Part shown: positions 1 to 64,000 of the stretch, piece after piece
Layout: each line of letters begins with the position of its first letter
How positions within the stretch are numbered: the stretch's first letter is position 1
Origin: Candidatus Moraniibacteriota bacterium
GTDB taxonomy: Bacteria; Patescibacteriota; Minisyncoccia; Moranbacterales; GCA-2747515
Assembly: GCA_942490825.1 (NCBI GenBank)
Contig: CALNYG010000015.1
Span: forward strand, 24,073 to 88,072
Direction: 5' to 3'
Length of the DNA: 64,000 nucleotides
Translations under genes and position numbers: made by a program
The notes under the pieces: generated by a model
Database searches by the model: none
Seen by the model: the letters and a program-made list of their open reading frames with translations, nothing else
What the model was told of the DNA's origin: nothing

Positions 1-61
1 ATTGATAATTATGTGGGTATTTTGTAATAACCAGAATTTGACAAATTTGTCGAATTGGGGC

Positions 62-89
62 TTGACAGATTTTGTGGATGTGGTATATT
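62..89 (+). promoter_or_regulatory. sigma70-type promoter
   Basis: TTGACA (62-67), 16-nt spacer, TGg-TATATT extended -10 (81-89). It lies inside the tracked ORF 55..978, so the real start is downstream. Confidence 0.5.
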
Positions 90-135
90 GAGGCTTGCGT
101 ATGTAAATACGTTTTTAGTTTTAACACTAAATTAT

Positions 136-978
136 ATGATTATTAATGAAGAGCCGTCACCGGCCAAGCGTCTAATTGTAGAGGCGCGTAAGATGAGTCA
201 ATCATCACTACAAGAATTTTCAGATGGAAGTAAGAGGTTAGTAAGAAGAGGTAGTTGTTTAATATTATTAATGTTTATGTTTGTCAACTTCTTTTTGATG
301 AACAGTCCATTTTCAAAAGAGCAAATTGTTTTTGCGAATGAGACTGAAGAAAAAGAGGATGTTGAGAGTCAAGTTGATTTCAGCGAAATCATGGATAAGA
401 ATCCAGAAGAGATCATTCAGGATATTATCGATGAAGCTGAAGTAAAAGCTAAAGAGACAGAGGCGGAAGAGAAAAGAATTATTGAAGAGGAATTAGAAGA
501 GGAAAGGCAACGTGTGCTTGCAGAAAAATTAGCTGTTATGCTTGAGGGTCACCCGATGGCAGAAATGGCTGATGAAATTGCTAAGCAAGATCAAAAAGTT
601 GCTGCATTGATTGTGGGAATTGGTAAAAAGGAAAGTAATTGGGGTAAGCGTTCTCCGAGTAAAGATGGTCAAGATTGTTTCAATTATTGGGGGTATAAGA
701 CTTCTGGTAGTCGAGGACAAGCTTTAGGTCATGCATGTTTCGGTTCTCGTGAAGAGGCTGTAGCAACAATTGCGAAGAGAATTAGTTATTTCGTTCATGA
801 AGCTAAACGGGATACTCCAGCTAAGATAGTTGTTTGGAAATGTGGTTCAAGTTGTGCTGCTACAGGTGGTCAAGCTGCTGCCAACAAATGGATTAGCGAT
901 GTTCAAATTTATTACAATCAGGTTTTGGCTTTTGAAACAGTTGAAGAAGAGGCTGTGCAAATTGCTAAGGTTATATAG
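136..978 (+). CDS. membrane-anchored hypothetical protein; C-terminal domain possibly glucosaminidase/lysozyme-like
   Basis: First ATG after the predicted promoter. Hydrophobic segment LILLMFMFVNFFLM, Glu-rich linker, and a C-terminal 'GKKESNWGK...NYWGYK' weakly like the ESxWG glucosaminidase motif. Confidence 0.5.
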   Translation: MIINEEPSPAKRLIVEARKMSQSSLQEFSDGSKRLVRRGSCLILLMFMFVNFFLMNSPFSKEQIVFANETEEKEDVESQVDFSEIMDKNPEEIIQDIIDEAEVKAKETEAEEKRIIEEELEEERQRVLAEKLAVMLEGHPMAEMADEIAKQDQKVAALIVGIGKKESNWGKRSPSKDGQDCFNYWGYKTSGSRGQALGHACFGSREEAVATIAKRISYFVHEAKRDTPAKIVVWKCGSSCAATGGQAAANKWISDVQIYYNQVLAFETVEEEAVQIAKVI

Positions 979-985
979 AAATTTT

Positions 986-1015
986 AAAAAACTGTCCGTT
1001 TAGGGCAGTTTTTTA
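986..1015 (+). terminator. rho-independent terminator
   Basis: Hairpin ACTGTCC-gttta-GGGCAGT followed by a T run. Confidence 0.7.
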
Positions 1016-1043
1016 TTTTGTGATATAATTTATATGTAATTAG

Positions 1044-1085
1044 ATCAGAATCAATAAACCTCTCCACAATTCTGATTTCATTTTC
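1044..1085 (+). repeat. partial copy (3' end) of the two-copy structured element J
   Basis: 'atcagaatcaataaacctctccacaattctgatttcattttc' resembles the 3' end of element J at 1249-1292. Confidence 0.5.
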
Positions 1086-1124
1086 TTGTTTGAAATAAAA
1101 AACAAACAATACTTTATTTAAGGC

Positions 1125-1292
1125 GTGGAGCAGTTTATTAAAGATGGTATTGGAAGTATTAGAGGTGAATTGAAAAAATTAGCAGACAGGGCTTCGAACC
1201 CTGTTTTTACAGGGGTTGAATCCCTATCTGCGAAAAAATAATTAGTTATACCAAAACCAATAAACTCCTCCACAATCTTTATTTTATTTTTT
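1125..1292. repeat. structured element J, copy 1 (candidate sRNA; 50-nt tRNA-like minihelix core at 1182-1231)
   Basis: About 80-85% identical by eye to 56156-56322. Closing helix GTGGAGCAGTTTATT / AATAAACTCCTCCAC is followed by a T-rich tail. The core holds two 5-bp/7-nt-loop hairpins containing TTCGAA. Confidence 0.6.
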
Positions 1293-1335
1293 AAAAGAAG
1301 AGGGGTAGAAAATTAAATTAGGTGATGAAGGTCAG

Positions 1336-1509
1336 ATGGTAAAATTTTTCTCTTTTGATGAAATTAATGATTTGCAATTAACAAAAGGCATGAGATTTTA
1401 CTTTGATAATTTTTCAGAAGGAATTAAAAATTTAATTGAAGAAAATAAAATTGATAAAAAAGCTTTAGGTTTTGATAATAAAAAAGAATTGGTATTGAAA
1501 TATTTTTAA
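1336..1509 (+). CDS. small hypothetical protein (57 aa)
   Basis: ATG preceded by AGGTGA about 11 nt upstream. Translates MVKFFSFDEINDLQLTKGMRFYFDNFSEGIKNLIEENKIDKKALGFDNKKELVLKYF. Below the ORF-track size cutoff. Confidence 0.3.
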   Translation: MVKFFSFDEINDLQLTKGMRFYFDNFSEGIKNLIEENKIDKKALGFDNKKELVLKYF

Positions 1510-1537
1510 ATAAAAATAATAATTAAAAAATAAAACT

Positions 1538-2404
1538 ATGAAAACATTAAGAGAATGTGTGCAAGAGGCACGAGAAAAAAATATCGCAGTTGGACATTTT
1601 AACGTTTCCAATTTGGAAGCAGTTTGGGCGATTTTTCGTGCAGCTAAAGAATTAGATCAGCCAGTTATTATTGGGGTTTCTGAGGGAGAGCGAAAGTTTG
1701 TTGGTGCAAAACAAATTGCAGCTATTGTGAAAAGTATTCGTGAGGAATTTAATTATCCAATATTTTTAAATTCAGATCATACGCATTCTTTTGAGGGAAT
1801 AAAAGAGACAGTTGAGGCAGGTTTTGATAGTGTAATGATAGATGGTTCAAGCTTGTCTTTTGAGGAAAATGTGGAAATTACAAAAAAAACAGTTGACTTT
1901 GTTAGAGATTTTTCTGAAAAAAATAACAAAGATATTATTATTGAGGGAGAATTGGGATATATTGGATCGTCTTCGAAGATTTTAGATGAAATTCCTGAAG
2001 ATGTTGAGATGAAAACGACAAGTGTGGAAGATGCAAAAATTTTTGTAGAAAAAACGGGAATCGATGTTTTGGCGCCATCGATTGGAAATATTCATGGAAT
2101 GGTTAAATCTGGAAATCCGAGTATAAATGCAGATCTAGTAAAAGATATTGCAGGTGGAGCGGATGTTAATTTAGTTTTGCATGGCGGATCTGGAATTTCA
2201 GATGAAGAAGTGAGACAAGGAATTAAAAATGGTATTTCAATTGTTCATGTGAATACAGAAATTAGAATTGCTTTTCGAGAAGGATTGGTTGAGTCGCTAA
2301 AAGATAATGACTCCATTGCTCCATATAAGTATTTGCAACTACCTAAAGATAGAGTTTATGAAGTTGTTTTAAATAAAATAAAATTATTTGCTAATTTAGA
2401 TTAA
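1538..2404 (+). CDS. fba: class II fructose-bisphosphate aldolase
   Basis: 288 aa with 'VGHFNVSNLE', 'NSDHTHSF', 'GELGYIGSSS' and 'LHGGSG', typical of the class II FBA/tagatose-bisphosphate aldolase family. Confidence 0.9.
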   Translation: MKTLRECVQEAREKNIAVGHFNVSNLEAVWAIFRAAKELDQPVIIGVSEGERKFVGAKQIAAIVKSIREEFNYPIFLNSDHTHSFEGIKETVEAGFDSVMIDGSSLSFEENVEITKKTVDFVRDFSEKNNKDIIIEGELGYIGSSSKILDEIPEDVEMKTTSVEDAKIFVEKTGIDVLAPSIGNIHGMVKSGNPSINADLVKDIAGGADVNLVLHGGSGISDEEVRQGIKNGISIVHVNTEIRIAFREGLVESLKDNDSIAPYKYLQLPKDRVYEVVLNKIKLFANLD

Positions 2405-2446
2405 TTTATTTTTTGAAATAATTTATCTAAATTAATACAAATATTT

Positions 2447-2475
2447 AACCCGCTTGTTTGATGAACGAGCGGGTT
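2447..2475 (+). terminator. hairpin downstream of fba (weak terminator)
   Basis: AACCCGCT-N13-AGCGGGTT stem with no clear T run. Confidence 0.4.
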
Positions 2476-2527
2476 GTGTGTATAATTAAAACATTGTGAT
2501 ATTGATTTTATAAATAATTTTAAAATT

Positions 2528-3670
2528 ATGTATTTGAAAAAAATTATAGGAATATTTGTTTTGAGTTTATTGTGTTTTTCTTTTTCAACGAATAATGTCT
2601 CAGCCCAAGAATCTTCTTCTGAAGAAAAAATAGATATTTATTTATTTTATAGTGAAACTTGTCCTCACTGTAAAGATGAAGAAAAGTTTTTAAATAAATT
2701 AATTGAGGAGGATGAAAGAATTAATCTAAAACAATTTGAAGTTACAAAGAGTGATGAAAATTGGCAATTATTTAGGGAAACTTTAGATAAATTTAATGTA
2801 AAATCTAGTGAGGTTGGAGTTCCATTTACAATTATTAATGATCAATATTTTGTTGGTTGGCGTAATGAAGAAACAACAGGAAAAGATATTAAGGCGATCA
2901 TTGATAAGTCTTTTGATAAAAATATAATAAATTTACCACTTTTTGGCGAAATGGATGTGAGAAATATTTCTTTGCCATTTTTGACTTTTGCTATTGCACT
3001 TTTGGATGGCTTTAATCCTTGTGCAATGTGGACATTGATTTTCTTAATCACACTTCTTTTAGGAATGAAAGATAGACGGAAAATGTGGATTTTAGGTATG
3101 GCATTTATTGGTGTTTCAGCTTTTGTTTATTTCTTATTTTTAAGTGCTTGGTTACAATTATTTGTTTCGATAGGAGCTGTCTTTTGGATTAGGATCATAA
3201 TTGGAATAGTGGCGATCGGGGCAGGGGTTTATAGTTTAAAAAAATATTTTACTCAACCAGTAGGTGTTTGTAATGTTACTAGTGGACAGAAGACTCAGAA
3301 GGTTTTTGATAGGCTAAAGATTTTGATTCAAGAAAAGAGTTTTTTTATTGCTTTAGTTGGAATTTCTGCTTTGGCATTTGTAGTGAATTTAGTTGAGCTA
3401 GCATGTTCTGCGGGTTTTCCGGCAATTTATACTAAAGTTTTAGCTATGTCTGATTTGCCAACTTATCAATATTATTTATATTTGATTTTTTATGTTCTTA
3501 TTTTTATGTTAGATGACCTAATTGTCTTTTTTTTGGCAATGTCGACTTTGCGAGTTGCTAATGTTAACACAAAATATTCAAAGATTTCGGAATTAGTTGG
3601 AGGGATTATAATGTTAATCATTGGATTGCTATTGATTTTTAAGGCGGAGTGGTTAAGTTTTGGAATGTAA
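2528..3670 (+). CDS. membrane thiol-disulfide protein: thioredoxin-fold (CPHC) domain fused to a CcdA/DsbD-like polytopic domain
   Basis: Signal/anchor, 'YSETCPHCKDEE' redox motif, then several TM helices with 'LLDGFNPCAMW' and 'ELACSAGFP'. Confidence 0.65.
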   Translation: MYLKKIIGIFVLSLLCFSFSTNNVSAQESSSEEKIDIYLFYSETCPHCKDEEKFLNKLIEEDERINLKQFEVTKSDENWQLFRETLDKFNVKSSEVGVPFTIINDQYFVGWRNEETTGKDIKAIIDKSFDKNIINLPLFGEMDVRNISLPFLTFAIALLDGFNPCAMWTLIFLITLLLGMKDRRKMWILGMAFIGVSAFVYFLFLSAWLQLFVSIGAVFWIRIIIGIVAIGAGVYSLKKYFTQPVGVCNVTSGQKTQKVFDRLKILIQEKSFFIALVGISALAFVVNLVELACSAGFPAIYTKVLAMSDLPTYQYYLYLIFYVLIFMLDDLIVFFLAMSTLRVANVNTKYSKISELVGGIIMLIIGLLLIFKAEWLSFGM

Positions 3671-3787
3671 ATTTTTAAACGTTTGATTTTTTAATGATAA
3701 TTTTTATCAGAAAAATCAATCCTAAATCTTTGAGAATCTAATCTAATGTGTATGACTGGGGTATTTCAGTTTTTTATGGATAATTAG

Positions 3788-4101
3788 ATCTTTTATTTAG
3801 CACTGGTTAATTATTATCTTAGAATATTGATGGTAAGTTGTATATGCCAGTGATGTAGAAGGGTAAATTAGGTTATTTTTTATATAATTTTTAAAATTCT
3901 AAAAGAGACAAGTGTGCTTTTTAATGATGTTGCTAAATTGCAAATTTTTTTAAAGACATTGAAGATGCAAAAATACTTCCTTCTGTAAGAAAGGAAGTAT
4001 TTAAAGTTAGCAAATCAGTTAGTAAACTTATTGAAGTGTTAAATTTCGTAAAAGAATGTATTGTTGTTGGGGCTGATACTGTCGTATCAAAGAAGAAATA
4101 G
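3788..4101 (+). pseudogene. maf: decayed maf (septum-formation/nucleotide pyrophosphatase) remnant
   Basis: No intact ORF. Frame fragments read 'IFYLALVNYYLRIL', 'VVYASDVEG*' and '...KECIVVGADTVVSKKK*'. GADTVV is the Maf hallmark, and maf-radC is the Bacillus gene order. Confidence 0.4.
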
Positions 4102-4111
4102 AGGTGCATCT

Positions 4112-4140
4112 TTGACTTTTCACTTTAAAAATGCTATAAT
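4112..4140 (+). promoter_or_regulatory. sigma70-type promoter of radC
   Basis: TTGACT, 17-nt spacer, TATAAT. Confidence 0.65.
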
Positions 4141-4198
4141 GTTTTAATCGGGTGAAAAAAGAAAATTTAAAAAATACCATATCTTCTCGTAATCTTTT

Positions 4199-4924
4199 AT
4201 GAATTATACCTTAGCTGACAATGATCTAATCATTGATGATAACAATAGAAATTACATCATAAAAGTTAAAGATCTGCCTGACAAAGAAAAGCCTCGCGAA
4301 AAAATGTTAAGTGGCGGTCCAGATCGACTTTCAGTAGCAGAACTTTTGGCAGTTATCTTAAGCGTAGGGACGAGAAAAGAAGAGGTGATGACTATGTCAT
4401 CTCGTGTTTTAAAAGAATATGGAGAAAAAACAGTGGCGAATCAGACAAATCCTTATATTATTCAGAAAGATCTTGATATTCCTATAACTAAGGCTTGTCA
4501 GATTGTAGCTTGTTTTGAATTAGGAAGACGTTTCTTTCAGAAAAATGAGAATGGTTTAACAGCGATTCGCACTACTCAAGAAGCTTTTGAATATCTTCAA
4601 GAAATGGCGAAATTACCTAAAGAACATTTCAGGGGATTATATTTGAATAGTCATTTTAAAATTATTCATGATGAAATAATTTCAGTGGGAAGTCTTACTT
4701 CAAATATCGTTCATCCAAGAGAAGTTTTTAAACCAGCAATTGAATACTCAGCAGCAGCAATAATTGTAGCACATAATCATCCATCAGGAGATAAAACTCC
4801 CTCTGATTCAGATATTGTTACAACTAAGCAATTAGTTCAGGCAGGAAATATTTTAGGAATTGAATTATTAGATCATGTAATAATAACCAAAAATGGTTAT
4901 ACTAGGATTCCAAAAATAGGCTAA
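4199..4924 (+). CDS. radC: RadC-family JAB-domain protein
   Basis: 241 aa with 'ELLAVILSVGT' and the JAMM motif 'HNHPSGDKTPSDSD'. Confidence 0.85.
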   Translation: MNYTLADNDLIIDDNNRNYIIKVKDLPDKEKPREKMLSGGPDRLSVAELLAVILSVGTRKEEVMTMSSRVLKEYGEKTVANQTNPYIIQKDLDIPITKACQIVACFELGRRFFQKNENGLTAIRTTQEAFEYLQEMAKLPKEHFRGLYLNSHFKIIHDEIISVGSLTSNIVHPREVFKPAIEYSAAAIIVAHNHPSGDKTPSDSDIVTTKQLVQAGNILGIELLDHVIITKNGYTRIPKIG

Positions 4925-5023
4925 ATATAAATTAGTCAGTAATCTATAGGCACTAGCTTATTGTTGACTATTTTTTTATTTACTTAAAATTGATAATTAA
5001 TTAAATAAATAATAAAAATAAAA

Positions 5024-5401
5024 ATGAAAAATATGCAAATAAGCTCTCAAAGTAGCAATTATCAAATCAGTGAAAAACATATTATCAGCCAGGATGTTGG
5101 TGGTGATGATATCAATTGTTTAAATTTGTTTATTAATGATAAAGAAAGTCGAGTTTTTGACAAGAGATACTATAATAAAGAAAGAAGAATTAAAGATATA
5201 AAACTGTGTATAAATTTTGATAATTATTTTGCAAATTTAGCTTCCATTTTAAAATTTTCAGTAGAAGCAGAAAAAGCAGAGGATACAAATATGGGAATTA
5301 TTTTGAGCAAGATAGAAAAAGATTTAATTTATTTGCAGGAAAATTATACAGTTGTTGAACGAGAATATAAAGATAAATATACTTCAGTAAATATTTTTTA
5401 A
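5024..5401 (+). CDS. hypothetical protein (125 aa)
   Basis: ORF only, no recognised motif. It is not GroES-like. Confidence 0.4.
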   Translation: MKNMQISSQSSNYQISEKHIISQDVGGDDINCLNLFINDKESRVFDKRYYNKERRIKDIKLCINFDNYFANLASILKFSVEAEKAEDTNMGIILSKIEKDLIYLQENYTVVEREYKDKYTSVNIF

Positions 5402-5416
5402 ATATATTTGAGTGTG

Positions 5417-5444
5417 AAAGGCGGGGATTTGCTCCGTCTTTTTG
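5417..5444 (+). terminator. rho-independent terminator
   Basis: AAAGGCGG-N9-CCGTCTTT stem running into a T run. Confidence 0.6.
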
Positions 5445-5588
5445 ATTATCTCTTTTAAGTCTTTAAATATTGTTAAATTATATGTTTTTAGTTTGAAAAA
5501 ATATAGTTCTTGAGCTTGATAAAAAGTTTAAAAGGTTATGCGGTGAGTCAATTATTTTTTAGAAAGTCATAATTGTTTTTAAAATATC

Positions 5589-5616
5589 TTGACAACCTTT
5601 TTAAATTCTATAAAAT
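5589..5616 (+). promoter_or_regulatory. groEL promoter
   Basis: TTGACA, 16-nt spacer, TAAAAT. Confidence 0.65.
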
Positions 5617-5624
5617 ATAAGGTA

Positions 5625-5651
5625 TTGGCACTCTGCAAGTGAGATTGCTAA
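5625..5651. promoter_or_regulatory. CIRCE-like HrcA operator upstream of groEL
   Basis: TTGGCACTC-N9-GATTGCTAA against consensus TTAGCACTC-N9-GAGTGCTAA, one mismatch per arm. Lies between the -10 and the start codon. Confidence 0.7.
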
Positions 5652-5671
5652 TTTTATTAAGTAAATCTTAA

Positions 5672-7348
<1,677 letters not shown>

Positions 7349-7536
7349 TCGGATTTTTTGAAAATCTTGGAAATAAAAACACTGCCTTTTGCGAGGTGGT
7401 GTTTTTTTGTTTGTTTAAAAAAGGCTTGAAATAGGGATTTTTTGGGATTTGTACTTGACTTCTTCTTCTTTGATTACTCTAAATTCAGATTAGGCTTAAG
7501 TTATTTTTCAAACTTTTTAGAAGAAGGAGTGTTAAA

Positions 7537-7815
7537 ATGCCGAATATTGAAGCTTGGGGATTTGGAGATAATAGTGATAAAATAAGAACTAAAATTGCTA
7601 GAGTGATTCCAGTAGGTTTGAATGATGATGTGGTTATTACTGTAGTTAAGAGTTCAGTTATCGATATGTATGGAAGACAAAGTCCGTTTTTGCGAGTTTG
7701 GGACACAAAAGATACGGATAAAAATAAAAGATCTGAACTTATAGAAGGATTAAAGACATTGGGGTGGGACATCGAACTTGCACCATTTTTGATGGAATTT
7801 ATTCCAGCTGAGTAA
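7537..7815 (+). CDS. hypothetical protein (92 aa)
   Basis: ORF with SD-like AAGGAG about 9 nt upstream. Confidence 0.45.
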   Translation: MPNIEAWGFGDNSDKIRTKIARVIPVGLNDDVVITVVKSSVIDMYGRQSPFLRVWDTKDTDKNKRSELIEGLKTLGWDIELAPFLMEFIPAE

Positions 7816-7852
7816 AATACTTGGTATTAGTTCTTACTTGTGCGAATTTAAA

Positions 7853-7892
7853 GACCCGACTTTCTGAATGGAAAGTCGGGTTGAAGTTTTTT
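7853..7892. terminator. bidirectional terminator between convergent genes
   Basis: CCCGACTTT-N8-AAAGTCGGG hairpin flanked by A- and T-rich runs. Confidence 0.7.
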
Positions 7893-7912
7893 AAAAGAAG
7901 TTTTTTGATATT

Positions 7913-9268
7913 TTAGCTTTTGATAATCGCTAAAATCTCTTCTCTTTTTTCTATCATTAATTCTTCATTGTCAGCCTCAAGATTTAATCTCAAAACAGGT
8001 TCAGTATTTGATGCACGAACATTAAACCACCAACGAGAACCTTTTTCATTATTCCAAAAGCTAATTTTAATTCCGTCTAAATCATTGTATTCACCATCAG
8101 CATATTTTTCTTTCAAAGTTGCAATAATTTGATCTTTGTCAGAAACTTTATTATTAATTTCACCACTGTGGTAATATCGAATTGCGTCATCAGTGATTTC
8201 AGAAATAGTCTTTCCAGTTTCTGCCATTAAATTCATTAAATAAATTACAGGTAAAGTTCCAGCTTCAGCTAAAAAGTTTTCTTGGAAATAATAGTGACCA
8301 GAAAGTTCACCAGCGAAAATAGCATTTTCTTCTCGCATTTGTTTTTTAATTAAAGCATGACCAACTCGACATGGTTTTGGTACGCCGCCATTTTCTTCAA
8401 TAATTTCTTGAACTGACATAGAAGATCGCAAATCATAAAGAATAGTTGCTCCTGAATTTTTTTCTAAAATCATTTTAGAAATTAGGGCAGTGGTGATATC
8501 CATTGGAATAATTTCACCTTTTTCATTTACAAAACCAACTCGGTCAGCGTCGCCATCGTAAGCGATTCCTAAATCGGCATTTTCTTCAACTACCTTTTTT
8601 TGCAGAGCAGCTAAAGTTTCGGTTTTTAAGGGGTTTGCTTCATGATTCGGGAAAGAGCTATCAAAATCTTCGTACATTGTGACCAGCTCAATATTGTCAG
8701 AAAATCTTTTATACATTTCTAATTCCATGATTCCCATGGCATTTGCACAGTCAACGACAACTTTGAATTTTTTATCGCCTAACTTCATAAAACTTGCAAA
8801 GTGATCGAAATATTCTGGTTTAATATCTTTTGGAATTACCTCGCCTTTTTCTTCAGCTTCTTTAAAATCTCCTTTTAAAGCTATTTCTTTAACATCTAAC
8901 ATTCCGCTGTTTTCTCCGACTGGTACGGCATTTTTTCGGCAAAGTTTCATTCCGTTGTATTCTCCTGGATTGTGGGATGCGGTTAAAATTATTCCTCCGT
9001 CAACATCTAACTTTCCGCTGGCGTGATAAAGCATTGGTGTTGTTGCTAATCCCAGATCGTAAACGTTTGCGCCTGCGTCGGTGATTCCTTTTTTTAATTC
9101 TTCGAAAAGAGATGGGCTTGATTCACGAATATCGCAACCGATTACTATATTTTTTGCTCCTAAAAATTCTACATAAGCTCGTCCGATTTTGTAAACGGCT
9201 TCTTCGTTGATTTCTGTTGGGTAGATTCCTCGAATATCGTATGCTTTGAATATTTTGTCGTCTAACAT
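7913..9268 (-). CDS. phosphomannomutase/phosphoglucomutase (alpha-D-phosphohexomutase family)
   Basis: 451 aa with active-site loop 'TASHNPGEYNGMK' and Mg loop 'AYDGDADR'. Confidence 0.88.
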   Translation of the reverse strand: MLDDKIFKAYDIRGIYPTEINEEAVYKIGRAYVEFLGAKNIVIGCDIRESSPSLFEELKKGITDAGANVYDLGLATTPMLYHASGKLDVDGGIILTASHNPGEYNGMKLCRKNAVPVGENSGMLDVKEIALKGDFKEAEEKGEVIPKDIKPEYFDHFASFMKLGDKKFKVVVDCANAMGIMELEMYKRFSDNIELVTMYEDFDSSFPNHEANPLKTETLAALQKKVVEENADLGIAYDGDADRVGFVNEKGEIIPMDITTALISKMILEKNSGATILYDLRSSMSVQEIIEENGGVPKPCRVGHALIKKQMREENAIFAGELSGHYYFQENFLAEAGTLPVIYLMNLMAETGKTISEITDDAIRYYHSGEINNKVSDKDQIIATLKEKYADGEYNDLDGIKISFWNNEKGSRWWFNVRASNTEPVLRLNLEADNEELMIEKREEILAIIKS

Positions 9269-9398
9269 ATTTTTGTTGTTAATTTATTATTTTTCACGGG
9301 TTTATTATAGCATTTTTATTTGATTTTGTGGGAGATTTGCTTTGACAGGATGGTTTTGGCGTGTGATAATTTAAGAGTAAATTATTTAATGATTATTC

Positions 9399-9986
9399 AT
9401 GAATTTATTTTTTTTAAATAATAAAAAAGCATTAAAATGGATTATAAGTTTATCTTTTGTGATGTTTTTGTTTTCTAATTCGGTTGTGATTAAGAGGGGA
9501 ATGTGTTCTAGTTCTCCATGCTCAGATTTTAATAACTCTCATAGAGTGGCTCGACCAGGGTACGATGATACTTTTATGGAATCTTATTCTCTGCCTTTTC
9601 TTGCTCCAAGCTCTTTTCTTTTGACTAAGTTTTTGAATGAAGATGTTTATGAATTTTATAGTAATCCTATCAATTTAACACTTGATTATAAAGTTGATTC
9701 AGAAGGAGTTGCTTACGGCAGATATAAAACATTGAGAGATTCTAATGATTTTACGAGAACTTTTTTGTTTGTTAAGTTTATAATCTTCTTGAGTTTTCCT
9801 ATTTGGATTTGTATTTCTTTTTTATTATATAAAATTTATTCTCGCAATAGAAAGATAGGTATTACAATTATAGTAATTTTGTTTATGGTGTTTGGAATTA
9901 TGAAGTTATTCATATCATTTGATTTATTTAATTTTGATCATGATGGAGATAATGTTACATTTAGACACCTTTTTTTAAGAAAATAA
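9399..9986 (+). CDS. hypothetical membrane protein
   Basis: N-terminal and C-terminal hydrophobic helices, no recognised motif. Confidence 0.4.
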   Translation: MNLFFLNNKKALKWIISLSFVMFLFSNSVVIKRGMCSSSPCSDFNNSHRVARPGYDDTFMESYSLPFLAPSSFLLTKFLNEDVYEFYSNPINLTLDYKVDSEGVAYGRYKTLRDSNDFTRTFLFVKFIIFLSFPIWICISFLLYKIYSRNRKIGITIIVILFMVFGIMKLFISFDLFNFDHDGDNVTFRHLFLRK

Positions 9987-9990
9987 AGTT

Positions 9991-10881
9991 ATGCCAGAAT
10001 TACCTGAAGTACAAACAGTCGTTAGTGACTTAAATCAAAAAATTATCGGTTACACAATCGTTGATTTTTGGAGTGATTGGAAAAAAGCGATTAAAAGTTC
10101 GACTTATCAAACTTTTCGGAAAAATATTAAAGGTAAAAAGATTTTGAATGTTCGGCGGATTGGAAAAAATATTTTTGTTGATTTGAGTGAGGGTTGGACT
10201 TTGTATTTGCATTTGAAAATGACTGGGCATTTGCTGATTAAGGATAATAAGAAAATAAGCGAAAAAGAACAAGAAAATTTTGGTGAAAGGGTGAATCAAT
10301 ATGTTCATCACATTTGGTTTTTGGATAAGAATGATAAAAAAGATAGAAATAATTGTCAGTTAAATTTGGAGTTTTCTGATTTGCGGAAGTTTGCGAAGAT
10401 TGTTTTATTGAAGACTGATGAAGTTGAAAATTTGCCAGAGATTAAAGCTTTGGGAATTGACGCGATGGATGGGAAATTTAATTTTAAAATTTTTCAGGAA
10501 ATTTTAGAAAAACGTCCAAAAAGTGTAATTGGAATTATTTTGATGAATCAGAATTTGATTGCTGGAATTGGGAATATTTATCGGAGTGAGATTTTATTTG
10601 AGGCGAGGGTTCGTCCTGAGAGAAAGGTTGGTGATTTGAGTGTTGATGAAATGCGAAAGATTTTTGATCAGATTAAAAAAATTTTGAAAAAAGCGATTAA
10701 AATGCGGGGGACTTCGGATAGTGATTATCGGGATACGTCTGGGGGAGTTGGTAGGTTTCAAAATTTTTTGAAGGTTTATCGTTTGGATGGGGAGGTTTGT
10801 CAGAAGTGTGGGAAAAGTGAGATTGAGAGGATTAAGATGGCACAGAGGAGTGTTTTTTATTGCGAGGAGTGTCAGAAGTAG
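9991..10881 (+). CDS. mutM: formamidopyrimidine-DNA glycosylase
   Basis: Starts 'MPELPEV' (catalytic Pro2/Glu3), with H2TH region and a C-terminal zinc finger 'CQKCG...CEECQ'. Confidence 0.9.
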   Translation: MPELPEVQTVVSDLNQKIIGYTIVDFWSDWKKAIKSSTYQTFRKNIKGKKILNVRRIGKNIFVDLSEGWTLYLHLKMTGHLLIKDNKKISEKEQENFGERVNQYVHHIWFLDKNDKKDRNNCQLNLEFSDLRKFAKIVLLKTDEVENLPEIKALGIDAMDGKFNFKIFQEILEKRPKSVIGIILMNQNLIAGIGNIYRSEILFEARVRPERKVGDLSVDEMRKIFDQIKKILKKAIKMRGTSDSDYRDTSGGVGRFQNFLKVYRLDGEVCQKCGKSEIERIKMAQRSVFYCEECQK

Positions 10882-10892
10882 ATTATTGTATT

Positions 10893-10919
10893 TGTAGAGA
10901 CATTGCACTGCAATGTCTT
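10893..10919. repeat. palindromic repeat family G, copy 1
   Basis: tGTAGAGACATTGCAcTGCAATGTCTt, also at 30623 and 53514. Sits just after the mutM stop. Confidence 0.75.
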
Positions 10920-10950
10920 GATCGTGATAATTTTTTTAAGATTATAAAAT

Positions 10951-11340
10951 ATGGGTTTTTCAAAAAGAGCTGTTAAGGCGGTTATAAAAAATGAAAAAGG
11001 TGAAATATTATTTTTACAAAGAAATCCGAAAAGATCGGGAATTGATAATTGGGACTTTCCTGGAGGACTAATTGAAGATGGTGAAAATGAAAAAGATGCG
11101 TTAATCAGAGAATGTAAGGAAGAATTGAAAGTTGATGTTGAAATATCAGAAATTGGCAAGGGATGGAAATTTTTTAGACCTTCGGATAGTCAGTGGGTGG
11201 AGGTTCAAAATTATTATTGTAATATTCTTGAGGGTGAAATTTTTTTGAGTGATGAGCATGTTAATTATAAATGGGTGAAAAGAGAAGATGTTGAAAAATA
11301 TTCAGTTAAGGATGACAGTTTTTATGAGTCGTTAAATTGA
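10951..11340 (+). CDS. NUDIX hydrolase
   Basis: Nudix box 'GGLIEDGENEKDALIRECKEELKV'. Confidence 0.8.
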   Translation: MGFSKRAVKAVIKNEKGEILFLQRNPKRSGIDNWDFPGGLIEDGENEKDALIRECKEELKVDVEISEIGKGWKFFRPSDSQWVEVQNYYCNILEGEIFLSDEHVNYKWVKREDVEKYSVKDDSFYESLN

Positions 11341-11382
11341 TATTAAAAATTATCTTTAAATTTTCTTTAAACTCAAAGTATA

Positions 11383-11450
11383 GATTCCGGATAAATTATT
11401 TTCTATTTCATCGCTACGCTCTGAAAGAAAATATATTTTCCGGAATGACG
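11383..11450 (+). repeat. repeat family B, copy 1
   Basis: GATTCCGGATAAA...TTTTCCGGAATGAC, matching 53786-53840. Confidence 0.7.
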
Positions 11451-11462
11451 GATCTGGGGGAA

Positions 11463-11534
11463 GTGTTTTTCTGTGGGAGATTCTTCACTGCGTAATTTTG
11501 TCTGACGACAAAATTACTTCGTTCAGAATGACAG
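11463..11534 (+). repeat. repeat family A, copy 1 (MITE/REP-like)
   Basis: ttctgtggGAGATTCTTCAC, an 11-bp AT hairpin, then CGTTCAGAATGACAG. Eight copies in the window. Confidence 0.85.
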
Positions 11535-11546
11535 GCGACGTGTGCA

Positions 11547-11574
11547 GTAGGGAACGCACATGTGCGTTCCCTAC
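11547..11574. repeat. 28-nt perfect palindrome, family C, copy 1
   Basis: GTAGGGAACGCACA|TGTGCGTTCCCTAC, identical at 54142-54169. Confidence 0.85.
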
Positions 11575-11639
11575 GGAATGATATGTGAATTGGATGACAA
11601 AAAAGTTTCAGAGTTTCAAAAAATATTGAATGGTGAAAA

Positions 11640-11656
11640 GCCCGTGCGGCGAGCAC
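11640..11656 (+). repeat. repeat family D core, copy 1
   Basis: GCCCGTGCGGCGAGCAC; 11 copies in the window. Confidence 0.85.
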
Positions 11657-11706
11657 TTTTTTGAATAATGTGCTTTAATGATAGTTAAGGTTTTTAAATT
11701 AAAAAA

Positions 11707-11746
11707 AACGTTTTGGAACGGGTTATAAAACCCATGCCTGAGCAGG
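11707..11746 (+). repeat. repeat family I, copy 1
   Basis: aacgttttggaacGGGTTATAAAACCCatgCCTGagCAGG, related to 34894-34932 and 35897-35940. Confidence 0.6.
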
Positions 11747-11785
11747 TTAAAAGTAGTTATTTAGTGATTAATTAAGATATTTTTT

Positions 11786-12088
11786 ATGGTTAAAATTTTT
11801 TTCAATATGTTTATTAATAGAAATCCCCTATTAATATTCCTGTATCAAGTAGTTTGTTTGTTTCTTATATTTAGTATTTTGGTGGGTTTAAATATGGAGT
11901 TATTGTTGATTTTTTCAATAATTTTATTTATTATTTTTACTATTGTAATACTGAAAAAATATTTTAAGTTGAAAAATAAAAGAAGTAAAATTTATAATAT
12001 AATATGTATACTAATTAATATAGTATGGTTATTGATTTTATTTTTTGGTTTGTATGTTACTATATTGGTTACTTTTGTTGATGTTTAA
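11786..12088 (+). CDS. small hydrophobic hypothetical protein
   Basis: 100-aa ORF, predicted multi-TM, very AT-rich. Confidence 0.35.
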   Translation: MVKIFFNMFINRNPLLIFLYQVVCLFLIFSILVGLNMELLLIFSIILFIIFTIVILKKYFKLKNKRSKIYNIICILINIVWLLILFFGLYVTILVTFVDV

Positions 12089-12115
12089 ATAAATTAATTA
12101 CTAATAGATAAAATT

Positions 12116-13168
12116 ATGGCATTGCAAGTTGGAATTGTTGGTTTACCAAATGTGGGGAAATCGACTTTGTTTAAAGCGATTACTAAAAAAGCGGTGGATA
12201 TTAATAACTACCCGTTTTGTACGATTGAGCCGAATGTGGGTGTGGTGGAGGTTCCGGATGAGCGGATGGAAAAATTGAGTAAACTTTCTGGTTCGCGGAA
12301 AATTATTCCGGCGATTATTGAGTTTGTGGATATTGCGGGTTTGGTTGCGGGTGCGTCGAAAGGTGAAGGATTGGGAAATAAATTTTTGGCTAATATTCGA
12401 GAAGTTGATGCGATTATTCAGGTGGTGCGTGTTTTTGAGAATGATAATATTACACATGTTCATAATAAGATTGATCCATTGCGGGATATTGAGGTGATTG
12501 AGACGGAGTTGATTTTGGCGGATTTGTCGACGGTGGAAAAGACTATTCCTCGATTGGAAAAATTGGTGAAGAGTGGTGATAAAGATGCGGTTTCTCAGTT
12601 GGAATTGGTGAAAAAAATTCAGAGTATTTTAGATGAAGGTAAATTGGCAAATAGTATGGAAATTGATTTTTCACATCTGCCGAATAAACAGATTGTGGCG
12701 GAAATAAGTTTGTTGACGATGAAGCCTTTTTTGTATGTTTATAATGTTACGGATTTGGACGAGACTTTGGATGAAAATTTGGAGGGTCGATCGCATGTTA
12801 AATTGGATATTAAAACTGAGGAGGATTTATTGGATTTGAGTAAAGAGGAAGCTGAGGAATTGGAATTGAAATCTAATTTGAGTGATTTGATTCAGGGGGC
12901 TTATGATCTTTTAGGATTGCAGACTTATCTTACGACGGGAGAAGTGGAGACTCGAGCGTGGACGATTAAAAAGGGTTCGACGGCTCCTGAGGCTGGGGCG
13001 GCGATTCATACTGATTTTCAAGAGAGGTTTATTCGGGCGGATATTGTGAATTGTGATAAATTGATTGAATTGGGTTCTTGGGGTAAGGCGAGGGAGACTG
13101 GTGATTTGCAGACGGTGGGGAAGGATTATGTGATGGTGGATGGTGATGTTGTGGAGTTTAAGGTTTAG
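12116..13168 (+). CDS. ychF: ribosome-binding ATPase YchF (Obg-like)
   Basis: '[14 protein letters not shown]' P-loop, 'DIAGLV', and a C-terminal TGS-like '[14 protein letters not shown]'. Confidence 0.92.
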
Positions 13169-13189
13169 GAAAATTTTTTGGAAATAAAA

Positions 13190-13214
13190 AGAGCGATCCT
13201 TAGTGGGTCGCTCT
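13190..13214. terminator. hairpin between convergent ychF and 13234..13845
   Basis: AGAGCGATCC-ttagt-GGGTCGCTCT. The T run lies on the minus-strand side. Confidence 0.5.
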
Positions 13215-13233
13215 GTTGCTTTCAATGAAAGCG

Positions 13234-13845
13234 TTACCGTGATTTGATTTCGTCTCCATAGATTTCGTTGCTTGTTGTACTATCTAAGAATACTACCTCA
13301 TCTAACATTTCTTCAAGATCCCAAACATCAGTTTCATATTTGACTGTGTTTTGGCGGGTCTTGGCGGTATAGCCGTCTTCCCCTTTATAGATTCGGAGAG
13401 GCTCCCAAATTCGCTCGTTGTTGGACTGATAAAAATAAATTTGGAAAAGTAGATGATTGTCATTTACAAAACACTTTACATTTTCCTTACCGAAGAAAAA
13501 TTCCACAACTTTTTTTGTATAGCACTGATTGCGGATTTCTTTTCCTGTCAACAGTTCGCCATCTAGCGTTGGGTCGTCCATACTAATAGGAAAGAGCATT
13601 TTAGAAAATAGCTCTTGGAGAGATTCTGCAGTTATATCATAATCGGCATAGTAATTGTTCCTGTTGAAGTGTACATAAAATAAATCGAACATTGGTTCGT
13701 CTATACGATTATAATACCTAAATTCGAACAAATTAAGGTCAATGTTATTTTTTTTGGGAGAATATATGATTTTTTCTCGTCCAAAAAAAATTTTGGCAAA
13801 GCTTGTGAAAGTAGGACAGTCTTCAATAACATGTATATCTTTCAT
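13234..13845 (-). CDS. hypothetical protein with internal duplication
   Basis: 203 aa with a strong SD (AAGGAGG). Two similar halves, 'IFFGREKIIYSPKKNN..LFEFRYYN' and 'FFFGKENVKCFVNDNH.LFQIYFYQ'. Visibly GC-richer than its neighbours. Confidence 0.5.
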   Translation of the reverse strand: MKDIHVIEDCPTFTSFAKIFFGREKIIYSPKKNNIDLNLFEFRYYNRIDEPMFDLFYVHFNRNNYYADYDITAESLQELFSKMLFPISMDDPTLDGELLTGKEIRNQCYTKKVVEFFFGKENVKCFVNDNHLLFQIYFYQSNNERIWEPLRIYKGEDGYTAKTRQNTVKYETDVWDLEEMLDEVVFLDSTTSNEIYGDEIKSR

Positions 13846-14136
13846 TTGTGTAGCCTCCTTTACAATTTTGTGGTAAGTACTCTATTTAATTTTTACCTAC
13901 ATTCCTTTTTGAATTAGGACAGTAGCTACTAGTTAATAAGCCTTATTTTATAAGAAAAACTAATAACCTGCCTATCTCAAAAAGGGATAAAAATGCTTTA
14001 TTTAAAGTATTCTAAGCTCTTATTAAGATATTATACTTGTAAAAGCCTTTTGGCGACAAGCTTTTGCTGGGTGTCCTAATTGACTGTTGCGGGTAGGTTA
14101 AAGTCTAACAAGTCATTTTACATTATTATCATTATT

Positions 14137-14165
14137 TTGTCAAGCTAAATTTTCTGTGATAAAAT
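14137..14165 (+). promoter_or_regulatory. sigma70-type promoter
   Basis: TTGTCA, 17-nt spacer, TGa-TAAAAT extended -10. Confidence 0.55.
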
Positions 14166-14196
14166 AAGATAAGTCATAAAAATAATTTAAAAAATA

Positions 14197-16401
14197 ATGA
14201 AAAAAAGAATAATAATTTTAGGAATAATAATCCTAATAATAATTGCGTCAGTTTGGGCAGGGTTAAAGTTTTTTAAAAAACAAATAATTACATTTGAAAC
14301 AGTAAAAATAGTTTCTTATGATTTGACAAAAAACAGTCATGTCAAAGATGAGTCAATCGCATCAGGAACAATTATTTCCAAAGACGGATTAATCTTAACC
14401 AATCATCACGTAGTAACAGATGAAAATGAAGAAAGTTACGAAACATTTGCAATTTGCATTACTGAAGACGAAAAAGAAGAGCCATATTGTACACACACTG
14501 CATCTTTGATTGCAAAAAATGAAAGTTTAGACATCGCTTTATTAAAAATAAATGACAAGGATATTTTTGGTGAAGAAGCTGGAAAATTTGATTATTTAGA
14601 TTACAAAGGGAAAAAAGTTGATGTGGACGAGGAAGTGACTGTAATTGGTTTTCCTGGAATTGGAGGAAAAACACTTACTTCGACTCAAGGACAAATTAGT
14701 GGTTACGAAGAAAAAGAAGGAACTAAATTTTTAAAAATAGATGCAAAAATTGATCAGGGAAATTCAGGTGGAACAGTGAAAAATTCTAGAGGCAAGTTTG
14801 TTGGTGTACCATCTTTCTTAAAAAGCAATTATGAGACTTTAGGTTACATCATTCCATTGGAAGCAGTTCAAGATTTTATTGAAGAAAATAAAGAAAAAGA
14901 TTCAGAAAAAGATGATTTTGCAATTAAGTTGCTAAATACTTTTTTACAAAGAAAATATACAGCTGAAAAAGATAGAATTTATAAATCTAGCTTTTATCCA
15001 TATTATGAAGTGAATATTCCAGAAGCTTGGGAGGTTGAATATGTAAATTCAGAAAGCATTTCTTTAAAACAAACAATTAATGGTAAAGATGTTAATTTCT
15101 CAATTATGTTAGGTAGAGACAGTACTGAGATACCTCAAGATTTCATTAATGTAACTTTAGAACAGATTGAAAAAAATAAACATCAGTTGAAAAATTACAG
15201 CAGAGAAGATGTTGATTTTAATGGTTTTAAAGGTTATAAAATAAAATTTGAAATGGGTGGTGAACATACGGGAATGTTTATAGGAATCAAAGAAAATGTC
15301 GGATTTGTCTATAATTATACTTATTCTGGAGAAATTAAAGACGAGGGTGAAGAGGCGATAAATAATTTGCTGAGCGCAATTAATTTTTTGGATCAAGAAA
15401 ATGATACTGAAAAAAATAAACGGAAGGCAGTTAATCAAAATCCAAAAGCTAGCATTGAGTCTTTTGATGATTTTTATATTACTTATGTTGATAATAATGT
15501 TCGGGATGAAGACGTTATTTTTTCTATTAGTTCACCAAGTTTTGTGGAAATGAAACTTCATATTTCTGAATATTTTTTACCGAAAGATTTTTGGAATATG
15601 TCTGAGGAAGAAATTTTTGATGAAGAATTACAGAATTTATCTCAGTCATATGCAATAACGGATAAATACAAAGATATTCAAATAAATGGAATGAAAGGTT
15701 TTGGTTTTACGTATTCATATATTTATGATGATATTAAAAAGCCTCACAAGGTTACGCAACTTTTTCTATTTAAAAATAATAAGGAAATTATAGAGATTAT
15801 TTATGACGATTTAGAACAAAATCATGACAGTAATATTGAGACTTTTGTGAAAACTATTAGCACTTTTAAATATGAAGATAATGAGGGTGAAACAGTTTTA
15901 CCTCAATTTAAGGCTGTATATAATGATTTGAAAAATTATATTTATGAGAGCGAAATTAGTAGTTTGATCAACCATGGAGTTTTAAGTTTTGAGAATGAGA
16001 GTTTTTTGCCAGAAAAAAATATTTTAGGTAAAGAAGTTTTGTTTTCTGTTTTGAAGAGTAAAATTTTTATTGAAAAAGGTAGAAACTCAACTGAAACTTT
16101 AGATGCAATTAAGGTTGATGGATTTTTTGATTATGCGGAAAAAAGAGGGATCATTGATGCATCATTTAATCGAGAGGGAAATGTGAATTTAGGGCAAGTG
16201 TTGAAAATAATGTGTAAAGCTTATGAACTGCCAGTTTGGGAGCCACCGTATTCAGTGGAGAGCAATTTGCCTTATTATTATAAATGGTCTACTATGAAAT
16301 ATTCAGTGGCTGTTGATAAAAATGAAATTTTGACTAGGGGAAATTTTTCAGCAGTTTTGTATTATTTTATGCAATCAGCAGGGGAGCGGAAGGATTTTTA
16401 A
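14197..16401 (+). CDS. membrane-anchored trypsin-like (S1C/HtrA-like) serine protease with a long C-terminal extension
   Basis: N-terminal TM. Catalytic triad context 'LTNHHVV', 'DIALLKI' and 'DQGNSGG'. About 500 further aa of unknown function. Confidence 0.7.
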   Translation: MKKRIIILGIIILIIIASVWAGLKFFKKQIITFETVKIVSYDLTKNSHVKDESIASGTIISKDGLILTNHHVVTDENEESYETFAICITEDEKEEPYCTHTASLIAKNESLDIALLKINDKDIFGEEAGKFDYLDYKGKKVDVDEEVTVIGFPGIGGKTLTSTQGQISGYEEKEGTKFLKIDAKIDQGNSGGTVKNSRGKFVGVPSFLKSNYETLGYIIPLEAVQDFIEENKEKDSEKDDFAIKLLNTFLQRKYTAEKDRIYKSSFYPYYEVNIPEAWEVEYVNSESISLKQTINGKDVNFSIMLGRDSTEIPQDFINVTLEQIEKNKHQLKNYSREDVDFNGFKGYKIKFEMGGEHTGMFIGIKENVGFVYNYTYSGEIKDEGEEAINNLLSAINFLDQENDTEKNKRKAVNQNPKASIESFDDFYITYVDNNVRDEDVIFSISSPSFVEMKLHISEYFLPKDFWNMSEEEIFDEELQNLSQSYAITDKYKDIQINGMKGFGFTYSYIYDDIKKPHKVTQLFLFKNNKEIIEIIYDDLEQNHDSNIETFVKTISTFKYEDNEGETVLPQFKAVYNDLKNYIYESEISSLINHGVLSFENESFLPEKNILGKEVLFSVLKSKIFIEKGRNSTETLDAIKVDGFFDYAEKRGIIDASFNREGNVNLGQVLKIMCKAYELPVWEPPYSVESNLPYYYKWSTMKYSVAVDKNEILTRGNFSAVLYYFMQSAGERKDF

Positions 16402-16512
16402 TGGGACAGGTTTGCTGGGTATTTGTGGAATTAATAAAATAAATATTGTGAAGGGGTTTGTTGGTTCTGGTATAATAATCTATAATGAAATAATTAGTTT
16501 TAAATTAATTTT

Positions 16513-18363
16513 ATGAAAGAACAAAAAAAAGTTTTACTTTTATCTGTGTTAGTTGCTGTTTTTTTAACAGCTTTTGTGGTTAGTTCGGCAATGTTTTATT
16601 TTCTCTATAGCAATAAGGGCGTTAGTTCTGTTGATCAGAATAAGAGGTTGAAGCAGGAATTATTTGTTACAGAAGAACTTGATAAGTCTGATTATCTTGA
16701 GAGAAATTTAAAAACTGAATTGGCTGAAGAAAATGTTGTTGAAAATAAAGAGGTTGATGCTGGGGCTCCAGCGTTTATTTTCAAAGGAGCGGTTGACTGG
16801 AAAAAACCAGAAAAGGTCGAGAATTTGGGATATTTAAAGGGCTTGGCGGTGGGTGAATGTGAAAAGGTTTCTGCTGATGTGGAATATTATTCAGTAGGAA
16901 AAGTAAAATCAGGAACTTATAAAGATTGGAATTTGTATAGCGTAAGAATGCCAAGTTGTGGAATGGGTGTGTATTATAATTTTTTTAAGATTTTAGTTAA
17001 TGGGGATGAAGTAGTTTTTTTAAAGGGTTATGAAAGATTTGAAGACTATGAATTTAATTTATTGAAAAAGGCAATCATTGGTGGAGAATCGCAAAATAGA
17101 ATTATTAATGGAAATATAGCGATTGAGGATTTAAATTTTCCAGATGAATTAAGTTTTAATTCGGGAGAGATTGCTTTAAATAAAAAGGGTTTTGAGGACA
17201 GTTTTTTTACGAATCAGTCTTATAATATTTTAAAGAAAGCTTTTGTGTCTGAATATGGACAGGTATGGGTTACAGATAGAGCAAAAGCAGAAAATTTATA
17301 TTCAAATAAAAAAGATAAAACAGAAGAAGATCGTAAAAATTATGCTATTTTTGACACAGATGCTTTTTACATAAAATCTCCGGATGGAAATGTCGTTTTA
17401 TATAAAATTAATTTTGATTCGATAGCTCATTCAAATGAAAAAAGCAATAATGTAGCTATGTTGTTGGCAACTTGGAATGATGGAGTAAGAAATAATGCTA
17501 ATTATGAATTGTATCCATTGGGATGCGGTTCAACAAAATATAGCTATGATTTCAGCGGTACTTATTTAGATGTTAGGAATGATTTGCAAATTATAGGAAA
17601 GGCGGATAATGAAGATCCTATTTATGGTTTTAAAGACACTTCTCATCCAGAATTTAAGAATCTTTATAAAGATATTTATTATGAAAGAAGTGGAGAAAAA
17701 AAGTCAGAGGAAGAGTTTTTAAAAACGCATCCACAAGTTTTTTGGGTGGATCCTTTTGGAAGATTACTATCTTTTTATTCAACTGATATAATTTCTCCAG
17801 CGGAATGCGGAAAGCCAGTAATTTATCTTTATCCAGAAGAAGAAATGGATGTGCATGTTCAGGTTTCTCCAGGGAATGGTTTTACAATTACTGATCCAGA
17901 TTATGGTGAAAACGGGTGGTTTGTGAAGGCAAGTCCAAATGGTGATTTAATGAATTATGTGGACGGTGAAAAATATCCATATCTTTTTTGGGAAGGTCAC
18001 GGAGATGAACTTTATTTTAAGCCACAAAAAGGTTTTGTAGTTAGTCCAGATGATTTAGATAATTTTTTTGATGATAAATTAAGTGAGCTAGGTTTAAATG
18101 AACAGGAAATTTTTGATTTTAAAGAATTCTGGGTTTCAAAAATGAAAGAAGAAAATAAGAATTATTATTTTATAACATTTTTATCTGAAGGATTTATAAA
18201 TAAGTTAGCTCCGTTAAAAGTTGAGCCTAAGCCAGATTCAGTTATTAGAATTTTGATGGACTATGAGGGATTAGATGATTACAAAGAGGTTGAGCAGCAG
18301 AAATTTATCACTCCAAAAAGAGATGGATTTACTGTTGTTGAGTGGGGAGGAATGTTACATTAA
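16513..18363 (+). CDS. hypothetical N-terminally anchored protein (616 aa)
   Basis: Long ORF with an N-terminal TM helix and no recognised motif. Confidence 0.5.
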   Translation: MKEQKKVLLLSVLVAVFLTAFVVSSAMFYFLYSNKGVSSVDQNKRLKQELFVTEELDKSDYLERNLKTELAEENVVENKEVDAGAPAFIFKGAVDWKKPEKVENLGYLKGLAVGECEKVSADVEYYSVGKVKSGTYKDWNLYSVRMPSCGMGVYYNFFKILVNGDEVVFLKGYERFEDYEFNLLKKAIIGGESQNRIINGNIAIEDLNFPDELSFNSGEIALNKKGFEDSFFTNQSYNILKKAFVSEYGQVWVTDRAKAENLYSNKKDKTEEDRKNYAIFDTDAFYIKSPDGNVVLYKINFDSIAHSNEKSNNVAMLLATWNDGVRNNANYELYPLGCGSTKYSYDFSGTYLDVRNDLQIIGKADNEDPIYGFKDTSHPEFKNLYKDIYYERSGEKKSEEEFLKTHPQVFWVDPFGRLLSFYSTDIISPAECGKPVIYLYPEEEMDVHVQVSPGNGFTITDPDYGENGWFVKASPNGDLMNYVDGEKYPYLFWEGHGDELYFKPQKGFVVSPDDLDNFFDDKLSELGLNEQEIFDFKEFWVSKMKEENKNYYFITFLSEGFINKLAPLKVEPKPDSVIRILMDYEGLDDYKEVEQQKFITPKRDGFTVVEWGGMLH

Positions 18364-18377
18364 AATTATTATTCAAT

Positions 18378-18406
18378 CAATAAAGAGCCTTAATGGCTCT
18401 TTATTG
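18378..18406 (+). terminator. hairpin terminator
   Basis: CAATAAAGAGCC-ttaat-GGCTCTTTATTG, a 12-bp stem. Confidence 0.5.
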
Positions 18407-18420
18407 AAATACTTTTAGAT

Positions 18421-20250
18421 ATGAAAAAAAATATAGTTTACATTTTCTTTATGGTTTTACTGGGTGCCTTTTTGGGTTGGTTGGCTATATTTTTTTATTT
18501 TAATTTTTATTCATCTTATCAAGGAGATATTCAAGAAAAATCTTTGGAGATCTCAAATTCTATTAGTGAAGAAAATTCAGAAATTTCTAATCAAAAATTA
18601 AAAGTAGGTGCTTTTATAACTCCTCATCATTTAGTCGCTGAAGATTTAATTGAAGAAGCGTTTAAAAAAACAGCTGGTGAAAATGAAAAATCAAAAATTG
18701 ATAGAATTGTTTTAATTTCTCCAAATCATTTTAATTCAGGTGGTGGAAATTTTATTACTTCTGATCAAGATTGGGATTTAGAAAATGGTAAAATTTTAGC
18801 AGATAAAAAGGTAATTAATCTTTTACATGAGAATAATTTAGCTTATTTGCAAAATGATGTTTTTTATCAGGAACATGGAATCACAGCACTACTTCCTTTT
18901 GTTAAAAAATATTATGATGAAATTCCTATTGTTGTTTTGATGATTAGAGATGGAACGAGCGAGGATGAGATAGATAAATTGGCAGATTTTTTTAATTCTG
19001 AAAAAGTGGAAGGTAATACTTTAATGATTTTATCTTCAGATTTTAGCCATGAATTGGATAAAAATATTTCTTTTGTGCATGATCAGGTGGCTATTGATGC
19101 AATTCAAAATTTTGATTTTGATAGTATCAGTGCTTTGGAAACTGACTGTTTAGGAGGTTTGCGATTGGTTTTGAAGTTTGCTCAGGATAATAATTTAAAT
19201 AATTTTAATTTATTGAACAATAGTAACTCTTCAGAAATATATAATAAATTCTTCATTGGGGAAAATACAAGCTATGTTACTGGTTATTTTTCAAATAAGA
19301 AAGATAATAATTTTAATGAGAATAAGTCGCGTCCAATAAGTTTTTTGTTCGGTGGTGATGTGATGTTGGATAGAAGTATTCGTTTGGGAATTAATAAAAA
19401 AGGGATAAAATTTTTAACAGAAAAAATTGATAGACTTTTTTCGGCACAAGATATTGTTATGATCAATTTAGAAGGTCCAGTCACTTCTAATGATTCAGTT
19501 TCAAATGTTTTGATGGATAGTCCAAATCATTTTCGATTTACTTTCGATAAAGATCAGACTGAGGAATTTTTTGACTTGAACAATATAAATGCTGTTAGTG
19601 CTGGAAATAATCATATTTATAATTTTGGCGAAGAGGGTGAACAGGAGACTAGAAATTTTTTAGAGGAGAATGATATTACTTATACTGGAATGCCAAATAT
19701 GCCAGAAGATAATTCTGGAATAAAAGAAATTAAAGGCAAAAATATTGCTTTTGTGACTTATAATTATGCAGCGGGATTGACTGAAGATCAGGTTGTTGAA
19801 GAAATTAAAAAGATGAAAAATGAAAGTGATTTTGTGGTGGTGTATACTCATTGGGGTTTGGAGTATCATTTGCGTGAATCTGAGAGTCAGCGAAGTTTGG
19901 CTCATATGTTTGTGGATGCTGGGGCGGATGTGATTATTGGCTCTCATCCTCATGTTGTTCAGCCAGTTGAAGTTTATAAGAATAAGGCTATTTTTTATTC
20001 TTTGGGGAATATGATTTTTGATCAGTATTTTTCTCAGGATGTTCGAGATAGATTGATGGTTGATTTGCTTTTGGAAGATGATAGGATTAGTTTTGTTTTG
20101 GTGCCGTTGTATGCGAATAGTGATGGTAGTTTGGAGTTGATGAATGAGGATCAGAGGGATGTTTTTTTGAATCGGATTGCGGAGGATTCTGGTGTTGATG
20201 ATATAATAAGAGATGAAATTAAGAAAGGAATGTTTTCTTTGGATTTTTGA
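18421..20250 (+). CDS. fusion protein: Memo/AmmeMemoRadiSam-B-like domain + CapA-type (PGA_cap) metallophosphatase domain
   Basis: N-terminal half has 'ITPHHLVA', 'ISPNHF', 'QEHGITALLPF' and 'SSDFSHEL'. C-terminal half has 'GGDVMLDR', 'NLEGP', 'AGNNH', 'THWGLEY', 'GSHPHVVQP' and 'YSLGNMIF'. Confidence 0.65.
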   Translation: MKKNIVYIFFMVLLGAFLGWLAIFFYFNFYSSYQGDIQEKSLEISNSISEENSEISNQKLKVGAFITPHHLVAEDLIEEAFKKTAGENEKSKIDRIVLISPNHFNSGGGNFITSDQDWDLENGKILADKKVINLLHENNLAYLQNDVFYQEHGITALLPFVKKYYDEIPIVVLMIRDGTSEDEIDKLADFFNSEKVEGNTLMILSSDFSHELDKNISFVHDQVAIDAIQNFDFDSISALETDCLGGLRLVLKFAQDNNLNNFNLLNNSNSSEIYNKFFIGENTSYVTGYFSNKKDNNFNENKSRPISFLFGGDVMLDRSIRLGINKKGIKFLTEKIDRLFSAQDIVMINLEGPVTSNDSVSNVLMDSPNHFRFTFDKDQTEEFFDLNNINAVSAGNNHIYNFGEEGEQETRNFLEENDITYTGMPNMPEDNSGIKEIKGKNIAFVTYNYAAGLTEDQVVEEIKKMKNESDFVVVYTHWGLEYHLRESESQRSLAHMFVDAGADVIIGSHPHVVQPVEVYKNKAIFYSLGNMIFDQYFSQDVRDRLMVDLLLEDDRISFVLVPLYANSDGSLELMNEDQRDVFLNRIAEDSGVDDIIRDEIKKGMFSLDF

Positions 20251-20263
20251 AAATAAAAAAGTG

Positions 20264-20320
20264 TGTCATTCTGAGCGTAATAAATTTATCGTAGATAAAT
20301 TTATGAAGTGAAGAATCTCA
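20264..20320 (-). repeat. repeat family A, copy 2 (inverted orientation)
   Basis: TGTCATTCTGAGCG, hairpin ATAAATTTATC/GATAAATTTAT, then GAAGTGAAGAATCTC. Confidence 0.8.
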
Positions 20321-20349
20321 GTGAGTTTTTCTGATACTCGAAGTGTATT

Positions 20350-20418
20350 GATTTTCTGTGGGAGATTCTTCACTGCATAAAATTTTTTTAAAAAATTTTA
20401 CTTCGTTCAGAATGACAT
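20350..20418 (+). repeat. repeat family A, copy 3
   Basis: gattttctgtgggaGATTCTTCACtgcataaaattttttt aaaaaattttacttCGTTCAGAATGACAt. Confidence 0.85.
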
Positions 20419-20428
20419 TTAACAAAAA

Positions 20429-20501
20429 GGGCCATTAGCTCATCTGGTAGAGTGCATCCATGGCATGGATGAGGTGGTCGGTTCGAGTCCGACATGGTCC
20501 A
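20429..20501 (+). tRNA. tRNA-Ala (anticodon GGC)
   Basis: Manual cloverleaf: acceptor GGGCCAT/ATGGTCC with G3:U70, anticodon arm CATCC-AT GGC AT-GGATG, T arm GTCGG-TTCGAGT-CCGAC. No encoded CCA. Confidence 0.85.
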
Positions 20502-20525
20502 CAATAATTTTAAAAATATTTTATA

Positions 20526-21179
20526 ATGATTGGCAGAAAGGAATCTAAGGAAAATGTTAAAAAAAGTTTAATGAATGATAAGGAATTATTTTGTTTTTAC
20601 AATAAATATTTTTCAAGTAAAGACGAGACCACTTCTTTTATTGAAAAATGCTTGAATAAATTGTATACCCATAGAATGATGTTGAGAGTTAAGTGGTATA
20701 CGGATATAGCTGATGAAATGTCAAAAGTAAAGAATAGTCGTCCAGCATTACAAATATCTTTTCTCGTTGCTCTTGCGGAGAGTATTGCTAGACGAAGGCA
20801 CACAAAAAAAGAAGTTAATAATTTGGGCTCTCAAAAATTAGTGCTTGATTTTTTTACATATGTTTCTAATTCAGATAAAGATGAATTATGTAAAAAATTT
20901 AAAAGGCTGTTAGCTCCAAAAGGAAATCATAAATTAAGAACTTCTTCTATAGTTAGAATTTTGTATCAAGTTAGAAATAATGTTGTGCATGGAGAAGAAT
21001 ATTGGGAATTTTCTCTCTTGAATGCTGATGAAGAATCTCATGTTAGTTTAATTACAAGAGGTAGATTAGGTAAATCTAAAAGGAAAAGGAATGTTAATTT
21101 AGAAATTAAGATGAAATATGCGGAATTGAGAGATATTTTTATTAGAACGGCAATAAGAAATATAGAATCTAAATTTTAA
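20526..21179 (+). CDS. hypothetical alpha-helical protein with HEPN-like Rx4H motif
   Basis: 217 aa with 'LYQVRNNVVHGEEYW' (RNxxxHG, as in several HEPN families). Lies directly downstream of a tRNA. Confidence 0.35.
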   Translation: MIGRKESKENVKKSLMNDKELFCFYNKYFSSKDETTSFIEKCLNKLYTHRMMLRVKWYTDIADEMSKVKNSRPALQISFLVALAESIARRRHTKKEVNNLGSQKLVLDFFTYVSNSDKDELCKKFKRLLAPKGNHKLRTSSIVRILYQVRNNVVHGEEYWEFSLLNADEESHVSLITRGRLGKSKRKRNVNLEIKMKYAELRDIFIRTAIRNIESKF

Positions 21180-21243
21180 AATAGATTTTTCCAACTTTCC
21201 CATAAATGTTGTATAATAAAAACAACAAATACAAAAAACAAAT

Positions 21244-21744
21244 ATGAAAATAGATAATCTACATTTATACGATTACCTACTAGAAAGCGATTTAGTTTCA
21301 GGAAGTAAATTAGATGAGCACTTTCAAGAAGCTCAAGAAAAAAACACTCAGTTAAGTAAAATCCTAGTAGACGAAAAAATATTTAGCGAACCACAAATGT
21401 TGCGAATTGTCGCGACAGTTTTAGGTTTGCAATTTATAGATCTTTCACAGGTAAAAATTTCCAATGATGTTATTAAATTAATCCCACAGAAGGTAGCTAA
21501 AAAATTCTGTGCAGTAGCTTTTGAGAAAAAAGGAAGCGTTTTGAAAGTGGCTACTTGTGATCCAGAGCATTCAGATCTTTTTAAATTTCTAAAGCGAAGA
21601 ACGAAGTTTAAAATAGAATTTTACTTGGCAGAAAAAAACTTGATTAAAAAAGCTTTGTCGAACTATGTAAAGAAAATTTATTTGGCAGATATTTCAAATT
21701 CTGAATTATTTGAGGGAGTAGGTGATAGTGAGCAAGGGAATTGA
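21244..21744 (+). CDS. pilB: PilB/GspE N-terminal (T2SSE_N/MshEN-type) domain protein, split from the ATPase
   Basis: 'FIDLSQVKISNDVIKLIPQKVAKKFCAVAFEKKGSVLKVATCDP'. Ends 23 nt after the start of the next ORF, in a different frame. Confidence 0.7.
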   Translation: MKIDNLHLYDYLLESDLVSGSKLDEHFQEAQEKNTQLSKILVDEKIFSEPQMLRIVATVLGLQFIDLSQVKISNDVIKLIPQKVAKKFCAVAFEKKGSVLKVATCDPEHSDLFKFLKRRTKFKIEFYLAEKNLIKKALSNYVKKIYLADISNSELFEGVGDSEQGN

Positions 21745-22966
21745 TAAAGAAGAATTTATTACGCGGACGGTTGATGTTATTCTTTCGCATGCAATTAAAG
21801 ATGAAGCTGGTGAAATTCAAATTGAAAATAAAAAAGGGCAAGTGGTAGTTTGTTATCGCGTTGATGGAAAATTGGTTCAGAAAATGCTTTTGCCGGAAGA
21901 TGTTTTTGATGGAATTTTAGAAGTGATTAAATTGTTGGCAAAATTAAATACAGAAGTTGAAAATTTTTATCAAAATGGAAGTTTCGTAATTGAGAAAAAT
22001 AATGTAGAAACTTTTTTTCAAGCTAGTATTGTTCCAGATTTATTTACAGAGAGAATAATTATTCGTTTAGATGATAATGCGAATGATAATTTATCTTTGG
22101 AAAAAATCGGCATGGCTAAAAATAACGTGGAAATGGTTTATGAAGAAATCCGAAAAAATCATGGAGCGGTTTTATTTTCTAGTCCAAAAAGTGGAGGAAA
22201 AACAACTACTTTCTACACTACTTTAGGTTTGATAAATTCATCGGACAAAAATATTGCTACTGTTGAAGATCCTGTTGAGAAAAATATTAGCAAAGTTAGT
22301 CAAATTCAAGTTGATGTTCCTAATGGCGTTACTTTTGAGAAAGGTTTGCTTTCGATGATTGATAATGATGTAAATGTTGTTGGTGTGGGGGAAATTTTAG
22401 ATGAGACTACTTTGAGGCATTCATTAGATTTAGCTAATTTGGAACATTTAGTTTTGGCGACGATGCATGCTAATTCAGCCATGAATGTTATTCAGAATAT
22501 TTTTGAATTAGACACAGATTTAACTTTGGTGGCAAAAAATATTAACTCAATTGTTTCGCAAAGATTGGTAAGAAAATTATGCGTGCACTGTAGAGAAAAA
22601 TATTATTTAAGTGAAGAGGATGTTCATAAATTAGGTTTTAAATATGATCTAGCAAGAATTCAAAAAATTATTGCGAGTAGAAATGATTTTGATGGACATG
22701 TTAATTTATTAGAATTACCGTTTTATAAATCAGTTGGTTGTAGTAAATGTGGTGGTGCAGGATATAAAGGTCAGTTTGGAATTTTTGAGGTGTTGAAGCC
22801 GTCTGATCGTGTTCGAAGGTTGATTGCCAGAAGAGAAAGGGTGGAAAAAATTAAGGAGATTGTTTTGGCGGAGGGATTTGAAAATATGATTGATGATGCG
22901 TTTCATAAAGTTGTTCAGGGCGTTACAGATTTCAAGGAAATTGGTGGAATATTTAATTCGAAGTAG
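21722..22966 (+). CDS. pilB: type IV pilus/T2SS assembly ATPase (PilB/GspE core)
   Basis: Walker A variant 'SPKSGGKTTT', Asp box 'IATVEDPVE', 'VGVGEILD', His box 'LVLATMHANSA', tetracysteine 'CVHC...CSKCGGAGYKGQFGIFE'. Confidence 0.8.
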   Translation: MIVSKGIDKEEFITRTVDVILSHAIKDEAGEIQIENKKGQVVVCYRVDGKLVQKMLLPEDVFDGILEVIKLLAKLNTEVENFYQNGSFVIEKNNVETFFQASIVPDLFTERIIIRLDDNANDNLSLEKIGMAKNNVEMVYEEIRKNHGAVLFSSPKSGGKTTTFYTTLGLINSSDKNIATVEDPVEKNISKVSQIQVDVPNGVTFEKGLLSMIDNDVNVVGVGEILDETTLRHSLDLANLEHLVLATMHANSAMNVIQNIFELDTDLTLVAKNINSIVSQRLVRKLCVHCREKYYLSEEDVHKLGFKYDLARIQKIIASRNDFDGHVNLLELPFYKSVGCSKCGGAGYKGQFGIFEVLKPSDRVRRLIARRERVEKIKEIVLAEGFENMIDDAFHKVVQGVTDFKEIGGIFNSK

Positions 22967-23012
22967 AATTTAGATTTATAGGCGTTGATATTTTAGAAAA
23001 GCGTATTTTTAT

Positions 23013-23029
23013 AATTTTTTTTGTGCTCG
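23013..23029 (-). repeat. repeat family D core, copy 2 (inverted)
   Basis: GTGCTCGCCGCACGGGC. Confidence 0.8.
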
Positions 23030-23060
23030 CCGCACGGGCTTTTTATCTTGGATTTTAATT

Positions 23061-23197
23061 ATGTCATTCCCGTTCGTAGCAAAGCGGAGAGGAAGGGAAT
23101 CCAGGATAACTAAATTTATAGTTTGTAAATTAATTTTAGTTTATAATTTAACTTGAAGTTTTGTGTACCTGGATCCCCGCCTTCGCGGGGATGACAT
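23061..23197 (+). mobile_element. MITE-like element family F, copy 1 (137 bp)
   Basis: Terminal inverted repeats ATGTCATTCCCG...CGGGGATGACAT with an AT-rich core. Homologous ends occur at 51113-51272. Confidence 0.7.
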
Positions 23198-23264
23198 GTT
23201 TGGTAGTAAACTCATTCGTGCGTTTAATTATGGTGATTTTAAAAAATAGTTAAAATAATAAAAA

Positions 23265-24308
23265 ATGAATTTTTTTAAGAAAAATATTTTTAATTCGAGA
23301 GATAAAATTGGTGTTGATATTAGCGACAATTCTATTAAATTTGCTCAAATTAATGATCGGAAAAAAGATAATATTTTACAAAAGATAGGTTCTTTATTTT
23401 TGCCTGAAGGAAGCGTGGTTGATGGAATAATTGTGAACGAAGACGAAGTTAAAAAAGTAATTAAAGAGGCTTACGAAAGATTTAATCTTGATTCAAAAAA
23501 GATAATTTATTCAATACCTGAGAAGAATGTTTTTCATCGAACGATTGTTTTATCACAAAATAATGAGAGTAGGATTGACGAGGTGGTTAAGTGGGAAATT
23601 AATTCAGATCGGCAGGAGTCAATTGATAATTTTTACTATACTTGGAATATTGTTGATCACTTGGAAGATGATGATAGGAATGTGGTTGATATTTCTTTTG
23701 TGAGAAGAGAGATTATTGAGCGGATGGATAATTTTTTTGAGAGTTTGGGTTTGCAAGTTCAGGGATATGAATTTGAGTCGAATAGTTATTTAAATTATTT
23801 GCCGCGTGATAATTTTTTAAATAAATCTTTGTTGGTTGTTGATATTAGTGATAAGAATTCTAGCTTTACGATTTATGATAGGGGTAATGTTAAGTTGACG
23901 ACGGAAAATAGTTTTTCATCGCAATTGATGACTGATATTTTGGCTAAGACTTTTAATGTTTCTTCGGACGAGGCGGAAAAAATTAAAAAGACTCAGGACA
24001 TTGGTTTGGTTTTTAATAATGATCATTTTTTTAATGCTGTTCAGCCGGTGGTTGATGGGATAATTATGGATGCGAAAAATTTGGAGGATTTTTATTTGGA
24101 GGGGAATGATTTAGGTAATTCTATTGATGATGTTTTGATAGTGGGGGGTGGTTCTCGGATGAAGGGATTGTCTAAATATTTGGCGTATCGGTTGGGTAAG
24201 AATGAGGTTTGCTTGGATCGGGAAAGTGATGTTTGTACGAAGGGTTTGGATTTGAGGGATGATGAATTGGCTCGGTATGCGGTGGCGATTGGGACGGCTT
24301 TGAGTTAA
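23265..24308 (+). CDS. pilM: type IV pilus assembly protein PilM (actin-like ATPase fold)
   Basis: 'IGVDISDNSIKFAQI', 'LVVDISDKNSSFTIYD', 'LIVGGGSRMKGLSKYLAYRLG'. Confidence 0.7.
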   Translation: MNFFKKNIFNSRDKIGVDISDNSIKFAQINDRKKDNILQKIGSLFLPEGSVVDGIIVNEDEVKKVIKEAYERFNLDSKKIIYSIPEKNVFHRTIVLSQNNESRIDEVVKWEINSDRQESIDNFYYTWNIVDHLEDDDRNVVDISFVRREIIERMDNFFESLGLQVQGYEFESNSYLNYLPRDNFLNKSLLVVDISDKNSSFTIYDRGNVKLTTENSFSSQLMTDILAKTFNVSSDEAEKIKKTQDIGLVFNNDHFFNAVQPVVDGIIMDAKNLEDFYLEGNDLGNSIDDVLIVGGGSRMKGLSKYLAYRLGKNEVCLDRESDVCTKGLDLRDDELARYAVAIGTALS

Positions 24309-24314
24309 AAATAT

Positions 24315-25040
24315 ATGAGAAATGAAAAAGATTTTGCAGAAATAAATTCTTTACTGGAAAAGTTGCATAAAAGATTGGTAAATGCACATGTGTTTTTTAA
24401 AATTTGGAGAGCTCTTGAAGATTCGAAAATAATAAATAAAGATTCTTCAAATAAAAAAGAGGTTGGTGAAAATGTTGAGATGATGAATAGATATGGAAGT
24501 TTTTTCATGTATTCAATAGAGTCTCATAGAAAAATTCATTTAATAGAGCTTGCAAAATTTTTTGATGTTAGCTCAGATTCGCTTTCAATTGGAAAAATTA
24601 TTGATTATATTCAGGATAATAAAAAATTTTTGAAAGTGGGGGACTTCAATGATTTTAATAAAAATAGAAGATTTATTGAAAACTTAGTCGTTGATTATAA
24701 AGGAGTCCAGAAAAGTAATTTAAAAAAAGTAAGAATTTTTATAAAAAATAGAGGTCTTGATTTATTTAATGGAAATGAATTTGATTATAATTGTAGTATA
24801 GGGAAGCTTAAGAAATTTCGTGATCAATATTTAGCTCATGATGATGTAGTTAAAGAAGATATTAGTATTTCAATTGAAGAAATTGAGGATTTGTTTAAGC
24901 TAGCAAAAGATATTTTAAATTTACTCTCAAATAAACTTAATCATAATTTATGGTCTCATTCTTACATATTGAGTGAGGCTAAAAGAGATGTGGAATGTTT
25001 AATTGAAGATCTTAAAAAAACTAATGATGGACTTCTTTAA
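24315..25040 (+). CDS. hypothetical protein with AbiU2/HEPN-like Rx5H motif
   Basis: 241 aa, all-helical in appearance, with 'LKKFRDQYLAHDDV' in the C-terminal third. Confidence 0.35.
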   Translation: MRNEKDFAEINSLLEKLHKRLVNAHVFFKIWRALEDSKIINKDSSNKKEVGENVEMMNRYGSFFMYSIESHRKIHLIELAKFFDVSSDSLSIGKIIDYIQDNKKFLKVGDFNDFNKNRRFIENLVVDYKGVQKSNLKKVRIFIKNRGLDLFNGNEFDYNCSIGKLKKFRDQYLAHDDVVKEDISISIEEIEDLFKLAKDILNLLSNKLNHNLWSHSYILSEAKRDVECLIEDLKKTNDGLL

Positions 25041-25044
25041 ATTT

Positions 25045-25073
25045 TGTGTATCATAGCCCGTGCGGCGAGCACT
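25045..25073 (+). repeat. repeat family D, copy 3 (long form)
   Basis: TGTGTATCATAGCCCGTGCGGCGAGCACT, 5 nt after the stop codon. Confidence 0.85.
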
Positions 25074-25146
25074 TTAAAAAATATTCAAAAAGTTTTACAA
25101 TTTATTTTTAGTGTTATAATAGATATATAAAATAAAAATAAATCTC

Positions 25147-27240
25147 ATGAAACAAAAAAATAATTTTGACAAACTGTTTTATCCTAAATCAATTGCAGTA
25201 GTTGGAGCTAGTGCTACAGATGGGAAAGTAGGAAATTCAATCGCTAAAAATATTATTGGTAACAAATATAAAGGAAATGTTTATTTTGTAAATCCAAAAT
25301 ATCAAGAAATTTTTCATGTTCCTTGCTATAAATCAATAGAGGATATTCCAGTGAAGAATATCGACTGTACGATTGTTGTGGTACCGGCTAAATATGTGGA
25401 AGAGGTTATTCGTAATGGTAGCGATAAGTGTAAAAACTATGTGGTTATTTCAGCAGGCTTCGGAGAGAAGGGAATCCAAGGACATAATCGAGAAATGAGC
25501 CTTTTAAATCTAGCAAAAGAAAAAGACTTGAAAATAATGGGTCCAAATTGTTTAGGATTTATTAATTCTAAAATTAGTTTAAATGCTTCTTTTGCCTCAG
25601 GAATGCCAAATTCTAATTCGAAAACAGTTTTTATTTCTCAATCGGGTGCTTTGGCTGTGGCGTCGATGGATAAGGCTGAAAAAGAGAAATTGGGTTTTTC
25701 TCAAGTAATTTCTATCGGTAATAAAATGCAGGTGGATATCACTTCTTTGATTGAATATTTTACCGATGACGAGCAAATTGAAACCATAGCCATTTATGCG
25801 GAGGGAGTTAATAAAGGCGAGAGGCTTATTTTTGCGATTCAAGAGGCTATTCAAGAAGGGAAAAGGATAGTGGTTTTGAAATCTGGTAGAACTGAGGCTG
25901 CAGAAAAAACTATTGCTTTACATACAGGATCTTTGGCGGGGAGTGATGAAATTTTTTCAGCTGCTTTGGAAAAATCTGGAGCGATTAGAGTTGATAATTT
26001 TGAAGAGTTTTTTGATATTATGAACTTACTAGAGAGTTTGGATGTGGATAAAATGCCGTCAAATTCTAGAGTGGCGATAGTTACAAATGCAGGTGGTGCA
26101 GGTGTCTTAGTTGTGGATGAGATAGAAAAACAAAAACTTTTATCAATAACAAATTTAAGTAGTGAAACAAAAAAGGCTTTGAGGAATCTGCTTCCTGAAG
26201 AGGCTTCGGTTGAAAATACTATTGATATTTTAGGTGATGCGGATGATGTTCGATATCAAGAGACTTTAGAAAAAGTTATTAATGACGATAATGTGGATAT
26301 TATTTTTGTAGTTTTGACTCCACAAGATCAAACTCCAGTTGATAAAGTGGCAAATGTTATCATCGAATTTAGCCAAAAGAGTAAAAAACTGATTATACCA
26401 ATTTTTATTGGTGGGCAAAGAGTTGAAAATTCTTTGAAGAAGTTTAAATCTTTTAAAATTCCGAGTTTTGATTCATATGAAGTTGCTTTGAATTCTGTAG
26501 GAAAAGTTTTTCAGAAAAGAGTTTTAAATGAATTTAAAAATCATAAAGTTAATACTAAAAGAAGAGAGATTTCCTCAAAATTAATTGGACAGGCTAAAAG
26601 TGATAATCGGAGTGTATTGTATTTTTCAGAAGCGAGTAAATTGGCTAATTTATATAATTTACCGATTAGTAGGTTTTGGGATGTTACGGATGGAATGAAA
26701 GCGTCTACGCGAATTTCTTATCCTTGTGTGGCTAAAGTTGATGGTCCTAAAGTTTTACATAAAACAGAAGATGGTGGAGTAATTCTTCCAATTACGAGTA
26801 ATTTGCAATTGCAAAATGCGGTGAAAGAATTGAAAAATAAATTTAAAGAAAGTGATAATCGAATTGTTGTTCAACCACTCTATGAAAATAAAACTGAGCT
26901 TATTGTTGGGATGAAAAGAGATGAAATTTTTGGTCCTGTAATTATGATTGGTTTGGGTGGTATTTATACGGAAATATTCAAATTAGTGGATTTTTTAATT
27001 GTGCCGTTAAGTCGATCTGAAATTAAAAGGAATCTGAAAAAATCAAATGTTAGCTTTTTATTTAAAAATACGAGAGGTCAGGAAATGTATGATTTAGAAG
27101 AAATGATTGATATTATTTATGAATTATCGATTTTAGCAGAAGAAAACCCTGAAATATCTATGATTGACATTAATCCTTTACTTATTTACAATGATGGTAG
27201 AAAAAAGGCAGTTGGGGTTGATTTTAAAGTAATGATTTGA
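25147..27240 (+). CDS. ADP-forming acetyl-CoA synthetase / acetate-CoA ligase (fused alpha+beta)
   Basis: 697 aa with CoA-binding 'PKSIAVVGASATDGKVG', 'MGPNCLG', 'SQSGAL', 'HTGSLAG' and a C-terminal ATP-grasp domain. Confidence 0.8.
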   Translation: MKQKNNFDKLFYPKSIAVVGASATDGKVGNSIAKNIIGNKYKGNVYFVNPKYQEIFHVPCYKSIEDIPVKNIDCTIVVVPAKYVEEVIRNGSDKCKNYVVISAGFGEKGIQGHNREMSLLNLAKEKDLKIMGPNCLGFINSKISLNASFASGMPNSNSKTVFISQSGALAVASMDKAEKEKLGFSQVISIGNKMQVDITSLIEYFTDDEQIETIAIYAEGVNKGERLIFAIQEAIQEGKRIVVLKSGRTEAAEKTIALHTGSLAGSDEIFSAALEKSGAIRVDNFEEFFDIMNLLESLDVDKMPSNSRVAIVTNAGGAGVLVVDEIEKQKLLSITNLSSETKKALRNLLPEEASVENTIDILGDADDVRYQETLEKVINDDNVDIIFVVLTPQDQTPVDKVANVIIEFSQKSKKLIIPIFIGGQRVENSLKKFKSFKIPSFDSYEVALNSVGKVFQKRVLNEFKNHKVNTKRREISSKLIGQAKSDNRSVLYFSEASKLANLYNLPISRFWDVTDGMKASTRISYPCVAKVDGPKVLHKTEDGGVILPITSNLQLQNAVKELKNKFKESDNRIVVQPLYENKTELIVGMKRDEIFGPVIMIGLGGIYTEIFKLVDFLIVPLSRSEIKRNLKKSNVSFLFKNTRGQEMYDLEEMIDIIYELSILAEENPEISMIDINPLLIYNDGRKKAVGVDFKVMI

Positions 27241-27265
27241 TAGTTTCTATTTATTTGGATTTTTA

Positions 27266-27294
27266 TTGACTTTTTTCTGTAAAAATGATAATCT
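27266..27294 (+). promoter_or_regulatory. candidate rpmH promoter
   Basis: TTGACT, 17-nt spacer, TGa-TAATCT. Confidence 0.4.
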
Positions 27295-27330
27295 AAGTAA
27301 AGTATTAATTTTTCTCGATTTTTTAATTAT

Positions 27331-27465
27331 ATGAAAAGAACTTATCAACCAAAAAGAAGAAAGAGAAGCCGAGTTCATGGTTTTCTGAAAAGAATGTCAA
27401 CTAAGGCTGGACGTCTGGTTATTAAAAGACGTAGACAAAAAGGTAGAACTAAATTGTCTGTTTAA
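27331..27465 (+). CDS. rpmH: 50S ribosomal protein L34
   Basis: Hand translation [44 protein letters not shown] (44 aa). Missed by the ORF track because of its size. Confidence 0.92.
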
Positions 27466-27485
27466 TTCCAACTTTCTTAAATGTT

Positions 27486-27513
27486 AAAACACCTCTTTCT
27501 GAGGTGTTTTTTT
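27486..27513 (+). terminator. rho-independent terminator
   Basis: AAAACACCTC-tttct-GAGGTGTTTT plus a T run. Confidence 0.8.
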
Positions 27514-27571
27514 GTTTATTAATTTTCATTGTATGTTATTATTTAAGTATAATTAATTTAATCGATAAATT

Positions 27572-28117
27572 ATGCAAAAAGTAACTTTTATTACAGGAAA
27601 TCAAAATAAGGCTGATTATTTATCTAAATGCCTCGGTATGGATATTGATCATATTGGTGTTGATTTAGATGAAATTCAATCTTTGGATTTACAAGAAATT
27701 ATTCAACATAAAGTTAGAGAGGCTTATAAAAAAACAAATAAACCTGTTATTGTGGATGATGTTTCTTTGGAAATTGTATCTTTAGGGCAATTACCAGGAC
27801 CTTTTGTTAAATTTTTTGTTGAACAAATGTCTCTTGAGGATATGTGTAAGCTGCCTAATGATGATAGTAGGTTAGCTATTGCTAAATCAGGAATCGGTTA
27901 TTTTGATGGAAAAGTTGAAAAATATTTTGAGAGAGAAGTTGAGGGTGCTATATCAAATGAGCCTAGAGGAGGAGGTGGCTTTGGATGGGATAAGATTTTT
28001 ATTGCAGAAGGTCTTGATGTAACTAATGCTGAATTAAGTGAAGAGGATTATCAAAATAAATTTTACTTAAAAATTAAGCCTTTTGATGAATTGAAGAAAT
28101 TTTTAAAAAGTTTGTAA
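27572..28117 (+). CDS. non-canonical purine NTP pyrophosphatase (Ham1/RdgB/ITPase family)
   Basis: 'VTFITGNQNKA', 'DLDEIQS', 'VDDVSLEI..LGQLPGPFVKFF'. Confidence 0.8.
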   Translation: MQKVTFITGNQNKADYLSKCLGMDIDHIGVDLDEIQSLDLQEIIQHKVREAYKKTNKPVIVDDVSLEIVSLGQLPGPFVKFFVEQMSLEDMCKLPNDDSRLAIAKSGIGYFDGKVEKYFEREVEGAISNEPRGGGGFGWDKIFIAEGLDVTNAELSEEDYQNKFYLKIKPFDELKKFLKSL

Positions 28118-28129
28118 AAATAAATTGGT

Positions 28130-28840
28130 ATGTCATTAAAAATAGCGATAGAGGGAAAATCTGGAGTTGGAACGACTACAATTGGTTTAGAACTTGCAAA
28201 AAAGTTAAATTGTCCTTTTGTTAGTTTTGGAATGATGTATAGATCTTTGGCTTGTATGTGTGATGAAAATGATATTAATATAGATGATGAAAAACAAGTT
28301 TTAGAATTATTTGAAGATTTGACTATTGATTTATTTTATGGCGAGAGTGCAAGAATAAACTTTAAAGGAGAATTGATTTCTGAAAAAGATAATATACAGT
28401 CTCAAGAGATAGCTAAAATTGCTTCTATCTTATCTTCTAAAAAAATAATTAGAGATAGATTTACTGAAATTCAACAAGGAACTATAAATGAAAACGATCG
28501 TATTGTAGTTGAGGGAAGGGCTTTGTCTAAGTTCTTTTCAGGTTTAGATCGTAGTTTTTATTTATACGCCAATCCAGAGATTAGAGCTGAAAGAAGATCT
28601 GATCAATTAATAGAAAATGGCGAAGAAGTTGATCGACAAGAAATTTTAAATGAGGTTCGCCGTCGTGACTGGGAAGATCGTAAAAGTGATTTAGGTAGTG
28701 ATTCTAAAAATTTAGTTCAAGTAGATGTTTCTTATTGGGATATTGAAAAAACAGTTACTAGTATAAGTAATTTCATTGAATCAGAAGAATTAAAAAAAGA
28801 ATCTAAAGAATGTAGATTGCCTAGGATTCCTTCAAGATAA
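28130..28840 (+). CDS. cmk: cytidylate kinase-like P-loop kinase
   Basis: 'IAIEGKSGVGTTTIG' P-loop and 'VVEGRALS'. Divergent. Confidence 0.55.
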   Translation: MSLKIAIEGKSGVGTTTIGLELAKKLNCPFVSFGMMYRSLACMCDENDINIDDEKQVLELFEDLTIDLFYGESARINFKGELISEKDNIQSQEIAKIASILSSKKIIRDRFTEIQQGTINENDRIVVEGRALSKFFSGLDRSFYLYANPEIRAERRSDQLIENGEEVDRQEILNEVRRRDWEDRKSDLGSDSKNLVQVDVSYWDIEKTVTSISNFIESEELKKESKECRLPRIPSR

Positions 28841-29090
28841 AAAAAGTTTTAATTTCTATAGGGTAAATTTTATTATCTTTTAGGTCTAAAGAATATAAAA
28901 TAATTTCAATTAAAATGCTTTATTTTTAAGTGAAATGAGGGTCTTTTTATAATTTTTATTTTAGTAGTTTTTGTATTTTTTAAGTTGAAAACTTTTCAAA
29001 AAATTTACGTATTACTTATAACAGGTCAGAAGATTGATTTTTTTGCTATAATGTAGAGATGAAAACAGATTATTTTTATAAATTGAAAAA

Positions 29091-29678
29091 ATGAAAGATT
29101 ATCAAAATATTTCAGATAATCAGTTAGTCGAGTTTTCCAAAAAAAATCCCGATGATTTTGGTGAGTTGATTAGACGGTATCAAAATCAGCTTTTTCATTA
29201 TGTACGTAGAATTTCTTATTTTTCCAGCGAAGACATAGAAGATATTTTACAAAATGTTTTTATTAAAATTTACAAAAATTTAAATAATTTTGATCAGGAT
29301 TTAAAATTTTCCACGTGGGCCTATCAAATTACTCGTAATACGACAATTGATAACATTCGCTCGAAACAGTCGCGACCGCAAACAGTAGATTTAGATCAAG
29401 AAGATTTAGCTAAATTTTTTCGTTCAGAGGAAAATGTTGAAAGCGATATTTTAAAAAAAGATGATTGGAAAAAAATAAAAAATATAATTTATGAGATGCC
29501 TTTTAAATATCGAGAAGTTTTGGTTTTGAAATTTTTAGAGGAAAAGAATTATGAGGAGATTATGGATATTTTGAAAAAGCCGAAGGGAAGTGTGGCAACG
29601 TTGATTAGTCGGGGGCGAAAGTTGTTGGAGAAGGAATTGGGAAAAAATGGTTTGGTTTTAGATGATACGATAATTTAA
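29091..29678 (+). CDS. ECF-type RNA polymerase sigma-70 factor
   Basis: Region 2 'FSTWAYQITRNTTIDNIR' and region 4 'YREVLVLKFLEEKNYEEIMDILKKPKGSVATLISRGRKLL'. Confidence 0.85.
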   Translation: MKDYQNISDNQLVEFSKKNPDDFGELIRRYQNQLFHYVRRISYFSSEDIEDILQNVFIKIYKNLNNFDQDLKFSTWAYQITRNTTIDNIRSKQSRPQTVDLDQEDLAKFFRSEENVESDILKKDDWKKIKNIIYEMPFKYREVLVLKFLEEKNYEEIMDILKKPKGSVATLISRGRKLLEKELGKNGLVLDDTII

Positions 29679-29700
29679 TATTTTAGTTTGAAAGTTTGGT

Positions 29701-29770
29701 GTTTTTCTGTGGGAGATTCTTCATTACTTTATTTTTTCTAACGAAAAAATAAATCCATTCAGAATGACAG
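29701..29770 (+). repeat. repeat family A, copy 4
   Basis: gtttttctgtgggaGATTCTTCAt, hairpin TTTATTTTTTC/GAAAAAATAAA, then tCCATTCAGAATGACAG. Confidence 0.8.
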
Positions 29771-29784
29771 GAAATTTTTAAATT

Positions 29785-29812
29785 ATGTATCATAGCCCGT
29801 GCGGCGAGCACT
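29785..29812 (+). repeat. repeat family D, copy 4 (A-D composite with 29701-29770)
   Basis: ATGTATCATAGCCCGTGCGGCGAGCACT. The same A-linker-D layout occurs at 35702-35813. Confidence 0.85.
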
Positions 29813-29851
29813 TTTATTTTTTAAAAACTGTAATATATTTTAAATAAAATT

Positions 29852-30595
29852 ATGAGTAAAGATATTTCTGAAAAAATTATTGATAAAATTAAAGAAGAAA
29901 AGATTAACCCTAAGCCCCATGTTTTTGATTATAGGAGTTTTCTTTTTTGGTTTATTTTTTCTTTCCTGATTATTTTAGGCGGAATTGCTTTTTCGTTGAT
30001 TTTAATTTCAATTCTTAGTTTTGGTCGAGAAAATTTCCAGTATGGATCAGGTGGGTTTTTGAAAATATTTTTTATGTCGATCCCGTATTTATGGGTAATT
30101 CTTTTTGGAATATTTGCTTATTTTGGTTTTAAAGCTTTTCGTTCGACAAATAAGGGTTATCGACAAAACTTTATTTTGATTTTGTTGATAATGTTTTTGG
30201 CTAGTTTTAGTTTAGGTGCGTTACTCCATATAGCTGGAGTGGATAAGCAAATGCATCAGGCTATGACAGATCGAGTACCACTTTATCATCAGTTGGCTCC
30301 GACTAAGGAAGGTCAATGGTCACGTCCTGGCATGGGGATGGTGGGTGGTCAGATAGTTAAAGCTGGAGATGACTTTATTGTTGTTCAAGATTTTAGAAGT
30401 AGAAAAACAATGGTTATTTATTCAGACGAAACTATTATTGGTGAAAAAGTTAAATTAGAAAAAGACGAGAGAGTTAGGATCGTTGGTGAAAGGATTGATA
30501 AAAAATCTTTTAGAGCAAAAGTGATTCAATCTTGGGAGGATGGGGATATGTTGTCGCCTCAAGAAAAAAATAAAATAAGATATTTTAGGAGGTAG
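29852..30595 (+). CDS. membrane protein, possible anti-sigma factor partner of the upstream ECF sigma
   Basis: Four predicted TM helices plus a soluble C-terminal domain. The role is inferred from position only. Confidence 0.4.
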   Translation: MSKDISEKIIDKIKEEKINPKPHVFDYRSFLFWFIFSFLIILGGIAFSLILISILSFGRENFQYGSGGFLKIFFMSIPYLWVILFGIFAYFGFKAFRSTNKGYRQNFILILLIMFLASFSLGALLHIAGVDKQMHQAMTDRVPLYHQLAPTKEGQWSRPGMGMVGGQIVKAGDDFIVVQDFRSRKTMVIYSDETIIGEKVKLEKDERVRIVGERIDKKSFRAKVIQSWEDGDMLSPQEKNKIRYFRR

Positions 30596-30622
30596 AATGA
30601 GATAGTTTTTAGATGAGTGAGT

Positions 30623-30647
30623 TAGAGGCATTGCATGGCAATGTCTT
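30623..30647. repeat. palindromic repeat family G, copy 2 (terminator-like)
   Basis: TAGAGGCATTGCAtgGCAATGTCTT followed by TTTTT. Confidence 0.7.
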
Positions 30648-30758
30648 TTTTAATAAAATAATATTGAAAGTTTAGGTACGTTTACCAGAGGTTATTTTAG
30701 TGGTATAATTCTTCAATAAATAAATTTAAAAAGTATATTTGATTTTTAAAAAAACATT

Positions 30759-31658
30759 ATGAAAAAAATATTAATTTTACTTGGGTTTCTGGTTATTTTA
30801 GTCGGGTGTGAAAAACAAACTCAAGAAAGTGTTTTTGATGAACAAGAAGTAAAGCAGTCAATAAAGGAAGAGATTGAGGAAATAGAAAATAAGATTAATT
30901 TAGAAAAAGGACCTTTATTTGCAGAGATTGAAAATGATACTCTTGGTAACAAAAAAAATGGAAAATATCAAAAATTATGCACTGTATTCAGTGAAGATAA
31001 TAAAAGAAAAGATTTGTTTTCATTTCAGGTCGCATCATTTGATGTTAGAGTTGTATATTTTAATGGAAGTTTATATTTTTCAAATGATGATAAAAATATA
31101 GAGGTTGTAAATATGAAAACTGGTGAAAGCAGCGTTTTAGGTATTGAAGATGTAGCAGATTTCATCATTTATGACAGCAATCTTTTTTATCTGAAGGGCG
31201 AATGTAGTTTTGGTAGTAGTTGTTCGTTAGGTTTATATGATATTTCTAACTCAAAGAATAAAATTATTTTATATGATTTAAATAAAAAAATAAGTACACA
31301 ATTTTGTTTTTTTTTTTTATGTAAATAATATGATAATAAAATAACCATTCTTGATAATAGTATTAATGATTATTTTGATTTTGGATTAGGAGATGATTTT
31401 TCTATTTATAATTTAAATTTAGAAAATAATAAACTATTAGAAGTGGGGAGTTTTGGTTATGAAGAGTGCGACTTTATAGAATGTACAGAAGAAATGCATA
31501 AAAAAAATAGTGAATATGTTGAGGCAAAGAAGTTATATAGAGTGCATAAAGGTGACTTTTGCAATGGAGTTAGTGTGGAGGATGAAATTTATTATCCAAA
31601 CTATAAGGCGGCTGGTAATGGAATGGGGAGTTTTGCTTATGTTGGTTGTGTAGAATAA
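30759..31658 (+). pseudogene. lipoprotein gene interrupted by one in-frame TAA (or two adjacent ORFs)
   Basis: Lipobox 'LVILVGC'. The reading frame continues in the same frame past TAA 31326-31328, which follows a T10 run at 31308-31317, to 31658 ('...YDNKITILDNSINDYFDFGLGDD...'). Confidence 0.45.
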
Positions 31659-31674
31659 AATTTAAATTTTAAAA

Positions 31675-31705
31675 AACCTCTTTCTTTAATGATTGAGGTT
31701 TTTTA
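31675..31705 (+). terminator. rho-independent terminator
   Basis: AACCTC-N14-GAGGTT plus a T run. Confidence 0.5.
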
Positions 31706-31732
31706 TTTTGGTTAAATTTATCTTTTAAGTTT

Positions 31733-31760
31733 ATGTACCATAGCCCATGTGGCGAGCACT
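31733..31760 (+). repeat. repeat family D, copy 5 (variant)
   Basis: ATGTACCATAGCCCATGTGGCGAGCACT. Confidence 0.75.
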
Positions 31761-31795
31761 ATATAATCTTTTAAATTATAAAATTTAATAAAACA

Positions 31796-31824
31796 AAAAG
31801 CAGACCTTTCGGTCTGCTTTTTTT
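31796..31824. terminator. bidirectional rho-independent terminator
   Basis: AAAAAGCAGACC-tttc-GGTCTGCTTTTTTT, 17 nt beyond the stop of the minus-strand helicase gene. Confidence 0.85.
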
Positions 31825-31840
31825 GAAACTTAAAGTTTAA

Positions 31841-33058
31841 TTAAAAACTTTTACTAGGAATGAATGTTAGTGCATTACCAGTTTTTCCAGCTCTACCAAC
31901 TCTACCAATGCGATGTACATAATCATCATAGCTTTGTGGAGTTGAGTAATTTATTACATGAGTAACATCTTTAATATCAATTCCACGAGCCGCTACATCA
32001 GTTGCAACTAAAATCCTTAACTGATTTCTTTTAAATCTGTCTAGAACACGTTTTCTTTGATTCTGATTTTTGTTTCCGTGAGTAGCATCAGCCTTAAAGC
32101 CTTTTTTAAATAACTCTTTGCTTAATTTATCAACACCTCTTTTCGTTTCATCAAAAATCAAGAATTTATTTTTCTTGTCTTCGTTTAATATTTTGTAAAG
32201 TTTATCAAATTTATCTTCTGGATTTTTATACTTCACAACATTTTGCTCAACGTTATCACTAGTATTTCCTGTTTTAACAGAAACAGTGACAGGTTTTTTA
32301 GAAAATTCTTGGATCAATTTTTCCACCTTCGGATTCATTGTAGCTGAGAAGAAAAATGATTGTTTTTTTGAAGAAAGTCGCATCAAAATATTTCGTACTT
32401 CATCAGAAAATCCCATATCAAGCATTCGATCAACCTCATCTAAAACTGCAGTGTCAAAATTTTCTAAATTCAAACTTCTTCGTTTTAAATGATCTTGAAT
32501 ACGCCCTGGTGTTCCAATAACAATTCTCGGGTTTTGACGAAGATCTCTAAGTTGAGCTGGCATTGAAGTTCCTCCAATTAATAGAGCCAAAAATAATTTT
32601 CCGCCAATAGTTAATGTTTTCATTTCTTCTAGGATCTGTTCCGCTAGTTCTCGAGTTGGTGCCATTATAAGCACTTTCGAGTCTTTATTCTCTAATAATT
32701 TGTGAATAATTGGAACTGAGAAAGCAACTGTTTTTCCCGTTCCTGTATTAGCGATACCGATCACATCACGACCTTCAAGTCCATGAGGAATTGATTGATC
32801 CTGAATAGGTGAGGGTGTTTTAAACCCTTTCTTTGCGATATTTCTCTTTAAAAGAGAATCTACCTGAAAACAATCGAAAGTGTTTTCAGCTTTATACTCT
32901 TCCTGATCTTCTACAGGAGAAGCTTTTTTAATAAATTTTGATGGATGAATATTTTCTTTCTGTGGTCCGCGTCGTCTTCCTCCGCCACCGCCAAATTTTT
33001 TGCCACCAAAATTATTGCGCCCTTTTTTATTAGAAGGACGTCTGTTTTCATAAGCCAT
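31841..33058 (-). CDS. DEAD-box ATP-dependent RNA helicase
   Basis: Q motif 'FKTPSPIQ', 'ANTGTGKT', 'PTRELA', 'DEVD', 'SAT', 'HRIGRVGRAG' and an N-terminal Gly/Arg-rich tail. Confidence 0.9.
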   Translation of the reverse strand: MAYENRRPSNKKGRNNFGGKKFGGGGGRRRGPQKENIHPSKFIKKASPVEDQEEYKAENTFDCFQVDSLLKRNIAKKGFKTPSPIQDQSIPHGLEGRDVIGIANTGTGKTVAFSVPIIHKLLENKDSKVLIMAPTRELAEQILEEMKTLTIGGKLFLALLIGGTSMPAQLRDLRQNPRIVIGTPGRIQDHLKRRSLNLENFDTAVLDEVDRMLDMGFSDEVRNILMRLSSKKQSFFFSATMNPKVEKLIQEFSKKPVTVSVKTGNTSDNVEQNVVKYKNPEDKFDKLYKILNEDKKNKFLIFDETKRGVDKLSKELFKKGFKADATHGNKNQNQRKRVLDRFKRNQLRILVATDVAARGIDIKDVTHVINYSTPQSYDDYVHRIGRVGRAGKTGNALTFIPSKSF

Positions 33059-33207
33059 AAATGGATTTTTTAGTAATTAATTATTTCATTGTTCTAAGAT
33101 GAACAGTGAGACAGTGCAATTACTCAAATTCATCATATTAACAAGTGTTTAATATAACATGTGTTAAATATTTTGTCAAGTAAATTTTTTTGAAAAGAAT
33201 TATTGTG

Positions 33208-33242
33208 CCTGTCTGCCGAACAGGCAGGATCGCCGCACGGGC
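33208..33242 (-). repeat. family E palindrome nested in an inverted family D copy
   Basis: CCTGTCTGCCGAACAGGCAGG followed by ATCGCCGCACGGGC. The mirror arrangement occurs at 55839-55876. Confidence 0.75.
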
Positions 33243-33257
33243 TTTTAAGTTTTTAAA

Positions 33258-33791
33258 TTAAGCTGTATTCATTAAAACTTTAGTTCGACATCTTTTATCA
33301 TATAAATTTATAGGACTGAAAAATGGCAAAGGAATTTCGTAATTTATTATGGTGTATTTTTTGACGTGTGGCGTTTCGAAAAGGTTAATATCAAAGTACA
33401 ATGTGTTTTTATTGCTATCTGAATTTATATAGGAATAATTTGCTGAGTTTATATTGTCATAAGATTTACCTAGTTCTTTTTTATAATAATTTTCTAAATA
33501 ATTTAAATCATCTTCAGAAATATTTTCAAAATGTAAATTTATATTGAAATTACATTTAGCTTTTGCATTGTCTCTGTTGCTTTTTGGAATTGCAAAATAT
33601 TCATTGCCATTGATACGATTGCTTTTTTGTGTGATCAAGTTTTCATTAAGGGGAAAATTAGAGCTTATCTCCTTTTCCATTTTTTTTAATAAATAATTAT
33701 TCATTTGATGAGCAATTATCGGACGAAGAATTATTAGTAAAATTAAAGCTATGATTAATATTAAAATATATTTTATATTTTTCTTTTCCAT
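33258..33791 (-). CDS. hypothetical N-terminally anchored protein
   Basis: Start moved to the internal Met ('MEKKNIKYILILII...') to avoid overlap with the upstream transporter. The tracked ORF extends to 33839. Confidence 0.45.
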   Translation of the reverse strand: MEKKNIKYILILIIALILLIILRPIIAHQMNNYLLKKMEKEISSNFPLNENLITQKSNRINGNEYFAIPKSNRDNAKAKCNFNINLHFENISEDDLNYLENYYKKELGKSYDNINSANYSYINSDSNKNTLYFDINLFETPHVKKYTIINYEIPLPFFSPINLYDKRCRTKVLMNTA

Positions 33792-33817
33792 ATTTTGTGA
33801 TTTTATAATTAATCTAA

Positions 33818-34753
33818 TTAGTTTAGTATAGACATCCAAAAAGGCAAAGTCAAAATAGACAAAATTGTACTTAATACAATAGAATGAGCAATAAACTTTT
33901 TATTTAAATTATATTCATCAGCTAATGCAAAAGGCGTGATTGCAGAAGGCATAGCTAATTCGATCATTGAAATTGAAAAATTTGAGGGAGTGGATCCAAA
34001 AAGTTTTAAAGTAAGATAAAATATTGCAGGTAAAATTACTAAGGTTACTATGGAGAACAAAAATACAAAAGCCCATTCAGAGGCTTTTCCTAATTTTGAA
34101 TTTCCAATAAAAAGACCAATTACTAATAAAACAATTGGAGTTACGGAAGCACTGATCATATGGATTGGTTTACCAAGAACCGCTAGGATTTCAATATTGA
34201 ATGCTCCAAAAATTATTCCTAAAATTATCGCAATTATAAGCGGTTTTTTAAGAAAATTTATAAATAGATGTTTAATAAAATGTTGATTATGGTGATTTGT
34301 TTTATGATCTAAATAACCAATTCCAACTGTGAATATCCAAAAAAAGTAAACGGCGATTAGAAGGCTGATTTGGGGAAGTGTTTCATTTCCATAAACTTGA
34401 GTAAGGATAGGTATTCCAAGATAGGCAATGTTTCCAAATGTTAAGCAGATAAAAAGTGTTAAAGAATTTTTTTCTTTTAGTTTAAAAATTTTACTGATTG
34501 TAATTATTGATGCGAATCCAATGAGAACGATTAAAGAGTTGGAAATTATTAACGGGATTTCTGCTTGAAATGAAAATGAAGTTTTAGCTAGTGCTGAGAA
34601 AATTAAAACGGGTAATCCAATTTTTAAAGCGTATTCATTTAAAGCTTTTGACCAGTAGTCGTGAATATAATTTAACTTTCTTAAAATTGCACTAGCAAAG
34701 ATTATTATGAACAAAGGGGAAATGACGTTTATTATTTGTAACATTTGAGACAT
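33818..34753 (-). CDS. AEC-family (auxin efflux carrier-like) membrane transporter
   Basis: 311 aa, about 10 TM helices, N-terminus 'VISPLFIIIFASAILRKL' typical of the family. Confidence 0.65.
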   Translation of the reverse strand: MSQMLQIINVISPLFIIIFASAILRKLNYIHDYWSKALNEYALKIGLPVLIFSALAKTSFSFQAEIPLIISNSLIVLIGFASIITISKIFKLKEKNSLTLFICLTFGNIAYLGIPILTQVYGNETLPQISLLIAVYFFWIFTVGIGYLDHKTNHHNQHFIKHLFINFLKKPLIIAIILGIIFGAFNIEILAVLGKPIHMISASVTPIVLLVIGLFIGNSKLGKASEWAFVFLFSIVTLVILPAIFYLTLKLFGSTPSNFSISMIELAMPSAITPFALADEYNLNKKFIAHSIVLSTILSILTLPFWMSILN

Positions 34754-34822
34754 TGTGTTTGTTATTTTGAAAGATTATATTTTAATTTTATCTTTAATTT
34801 TAGTACTTGGCAATCTTGGATT

Positions 34823-34852
34823 TGTAGAAACAAGGCATGCCTTGTTTCTACA
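34823..34852. repeat. 28-nt perfect palindrome, family H
   Basis: GTAGAAACAAGGCA|TGCCTTGTTTCTAC, the same GTAG...CTAC frame and length as family C. Confidence 0.8.
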
Positions 34853-34876
34853 CAGAGAGGGTGATATTTTGGGTTT

Positions 34877-34945
34877 TTTTGCAAAACTTTTTTAGAAATG
34901 TTATGGAATGGGTTGTAAAACCCGTTCCTGCGAAAAAACCTGTTC
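34877..34945 (+). repeat. repeat family I, copy 2
   Basis: ttttgcaaaacttttttagaaatgttatggaatGGGTTGTAAAACCCgttcctgcgaaaaaac, about 65 nt similar to 35883-35947. Confidence 0.75.
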
Positions 34946-35083
34946 TTACAAAATATTTTTATAAATTGGTTAAAGTGAAAACTTTTTATTTTTCTTGCGT
35001 ATTATTAGTTGAGACAAGGGAAATTGAAAAAGCTAGCATCAATTTTTCTTGAATTAAATTAAGTAATAAATAATTATAAGAAT

Positions 35084-35620
35084 ATGCAAAAAAGAAAAAT
35101 GATAATTCCTGCTCTAGTTTTAGGAGTAGCGACAGTGGTAGGTGTTTCTAGTTTTAGTAACGTTAGTGCTAATGAGGAATCACAATATTCACCGATTGTT
35201 CAAAGGATTGCAGAAAAGTTTAGTCTTAATCAAGATGATGTAGAACAGGTTTTCGAAGATGGTCGTGAAGAACATCGAGCGGAGATGAAAAAAAATAGAG
35301 AAGAACGATTGAGTGAATTAGTTAGTGAGGGGAAATTAACTGAGGATCAAAAAAATGCTTTAATTGCTAAGCAAGAAGAAAATAGAGTTAAAAGTGAAGA
35401 AAGAAGGAATGAATTTCAAAATCTTTCTCGAGAAGAGAGACAGGCAAAAATGAAGGAAAGTCGAGAGACTAATAAGGCGGAGATGGAAAAATTTGCTGAA
35501 GAACAGGGGATTGACTTGAAAGAATTGCATTCTGAAATGGGAGAAGGTTTTGGTGAGAGAAAAGGTAGAGGAAATGGGTCTGGTGGTCATGGTCAAGGAC
35601 GTGGAAATAACAGAGGCTAG
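35084..35620 (+). CDS. secreted highly charged (Glu/Arg/Lys-rich) protein with Gly-rich tail
   Basis: Signal peptide 'IIPALVLGVATVVGVSSFSNVSA', a coiled-coil-like body, and C-terminal 'GRGNGSGGHGQGRGNNRG'. Confidence 0.5.
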   Translation: MQKRKMIIPALVLGVATVVGVSSFSNVSANEESQYSPIVQRIAEKFSLNQDDVEQVFEDGREEHRAEMKKNREERLSELVSEGKLTEDQKNALIAKQEENRVKSEERRNEFQNLSREERQAKMKESRETNKAEMEKFAEEQGIDLKELHSEMGEGFGERKGRGNGSGGHGQGRGNNRG

Positions 35621-35648
35621 TTTTAAGTAAAAAATAGATTTTAAATTA

Positions 35649-35682
35649 CGGGGGTTGGCCAGTGGCTAACTCCTGTTTTTTG
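35649..35682 (+). terminator. rho-independent terminator
   Basis: GGGGTTGGCC-agt-GGCTAACTCC (with G:U pairs) plus a T run. Confidence 0.6.
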
Positions 35683-35701
35683 TTTTAAAAGTTGAGCTTT
35701 A

Positions 35702-35771
35702 TGATTTTCTGTGGGGGATTCTTCACTTCATAAATTTTTTGTAAAAAAATTTATTACGTTCAGAATGACAG
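35702..35771 (+). repeat. repeat family A, copy 5
   Basis: tgattttctgtggggGATTCTTCACt, hairpin ATAAATTTTTT/AAAAAATTTAT, then tACGTTCAGAATGACAG. Confidence 0.85.
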
Positions 35772-35785
35772 TAAAATTTTAAATT

Positions 35786-35813
35786 ATGTATCATAGCCTG
35801 TGCGGCGAGCACT
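35786..35813 (+). repeat. repeat family D, copy 7
   Basis: ATGTATCATAGCCTGTGCGGCGAGCACT. Confidence 0.85.
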
Positions 35814-35882
35814 TTTTGTAGGAGTTAGTTTTACAACTGGCTCTAAAATGTTTTTGTTGCGTTAAATTATATTTTTAAAATT

Positions 35883-35947
35883 TTTTGTAAAACTATTTTA
35901 GAAACGTTTTGAAACGGATTGTAAAATCAGTTCCTGCTACAAAAAAA
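35883..35947 (+). repeat. repeat family I, copy 3
   Basis: ttttgtaaaactattttagaaacgttttgaaacGGATTGTAAAATCAgttcctgctacaaaaaa. Confidence 0.7.
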
Positions 35948-36001
35948 TTTTTATTTTATGCTAGAATATAGTTATAATTTTAGGAATTAATTTTTTGTTT
36001 T

Positions 36002-36592
36002 ATGGAGGGACAAATGATAGTTCAGTTTTTGACTGATTATGGGTATTGGGTAATTTTGCCTTTGATGATTATTGAAGGTCCGATCGTTACTATTTTGGCG
36101 GCGTTTATGGCGACACAGGGAATTTTTGATGTTAGGGTGGTTTTGGTTCTTTCGATTATTGGGGATATTACTGGGGATATTATGCTTTATGCTGTGGGGC
36201 GTGTTTGGGGAATGACTTTTGTTAGGCGGGTTGGAAAGTATATGGGAATTACGGAAAGTTTGGTTTTGAAAATGAAAGTTTTTTTTGAAAGGCATGGTGG
36301 GAAGACTATTTTTTCGGTTAAATCTACGACTGGTTTGTGCTGGGCGACTTGGGTGGCGGCTGGTATTGTGAAGATGAACTTTGGTAAATTTGTTTGGTAT
36401 TCTTTTTTGGGTGGTATTGTGTGGAGTGCGTTTTTGGTTTTTATGGGTTATTTTTTTGGTGAGTTTTATGCTCAGATTGAGGAGGGGATTAAGTTTGCGG
36501 GTTGGATTGTTTTGGGGATTGCGATTGGGGTTATTGTGGTGATTAATGTTTATAAGAAAAAGAAGAGCGAGGATTTGTTTGAGAAAGAATAA
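36002..36592 (+). CDS. DedA-family membrane protein
   Basis: 'YGYWVILPLMIIEGPIVTILAAFMA' and 'GRVWG...' are typical DedA/SNARE-associated motifs. Confidence 0.8.
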   Translation: MEGQMIVQFLTDYGYWVILPLMIIEGPIVTILAAFMATQGIFDVRVVLVLSIIGDITGDIMLYAVGRVWGMTFVRRVGKYMGITESLVLKMKVFFERHGGKTIFSVKSTTGLCWATWVAAGIVKMNFGKFVWYSFLGGIVWSAFLVFMGYFFGEFYAQIEEGIKFAGWIVLGIAIGVIVVINVYKKKKSEDLFEKE

Positions 36593-36615
36593 GTTTTTAA
36601 ATTTAAAATTATTTT

Positions 36616-37464
36616 ATGTCAATTTGGTTTTTAGATGCAGTTTTAGTTACAATATCAATTGGCTCAATTGCTTTTATAAATAAAGTTTCTGCAGAAAGAA
36701 AATATAATCAAATGTTTTCTACCTCAATTTTATACGGCATTTTATGTGTTTTTTCTTGGATTTATTTAATCTTTTGTAAATCAAGTTTGATAAGTGGTTG
36801 GGAAATAGGTTTAGTTATGTTTTGGGGTGTTTTATCTTGTCTGTATTCAATTATAATGATGACAGCATTAAGGCATTTGCCAACTTCTACTTATTTTGTG
36901 GGCGTCAGATTATTATCATCTTTTATAATTTTATTGGTTGGTATTATTTTTTTCAATGAGTCGTTATCTTTTTATGAAGTTACAGGTTTTATTCTTGGAA
37001 TTATTTCTATTACATTACTTTTTGAAAAAGAGGGAAAATTTAGTATAAATTATAGCAAGGGAACTCTTATGTTATTTCTTGGAGTGTTAAATTTAAGCAC
37101 AACTCATGCTATAACAAAATTTTTATCTCTTGATTCAGAAAAAACACCAATGGTTCTAGCAGTCTTATTTACTACATCTTTTTTGTTTTCTTTGCTATTA
37201 AGTTTTAATATTATATGTAAAAATAAAAAATATTTTTTCCCAATATTTAAAATTAATTTTATACAAGCAGTTTTTTATTTTTTTGGAATGGTGATGTTAA
37301 TGGATGTTTATAGGAATGGTAGTTTAGTGATTTCTTATAAAATACAATCATATTCACCATTTATTCCAATAATTTTATCGGCTTTTATTTATAAAGAGAA
37401 AATTAGTACAAAGAAAAAAATTGCTTTAATTTTAGTTGCAGTTAGTCTATGGTTTTTTCATTAG
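36616..37464 (+). CDS. polytopic membrane protein, DMT/EamA-like transporter
   Basis: 282 aa, about 10 TM helices in two halves. Assignment rests on topology only. Confidence 0.45.
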   Translation: MSIWFLDAVLVTISIGSIAFINKVSAERKYNQMFSTSILYGILCVFSWIYLIFCKSSLISGWEIGLVMFWGVLSCLYSIIMMTALRHLPTSTYFVGVRLLSSFIILLVGIIFFNESLSFYEVTGFILGIISITLLFEKEGKFSINYSKGTLMLFLGVLNLSTTHAITKFLSLDSEKTPMVLAVLFTTSFLFSLLLSFNIICKNKKYFFPIFKINFIQAVFYFFGMVMLMDVYRNGSLVISYKIQSYSPFIPIILSAFIYKEKISTKKKIALILVAVSLWFFH

Positions 37465-37473
37465 AATAAAAAA

Positions 37474-38181
37474 ATGAGTGAAAATATTTATAAATTTAAT
37501 TTTAAAGCAGATTTAGAATCTTTGTCTGCAATAAAAGTTGCAAGTAGTGAAAATGATAAACCAAGTATTTTGTTTCTCCATGGAGGAGGTCAAGCTGATA
37601 AATATCGAACATTATATTTAGCTGAAAAATTATCAGAAAAAAATATAAATTCACTTGCTTTTGATCATAGTGGTAGCGGAGAGAGCTCTGGAAAAATGAG
37701 TAATTCTAGTCTTAAGAAAAGATTTGAGGAAAGTGAAAAGGCTTTGAGTTTTTGTTCAAATTCAGAACTAACTGTTTGTGGATCAAGTATGGGTGCTTAT
37801 GTAGCTTTGAAAACTTTAGAACTAGACTTGAATATAAAAAATTTGATTTTATTTTGTCCAGCGGTTTATGACAGAAAAGCTTTTGAAATTAATTTTGATG
37901 ATGATTTTACAAATATTATTCGTAAAAAATAAAGTTGGAAAAATTCTGATGTCTTTAATTTACTTGAAAATTTTAAAGGTAATTTATTGATTGTAATTGG
38001 CGAGGATGATGAAGTTATTCCAGATGGCGTGATTGAGCTTTTGGATAAGCATTCTTCAAAAGTAAACAAAAAGAAAATAGTTAAACTTAAAGGCGTTAGT
38101 CATAGCGTTCATAAAGAACTTGCTGAAAAAAATGGCTTGGCAAATTTCGTAGTGAAGGAAATTTTAGAAAGTAGTAGTTAA
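37474..38181 (+). pseudogene. alpha/beta-hydrolase interrupted by one in-frame TAA
   Basis: 'ILFLHGGGQ', nucleophile elbow 'GSSMGA', TAA at 37930-37932 after an A run. The same frame resumes 'SWKNSDVFNLL...LLIVIGEDDEVIP...GVSHSVH', which contains the catalytic Asp/His region. Confidence 0.6.
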
Positions 38182-38259
38182 ATTTTTGTTTTATTGAAAA
38201 TGTTGTTATAATTAATATAATCATTTCTTAAAAATAAATAATTAAACTTTATAAATAAT

Positions 38260-40119
38260 ATGAAAAATAAAAAATCTATCCTTAATATTTTAATAATTTT
38301 AAATATTATTTTTTTGGTGGGATTAATTATGTTTGTGGGTATTAAGTGGTTTGAAAATAATTTTGATAATGACATTATTCAAGAAGATTTTTATACTGAC
38401 TTAAATGTAAAAAATAATCCTGATAAAAAAGATGAAAATTTTAATGAAGGTGAGGATAATTTATCGAAGTTAAGACCACAATTAAATTGCCAAGAGGGTT
38501 GGGATTCATATTTTCAGGACGTGATTGGAATAGGTTTTTGTTATCCGAAAGAATGGGGCGAGCCTTATACTGAGCCATATGAAAATATGACTGATATTTC
38601 AGATATGAAGAGAGCTAATAAAGAATATTATAAAAGTTTTGATATTCGATTTAAAGAAGATAAATCATTAAACTTAAAGTTTTTTAATGAGCAATATACG
38701 GGAAAGACTGAAAGAGATATAGATGAGCCGTATAATTATTATGGCTCTGGATCGACAGGCAACATCATTGATTTAAAAAATAGTAATGATATTTGTGATT
38801 ACAAAGTTAGTTTTAAATATAAGTATAATCCAACTATGATACCGGGGGATTTGCAAACAATTCATTCTGATTGTGAGAAGGGTGTTAAGTCGATTTTAAC
38901 TGAGGATAAGCAATATTTTAGTTTTGTTGATAATGATCCTCGCTATACTTACAAATTAAAATCATTAGGTTTTAAAAAGCTTTCTAATCATTATTTTGAT
39001 TATCTTTTGATGAGTGATTCTTTCGATGGGGCGAATCAGATAGTTGAGAAGCTGAATTCGTTAGATGAATTTTTTATTGCTAAAAAAACAAATAAGAACA
39101 CGGGAGAGACTTCAGTTAAAACAAAGGAACAATTTATTCAAGAACGAGAAATATTTGAAAAGTTTGTGAATTCGGTTGTGGTGTATGATCCAATTTTAAA
39201 ACAACCTAAAGAATTTAAGGAAATTAAAGGAGAAGATTTAAATATCACAGCTATTAGAAAATATTATTGGTTAATTGAAACTGGTAAATTAGAAGACTCT
39301 TATGCAATGCGAACAGATGATGTGTTTGCAGATTTTGATGAATTTAAGAAAGATTATGAAAGTGTTTATTTTGTGGAGCCGTTTGATTTTAAAAAAATAG
39401 GTGAGAATCAATATGATTTTCAGGTGAAATATCAAGATCATAATTCAGATGAACAGATTTTTCATAACACAATGGAAGTAGAGAATAATAAATTGAAAAC
39501 TATTTTCACAGAAGAATATTTAACGGATAGAGTAGAATTTAATGATATGATTGCTTTTGCGACTAAGAGAGGCTCTAAAAATTATATGGTTTTACAAAAA
39601 AATGGAAAAGAATTTATTGTTGATGAAGGATATTCTGATTATAATTTTGAAGATGAAAGCAGGAATCTTTCGGAAGTTAAATTTTTTAGTAATATTAAAT
39701 TTTCTCCAAAGGGTAATTATTTAACTTATAGAGTTGGGGGTTGGGAATGGTCTTATGAGAATATTTATGATATTTCTAAAAATATAAGCATCACTGAAAA
39801 AAATGATAAAATGGATTTGTATAGTGCGGAAATAGGTTTTACGGATGATGAAAAATATTTTTATTTTTGCTCAAGTGCTGGTATGGCAAGTGGTCCAGGA
39901 GGGCAAGTGTATTCAATTCCAAATTTTGATTTGAAGTTAGATGTTTTGAAGGATGATAGAGTTGTTGACGATTTTATATACGTGGATTGTGATTTTAACA
40001 AAAATAGTAATTATATTTATTTTAAATTGTTTAATTGTGATGAAGAATATGAATTATGCAATGATGATGATAAAAAAGTGGAGATAAAATATAATCTTTC
40101 TACTGGAAAAGTTGAATAA
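38260..40119 (+). CDS. hypothetical N-terminally anchored protein (619 aa)
   Basis: Long ORF with an N-terminal TM helix and no recognised motif. Confidence 0.5.
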   Translation: MKNKKSILNILIILNIIFLVGLIMFVGIKWFENNFDNDIIQEDFYTDLNVKNNPDKKDENFNEGEDNLSKLRPQLNCQEGWDSYFQDVIGIGFCYPKEWGEPYTEPYENMTDISDMKRANKEYYKSFDIRFKEDKSLNLKFFNEQYTGKTERDIDEPYNYYGSGSTGNIIDLKNSNDICDYKVSFKYKYNPTMIPGDLQTIHSDCEKGVKSILTEDKQYFSFVDNDPRYTYKLKSLGFKKLSNHYFDYLLMSDSFDGANQIVEKLNSLDEFFIAKKTNKNTGETSVKTKEQFIQEREIFEKFVNSVVVYDPILKQPKEFKEIKGEDLNITAIRKYYWLIETGKLEDSYAMRTDDVFADFDEFKKDYESVYFVEPFDFKKIGENQYDFQVKYQDHNSDEQIFHNTMEVENNKLKTIFTEEYLTDRVEFNDMIAFATKRGSKNYMVLQKNGKEFIVDEGYSDYNFEDESRNLSEVKFFSNIKFSPKGNYLTYRVGGWEWSYENIYDISKNISITEKNDKMDLYSAEIGFTDDEKYFYFCSSAGMASGPGGQVYSIPNFDLKLDVLKDDRVVDDFIYVDCDFNKNSNYIYFKLFNCDEEYELCNDDDKKVEIKYNLSTGKVE

Positions 40120-40165
40120 TTTGTAGATAATAAAAATGTTTTTTGTGAACTTTTCAACCTAAAAA

Positions 40166-40183
40166 GCCCGTGCGGCGAGCACT
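40166..40183 (+). repeat. repeat family D core, copy 8
   Basis: GCCCGTGCGGCGAGCACT. Confidence 0.85.
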
Positions 40184-40248
40184 ATAATTAGAAAAACTCT
40201 AAAATTTCAGTTGACTAGACGGTTGAAATGAGGTAGTCTAGTTGTAGT

Positions 40249-40605
40249 ATGAAAGAATGTATATTTTGTAAAATCATTGAAAAAAAAGTGCCAGCTAAGA
40301 TTTATCGAGAAACTGATAAGGTCTTAGCTTTTGAGGATGCTTTTAAAATTGCACCAGTGCATGTTTTAATTATTCCTAAAGAGCATATTTCTTCAATGAA
40401 TGATATAAAAGATGATCAGAACGAGGTGATTTCAGAAATGTTTTTGATTGCTCGGGATTTGGCGAAAGAATTGAAAATTGATGAATCTGGTTATAAACTT
40501 TTGATTCGAACTGGTTCTGATGGTGGTCAGGAGATTCCACATGTTCATTTGCATTTGATTGGTGGTGCACCGTTGTCGGAGGATATTCGACCAATCGAGG
40601 GTTAA
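40249..40605 (+). CDS. HIT-family (histidine triad) nucleotide hydrolase
   Basis: 'CIFCKI' and the triad 'HVHLHLIGG'. Confidence 0.88.
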   Translation: MKECIFCKIIEKKVPAKIYRETDKVLAFEDAFKIAPVHVLIIPKEHISSMNDIKDDQNEVISEMFLIARDLAKELKIDESGYKLLIRTGSDGGQEIPHVHLHLIGGAPLSEDIRPIEG

Positions 40606-40723
40606 TTTTTTTTAACTGTTACATTAACAGATTAATAGGGAATTGAAATATCTAATTTTTTTGGATATTTAATATTCCACATTATGTGGTTTTTTATAGA
40701 AATTTTAGAAAGGAGGCGGCATT

Positions 40724-40987
40724 ATGGTATACGTATATAAGAAAAGTGAGAAAGAAACAACTGATAGTTTAGTTAAACGTTTCACTCGTAGAGTACAACA
40801 AAGTGGTGTTTTGATGCATGTCCGTAGAAATCGTTTTGATAACGGTACACAGACTAAAATTAAAAGACGTGCAGAAGCTTTGTATAAGAAGCAAATGAAA
40901 AAAGAAGTTGATAAACTTAAGAAAATGGGTCGTTTTGATAACGATGCTTTCAAAGAGCTTAAGAAAAAAATGAAAAAAGAGAAATAG
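40724..40987 (+). CDS. rpsU: 30S ribosomal protein S21
   Basis: Strong SD AAAGGAGG. 'LVKRFTRRVQQSGVLMHVRRNRF' matches the S21 pattern (RRFKR..eKaGvl.e.RrR.fyekP). Confidence 0.8.
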   Translation: MVYVYKKSEKETTDSLVKRFTRRVQQSGVLMHVRRNRFDNGTQTKIKRRAEALYKKQMKKEVDKLKKMGRFDNDAFKELKKKMKKEK

Positions 40988-40991
40988 AAAG

Positions 40992-41026
40992 TAAATGCGT
41001 GATTTTTTTCACGCATTTATTTTTTT
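40992..41026 (+). terminator. rho-independent terminator
   Basis: TAAATGCGTGA-N6-TCACGCATTTA plus a T run. Confidence 0.85.
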
Positions 41027-41049
41027 GCAAAAATTTTAAATAAAAAATT

Positions 41050-41499
41050 ATGAAAATCAAAGAACAAATTAGAGAAGATCTTAAAAAGGCGATGAAGGCT
41101 GGTGAGGCGGAGAAACGTGATACTTTGCGGATGTTGGATAGTATGATTAAGAATGAGGAAATTGCTCAAGGTGTTCGTGAAGAGGGTTTGGGTGATGATG
41201 ATGTTTTGATTTTGGTTAAGCGAGCGGTGAAGCAGAGGCAGGATAGTATTAAGCAATTTATGGATGGTGGGCGAGAGGACTTGGCGGACAAGGAGCGATC
41301 AGAAGTGGAAATTATTAAGGTGTATTTACCGGAACAGATGGGCGATGAGGAGTTGGAGAAGATTGTGAAAGAGGTTATTACTGAGGTTGGGGCTGAGTCT
41401 AAAGCTGATATGGGGAAGGTTATGGGTTCGGTTATTGGTAGGGTTGGTTCGTTGGCTGATGGTGGTAGGGTTAAGGATATGGTGATGAAGAATTTATAA
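41050..41499 (+). CDS. yqeY: GatB/YqeY-domain protein
   Basis: 'IREDLKKAMKAGEAEKRDTLRML'. The rpsU-yqeY neighbourhood is as in Firmicutes. Confidence 0.85.
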   Translation: MKIKEQIREDLKKAMKAGEAEKRDTLRMLDSMIKNEEIAQGVREEGLGDDDVLILVKRAVKQRQDSIKQFMDGGREDLADKERSEVEIIKVYLPEQMGDEELEKIVKEVITEVGAESKADMGKVMGSVIGRVGSLADGGRVKDMVMKNL

Positions 41500-41554
41500 A
41501 TAGACTTGTAAATGGGTAGACTTTTAGGTTTGTAGATGAATTATTGTGCTTGAT

Positions 41555-41590
41555 AAGGTTCGACCTTCGGGGATCCGAAGGTCGAACCTT
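41555..41590. repeat. 36-nt near-perfect palindrome
   Basis: AAGGTTCGACCTTCGG-gga-TCCGAAGGTCGAACCTT (about 16-bp stem) with no T run. Confidence 0.7.
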
Positions 41591-41625
41591 GGATTAGTGT
41601 TAAAATTTTTTAAAGATATTGGCTT

Positions 41626-42159
41626 ATGTGGAAAACTTTAAAATCTAAAATAATATTTGAACATCCTCGATTAACTTTGATCGAGGATGATATTGAATTG
41701 CCAGATGGTGCTGAAAGTAAATATTTATTGTTTGAAGACAGGGGTGATTGTGTGACTGTTATTTGTAGGAATGATGATGGGAAGATTATTTTGCAAAAGG
41801 AATTTTCTTATCCTGTTAGAGAGGAAATTTATCAACTTCCTGGTGGATTTGTTCCTTATGGTGAAAATATTGAAGATGGTGCTAATAGGGAGTTGATGGA
41901 GGAATTGGGTTATAGGAGTAATAAGCTGACTCAGATTGGTAAGTATTTGATGAATAATCGGCGTTCGAAATCTTTTATGTATGTGTTTTTGGCTGAGGAT
42001 TTGGTTGAGGCTGATTTGAAGGTGGATCGGGATGCTACGGAGGTTGGGATGGTGAATGATTGGGTTGAGGAGGGTGTTATTGATGAGAAAATTAAAAGTG
42101 GTGAGATTGTTAATGTTCATGCTTTGGCGAGCTGGTGTATTTATAAGAGTTTAAGGTAA
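41626..42159 (+). CDS. NUDIX hydrolase (ADP-ribose pyrophosphatase-like)
   Basis: Nudix box 'GGFVPYGENIEDGANRELMEELG'. Confidence 0.8.
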   Translation: MWKTLKSKIIFEHPRLTLIEDDIELPDGAESKYLLFEDRGDCVTVICRNDDGKIILQKEFSYPVREEIYQLPGGFVPYGENIEDGANRELMEELGYRSNKLTQIGKYLMNNRRSKSFMYVFLAEDLVEADLKVDRDATEVGMVNDWVEEGVIDEKIKSGEIVNVHALASWCIYKSLR

Positions 42160-42190
42160 ATTAAAAATAAAATTAATTAAAATATAAAAA

Positions 42191-44134
42191 ATGAATGAGA
42201 GTAGTTTGGAAGATCATAGACGAAATAGGAAAATTTTAAATCCTCCTTTTTTGCATTATCTTCCTGATATGAAAACTTCATCATGGTTCAATGAAAGATT
42301 GCCTGAAATGATTTGGGCGGTTTTAGTAATGGGTAATTTAAATAGAGAAGATGCGCTTGATTTTTTTAGATATGTCATTACTTTTGTTGATGCTAATAGA
42401 GAATGTTCCGATATAACAATGACAGGTATTTCTAAACTATCAGATAGCAAAAGAGAATCTTTTATAAAGTATTTAACAAGTTATTCGGAAGAGGTGAATA
42501 ATATTCTTAATGTTTTATTATTATTTCCTGAGTTACCTAGTCTTAAAGAATGGAAAAATAATTTAAAAGAGAGTGTTGATTTAAATGATGATTGGAATAA
42601 GTTGATGGATGGCGTTGAGAAATCATTTTGGCATCAGTCTGAGGCTGCAACCGATTGTAGATGGATAAGTTTTTTGTGTAAGATTATTAGTGGAGAGATA
42701 AAGTTTTCTAGCTCAATTCCTGATATTGAAGAAACTTTAAAAGGTGTCTATGAATATCCAAATTATGGTGATATTAAACATGTTAATGGGTTTATTAGAG
42801 CTTCTGAAATAAGTTTTGTTTCAGGAAAGAAAGATAGCGAGTGGTCAAAGTATTTTTGGAAATATTGTTTTGATAATACTGGTTGTTTGCCAGAAGAGGC
42901 TGTGAGTGAAAAAATTAAAAATAGAAGAGAGGAACTATCAAAAGAAATAGAGATCGCAAGAAAAAGTCATATCAATGAAACTATTGAATTAAGAAATGAC
43001 CTTATTGATCATTTTTTTAAAACATCAGGAACATCATCGATAGACTCTCGTCATGAGGGTGTTTTTGGTATTACCCTGTATGCATTATCTCTTTATATTG
43101 AAACTATTTTTTATGGAACTTCTTTATCGATAACAGGAAGATTAGGGCTAAGATCTCTCGTTGAGACTTATATAACATTTGCTTATTTATTACAAAAAGA
43201 ATCTTTAGAGCCAAGAGTTTGGGATGATTACCGCAGCTATGGAATAGGACAAATAAAATTAGTGTATCTTAAGTTAAAGAAAATGAAAAAAGAGCCTGTT
43301 AGCTTTACGTTGGATGAAATGAGGTTTATTGTAAATGAAGATAAATGGATGGAATTTATTTCGATAAATTTAGGTCATTGGGATTCCGCAAACTTAAGAC
43401 AGATGAGTGAAGATGTTGGATTAAAAGATTTATATGATAAATATTATGGTTACACTTCAAATTTTATGCACGCAAACTGGGGCGCTGTAAGGGAGTCTGT
43501 TTATCAAAAGTGTTTAAATCCGTTACATCGTTACCATAGAGTTCCAGTGTATGATTTACCACTTATGTCGAGTACAATAGATGACGCTAAAGAAATTATG
43601 AATAATATACTTGAGTGCTTGTCTTTGGCATATCCTAAGTTTGAAAATAAATTAAAAAATAAACCTAAATTTAAACCCATGAACATAAAACTAGATTTCA
43701 CATCCTTCATCGACCAACCACACAACAAACAATGGTTCCAAAAAATAGCCGAACAAACCCTACAAGAAATAAATACCGAAAAATTAAAAAACAAAGAAAT
43801 AGAAATTAGCGTGGCAGTCGTCGATAACGAAGAGATCAAAAAACTAAACAACAACCTAAGAGAAAAAGACGCAGTAACCGATGTCCTTTCAATCGGAGAT
43901 TACAGCGATGAAAAAAATATCTTCACAGAAAAAGAAAATAACATTTTTCTCGGCGAAATAATCCTATGCTATGAATTTATCGAAAAATCTGCTAAAATAA
44001 ATGGGAAGACAGTTGAACATGAATTGTCTTATGTTTTTTCACATGGAATATTACATCTTTTAGGATATAAACATAGCGATGAAATGTACGCAATTCAAGA
44101 AAAAATCAGCGATAATATATCAATAGACGTTTAG
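42191..44134 (+). CDS. ybeY: YbeY endoribonuclease preceded in-frame by a 496-aa domain of unknown function
   Basis: The C-terminal 151 aa from Met497 (ATG 43679) form a full-length YbeY with 'HGILHLLGYKH'. No stop separates it from the upstream 496 codons. Confidence 0.75.
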   Translation: MNESSLEDHRRNRKILNPPFLHYLPDMKTSSWFNERLPEMIWAVLVMGNLNREDALDFFRYVITFVDANRECSDITMTGISKLSDSKRESFIKYLTSYSEEVNNILNVLLLFPELPSLKEWKNNLKESVDLNDDWNKLMDGVEKSFWHQSEAATDCRWISFLCKIISGEIKFSSSIPDIEETLKGVYEYPNYGDIKHVNGFIRASEISFVSGKKDSEWSKYFWKYCFDNTGCLPEEAVSEKIKNRREELSKEIEIARKSHINETIELRNDLIDHFFKTSGTSSIDSRHEGVFGITLYALSLYIETIFYGTSLSITGRLGLRSLVETYITFAYLLQKESLEPRVWDDYRSYGIGQIKLVYLKLKKMKKEPVSFTLDEMRFIVNEDKWMEFISINLGHWDSANLRQMSEDVGLKDLYDKYYGYTSNFMHANWGAVRESVYQKCLNPLHRYHRVPVYDLPLMSSTIDDAKEIMNNILECLSLAYPKFENKLKNKPKFKPMNIKLDFTSFIDQPHNKQWFQKIAEQTLQEINTEKLKNKEIEISVAVVDNEEIKKLNNNLREKDAVTDVLSIGDYSDEKNIFTEKENNIFLGEIILCYEFIEKSAKINGKTVEHELSYVFSHGILHLLGYKHSDEMYAIQEKISDNISIDV

Positions 44135-44154
44135 TCTTAGAGCGTAATTTAAAT

Positions 44155-44523
44155 ATGAAGCATAAAATAATTGGTTTGAAAAATGCAATGCACGCTTGGC
44201 AAGGATTGAAATTAGCTTTTAAATATGAGCATAATTTGAAGATAGAACTAATCTGTGCAATTGTAGTAGTTTCCTTACTGATTCTTCTGGGAGGATCTTC
44301 TCGAGATTTTCTGATAGTTTTATCAGTAATATTTTCAGTTTTAGTAACAGAGTTAATAAATACTGCAATTGAGAGATTAGTCGATATGGTTCAGCCAAAT
44401 CAACATCCTCATGCTAAAATAGTTAAGGACATGGCAGCGGGATTTGTTTTATTAACTGTCATTTTTTCAGTTTATGTAGGAATAACCATTTTTTACCCAT
44501 TGGTGGTTGCAAAATTTTTATAA
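44155..44523 (+). CDS. dgkA: diacylglycerol/undecaprenol kinase
   Basis: 122 aa, 3 TM helices, 'ELINTAIERLVD'. Follows ybeY as in Firmicutes. Confidence 0.8.
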   Translation: MKHKIIGLKNAMHAWQGLKLAFKYEHNLKIELICAIVVVSLLILLGGSSRDFLIVLSVIFSVLVTELINTAIERLVDMVQPNQHPHAKIVKDMAAGFVLLTVIFSVYVGITIFYPLVVAKFL

Positions 44524-44672
44524 TTTTTTTAAAATGGTATAATATATCTATAAATTGATAGATATTTAAATATATAGATTATTAGAATAAATCTGAATTA
44601 TCTAGAAGAAAGTCGTTGATTGAATTTTTAGTAAACAAAAATAAAATTATAGATATCAAATATTTGTAGGAT

Positions 44673-45932
44673 ATGAAAAATAACATTATTACTAGTATAG
44701 ATTTGGGTTCGTCGCTTGTGCGTTGTGTGATTGCAGATGCTTCTGATACAGATGGACAAATTAGAATTTTAGGCGTTGGTACAGCGGAATCTAGTGGAAT
44801 GCGTCGTGGTGCAGTAGTTGATATTGCAGATGCAGCGGATGCTATTTCAGTGGCAGTGGAAAAGGCAGAAATGATGAGTAACGAACAAGTCAAAAGTGCA
44901 ATTGTAAGCATTGGTGGTGCAGGATTAACAATTGAAAGTACTAAGGGTGTGGTGGCGGTTGGAAAAGCTGATGGTGAAGTTACAGATGATGATGTGGCAA
45001 GAGTGATTAATGCGGCTCAGTCCATTGCAATTCCAGCCAACAAAGAAATTATTCATGTTATACCTAAGTCTTTTCGTTTAGATGATCAAATGGATATTAA
45101 TGATCCAGTTGGATTGCAAGGCGTTCGACTTGAGGTTGATGCGGTTGTAGTTGAAGCCCCTGGAAATCATGTAAAAAACTTAACTCATGCAATGGAGCGA
45201 GCGGATATTGCTATTGAGGATTTCATTATTGAGCCATTAGCAGCGGCAGAATCTGTTTTAACTAAGAAGCAAAAAGAATTAGGGGTTGTTTTAGTAAATT
45301 TAGGAGCGAGTACAACATCCTTGGCAGTTTTCGAAGAGGGAGAATTAGTTTATGCAGCGATTATTCCAATTGGATCTGATTTTATCACTAACGATATTGC
45401 AATTGGTTTACGGACTTCCATTGATACAGCAGAACGAGTAAAATTTGAATATGGAAGTGCTATTTTTGATCCATCTACGCAAGGTAGTCAAATTGATTTA
45501 TCTCAGATCGATCCTCATGAAGAAGGTACTATTCCACATAGTCACATTATTGAAATAATTAATGCTAGATTAGAAGAAATATTTGATTTAGTAAGAAAGG
45601 AATTACAGAAAATTGGAAAAGATCATTTATTACCAGCTGGAGCGGTTTTAACAGGAGGAGGGATTAATCTTCCAGGTGTAGCGGAGTTTGCTAAAAAAAG
45701 GTTAGAACTACCTGTACAAATTGGTTGTCCAAAAAATCTTTTAGGTGTTATGGATAAAGTAGATGATCCATCTTATGCAACAGTAGTTGGTTTAATTTTA
45801 TGGGTAATGGATGACATGCATTATTATGGAGGAAGCAATAAATTTGGTTCAGGAATTTTAGGAAGCGTTTCAGGTAGTGCGAAAAATTCAGTTAAAAGTG
45901 TGGGTTCTTGGCTGGGTAAATTTTTGCCTTAA
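44673..45932 (+). CDS. ftsA: cell division protein FtsA
   Basis: Actin-like fold with 'SIDLGSS', 'LVNLGASTTS' and 'VLTGGG'. Located upstream of ftsZ. Confidence 0.92.
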   Translation: MKNNIITSIDLGSSLVRCVIADASDTDGQIRILGVGTAESSGMRRGAVVDIADAADAISVAVEKAEMMSNEQVKSAIVSIGGAGLTIESTKGVVAVGKADGEVTDDDVARVINAAQSIAIPANKEIIHVIPKSFRLDDQMDINDPVGLQGVRLEVDAVVVEAPGNHVKNLTHAMERADIAIEDFIIEPLAAAESVLTKKQKELGVVLVNLGASTTSLAVFEEGELVYAAIIPIGSDFITNDIAIGLRTSIDTAERVKFEYGSAIFDPSTQGSQIDLSQIDPHEEGTIPHSHIIEIINARLEEIFDLVRKELQKIGKDHLLPAGAVLTGGGINLPGVAEFAKKRLELPVQIGCPKNLLGVMDKVDDPSYATVVGLILWVMDDMHYYGGSNKFGSGILGSVSGSAKNSVKSVGSWLGKFLP

Positions 45933-46093
45933 ATAAGCTATTACCGTTCAATTTGACAGTAGAGTTTAGCTCGTGCTAAAGTTAGTTATTAAGGTGGTAT
46001 TTGTTAAATTATTTTATTAATATTTTTTACAGATATTCTCTATGAGATCGGCCAGATTAATTTAATAGGGGGTTCGTAAATTTTTAAAGAATT

Positions 46094-47473
46094 ATGGGAG
46101 AAATTAAAACAGATGTAGAAACATTTGCTCGAATCAAAGTTGTTGGAGTTGGTGGCGGTGGTGGTAATGCAATCAGTCGGATGATTGATGCTAATCTTAA
46201 AGGTGTCGAATTTGTAACGATTAATACTGATGCACAAGCATTGCATCATTCAAGAGCTGCTGAAAAGGTTCATATTGGTAAAAATTTAACCAAAGGACTT
46301 GGTGCTGGAATGAATCCTGAAGTGGGTCGTCAAGCTGCTGAAGAAAGTCGAGAAGAAATTCAACAGGTACTTAAAGGTGCTGATATGGTTTTCGTTACTT
46401 GTGGTTTAGGGGGTGGAACTGGAACTGGTGCAGCGCCAATTGTGGCTGAAGCTGCTCGTGAATTAGGTGCTTTGACAGTTGGTGTGGTTACTCGACCATT
46501 TTCTTTTGAGGGAGCAAAGCGAGGATCTATTGCTAAGGAAGGACTGGATGTTTTGAAAGAGAGAGTTGATACAATTATTACTATTCCGAATGATAGACTT
46601 CTATCAATTATTGATCGAAAGACTAGCTTAGTAAATGCTTTTAAAATTGTTGATGATGTGTTGAGACAAGGTGTTCAAGGTATTTCAGATTTGATTACTA
46701 AACCTGGTGTGGTTAATGTCGATTTCGCTGATGTTAAAGCAGTCATGTCAAATAGTGGTTCAGCACTAATGGGAATTGGTATTGCTAGCGGTGAAGATAG
46801 AGCGGCTGAAGCAGCAAAGGCAGCAGCAAATAGTCCGTTGCTGGAGCTTTCTATTGATGGTGCTAAAGGAGTTTTGTTTAATGTTAGTGGAAGCAGTGAT
46901 GTTACTATGCTTGAAATTAATGAAGCGGCTAATATTATTACTGAAACAATTGATCCTGATGCTAGAGTGATTTTTGGTGCAGTGTTGGATGATCAAATTG
47001 GTAAAGGTGAGATTCAAATTACGGTGGTAGCGACTGGGTTTGATAGTGATGAACCAGGAACAAATGGGATAGTGACTAGAGTTGAAGAGAAAAAAGAAAA
47101 TATTTCTGTAAATGTGAGTAATCCAAAACCTCAATCTACGAATATTAATGTAGTCAATGACGATGAAAAAAGGCATATTATAAGACCTAAGCCTAAAGTA
47201 GAAGTTAGAGAAGAAAAGCAGGAGAGGAAAATTGTTCAACCAGAACCTCAAATTGATAAACCTTCTCAGCATTCTCAATATTCTCAACCTTCTCAATCTC
47301 CTCAATCTCCTTTTTCGACTAAATCTATAGGAGCTAATAATAATATGATTGTTGATGAAAAAGTGCCTTATAATAATGCATCTAGAAATGACAAGGCTAA
47401 CAGTATCTTTAATGATGATGATAATGATGATTTTGAGATACCAGCATTTATTCGAAAGAAGATGGATAAGTAA
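46094..47473 (+). CDS. ftsZ: cell division protein FtsZ
   Basis: 'GVGGGGGNA' and '[12 protein letters not shown]'. Long Ser/Gln/Pro-rich linker and conserved C-terminal peptide '[12 protein letters not shown]'. Confidence 0.97.
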
Positions 47474-47488
47474 AATTTGTGATTTTTT

Positions 47489-47522
47489 AAAACTCCTTTG
47501 ATTTTTTCAGGGGAGTTTTTTG
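47489..47522 (+). terminator. rho-independent terminator after ftsZ
   Basis: AAAACTCC-N15-GGAGTTTT plus a T run. Confidence 0.65.
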
Positions 47523-47561
47523 TAGTTTTTTAAAGATGATTATGATATTATTAATATTGTA

Positions 47562-50500
47562 ATGTTTTTTAAATTTAAAATTATGAAAAAGTTTAGTGAT
47601 CAGTTTACTAATCAATATTCTTTGAGTAAAACTTTGCGGTTTGAGTTGAAACCTCAGAATGATTTGGCTAAAAATCTAAAGGATGTTTTAGAAAGGAAGG
47701 AAAATATTAATGTTGATGATTTTTTAAATCGATTAAAAGATATCCAGAAATTTTTTTTGGAGATCTTTATTTCTAATCCCTGTTCTCATAAACAAAATGA
47801 TTTAGATTATTTAAGTTTAGAATTTGTAAAAAATAGAAAGGTAAAATATGGTTGGTTTAGAAATTATACAAAAAGTGATTTTTATGATTGGAAAGAAAAG
47901 AATAATAAAGATGGTAAAGATAAAGAATATGATCTTACTGAAATTGATTATTTACCAAAAGAATTTTTAAGATGGCTAAATGAGTGGCAAAGCTTAACTA
48001 GTCAATTTGAAGAATTTTTAGAAAAACCTGAAGAAAGTCAGAATAGACGAAGAGAAATGGCGTTTATTATTCGCAGTTTCTCAAAGAAAGAAAATTTTGA
48101 GTTTATTAGAGAATTTTCCTGGGCTGTTTGTAATACAAATAAAACTGAAATAGATAGTAGAATTCAGGAATTTGTTGATTTGATTAGTATCACTGAAATA
48201 GATTTAAAAAAATGTGAAAATCTTTATTTACCTTTTCAATCGGCAGGTTTAAAAATTGCCAAAGCTAGTTTCAATTATTTTACATTAAATAAAGATTCAA
48301 ATGAGTACGGAGATTTGGAAATAAATAAAACAAAATTATTAAAAGAAAGACCATCTCAGCGATTAGTAGGTGAGAAAATAGAGTGGTTTTATCGAGATGA
48401 AAACAATAAAATAATTTCATTATTTAGTTTGGATAAAATTTTTTTGGAAAAAATAAATGTAAATGATGATATCAAAAATGCAAATAATATAGAGTCTTTG
48501 TATTCTATGATAAAAAAATGGAAAGCAGAACAGAAATCTAAGTTTAATGAAGCTGTCGCTGGCGATAAATTGACGGTTTATAATTTCAGAAAAGAATTTC
48601 CTCTTTTTGACACTATAAATGAAAACTTTGAGAAATTTTATGAATTAACTAAAAAACTCGATTTTGATCCAGAAAGGGGAAAAGAAATAGCACAAGAACG
48701 AGGAGAATTTTTTAATGCACCTAAAAAAATAGTTCAAACTCAAAATTATAAAGATCTTTGTGAGCTTTATAAAAAAGTTGCTTTAGCAAGGGGGCAAATT
48801 TTAGCAGAAATAAGAGGTTTGGAATATGAAAAAGTGGATGCAAAATTATTAGCTTATTGGAGTTTGATTTTAAAAGAAGATAATAAAAAATATTTAGTTT
48901 TGATTCCTAGGAGTAGTGATGATAATCATAAAAAGGCTAGAAAATTTGTAGAGGGAGAATTTAAAAATTCTGGTGGAGAAATAACACTTTATCATTTTAA
49001 ATCTTTAACTTTAAGAGCTTTAGAAAAATTGTGTTTTAAAAAGTTTGGAAATACATTTAGACCAAAATTAGAAAAAGCTGGATTAAAATTCCCTCAGTAT
49101 AAAGAAAAGCTATATGAAAATGAGATAGAAATGATTAAATTTTATCAGAATGTTTTGCTTTATGAAAAAAATAAAATAGAAGAAGGGTCTTTGGATTTGA
49201 TAGATTTTGGAGATTTAAGTAAATTTTTAGATAATAATTTTGATGATTTAAAAAGTTTTGAGTCAGAACTTGAAAAATCTTGTTATGTAAAAATTCCATT
49301 AAATACTTCTATTAAACAGAAAAATGATTTTATAGAAAAATTTGATGCAAAAGTTTTTGAGATAACGACTCAAAGCATTGAAGGAAAGAAAAAAGAAAAT
49401 AGACATGTAGAAATTTGGAGAAGTTTTTGGAGTGATGAAAACAAAGAAGAAAATCATGTCACAAGACTTAATCCAGAAATGAGTATTTTTTATCGGGAGG
49501 CACTGGATAAGAGGGTAGGATTGAAAAATAGATATTCAGAGGAGCGATTTACTTTAGCAACAACTATTACACTTAATGCCACAAATAAAAAATCTAATTT
49601 AGCGTTCAAAACTACTCAAGATATAAAAGATCATATTGATGAGTTTAATGATGACTACAAAGTTGGCGGAGAATGGTTTTATGGAATTGATCGAGGATTA
49701 AAAGAATTAGCAACGTTAAATGTTGTAAAATTTAGTGGTGAAAAAAATGAGTTTGGATCTTCTCAGTCAAAGGAGTTTGCTAAAATTAAAATTTGGAAAA
49801 TAAAAGATTTAAACAAATCAAAAGTTTTTATTCAAGAAGACGGATATGAAGTGCCTAGAATTATTGGAAATAATCCCTCTTACTTTTTTACAGATGATGG
49901 AAAGCCTGATTCAAAATTTTTTGAGGACGATATTGTTTCTAGCATTGATTTAACTCAAGCGAAGTTAATAAAAGGACATATTATTTTAAATGGAGATTCA
50001 AAAACATATCTAAAACTAAAAGAGGTTTCCGCAAAGAGAAGAATCTTTGAATTATTTTCGACTTCGAGAATTGATAAAGATTCTGAAATAGAAATTTCTA
50101 AATCAAAACTAACAATTACAAAATTTGATATTTATTGGTTTACGTCTCAACAAAAAAGAGAAAATCAACAAACTAAAATAAAAGAGGAAATTAAAAAATC
50201 TTTAAAAGAATATTTGGAAGATCTTGATAATAAAAATAAATTTCAAGATATTGAAACTATTGAAAAGATAAATCATTTAAGGGATGCAATAACTGCAAAC
50301 ATGGTGGGAATTATTGCTCATTTACAAAAGGAATTAAAAGGTTTTATTGCTTTAGAGAATTTAGATACAATAAGAGACGGTCAAAAAGATAAAATGATTG
50401 ATGAACATTTTAGTCAAAGTAATGAGGATATTTCTCGGCGTTTAGAGTGGGCTTTGTATCGTAAATTTGCAAATACTGGAGATGTTCCACCGCAGATAAA

Positions 50501-50768
50501 GCAATCAATAATTTTACGTGATGATTTTAAAGTTGATCAAATGGGAATTATTAAGTTTGTAAAAGTTGGCGGAACTAGTTCTAATTGTCCTAATTGCAAA
50601 AAAGAGAGTGGTAAAACAAATGGACATTTTGTTTGTGAATACAAAGAAAATAATTGTGATTTTGATTCAAGAGAAAATAAAAATTTATTAGAAGAAAATT
50701 TAAGTAATTCAGATGAAGTCGCGGCTTACAATGTGGCAAAAAATGCTTTTGAAAAAATTTATGAATAA
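47562..50768 (+). CDS. cas12a: compact Cas12a(Cpf1)-like type V effector (1,068 aa; 1,061 aa from the alternative ATG at 47583)
   Basis: N-terminus 'FTNQYSLSKTLRFELKPQ'. WED/processing segment 'NRHVEIWRSFW...VTRLNPEMSIFYRE'. RuvC-I 'FYGIDRGLKELA' (D710, nt 49689-49691), RuvC-II 'GFIALENLD' (E932, nt 50355-50357), RuvC-III 'SDEVAAYNVAKNA' (D1051, nt 50712-50714). 'GGTSSNCPNC...' replaces the 'FTSKICPVTGF' region. Followed directly by a V-A type array. Confidence 0.85.
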   Translation: MFFKFKIMKKFSDQFTNQYSLSKTLRFELKPQNDLAKNLKDVLERKENINVDDFLNRLKDIQKFFLEIFISNPCSHKQNDLDYLSLEFVKNRKVKYGWFRNYTKSDFYDWKEKNNKDGKDKEYDLTEIDYLPKEFLRWLNEWQSLTSQFEEFLEKPEESQNRRREMAFIIRSFSKKENFEFIREFSWAVCNTNKTEIDSRIQEFVDLISITEIDLKKCENLYLPFQSAGLKIAKASFNYFTLNKDSNEYGDLEINKTKLLKERPSQRLVGEKIEWFYRDENNKIISLFSLDKIFLEKINVNDDIKNANNIESLYSMIKKWKAEQKSKFNEAVAGDKLTVYNFRKEFPLFDTINENFEKFYELTKKLDFDPERGKEIAQERGEFFNAPKKIVQTQNYKDLCELYKKVALARGQILAEIRGLEYEKVDAKLLAYWSLILKEDNKKYLVLIPRSSDDNHKKARKFVEGEFKNSGGEITLYHFKSLTLRALEKLCFKKFGNTFRPKLEKAGLKFPQYKEKLYENEIEMIKFYQNVLLYEKNKIEEGSLDLIDFGDLSKFLDNNFDDLKSFESELEKSCYVKIPLNTSIKQKNDFIEKFDAKVFEITTQSIEGKKKENRHVEIWRSFWSDENKEENHVTRLNPEMSIFYREALDKRVGLKNRYSEERFTLATTITLNATNKKSNLAFKTTQDIKDHIDEFNDDYKVGGEWFYGIDRGLKELATLNVVKFSGEKNEFGSSQSKEFAKIKIWKIKDLNKSKVFIQEDGYEVPRIIGNNPSYFFTDDGKPDSKFFEDDIVSSIDLTQAKLIKGHIILNGDSKTYLKLKEVSAKRRIFELFSTSRIDKDSEIEISKSKLTITKFDIYWFTSQQKRENQQTKIKEEIKKSLKEYLEDLDNKNKFQDIETIEKINHLRDAITANMVGIIAHLQKELKGFIALENLDTIRDGQKDKMIDEHFSQSNEDISRRLEWALYRKFANTGDVPPQIKQSIILRDDFKVDQMGIIKFVKVGGTSSNCPNCKKESGKTNGHFVCEYKENNCDFDSRENKNLLEENLSNSDEVAAYNVAKNAFEKIYE

Positions 50769-50780
50769 AAAATTAATGTA

Positions 50781-50808
50781 TTGCAAAATATTTTAACTGG
50801 GGTAGAAT
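50781..50808 (+). promoter_or_regulatory. candidate CRISPR array promoter
   Basis: TTGCAA, 16-nt spacer, TAGAAT. The predicted start near 50815 is about 11 nt upstream of the first crRNA handle. Confidence 0.5.
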
Positions 50809-51092
50809 TGAAGTATGATGAATAAGATTTCTACTTTTGTAGATGAATGAGTTTTAATACTTCTCACGAGCTCAAACCGACCTATAAGATTTCTACTTTT
50901 GTAGATTGGATGTATGGCTAGGATTATGGCTTCTTAAACCAACCTATAAATTTCTACTTTTGTAGATATTACTTGGCATCCTATTTCGTATTCCTCAAAC
51001 CGATCTATAAGATTTCTACTTTTGTAGATGGGAACCATTCGGAGCCCTACGTATAACTCAAACTGACCTATAAGATTTCTACTTTTGTAAAA
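50809..51092 (+). CRISPR. type V-A CRISPR array: 5 repeats (35-36 nt), 4 spacers (26-27 nt)
   Basis: Repeats end at 50844, 50906, 50967, 51029 and 51092, a period of 61-63 nt. Consensus CTCAAACCGACCTATAAGATTTCTACTTTTGTAGAT with stem TCTAC/GTAGA. Spacers are at 50845-50870, 50907-50932, 50968-50993 and 51030-51056. The first repeat is conserved only over its 3' 23 nt, and the last ends GTAAAA. Confidence 0.92.
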
Positions 51093-51112
51093 AAGTTTTA
51101 ATAAGCTTATTC

Positions 51113-51272
51113 ATGTCATTTCCAGCTGAAGCCTGCCTGTTGTACAGCAGACAGGCGTAGCAAAAGGTAAGGGAATTTAGGATGATTAAGTCAGAAGTTT
51201 AATAATGAACTTTAGTTTACAAAATAACTTAGAGTTTAATTATCCTGGATCCCCGTCTTCACGGGAATGACA
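51113..51272 (+). mobile_element. MITE-like element family F, copy 2 (160 bp) with nested family E palindrome
   Basis: ATGTCATTTCC...GGGAATGACAC termini homologous to 23061-23197. Internal GCCTGCCTGTTGTACAGCAGACAGGC at 51131-51156. Starts 20 nt after the last CRISPR repeat. Confidence 0.7.
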
Positions 51273-51336
51273 CAATAATAAAAAATTTATTAAAATAGCA
51301 TAACAAAAAACGCAGTAACAAACCGCGTTTTTTTCT

Positions 51337-53417
51337 TTACTCCAAATGCTTAACACCCTCAAATTCAGAAATGATCTTTTTCAATTCAGGAAATTTATCC
51401 AATTTAGAATCCTGTTGTAAAATCTCTTTAGCTTTTTCACGAGCAATCGTAACCAATTTAACATTTGTAATATTCCTCATCGCACCATCAGACAAACCAC
51501 TCTGACGGCGACCAATAAACTCACCTGGACCTCGTAACTCTAAATCAATATTAGCCAATTTAAAACCATCACTATATTTTTCCATCGCCTGCAAGCGTTC
51601 ATTGTGTCCATGTTCACTAAACAAAAAACAATAAGATTGATGGTCACCACGACCAACTCTACCCCTAAATTGATGAAGTTGAGAAAGACCAAAACGTTCC
51701 GCATTCTCAATAATCATGATGGTTGCATTCGGCACATCAACACCAACTTCAATCACCGAAGTGGAAATTAAAATATCAATTTTCTTATTTTTAAAATTAC
51801 GCATCAATTCTTCTTTCTCTTTCGATTTCAATCTTCCGTGCAGTAATCCTAATTTTAGCTCAGGAAAAACTTCTTTTTGCAATCTTTCGTGTTCGGTGAC
51901 AGCAGCTTTAACTCTTTTATCGCTTCAGATTCTTCAACTAAAGGCAAAATAATGTAAGCTTGTCGTCCAGTCTTAACTTCTTTTTTTATAAAATCGTAAA
52001 CAACTTTTTGATTTTTTGAAAAAACTGTTTGAGTTTTAATTTCTTTTCGGTTCATCGGTTTTTCATCTAAAACAGAAACATCTAAATCTCCAAAAAGAGC
52101 TAAAGCAAAAGTTCGAGGAATTGGAGTAGCGGTCATAGTTAATAAATGCGGAGTTAATATTTTTTTATTACCATCATTTTTATGGGTGATGGCAGCTCGT
52201 TGAGCGATACCAAAACGATGTTGTTCATCTACAACAACTAAACCTAAATCTTTAAATTTTATATCTTCTTGAATTAAAGCATGAGTTCCAATAATTAAAT
52301 TTAATTTTTTATTTTCAATTAATTCTAACATTTTCGGTCGTGTAGTTTTATTTACTAAGGCAGGGTGCGATCCGTACATTTTATAAGAGCCAGTTAAAAG
52401 TCCAATTTCAAAATCATAATCTTTGAAAAATTCTAAAAAAGTATTAAAATGTTGAGTGGCTAAAACTTCGGTCGGAGCTAGAATGGCAACTTTAAAATTC
52501 TTATCAATACATTGAAGAGCGGCAATGGCAGCGACTAAAGTTTTTCCAGCACCAACATCACCGTTGAGCAATCTATTCATCGGAGTAGCTTTTTCTAAAT
52601 CGATTAAAATTTGAAAAGAACTTTTTCGTTGTGCATTGGTTGGCTCGAAGGGTAATTTTTCAATAAATTTTTGAATCAACTTTTTATCTAATTTTATTTC
52701 GGGAGATTTTTGTTCAGAATAATTTAAGCGAATCATTAAAGCGGTGAGTTGTAAAATAAACATTTCTTCGAAAGCAAATTTTTTCTGTGCTAAGATTACT
52801 TCCATTTTACTTTTGGGGAAATGAATCATTTGTAAAGCAGTTTTTAAATTTGGTAGATGTAGTTCCTCTAAAATTGATTGGGGGATAGGATCCGGCAGGT
52901 CAATTTCTTTGCTTAATATTTCTTGAATTTGCCATCGAATCCATTTTGAAGTTAAACCATATGTCTCAGGGTAAATAGGTACGAGACGTCCTGTATTTGT
53001 GGGTGTGCGACCAGCTCGTTCTATTTCAGGTGCAACAAAAGACATCTCATCGTTTTTATATTGAACTTTGCCACTAATACGAACTTCAGTATTAACTGGA
53101 AAAGATTGACCGATATATTTTTGATTAAACCAGATTATTTTTATTATTCCTGATTCATCTTCGACAATTGCTTCGGTTAATAACATTCCTCTGTTGCGAG
53201 TGCGAATGGTTTTTATATCGGCAATAGTTCCAATGATGGTTGATTCAGTATCGAGTTGGAGTTGGTTGATTTTATATAATTTAGAATAGTCTTCGTAGCG
53301 AGTGGGGAGGTGATAAAGAAAATCTTTGACAGTAAATAAATTTAATTTAACTAATCTTTTTAGATAGTTTTCTTGGACTCGGGGTAAATCTTCTAATTTT
53401 GTGTTTAAAGTTATCAT
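51337..53417 (-). pseudogene. recG: ATP-dependent DNA helicase RecG, split by a 1-nt frameshift
   Basis: N-terminal ORF has the wedge/OB domain, 'GDVGAGKT' and 'VVDEQHRFG'. The C-terminal ORF has 'LLHGRLKSKEKE' and 'QLHQFRGRVGRG'. The frames switch at 'KEL|KAAV', an AAA run at 51907-51909. Confidence 0.85.
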
Positions 53418-53513
53418 TTGTGAATGTTATTTTTTTGTTATTTTTATTATACACTGGAATAGATTTTTAGATAGATAGATGCGTAGATATTTGGATTTAT
53501 AAAATGGTAGATT

Positions 53514-53540
53514 TGTAGAGACATTGCAATGCAATGTCTT
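53514..53540. repeat. palindromic repeat family G, copy 3
   Basis: TGTAGAGACATTGCAaTGCAATGTCTT. Confidence 0.75.
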
Positions 53541-53577
53541 AGGAATATTTGAATATATTAAAGTACAATGTTCTTTC

Positions 53578-53622
53578 GGGATCCTGAATAAATTATTTTC
53601 AAAAATTTTTTAGGATGACATG
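53578..53622 (+). repeat. repeat family B-like variant
   Basis: GGGATCCTGAATAAATTATTTTC...TTTTAGGATGACATG, the same layout as family B with CCTGA/TAGGA arms. Confidence 0.5.
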
Positions 53623-53785
53623 AGAAGGTTCGTGAAAACTTATATATAGGCATCACACCATGAAACCGCACTTTTTATAATTACATATCATTTCGAAAGA
53701 TATTTTTTATTTAAAAGCTTGCATGTTGCACGGCAGAAAGGTTAATTTATCTGGAATTTCAATAAGTTTTTCTGATATTTAACAA

Positions 53786-53840
53786 GATTCCGGATAAACA
53801 ATTTTTCCGCTCCGCTACAAAATTATTTTCCGGAATGACA
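53786..53840 (+). repeat. repeat family B, copy 2
   Basis: GATTCCGGATAAAcaatttttccgctccgctacaaaattaTTTTCCGGAATGACA. Confidence 0.7.
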
Positions 53841-54034
53841 TGGTTTGTGTGGTTTGTTAATGTTATGTCTATAGTGAAGAATTCTAATAATACCATTTCC
53901 AAATAACTATTACTCATTCAAATATTTTTAATGTTAGATTTTAAATATATTAGAAAGCGAAATTAATTTATTTAATGGGTAGTGGTTAATTAAAAAAGGT
54001 ATAAGTTTTTTTGGTATTTTAAATTTATAGTTTT

Positions 54035-54132
54035 GTGATTTTCTGTAGGGGGTTCCTGTCTGCCGACAGGCAGGCTTCACTGCGTAAATTTATTATACCT
54101 GTCTGCCGACAAGGACAGGTTCAGAATGACAG
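54035..54132 (+). repeat. repeat family A, copy 6, carrying two nested family E palindromes
   Basis: gtgattttctgtaggggg[tt CCTGTCTGCCGACAGGCAGG]CTTCACtgcgtaaatttattata[CCTGTCTGCCGACAAGGACAGG]TTCAGAATGACAG. The E copies are at 54055-54074 and 54098-54119. Confidence 0.75.
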
Positions 54133-54141
54133 ATGATGTGT

Positions 54142-54169
54142 GTAGGGAACGCACATGTGCGTTCCCTAC
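54142..54169. repeat. 28-nt perfect palindrome, family C, copy 2
   Basis: GTAGGGAACGCACATGTGCGTTCCCTAC, identical to 11547-11574. Confidence 0.85.
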
Positions 54170-54236
54170 GGAAAGATGTGTAAAAATTAGATGACAGAAA
54201 ATTTTTATAATTTTGAGAAATGTTGAATGGTGAAAA

Positions 54237-54254
54237 GCCCGTGCGGCGAGCACT
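54237..54254 (+). repeat. repeat family D core, copy 9
   Basis: ttgaatggtgaaaaGCCCGTGCGGCGAGCACT, the same extended context as 11626-11656. Confidence 0.85.
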
Positions 54255-54271
54255 TTTTATTTTTTTGGAAA

Positions 54272-54300
54272 AGCAAAAAGCCTCGGACATTGCCGAGACT
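54272..54300 (-). terminator. rho-independent terminator of the 54362..55081 gene
   Basis: The minus strand reads CTCGG-caatgt-CCGAG followed by GCTTTTTGCTTTT. Confidence 0.5.
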
Positions 54301-54361
54301 CTTGCGTTAAAAGAACGAAGGTGTTTTTTTTGTTTTTGTGAATAATCAAAATGATTATAGA

Positions 54362-55081
54362 TTACAAACCGGAAACATGATTCGCATAGCTATTCAAGTT
54401 TTGAAGTTGATAATCATTTAATGAGTTAGCTGAATTGATAGCTGAACTGATTGAATTATTTGAGAAACTAACTGAAGTTCCTGGAGTAACTGTTTTATTC
54501 AAAACGTTCTTTTGTAAAGTGTCTTCAATATATATTTTGTGAGCCGGTGTTAAATTTTCTACGTTATTTTCTGAAATATATTGAGCTGTAGCTTTACGAG
54601 CCAAGTGAGTCAAACTTTCTCCATAATCTGCTGTTACCGTGATCGCTCCATCTTTTTGCTGATTATCATTGCTGATCTCAACTTTTGTAGTAGATGGTCC
54701 CTTACCTGTATTTATGTTTTCTGGAGATTCATTAGTTGGAGATGTTGTTTCTTCGCTTTGAGCATCTTTTGAATTAGCATCTGTTGATTCAGAATTTGTT
54801 GATTCAGTGTTAGCTGAGTTAGCATCTGTTGATTCAGTTTTAACTGAATTAGTAGTTGCTGCTTCAGAAATTGAATCATTGCCTTTTGAATCAGTTGGTA
54901 TTTCATCAATGACTTCTTCTTGTTGGTCTTTATCGTCTACAATTGTTTCTTTAGTATTTGATTTCTTTGAATAAGAATAAATCAAGAAAAATAATATAAA
55001 AAGAGCAATTGCGATAATGATGATAGCTTGCAAATTATCTTGCATCCAATTTGAGAATTTTTTACCTTTACTTTCTTCCAT
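54362..55081 (-). CDS. N-terminally anchored hypothetical protein with low-complexity Ser/Thr/Asn/Asp linker
   Basis: TM 'IIIAIALFILFFLIY', repeats 'TESTDANSANTESTNSESTDANS', and a C-terminal globular region. Confidence 0.5.
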   Translation of the reverse strand: MEESKGKKFSNWMQDNLQAIIIIAIALFILFFLIYSYSKKSNTKETIVDDKDQQEEVIDEIPTDSKGNDSISEAATTNSVKTESTDANSANTESTNSESTDANSKDAQSEETTSPTNESPENINTGKGPSTTKVEISNDNQQKDGAITVTADYGESLTHLARKATAQYISENNVENLTPAHKIYIEDTLQKNVLNKTVTPGTSVSFSNNSISSAINSANSLNDYQLQNLNSYANHVSGL

Positions 55082-55284
55082 TACATCTTCACCTTCCTTT
55101 CTAGTTTAAAATTGTTAAAATTGCTTACGTTGAAGCTATCCGTTTTGCAACGGGAACAAACTGTTGTTATTGTACATTTTTATTGAAAGTAAATCAATAT
55201 GGACAAAACAGTGTTTTTTTGGTTTAATTCGGTTATGAACTCTTTGTTTTATTAGGTTTTTTAATTTTTTTACAAAACTATTCT

Positions 55285-55773
55285 ATGGATTTTACTCTGA
55301 TTTTAATTTTGATATTAGTTATAATTATTTTTATTATTGGATTGATTGGAATTATTAGTCCTGTTATTCCTAGTTTGCCAGTGATTTGGGTGGGGATTTT
55401 AATTTATGCTTTTTTTGATAATTTTCAAACGATTAGTTTTAATTTTGTAATTATTACAGCGATAATTGCCGTGGTGGGAATGTTATTGGATTTTGTGTCT
55501 AATATTTTAGGTGTGAAATTTTTTGGATCAAGTTGGTACGGTGTGGTGGGCTCTGCTGTGGGAGGAATTATTGGAATTATTATTTTTCAAATTATTGGAA
55601 TGATTATTGGAACTTTTATTGGTGCTTTTATGGGTGAATATTTTTTGCATAAAGATAGTAAGAAATCGTTCAAGGCGGGACTTGGATCTTTTATTGGTTT
55701 TATTTTTGGCATCGTTACAAAAATTGTTTTATCTTTAGCGATGATTGGATGGTTTTTTATTTCTTTGTTTTAG
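55285..55773 (+). CDS. small polytopic membrane protein (DUF456-like)
   Basis: 162 aa, four Gly/Ile-rich TM helices. Confidence 0.5.
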   Translation: MDFTLILILILVIIIFIIGLIGIISPVIPSLPVIWVGILIYAFFDNFQTISFNFVIITAIIAVVGMLLDFVSNILGVKFFGSSWYGVVGSAVGGIIGIIIFQIIGMIIGTFIGAFMGEYFLHKDSKKSFKAGLGSFIGFIFGIVTKIVLSLAMIGWFFISLF

Positions 55774-55838
55774 GAAAAAATTTTAAATTAGTAATTGAAT
55801 TTTAAATTTGTAAATTTATAATTTTAGTTTAAAAAGAT

Positions 55839-55876
55839 CTTGCGGCGAGCCTGTCTGTTCGGCAGACAGGCACAAT
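55839..55876 (+). repeat. family D copy interrupted by a family E palindrome
   Basis: CTTGCGGCGAG[CCTGTCTGTTCGGCAGACAGG]CACAAT. Confidence 0.75.
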
Positions 55877-56109
55877 AAAATTTATAAAATATTTTTTTAA
55901 TGTTAAAAATTTTCTTGTTGATAAAAATAATTTTATATTTTTTTATTTATAAATTTTTGTAATTTTTAATATTTTTCTTAATTAATTTGAATGCAGGCTT
56001 TAAAAAATTTTTTATCACAAAAATAAATTAATATTTTAAAATATATTTTAGTAGATAAAATAACTAATAATACCGTTTTCAATTAACATCTCCTCATTCT
56101 TAAATATTT

Positions 56110-56132
56110 ATTTGTGACAAAGTATCACAAAT
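56110..56132. promoter_or_regulatory. inverted repeat, candidate operator/promoter-overlapping site
   Basis: ATTTGTGAcaaagtaTCACAAAT. TTGTGA, a 17-nt spacer and TGt-TAATTA could also form a + strand promoter. Confidence 0.3.
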
Positions 56133-56155
56133 GTTAATTATTAAAAATAATCACT

Positions 56156-56322
56156 GAGGAATAATTATTTAGAAATGATATTAGAAGTATTAGAAATGAA
56201 TTAAAAAACTTAGTAGACAGGGCTTCGAACTCTGTTTGTACAGGGGTCGAATCCCTGTCTGCGAAAAAACAATTAGTTATATCAGAACTAGTAAATTCCT
56301 CTATAATTTTTATTTTATTTTT
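56156..56322. repeat. structured element J, copy 2 (core 56213-56262)
   Basis: Collinear with 1125-1292. The closing helix is changed to GAGGAAT.. / ..ATTCCTC, and the 50-nt core length is conserved. A 5' fragment of a further copy lies at 56362-56386. Confidence 0.6.
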
Positions 56323-56736
56323 CAAAATAATAAAAAACAAATCGTCCCCTATTTAAGTTACAGAGTAGTTTATTAGGGATGGTATAGTTTACGTTAACAA
56401 TGAATAAAAATTTATTCAGTATTTTATAGTAGAGCTAAACTTTAATTTAAAATTAATAGTTCATTTTAAATCTTAAAATCTGAATAAACTATTTTTTAAA
56501 ATATTGTAATATTTTAAAATTAATTAATTGATTGAATAAATTTTATATTTAAATTTAAAAATAAATTAAAAAGAAAAATAATTTTTCAGGATGACTATGT
56601 GTGAAGGGTTATAATTTTTTGTATTGCATATAAAATTTTTTTTGTTTATAATAAGGTTACAAAAACAAAAAATAATTTTTAAAAATTTAAATTTTTTTTG
56701 TGTAATAAATTTAATAGAAAGGAAGGTGAAAAAAAT

Positions 56737-56979
56737 ATGGCAGCACGTAAAAAAGTAGCTCGCAAAAAAACAACTGGTAAAAAGGTTGCAAAAAAGAAGA
56801 CAGCTAAAAAAGTAGTTAGAAAAGTAACTAAGAAAAAAGTTGCTAAAAAAGTAACTAAGAAAAAAGTTGCTAAAAAAGTAACTAAGAAAAAAGTAACAAA
56901 AAAGAAAACTGCTCGTAAGGCAATAAAAAAAACGACTCGTAAAAAGACGGCTCGTAAAGTTGTTCGAAGGAGAAAATAA
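56737..56979 (+). CDS. lysine-rich histone H1-like / nucleoid-associated basic protein (80 aa)
   Basis: SD GGAAGGTGA. 'MAARKKVARKKTTGKKVAKKK...' with an internal 27-bp tandem repeat (KKKVAKKVT) at 56824-56895. Confidence 0.6.
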   Translation: MAARKKVARKKTTGKKVAKKKTAKKVVRKVTKKKVAKKVTKKKVAKKVTKKKVTKKKTARKAIKKTTRKKTARKVVRRRK

Positions 56980-57124
56980 TGTTTTCAAAAAGATAGATTT
57001 TTGTTATTTAAAACAAAAACAAAATATAAAACAGAGCAAGCTTTGGTAACACCTGAGGCTTGTTTTGTTTTATATTTAAATTTTTTATGGAATATTTTTT
57101 AGAATTGAATATTTTTGATAAAAA

Positions 57125-57153
57125 TAAAAAAGCACCAATGAAGGTGCTTTTTA
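57125..57153. terminator. bidirectional terminator
   Basis: AAAAAAGCACC-aatgaa-GGTGCTTTTT, 7 nt from the tRNA-Glu 3' end. Confidence 0.75.
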
Positions 57154-57159
57154 AACTTG

Positions 57160-57231
57160 TAGCCCGTAGGGGAATCGAACCCCTATTACCAGGATGAAAA
57201 CCTGGCGTCCTAACCATTAGACGAACGGGCC
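57160..57231 (-). tRNA. tRNA-Glu (anticodon UUC)
   Basis: Reverse complement GGCCCGT TC GTCT AATGGTTA GGAC G CCAGG TT-TTC-AT CCTGG TAAT AGGGG TTCGATT CCCCT ACGGGCT A, closely parallel to bacterial tRNA-Glu. Confidence 0.85.
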
Positions 57232-57368
57232 ATATTTTTACAATAATAATATTTATTGTACAGGAAAATAAAAATAAATCAAGGGGGTTGATTTATTTTT
57301 TATATTTGGTATAATTGATTTTGTGGTAGAATGATTTTTAATTATTCTAATATTTTATTTTGTTTTTT

Positions 57369-57441
57369 GGGCCGGTAGCTCATCTGGTAGAGCGCCTCAC
57401 TTGCACTGAGGAGGTAGCGGGTTCAAGTCCTGTCCGGTCCA
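57369..57441 (+). tRNA. tRNA-Ala (anticodon UGC)
   Basis: Acceptor GGGCCGG/CCGGTCC with G3:U70, anticodon arm CCTCA-CT TGC AC-TGAGG, T loop TTCAAGT. Confidence 0.85.
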
Positions 57442-57529
57442 CAAATTTAGTGGTGAAGTTGAAAGTATAAATTTTTTAAAGTTGATTTTTGCTTTATTTC
57501 TTTATACTTCTAACTTTAAGCTAATATGA

Positions 57530-57603
57530 GGGCGATTAGCTCAGCTGGTTAGAGCGCGTCACTGATAATGACGAGGTCCGAGGTTCAAGTCCCCGATCGC
57601 CCA
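57530..57603 (+). tRNA. tRNA-Ile (anticodon GAU)
   Basis: GGGCGAT TA GCTC AGCTGGTTA GAGC G CGTCA CT-GAT-AA TGACG ... TTCAAGT ... ATCGCCC A. Confidence 0.85.
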
Positions 57604-57700
57604 CATTTTAAATCTCTCTTTTTCGGAAGTGAGGTTTTTTGTTTATTTTGTGATAAATAAATTCAAAAAACCCTTAATTCTTTGTTAATTTTAAGACTTT

Positions 57701-57771
57701 GTGATTTTTTGTGGGGGATTCTTCACTACATAAAATTTTTTACAAAAATTTTATTACGTTCAGAATGACAG
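57701..57771 (+). repeat. repeat family A, copy 7
   Basis: gtgattttttgtggggGATTCTTCACt, hairpin ATAAAATTTTT/AAAAATTTTAT, then tACGTTCAGAATGACAG. Confidence 0.85.
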
Positions 57772-57800
57772 AAAACATGAGTATGAGTTATTAAAAATAA

Positions 57801-57828
57801 TTGACTTAATCATCAAATTTGCTATAAA
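57801..57828 (+). promoter_or_regulatory. hrcA promoter
   Basis: TTGACT, 16-nt spacer, TGc-TATAAA. Confidence 0.55.
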
Positions 57829-57836
57829 ATAGAGAT

Positions 57837-58574
57837 ATGAATGAACGGCAACAAAAAATATTAGCAGCTGTGGTTGAAGAATATACAAAAACTGGATTAC
57901 CTGTTGGTTCAGGAATTTTAGTTGATGAATATAATTTCAATGTTTCGACGGCAACTTTGCGGGCGGATATGGTAAATTTAGAAAAAGGAGGATTACTTTA
58001 TCAGCCACATACTAGTGCAGGACGAATACCGACTGATGAAGGTTATCGTTTTTTTGTGGGGGAGATTATGCCTGATCGTGAACTTTCTAAAAGAGAGCAA
58101 CAATCTTTGCAAAAAGAATTACTACAATTGAAAGCTCAAAATACTCGATTGACTCGATCGACTGCTAAGCTTCTTTCTACTTTAAGTGGTTATATGGCGG
58201 TGAGTGCTTTTCCAAATAAAAACGAGTTTTCGGAATTTGGTTTAAAGAGCTTGCTTGAGAAATCTAAGATGGAAGATTTGGATGAGATTTGTCATTTGGC
58301 GGAGGCGTTGGATTATATTGATGAGAAGTGTGAAGATTTAATGGTGTCATTATCTGATGGTGAGACTAAGATTTTTATTGGTGAGGAAAATCCGTTTGCT
58401 AAGTCTAAAAATTATTCAATGATTGTTAGTCAGTATGATCAGGGTGGTGAACGGGGGATTTTGGCTTTGATTGGTCCAAAGAATATGAAGTATGAAAAAA
58501 ATAAGTCTTTGATTGATTATGTTAAGAAAATGTTAGGTGGGGTTGGTGTTGTGTTTTTGATTGTGATTATTTAG
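57837..58574 (+). CDS. hrcA: heat-inducible transcription repressor HrcA (short form, 245 aa)
   Basis: 'RQQKILAAVVEEYTKTGLPVGS' and 'STATLRADMVNLEKGGLLYQPHTSAGRIPTDEGYRFFV'. Shorter than the usual ~340 aa and ends in a hydrophobic 'GGVGVVFLIVII'. Confidence 0.85.
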   Translation: MNERQQKILAAVVEEYTKTGLPVGSGILVDEYNFNVSTATLRADMVNLEKGGLLYQPHTSAGRIPTDEGYRFFVGEIMPDRELSKREQQSLQKELLQLKAQNTRLTRSTAKLLSTLSGYMAVSAFPNKNEFSEFGLKSLLEKSKMEDLDEICHLAEALDYIDEKCEDLMVSLSDGETKIFIGEENPFAKSKNYSMIVSQYDQGGERGILALIGPKNMKYEKNKSLIDYVKKMLGGVGVVFLIVII

Positions 58575-58599
58575 GATTTTAAAATCTTGTAAAAATAAT

Positions 58600-58641
58600 T
58601 AAGGCACAGGATCTTGCTGATCCGTGTGCCTTTGTTTTTTC
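58600..58641. terminator. rho-independent terminator
   Basis: AAGGCACAGGATC-ttgct-GATCCGTGTGCCTT plus a T run. Confidence 0.85.
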
Positions 58642-58654
58642 TGATAATATTTAT

Positions 58655-58942
58655 TCAGGCGAGGTAATCCACCTCTTGAAAATATTTATCCCATTTTTTT
58701 ATATGGAGCAGTCCATCTTTGAGAGAATCTCGGAAGTGATCGGCAAAAATTTCATTTGAATATGTTACCGATATTTTTCCGTTAGATTTTTTGATTGTAG
58801 CCCAACGAAAACAGGTTAGTTCTTCAAAATAATTTTCAAACTCTCGAGATTGGGTTTCACTCAAGATTGCTGTCCATGACCATGAATGAACAATATTTCG
58901 CTTTTCGGCTCGTCGTTGCCTCTTACTTTTTTTCTTCGTCAT
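58655..58942 (-). CDS. hypothetical basic protein (95 aa)
   Basis: ORF with N-terminal 'MTKKKSKRQRRAEKR', GC-richer than its surroundings, and a leader shared with 61307..61483. Confidence 0.5.
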   Translation of the reverse strand: MTKKKSKRQRRAEKRNIVHSWSWTAILSETQSREFENYFEELTCFRWATIKKSNGKISVTYSNEIFADHFRDSLKDGLLHIKKWDKYFQEVDYLA

Positions 58943-58968
58943 CTAATTATCCTCGAGTCTTTTATTGT

Positions 58969-58988
58969 ATTCAGTGAGATTACTGAAT
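58969..58988 (-). promoter_or_regulatory. conserved leader hairpin upstream of 58655..58942
   Basis: ATTCAGTgagattACTGAAT, within about 45 nt similar to 61484-61530. Confidence 0.45.
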
Positions 58989-59037
58989 ATTTTAGATTAG
59001 TTAAAAAAGAATAAAAAGTCAAATGAAACTTTTTAAA

Positions 59038-59077
59038 CTAGCACTCATTTGACTTGAGTGCTAGTTTTTTATAGAAT
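59038..59077 (+). promoter_or_regulatory. CIRCE operator overlapping the grpE promoter
   Basis: CTAGCACTC-atTTGACTt-GAGTGCTAG (59038-59064). The -35 TTGACT lies in the CIRCE spacer, followed by a 17-nt spacer and the -10 TAGAAT (59072-59077). Confidence 0.8.
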
Positions 59078-59112
59078 TAGAATGTGTAGTGTAGAATTAT
59101 GTTTTAAGTTTT

Positions 59113-59183
59113 GTGATTTTCTGTGGGGGATTCTTCACTTCATAATTTTTATTTCATAAAAATTATTTCGTTCAGAATGACAG
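59113..59183 (+). repeat. repeat family A, copy 8 (inside the predicted grpE 5' UTR)
   Basis: gtgattttctgtggggGATTCTTCACt, hairpin ATAATTTTTAT/ATAAAAATTAT, then tTCGTTCAGAATGACAG. Confidence 0.85.
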
Positions 59184-59222
59184 ATATTTTTTAAGTAATT
59201 TTTTAATTTTAAATTTAAGATC

Positions 59223-60566
59223 ATGGAAAATAATAATTTAGAAAAAGAGGTTCAAAATATAAAGAAAGATTTTTCTTTGGCACAAAAGATAGTTTTATTA
59301 AATGAGGAAAATAAAATTCTAATGCTTAAGTCTTCTAAAGAGGATCTTTGGGATTTGCCAGGCGGACATTTTAACAAAGATGATGAGAGTCAAATTGAGT
59401 CATTAAAAAGAGAAATTGCAGAAGAAATTGGAAATTCAGTTGATTTTGAGATTTTAGAAGAAGTTTCTGTTGGTTTGAGAAAATGGAAGGGTGAGTTCAC
59501 AAATGTTAAAATTGCTTATTTGGCGAAATATAATCTTGGGAAAATTAAATTAAGCGAGGAACATTCTGATTTTAAATGGATGAGTTTTGACGAGGTTGAA
59601 AATTTAAAAAATGAAGAATGCAAGGAATGGTTGAAACAAATGATTGAAAAAGCTCAGATTAAAATGAATCAGAATTTATCTTTGGAAAATGTTAATGTGA
59701 GTGGGGATTTTGTACAATCTATTCTTATAGTTAAGGCTGTTGTTATTAATAAAAAAGGTGAGGTTTTGATATTGCGTCGATCTGAGGAAAAGAAATATCC
59801 TAAAATGTATGATTTGCCTGGAGGGAAAATTGAGAAAGGCGAAACGATGACTGAGGCTTTGCGGAGGGAAATTAAAGAAGAGACAGGATTGGAAATTACT
59901 GAAAATGAAAATATTATCAAAACTACTGAACATTCTTTGGAGAGTGGAAATTTGGATAGAGTTAAGGGTTTAAGATTTGCGGTTAATTATTTGGGGGATG
60001 ATTATGATAAAATAGAGCTTAATGAAGGTGAACATGAAAGTTTTGAATGGTTGTCTTTTGATGAGGCGGTGAAAGCTTTTTCTGATGATGGATTTGAGGG
60101 CGAGAAAAAAGAAACTATTTTGGCAGCTAAGGCTTATTTAGAAAAAGAAGAATCTTTGCTAGGTTGGCACAGAACTTTAGCAGATTTTGATAATTATAAA
60201 AAGCGAGCTTTGGAACGAGAACGTGAATTTAATCAGTATGCGTCTGAAGGTGTTATTAATGAGATGCTACCAGTGTTGGATAATTTTCATTCAGCGACTG
60301 AGCATATTCCTGAGGCTGATCAAGATAATCCTTGGGTAACGGGTATTATGTATATTCAAAAGCAAATGGATAAGGTTTTTGAGGATAATAATGTTACGGA
60401 AATTCCAGTTAAGATTGGTGATGAGTTTGATCCTTCAGTTATGGAGGCAATGGATGATGAAAATAAGGATGATGATAAATCTACGAAAAAAGTTATAAAG
60501 ATTGTACAGAAGGGTTACAAAATCAAGGAAAAGATTATGCGTCCGATTAAGGTTGTTGTGGGATAA
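59223..60566 (+). CDS. grpE: GrpE nucleotide-exchange factor fused to two N-terminal NUDIX domains
   Basis: Nudix boxes 'GGHFNKDDESQIESLKREIAEEIG' and 'GGKIEKGETMTEALRREIKEETGL'. GrpE core 'RTLADFDNYKKRALEREREF...MLPVLDNFHSA...VQKGYKIKEKIMRPIKVVV'. Confidence 0.85.
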   Translation: MENNNLEKEVQNIKKDFSLAQKIVLLNEENKILMLKSSKEDLWDLPGGHFNKDDESQIESLKREIAEEIGNSVDFEILEEVSVGLRKWKGEFTNVKIAYLAKYNLGKIKLSEEHSDFKWMSFDEVENLKNEECKEWLKQMIEKAQIKMNQNLSLENVNVSGDFVQSILIVKAVVINKKGEVLILRRSEEKKYPKMYDLPGGKIEKGETMTEALRREIKEETGLEITENENIIKTTEHSLESGNLDRVKGLRFAVNYLGDDYDKIELNEGEHESFEWLSFDEAVKAFSDDGFEGEKKETILAAKAYLEKEESLLGWHRTLADFDNYKKRALEREREFNQYASEGVINEMLPVLDNFHSATEHIPEADQDNPWVTGIMYIQKQMDKVFEDNNVTEIPVKIGDEFDPSVMEAMDDENKDDDKSTKKVIKIVQKGYKIKEKIMRPIKVVVG

Positions 60567-60593
60567 GTGTGTGGAATAATAAAATCGTAAAAA

Positions 60594-60974
60594 ATGAAAA
60601 ATCTAAAGATTCACGACTATAATATCTACAAATATGAAATTAATTGTCATAAAAAATCAATTACTTTATATTTAAAATATGATGAACAAAAAAATGAGTA
60701 TTATAAAAACATTGAGTTTAATGATGTTTTGACTCATGATTTTGATAATGTTATGGAAGGAAATATCGTTTTAGATTTAGATATTTTAGATTTCAATGAT
60801 TTATTTGAAGACTATGAAATTACGAAAGAAATGATGAGTTATTTAGGAAATAGTAATAAACGTGATGAGATAGTTACAAGTTTGAAGAATGATAATTATA
60901 AATGTTATGAAATAAGTTCTTCTTACGGTTTATCTGGTTGGATTATTGCAAAAAAAATAATTTGTAAAGATTAA
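60594..60974 (+). CDS. hypothetical protein (126 aa) between grpE and dnaK
   Basis: ORF only. Confidence 0.45.
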   Translation: MKNLKIHDYNIYKYEINCHKKSITLYLKYDEQKNEYYKNIEFNDVLTHDFDNVMEGNIVLDLDILDFNDLFEDYEITKEMMSYLGNSNKRDEIVTSLKNDNYKCYEISSSYGLSGWIIAKKIICKD

Positions 60975-60993
60975 AATTAAACTTTTTTGTTTT

Positions 60994-61020
60994 TGTATCA
61001 TAGCCCGTGCGGCGAGCACT
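60994..61020 (+). repeat. repeat family D, copy 11
   Basis: TGTATCATAGCCCGTGCGGCGAGCACT. Confidence 0.85.
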
Positions 61021-61306
61021 GTATTTTTTTATTTTTTGTTGATGGTTATTAAGGAAAATGAAGTTTACTTATAATAAAAGTATTTTTAAAATTGTAGTGT
61101 TGAAAGCTGAAGGGGTTAAATCGAAAAGGGTTTTGGTTGAGATGGAGGATTAGTTTTTCTTTGGGTTGTTCGATGGGTGAGTCGAGTGATCTTTTGGGAA
61201 GGCTAGGTTTTGGTTTTTTGTTTTTTAAATAAAATGAGGGCTTGTTAAATTGAATTAGCAAGCCCCTTTGATAGGGTTTTATGTGGAATAAATTTTCTGT
61301 TTCGTT

Positions 61307-61483
61307 TCAATTTTTTTTATGAAACTCTACATGAAACTTAATGCCACCTCCGTTTAATGAGCAGCAGCCAACAGGAGTATCACTATCTATTTCCCGGTAG
61401 GAAAATCCATGTTCGCCGATCCTTACAATTTTTACTACTTTTTTAGGATCGTCCTTTGATACATATTCATCTCCGATTTTCAT
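61307..61483 (-). CDS. small hypothetical protein (58 aa)
   Basis: Strong SD AGGAGG 6 nt upstream. MKIGDEYVSKDDPKKVVKIVRIGEHGFSYREIDSDTPVGCCSLNGGGIKFHVEFHKKN. Below the ORF-track cutoff. Confidence 0.45.
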   Translation of the reverse strand: MKIGDEYVSKDDPKKVVKIVRIGEHGFSYREIDSDTPVGCCSLNGGGIKFHVEFHKKN

Positions 61484-61503
61484 ATTATCCTCCTATTTTA
61501 ATT

Positions 61504-61523
61504 GTTCAGCGAGATTACTGAAT
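61504..61523 (-). promoter_or_regulatory. conserved leader hairpin upstream of 61307..61483
   Basis: gTTCAGcgagattaCTGAAt, homologous to 58969-58988. Confidence 0.45.
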
Positions 61524-61534
61524 ATTTAAATTTA

Positions 61535-61552
61535 CATCATCATCATCATCAT
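61535..61552. repeat. (CAT)6 trinucleotide microsatellite
   Basis: catcatcatcatcatcat in the divergent intergenic region. Confidence 0.9.
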
Positions 61553-61579
61553 TTTGTCAAGCTTTCGAAAAACCAAAAA

Positions 61580-61619
61580 CTAGCACTCTCTTGACACGAG
61601 TGCTAGTTTTTTATAAAAT
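61580..61619 (+). promoter_or_regulatory. CIRCE operator overlapping the dnaK promoter
   Basis: CTAGCACTC-tcTTGACAc-GAGTGCTAG (61580-61606). The -35 TTGACA lies in the spacer, followed by 17 nt and the -10 TAAAAT (61614-61619). Confidence 0.8.
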
Positions 61620-61648
61620 AAAGAAGTAATAAAAATTAATAAAACAAT

Positions 61649-63598
61649 ATGGGAAAAATATTAGGAATCGATCTTGGAACCACAAACTCAGCAATGGCTG
61701 TAGTTGAAGGTGGAAAACCAGAGATCTTAGAAAATAAAGAAGGAAATAGAACAACTCCTTCAATGGTGGCGATTAATAAAAATGACGAACGATTAGTAGG
61801 ATTGTTAGCAAAGCGTCAAGCAGTAACTAATCCAGAAAACACATTGTTTTCAACAAAGCGTTTGATCGGTCGTGATTTCACAGATGCAGAAGTTCAAGAG
61901 GATATTAAACTTTTTCCGTTTAAAGTTGCAAAGGCTGACAACGGTGGAATCAAAGCGGTGATGGGTGGAAAAGAATTTACCCCACAAGAGATTAGTGCGA
62001 TGATTCTTGGAAAGTTGAAAGCGGATGCGGAAGAAAAATTAGGTGAAACTATTGAAGAGGCGGTGATTACAGTTCCTGCGTATTTTGATGATGCTCAAAG
62101 AAAGGCAACAAAAGAAGCTGGGGAAATTGCTGGATTGAAAGTTCGTCGTGTGATTAACGAACCGACTGCTGCTGCATTGGCTTACGGATTTGATAAAAAG
62201 AATGAAGAAAAAATTGTTGTCTATGATTTAGGTGGTGGAACTTTTGATGTTTCTGTTTTAGAAGTGAGTGAAGATACGATTGAAGTTAAGGCTACTCATG
62301 GTGATACTCACTTGGGTGGTGATGATTTTGATCAGGTTCTTATCAATTGGATTTTAGATGAGTTCAAAAAGGCTGAGGGCGTTGATCTTTCAAAAGATAA
62401 CCTAGCATTACAAAGAGTTAAGGAAGCGGCGGAGAAGGCAAAAATTGAGCTTTCAACGGCTGCTCAGAGTGAGATTAATCAACCGTTTATTACTTCAGGA
62501 GAGGATGGTCCGAAGCATTTGGTTATGACTTTGACTCGAGCGAAGATGGAAGAATTGGTTCATGGGTTGGTTCAAAAGACATTGGAGCCGACTGAAGCGG
62601 CGATTAAAGAAGCTGGGCTTTCAAAAGGTGATATTAATGAAATTATTTTGGTTGGTGGTATGACTCGAATGCCAATTATTCAGAAAACTGTTGAAGAATA
62701 TTTTGGTAAAAAACCTAATGTTTCTGTGAATCCTGATGAGGTTGTGGCGAGTGGTGCTGCGATTCAGGGTGGTGTTTTCCAAGGGGATGTGAAAGATGTT
62801 TTGCTTTTGGATGTTACTCCGTTAACTTTAGGAATTGAGACTATGGGTGGTGTGCGAACTCCGTTGATTGAAAAGAATACTACTATTCCTGCTAGTCAAT
62901 CTCAGACTTTTTCTACTGCGGCTGATAATCAACCGAGTGTTGAGATTCATGTTTTGCAAGGTGAACGTGAGATGGCTGTGGATAATAAGACTTTGGGACG
63001 TTTCATTTTAGATTCGATTCCACCGGCTCCTCGTGGAGTGCCACAAGTTGAAGTTTCTTTTGATATTGATGCTAATGGTATTTTGAATGTTAAAGCGGTT
63101 GATAAGGCTTCTGGAAAAGAGCAATCAATTAAGATTGAGGGTTCATCTGGTTTGTCTGATGAGGAAGTTGAGAGAATGAAAAAGGATGCTGAGGCTCATG
63201 CTGAGGATGATAAGAAAAAGAAAGAGGCTGTTGAGGTTAAGAATACGGCTGAGACTCTTATTTTTACTACTGAGAAGGCTTTGAAAGAGGCTGGTGATAA
63301 AATCACTGAAGATGAGAAGAAGCCTGTTGAGGAGAAGATTGAGGCTTTGAAGAAAGTTTTGGCTGATGAGAAGGCTGACGGTGAGGCGATTAAGAAGTCT
63401 AGTGAGGAATTGTCTACTGTGGCTCAGGTGATTGGTGAGAAGCTTTATAAAGCGGCTCAGGAGGCTCAAGCTAAGGAGACTGGTGAGAAGAAAGAGGGCG
63501 AGGCTGATGGTGAGAAGAAGGATGATGTTAAGGAGGCTGAGGTTGAGAAGGATGAGGAGAAAAAGAAAGATGATGGTGAGGGTGAAGAGAAGAAATAG
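61649..63598 (+). CDS. dnaK: molecular chaperone DnaK (Hsp70)
   Basis: 'GIDLGTTNS', 'DLGGGTFD', 'VGGMTRMP' and an acidic/Lys-rich C-terminal tail. Confidence 0.97.
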
Positions 63599-63607
63599 GG
63601 GACTTGG

Positions 63608-63638
63608 AAAAACCGAAGGCGAGAGCCTTCGGTTTTTT
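63608..63638 (+). terminator. rho-independent terminator
   Basis: AAAAACCGAAGGC-gaga-GCCTTCGGTTTTT. Confidence 0.85.
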
Positions 63639-63655
63639 GTAATAAATAAAACTAT

Positions 63656-63889
63656 ATGGAAACGGAAAATTTAAATATTATAAATCAAATACAAAGTCCT
63701 GAAATTGGATTTTTGCAAAGTATTGATCCTAGTTTATTGCAAAATGTTGTTTTGGGTATTTTGGCTTTATTGATTCCTGTTGGTATTTCAGTTTTGCAAA
63801 TGTACACAGATAAAGAAAAAAAGAACAATATAGAATTATTGGTATTGCTACTCAAATATAGAAATAGCAATTTCTCTGTGCATGAATAG
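63656..63889 (+). CDS. hypothetical ORF, possibly a gene truncated by the adjacent IS
   Basis: 77-aa ORF whose last ~14 codons overlap the 3' end of the minus-strand transposase fragment. Confidence 0.3.
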   Translation: METENLNIINQIQSPEIGFLQSIDPSLLQNVVLGILALLIPVGISVLQMYTDKEKKNNIELLVLLLKYRNSNFSVHE

Positions 63890-64000
63890 CAAGATTGTAT
63901 ATTCAACCATTTCAATACTTTTAGAATAACAATGAGTTTTCCTATGAAATCTTGCTATATAATGTCTTAATTGATTATTCATTCCTTCAACTGTAAAAGT
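63848..64000 (-). mobile_element. IS1-family transposase, C-terminal 50 aa (gene continues beyond the window edge)
   Basis: The minus strand reads TFTVEGMNNQLRHYIARFHRKTHCYSKSIEMVEYTILLFMHREIAISIFE*. Compare IS1 InsB '...[28 protein letters not shown]...'. Confidence 0.55.

What the first reader, a model, noticed from the sequence alone, without database searches (positions are those of the whole stretch)
49689..50714. Re-proportioned nuclease lobe: Nuc insert collapsed to a Cys4 zinc ribbon and RuvC-I to RuvC-II interval expanded
In FnCas12a the RuvC residues are D917/E1006/D1255, gaps of 89 and 249 aa with the Nuc domain in the second gap. Here the gaps are 222 aa (D710-E932) and 119 aa (E932-D1051). 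After 'GIIKFVKVGGTSS' (Fn 'GIIYYVPAGFTSK'), the sequence goes directly to C1009-P-N-C1012-x12-C1025-x6-C1032. It then rejoins the Cas12a alignment at 'DFDSREN...SDEVAAYNVAK' (Fn 'FFDSRQAP...DADANGAYHIGLK'). Canonical Cas12a has no such CxxC...C...C element there, whereas TnpB and many other Cas12 types carry a zinc-ribbon target-nucleic-acid-binding module. I could not find the Nuc-domain arginine needed for target-strand cleavage in AsCas12a (R1226). The extra ~130 aa between RuvC-I and RuvC-II (about 720-900) has no Cas12a counterpart I recognise.
Basis: partly seen in the sequence, partly recalled or inferred. Interest (0 to 1): 0.8.

Follow-up and report, generated by a model that had tools for sequence, protein, structure and literature searches.

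The report
Compact Cas12a3 CRISPR nuclease, solo locus
The oddly proportioned nuclease half of this Cas12a-like protein is real, but it is the already published layout of the Cas12a3 family (RNA-triggered CRISPR enzymes that cut tRNA tails), and this gene is a new, fairly ordinary member from a Patescibacteria genome.

Summary
The ORF at 47562-50768 (+), 1068 aa, has RuvC residues D710/E932/D1051. The gaps between them are 221 and 118 residues, against 92 and 254 in LbCas12a. A C1009-x2-C1012-x12-C1025-x6-C1032 element sits where Cas12a has its Nuc domain.

This is not a new architecture. It matches the zinc-ribbon (ZR) plus insertion-domain layout published for Cas12a2 (2023) and for Cas12a3/Cas12a4 (Nature 2026; NAR 2026). 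The protein is 47-49% identical to the published ca1Cas12a3 and Rb2Cas12a3 and groups with them (neighbour-joining bootstrap 97). Its AlphaFold2 model matches solved Cas12a3 structures best (Foldseek E 1e-48, TM 0.63-0.65).

A four-spacer CRISPR array with the Cas12a-type handle lies directly downstream. The window has no cas1, cas2, cas4 or partner cas12a. The module sits in a variable slot between ftsZ and recG.

One real difference from the solved structures: the tRNA-loading domain of Ba1Cas12a3 (106 aa) is reduced here to a roughly 40-aa, three-strand core. About four fifths of the clade shares this compact form, including the tRNA-cutting Sm3Cas12a3.

The likely function is crRNA-guided, RNA-triggered RNA cleavage, probably of tRNA 3' tails. 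DNA nicking or cutting is unlikely.

Verdict: new member of a known kind; low interest.

The parts
47562..50768 (+). cas12a3-clade effector gene, 1068 aa (an alternative start at M8 is possible)
   Evidence: ORF. The only PDB sequence hits are Cas12a3 (E 1.7e-64 and 1.3e-62). It is 47% identical over its full length to the published ca1Cas12a3. The neighbour-joining tree places it in that subclade. Foldseek top hits are 21we and 9hlx.
49689..49691 (+). RuvC-I catalytic Asp (D710, in the GIDRG motif)
   Evidence: Invariant in 29 homologues. Aligns with Ba1Cas12a3 D712.
49719..50261 (+). Insertion domain (about residues 720-900), beta-rich followed by helices.
   Evidence: 221 residues lie between D710 and E932, against 92 in LbCas12a. 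AlphaFold2 secondary structure has pLDDT mostly 77-92 here. PMC12851939 and PMC13594972 describe an insertion domain at this position.
50079..50159 (+). Compact counterpart of the tRNA-loading domain (about residues 840-866): three short strands carrying the conserved I-Y858-W motif
   Evidence: BLAST to Ba1Cas12a3 breaks here, leaving query 832-871 and Ba1 847-966 unaligned. MAFFT puts Y858 in the column of Ba1 Y922. AlphaFold2 predicts strands at 843-845, 849-852 and 855-859. The anchor-to-anchor segment is 77 aa here and 156 aa in Ba1.
50355..50357 (+). RuvC-II catalytic Glu (E932, in the ALENLD motif)
   Evidence: Invariant. Aligns with Ba1Cas12a3 E1032.
50574..50669 (+). Zinc-ribbon (ZR) domain, about residues 1005-1036, with C1009, C1012, C1025 and C1032
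   Evidence: Sequence; conservation. Aligns with the ZR of solved Cas12a3 proteins. pLDDT is 77-83.
50712..50714 (+). RuvC-III catalytic Asp (D1051, in the NSDEVAAYNVAK motif)
   Evidence: At least 90% conserved. Aligns with Ba1Cas12a3 D1137.
50781..50808 (+). Promoter-like site directly upstream of the first repeat (possible array leader promoter; weak evidence)
   Evidence: TTGCAA-16-TAGAAT, 9 of 12 matches. The number of such sites in the region is no higher than in shuffled sequence.
50809..51092 (+). CRISPR array: 5 repeats of 35-36 nt ending in ATTTCTACTTTTGTAGAT, and 4 spacers of 26-27 nt. The 5' half of repeat 1 is divergent and the 3' end of repeat 5 is degenerate (GTAAAA).
   Evidence: The same TCTAC-N3-5-GTAGAT handle occurs in arrays in 48 of 70 related loci.

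Best explanation
The region is the C-terminal nuclease (NUC) lobe of a type V effector of the published Cas12a3 clade.

Shown here:
- The RuvC triad D710/E932/D1051 is intact.
- A roughly 180-aa insertion domain lies between RuvC-I and RuvC-II.
- A roughly 30-aa Cys4 zinc ribbon lies between RuvC-II and RuvC-III, in place of the Cas12a Nuc domain.
- A four-spacer array with the Cas12a-type 5' handle lies directly downstream on the same strand.

Inferred from characterised relatives (PMC12851939, PMC13594972):
- The protein processes and binds crRNAs from this array.
- It recognises complementary RNA next to a purine-rich flanking sequence.
- It then opens the groove between the zinc ribbon and the insertion domain, so that the single RuvC site cuts bystander RNA. 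[quoted passage not shown] The result would be halted translation and growth arrest of the infected cell.

Difference from the solved structures: this protein lacks the helical part of the tRNA-loading domain (tRLD), which carries Ba1 K881, K885 and R902. It keeps only the three-strand core with a conserved Tyr (Y858). It therefore belongs to the compact form, represented experimentally by Sm3Cas12a3.
For: Family assignment:
- The only PDB sequence hits are Cas12a3.
- P0010 is identical to ca1Cas12a3. P0009 has the same length and the same first 160 residues as Rb2Cas12a3. The query is 47-49% identical to both over its full length.
- In the neighbour-joining tree the bootstrap is 97 for the subclade and 78 for Cas12a3 against Cas12a2/Cas12a4.
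- Foldseek ranks Cas12a3 first (E 1e-48, TM 0.63-0.65), then Cas12a2 (E 2e-28, TM 0.45), then Cas12a (E 2e-17, TM 0.3).

Architecture: catalytic and Cys columns are conserved across 103 family sequences. The ZR aligns with the ZR of solved Cas12a3.

CRISPR link: the array is adjacent. The same handle occurs in 48 of 70 related loci. Relatives carry cas4-cas1-cas2.

Function:
- Ba1, Sm3 and ca23 Cas12a3 cleave tRNA tails after RNA recognition and do not cleave DNA.
- Sm3Cas12a3 has the same compact segment (78 aa, against 77 here). It aligns with the query at 33% identity without a break through the insertion region.
- The PFS-contacting Ser (Ba1 S469) aligns with the invariant S481.
Against: - No member of the 13-sequence subclade containing this protein, ca1Cas12a3 and Rb2Cas12a3 appears among the enzymes tested in the two papers read.
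- Ba1 R902 has no counterpart here. Ba1 N924 aligns with F860. The T-arm loop residues R251/K256/K257 align with E/I/S, in a weakly aligned region.
- The Y858 = Y922 equivalence rests on one MAFFT alignment, and that column is not Tyr in most long-form relatives.
- PMC12851939 itself reports that Sm3 differs from Ba1 in cut site and substrate tolerance.
- The tree included only one Cas12a4 sequence, and support for the whole Cas12a3 clade is moderate (78).
- No protospacer was found for any spacer, so targeting of RNA from mobile elements is unverified for this locus.
Confidence: 0.75

Rival explanations
1. It is an RNA-triggered nuclease of the Cas12a2/a3/a4 group, but its bystander substrate is not specifically tRNA tails. 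Without the helical tRLD it could cut RNA broadly (as Cas12a4 does) or prefer some other structured RNA.
For: The Ba1 tRLD residues that stack the terminal adenosine are absent or replaced: R902 has no counterpart and N924 aligns with F860. The segment is 79 aa shorter than in Ba1. ApCas12a4, which cleaves RNA including its target, also has a short segment of 60 aa. The paper notes mechanistic differences within the clade.
Against: Sm3Cas12a3 has the same compact form and still cleaves tRNA tails. P0028, 53% identical to ca23Cas12a3 over ca23's first ~640 residues, is compact too. Sequence similarity to Cas12a4 is limited to the last 190 residues (E 2.5e-7), whereas all Cas12a3 references align over the full length.
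Confidence: 0.2
2. One reading: a DNA-targeting Cas12a variant whose shrunken Nuc module changes strand cleavage, giving a nickase or an altered double-strand cutter.
For: The N-terminal motif, the crRNA handle and the RuvC motifs are Cas12a-like. Cas12a is the third-best structural match.
Against: Sequence similarity to Cas12a is marginal (E 7e-7 to 0.005), and TM is only about 0.3. The protein nests in a clade whose tested members do not cut DNA and do not induce SOS. Half of the related loci encode a separate canonical Cas12a next to the Cas12a3 gene, which suggests that the two proteins have different roles (inference).
Confidence: 0.03
3. A decaying remnant: an orphan effector and fossil array that no longer function.
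For: The window has no cas1, cas2, cas4 or partner cas12a. The array has only 4 spacers, repeat 1 is divergent and repeat 5 is degenerate. No spacer match was found. The neighbouring recG is split into two ORFs.
Against: The 1068-codon ORF is intact, and every invariant or near-invariant family residue, the D/E/D triad and the Cys4 are present. Each of the four spacers is preceded by an intact 19-nt handle. Eight related loci with at least 5 kb on both flanks are likewise solo. The paper's table also lists solo Cas12a2/Cas12a3 genes on long contigs.
Confidence: 0.05

Closest known systems
ca1Cas12a3 and Rb2Cas12a3 (uncharacterised orthologues listed in Dmytrenko et al., Nature 2026, PMC12851939)
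   Same: 47-49% identity over the full length; same subclade (bootstrap 97). They share the compact insertion, the CPNC...Cx5-6C zinc ribbon, the IYW motif and the same repeat handle.
   Different: Their loci carry cas4-cas1-cas2 and 27 handle matches. L002 and L003 also carry a canonical cas12a upstream. The window has none of these genes and only 4 spacers.
Sm3Cas12a3 (Smithella sp. M82; experimentally shown to be an RNA-triggered tRNA-tail nuclease)
   Same: 33% identity, aligned without a break across the insertion domain. The compact tRLD-equivalent segment is 78 aa there and 77 aa here. D/E/D, Cys4 and the I-Y-aromatic motif are shared.
   Different: It belongs to a different subclade and is 150 aa longer in the REC lobe. 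Its second Cys pair is CxxC, not Cx6C.
Ba1Cas12a3 (PDB 9hlx, 9hm4-6) and BaCas12a3 (PDB 21we, 21wj)
   Same: Best sequence and structure matches in the PDB. The domain order is the same, the ZR aligns residue for residue, and the catalytic triad is the same.
   Different: Only 26-31% identity. Their RuvC-I to RuvC-II interval is 319 aa, against 221 aa here. Their 106-aa tRLD (three strands plus four helices, with K881, K885, R902 and N924) is reduced here to the strand core. That long form occurs in only 22 of 103 clade sequences.
Cas12a2 (SuCas12a2, PDB 8d49/8d4a/8d4b; MpCas12a2)
   Same: ZR in place of Nuc, an insertion domain of similar size (RuvC-I to RuvC-II gap of 199-235 aa), Cas12a-type crRNA, and RNA triggering.
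   Different: Weak sequence similarity (E 7e-19 to 3e-11), TM 0.45, and about 200 aa longer. Cas12a2 shreds DNA as well as RNA through aromatic-clamp residues, which the paper reports as absent from Cas12a3.
Cas12a4 (ApCas12a4)
   Same: ZR, D/E/D and a short insertion; RNA-activated RNA cleavage.
   Different: Only the last ~190 residues align (E 2.5e-7). It falls outside the clade in the tree.
Canonical Cas12a (Fn, As, Lb, KaCas12a)
   Same: N-terminal motif, WED/crRNA-handle motifs, RuvC motifs and repeat hairpin.
   Different: The gaps are 92-97 and 254-263 aa. Cas12a has a full Nuc domain and no insertion domain, and it targets DNA. KaCas12a still has the four Cys around its Nuc insert.

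Membership tests
Cas12a3 (clade as published in PMC12851939) | Phylogenetic placement with named Cas12a3 sequences, apart from Cas12a, Cas12a2 and Cas12a4 | tested here: met
   47-49% identity to ca1Cas12a3 and Rb2Cas12a3. Neighbour-joining bootstrap is 97 for the subclade and 78 for the clade. Caveats: a distance tree, and only one Cas12a4 reference.
Cas12a3 (clade as published in PMC12851939) | Three RuvC motifs with the catalytic D/E/D | tested here: met
   D710/E932/D1051 align with Ba1Cas12a3 D712/E1032/D1137.
Cas12a3 (clade as published in PMC12851939) | Zinc-ribbon domain between RuvC-II and RuvC-III instead of a Nuc domain | tested here: met
   Cys4 is present, conserved and aligned to the ZR of solved structures. 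Metal binding itself was not tested.
Cas12a3 (clade as published in PMC12851939) | Insertion domain between RuvC-I and RuvC-II | tested here: met
   A 221-aa interval against 92 aa in LbCas12a, confidently modelled.
Cas12a3 (clade as published in PMC12851939) | tRNA-loading domain as defined in Ba1Cas12a3 (residues 855-960; R902, Y922 and N924 contact the CCA tail) | tested here: inconclusive
   Only a ~40-aa three-strand core is present. Y858 aligns with Y922, R902 has no counterpart, and N924 aligns with F860. The validated Sm3Cas12a3 is equally compact, so the full tRLD does not define the whole clade.
Cas12a3 (clade as published in PMC12851939) | REC2 loop that binds the tRNA T-arm (Ba1 R251, N253, K256, K257) | tested here: inconclusive
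   The aligned residues are E280, N282, I285 and S286. The alignment of this region is unreliable.
Cas12a3 (clade as published in PMC12851939) | Association with a CRISPR array carrying the Cas12a-type repeat handle | tested here: met
   Array at 50809-51092 on the same strand. The same handle is found in 48 of 70 related loci.
Cas12a3 (clade as published in PMC12851939) | RNA-triggered cleavage of tRNA 3' CCA tails, with no DNA cleavage | not testable with these tools
   This is a biochemical property, inferred only from Ba1, Sm3 and ca23.
Cas12a3 (clade as published in PMC12851939) | Absence of the Cas12a2 aromatic-clamp regions | not tested
   The clamp residues were not available in the text I read, so they could not be mapped.
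Canonical Cas12a (type V-A) | Nuc domain of about 150-250 aa between RuvC-II and RuvC-III, and a short RuvC-I to RuvC-II interval with the bridge helix | tested here: not met
   The gaps are 221 and 118 aa here, against 92 and 254 aa. No Pfam Cas12a domain hit. Foldseek TM is about 0.3.
Cas12a2 | Closest sequence and structure similarity to SuCas12a2/MpCas12a2 | tested here: not met
   E 7e-19 to 3e-11, against E 0 to 1e-126 for Cas12a3 references. It is a separate branch in the tree.
Cas12a4 | Closest similarity to ApCas12a4 | tested here: not met
   Only a C-terminal 193-aa alignment, E 2.5e-7. It lies outside the clade.

The most novel reading that the evidence does not exclude
The compact form, which makes up about four fifths of the Cas12a3 clade and includes this protein, lacks the helical tRNA-loading module seen in both solved structures. 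It may select its bystander substrate in another way, for example through the three-strand core with the I-Y-W motif together with the zinc ribbon. In the untested CPR subclade to which this protein belongs, the preferred substrate might not be the tRNA CCA tail at all.
Probability: 0.2. Interest if true: 0.5.

Novelty: new member of a known kind. Interest (0 to 1): 0.18.

Why it matters
The finding adds little for discovery. The zinc ribbon in place of Nuc and the insertion domain have been described structurally for Cas12a2 (2023) and Cas12a3 (2025-2026).

Three modest points of value remain:
- It is a short (1068 aa) Cas12a3 from a Patescibacteria genome, in a minimal two-part locus of effector plus four-spacer array. 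That is a convenient natural minimal system for testing.
- Across about 100 family sequences, the tRNA-loading domain seen in both solved structures is the minority state. This raises the question of how compact enzymes such as this one position their substrate.
- KaCas12a shows that the Nuc domain of Cas12a sits inside a retained Cys4 ribbon, which bears on how the Cas12a nuclease lobe evolved.

Tried and rejected
- Pfam and NCBIfam scans of the protein gave no meaningful hit. The family is not yet in those libraries.
- An Rfam scan of the array region found nothing above noise.
- The first 20 nt of each of the four spacers had no exact match in viral contigs. No match with up to 6 mismatches exists elsewhere in the window. 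Targets and the flanking motif therefore remain unknown.
- An exact look-up of the protein's contig failed, and the cluster look-up gave no name or accession. The host lineage was instead inferred from FtsZ, which is 82% identical to a Candidatus Moranbacteria FtsZ.
- The window's own genome is not among the GTDB species representatives scanned (best locus 51% identical).
- My first family-wide table took the longest ORF of each locus. In about half of the loci this picked the neighbouring canonical Cas12a. I redid it with ORFs classified by BLAST.
I therefore could not measure Cys-Cys geometry or superpose the compact core on the tRNA-bound structure 9hm4.
Full report
**The object**

The finding lies in the last third of a 1068-aa ORF at 47562-50768 on the + strand. 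The protein starts with the Cas12a-like motif FTNQYSLSKTLRFELKPQ. Even so, it has no Pfam or NCBIfam hit.

**Check of the observation**

- In alignments with 28 homologues and with reference sequences, D710, E932 and D1051 fall in the catalytic columns of Ba1Cas12a3 (D712, E1032, D1137), LbCas12a and KaCas12a.
- The intervals between them are 221 and 118 residues here, against 92 and 254 in LbCas12a and 97 and 263 in KaCas12a.
- The sequence GTSSNCPNCKKESGKTNGHFVCEYKENNCDFDS gives C1009-x2-C1012-x12-C1025-x6-C1032.
- All four Cys columns are filled in 89 of 103 family sequences, and D/E/D is complete in 98.

**What it is**

- A sequence search of the PDB returns only two proteins, both Cas12a3: 21we (E 1.7e-64) and 9hlx, Ba1Cas12a3 (E 1.3e-62). 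Neither Cas12a nor Cas12a2 appears at E up to 1.
- With the C-terminal 379 residues alone, HMMER aligns the Cys4 element with the zinc ribbon of both solved proteins.
- Two papers describe this family. Dmytrenko et al., Nature 2026 (PMC12851939), and an NAR 2026 paper (PMC13594972) report Cas12a3 as RNA-triggered nucleases that cut the 3' CCA tails of tRNAs.
- Their domain plan is REC1, REC2, WED, PI, RuvC, a zinc ribbon (ZR) and an insertion domain. Part of the insertion domain forms a tRNA-loading domain (tRLD), Ba1 residues 855-960.

**Clade membership**

- The homologue search found 29 relatives.
- P0010 is 100% identical to the published ca1Cas12a3.
- P0009 has the length and the first 160 residues of Rb2Cas12a3.
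- The query is 47-49% identical to both over its full length. The exact sequence is not in the paper's FASTA file.
- BLAST against the references gives: Sm2Cas12a3 E 5e-126, MG60_9Cas12a3 E 1e-120, Ba4Cas12a3 E 2e-110, Sm3Cas12a3 E 7e-101, Ba1Cas12a3 E 2e-60, MpCas12a2 E 7e-19, SuCas12a2 E 3e-11, ApCas12a4 E 2.5e-7 (C-terminus only), KaCas12a E 7e-7.
- A neighbour-joining tree on 962 columns puts the query in a 13-member subclade with ca1Cas12a3 and Rb2Cas12a3 (bootstrap 97). That subclade sits inside a Cas12a3 clade separated from Cas12a2 and Cas12a4 (bootstrap 78).
- An AlphaFold2 model (mean pLDDT 79.9, pTM 0.60) matches Cas12a3 structures best (E 1e-48 and 4e-46, TM 0.63-0.65). Cas12a2 comes next (E 2e-28, TM 0.45), then Cas12a (E about 1e-17, TM about 0.3).

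**Where it differs from the solved Cas12a3 structures**

- The BLAST alignment with Ba1Cas12a3 breaks exactly at the tRLD. Query 19-831 pairs with Ba1 4-846, and query 872-1063 pairs with Ba1 967-1149.
- Between two conserved anchors (query R826 and N904) the query has 77 residues and Ba1 has 156.
- In the multiple alignment, Ba1 carries two lineage-specific inserts on either side of a shared strand. The first insert holds K881, K885 and R902.
- Query Y858, in the I-Y-W motif, falls in the column of Ba1 Y922. N924 aligns with F860. R902 has no counterpart.
- The model shows three short strands (843-845, 849-852, 855-859) and a short helix. NAR 2026 describes the tRLD as three antiparallel strands plus four helices.
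- My reading, which is inference, is that the strand core is shared and the helices are an addition in the Ba1 lineage.
- Across 103 clade sequences the segment length is bimodal. It is 68-117 aa in 81 sequences and 143-187 aa in 22 sequences. Of those 22, 20 are closest to Ba1Cas12a3 among my references. The Tyr is present in 72 of the 81 compact forms.
- Sm3Cas12a3 cleaves tRNA tails, with a slightly shifted cut site and a stricter need for CCA. It is compact (78 aa) and aligns with the query without a break through this region.
- P0028, 53% identical to the tested ca23Cas12a3 over ca23's first ~640 residues, is compact too.

**The zinc ribbon in context**

- The first Cys pair, CPxC, is nearly universal in the family.
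- The second pair is CxxC in most members and CxxxC in Ba1. In the query's subclade it is Cx5-6C.
- KaCas12a, listed as a canonical Cas12a in the paper, has Cys at all four aligned columns around a 163-aa insert.
- This suggests that the Nuc domain of Cas12a is an insertion within an older ribbon, rather than the ribbon being a collapsed Nuc. That is inference.

**The locus**

- Directly downstream, on the same strand, lie five repeats (50809-51092) ending in ATTTCTACTTTTGTAGAT, with four spacers of 26-27 nt.
- The 5' half of the first repeat is divergent and the last repeat ends in GTAAAA. Each spacer is still preceded by an intact handle.
- The same handle pattern forms arrays in 48 of 70 related loci from GTDB genomes.
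- In the Roizmanbacteria relative, the gene is followed by Cas4, Cas1 and Cas2 (Pfam E 3e-10, 1e-48 and 3e-16) and then by the array.
- The window has no homologue of these proteins (tblastn E above 2) and no other ORF above 734 aa.
- Of the related loci, 41-46 of 70 carry cas1, cas2 or cas4, and 35 of 69 carry a canonical cas12a. Eight loci with long flanks are solo like this one.
- No spacer matched viral contigs or the window itself.

**Host and insertion site**

- The neighbouring FtsZ is 82% identical to a Candidatus Moranbacteria FtsZ. Other named hits are Moranbacteria, Parcubacteria and Patescibacteria.
- In that relative the gene order is ybeY, dagK, ftsA, ftsZ, a 1224-aa N6_Mtase/Eco57I/Methylase_S protein, then recG on the opposite strand.
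- In the window the same slot between ftsZ and recG holds cas12a3 and its array.
- The slot therefore holds different defence genes in related genomes. That it is an exchange site is inference.

**Mechanism**

Shown:
- an intact RuvC triad;
- a conserved Cys4 ribbon;
- an insertion domain;
- an adjacent array with the Cas12a-type handle;
- membership of the published Cas12a3 clade.

Inferred from the tested relatives:
- the protein matures and binds crRNAs;
- it recognises complementary RNA with a purine-rich flank (Ba1 S469, which contacts that flank, aligns with the invariant S481);
- it then cuts bystander RNA at the single RuvC site, most likely tRNA 3' tails, and so arrests growth.

I put about 0.9 on clade membership and RNA-triggered RNA cleavage. 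I put about 0.55-0.6 on tRNA tails as the preferred substrate, because the tail-stacking residues of Ba1 are missing and no member of this subclade has been tested.

**Verdict**

The interpretation as a new Cas12a design is superseded by published work. The gene is a new member of a known kind, in a minimal solo locus. The only open point worth a specialist's attention is how the compact majority of Cas12a3 enzymes selects its substrate.

Noticed in passing
window 51337-53417 (- strand): recG is split into two overlapping ORFs. ORF 51855-53417 (520 aa) carries the wedge and DEAD domains. ORF 51337-51882 (181 aa) carries Helicase_C and RecG_dom3_C. The Moranbacteria relative has a single 694-aa RecG. 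This is probably a frameshift or an assembly error.
   Followed up: partly
window 47474-51336, compared with L071 9354-13160 and L072 6060-9866: The interval between ftsZ and recG holds cas12a3 plus its array in the window. In a relative whose FtsZ is 82% identical, the same interval holds a 1224-1238-aa N6_Mtase/Eco57I/Methylase_S enzyme. It looks like a small variable defence slot.
   Followed up: partly
L002, L003, L005, L008, L010, L054 and others (35 of 69 related loci): A canonical cas12a gene (1200-1500 aa, with a Nuc-type interval) lies next to cas12a3, usually directly upstream on the same strand. This includes the Ba1Cas12a3 locus (L054). The window has no such partner.
   Followed up: partly
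KaCas12a sequence (supplement of PMC12851939), aligned to query columns 1009/1012/1025/1032: This canonical Cas12a from Kaiserbacteria keeps CxxC...CxxC (TCPEC ... NCPCC) around its 163-aa Nuc insert. Some Cas12a proteins therefore still carry the zinc-ribbon cysteines.
   Followed up: partly
window 42191-44134 (+): A 647-aa ORF fuses a DUF5677 region to a C-terminal YbeY endoribonuclease domain. In the Moranbacteria relative, YbeY is a separate 153-aa protein preceded by a DUF5655 protein.
   Followed up: no
P0028 and P0023 (homologues): These database proteins have Trp where relatives have conserved Gly (for example LNWD for LNGD, and WIIEFVKTWWTSS). This indicates genes from code-25 lineages (UGA = Gly) that were translated with the wrong table.
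   Followed up: no
window 51100-51300: The spacer between the array and recG contains G+C-rich inverted repeats (for example GCCTGCCTGTTGTACAGCAGACAGGC). Rfam gave only sub-threshold hits there.
   Followed up: no
window 1-64000: GC skew is strongly positive across nearly the whole window (about +0.3), at roughly 30% G+C.
   Followed up: no
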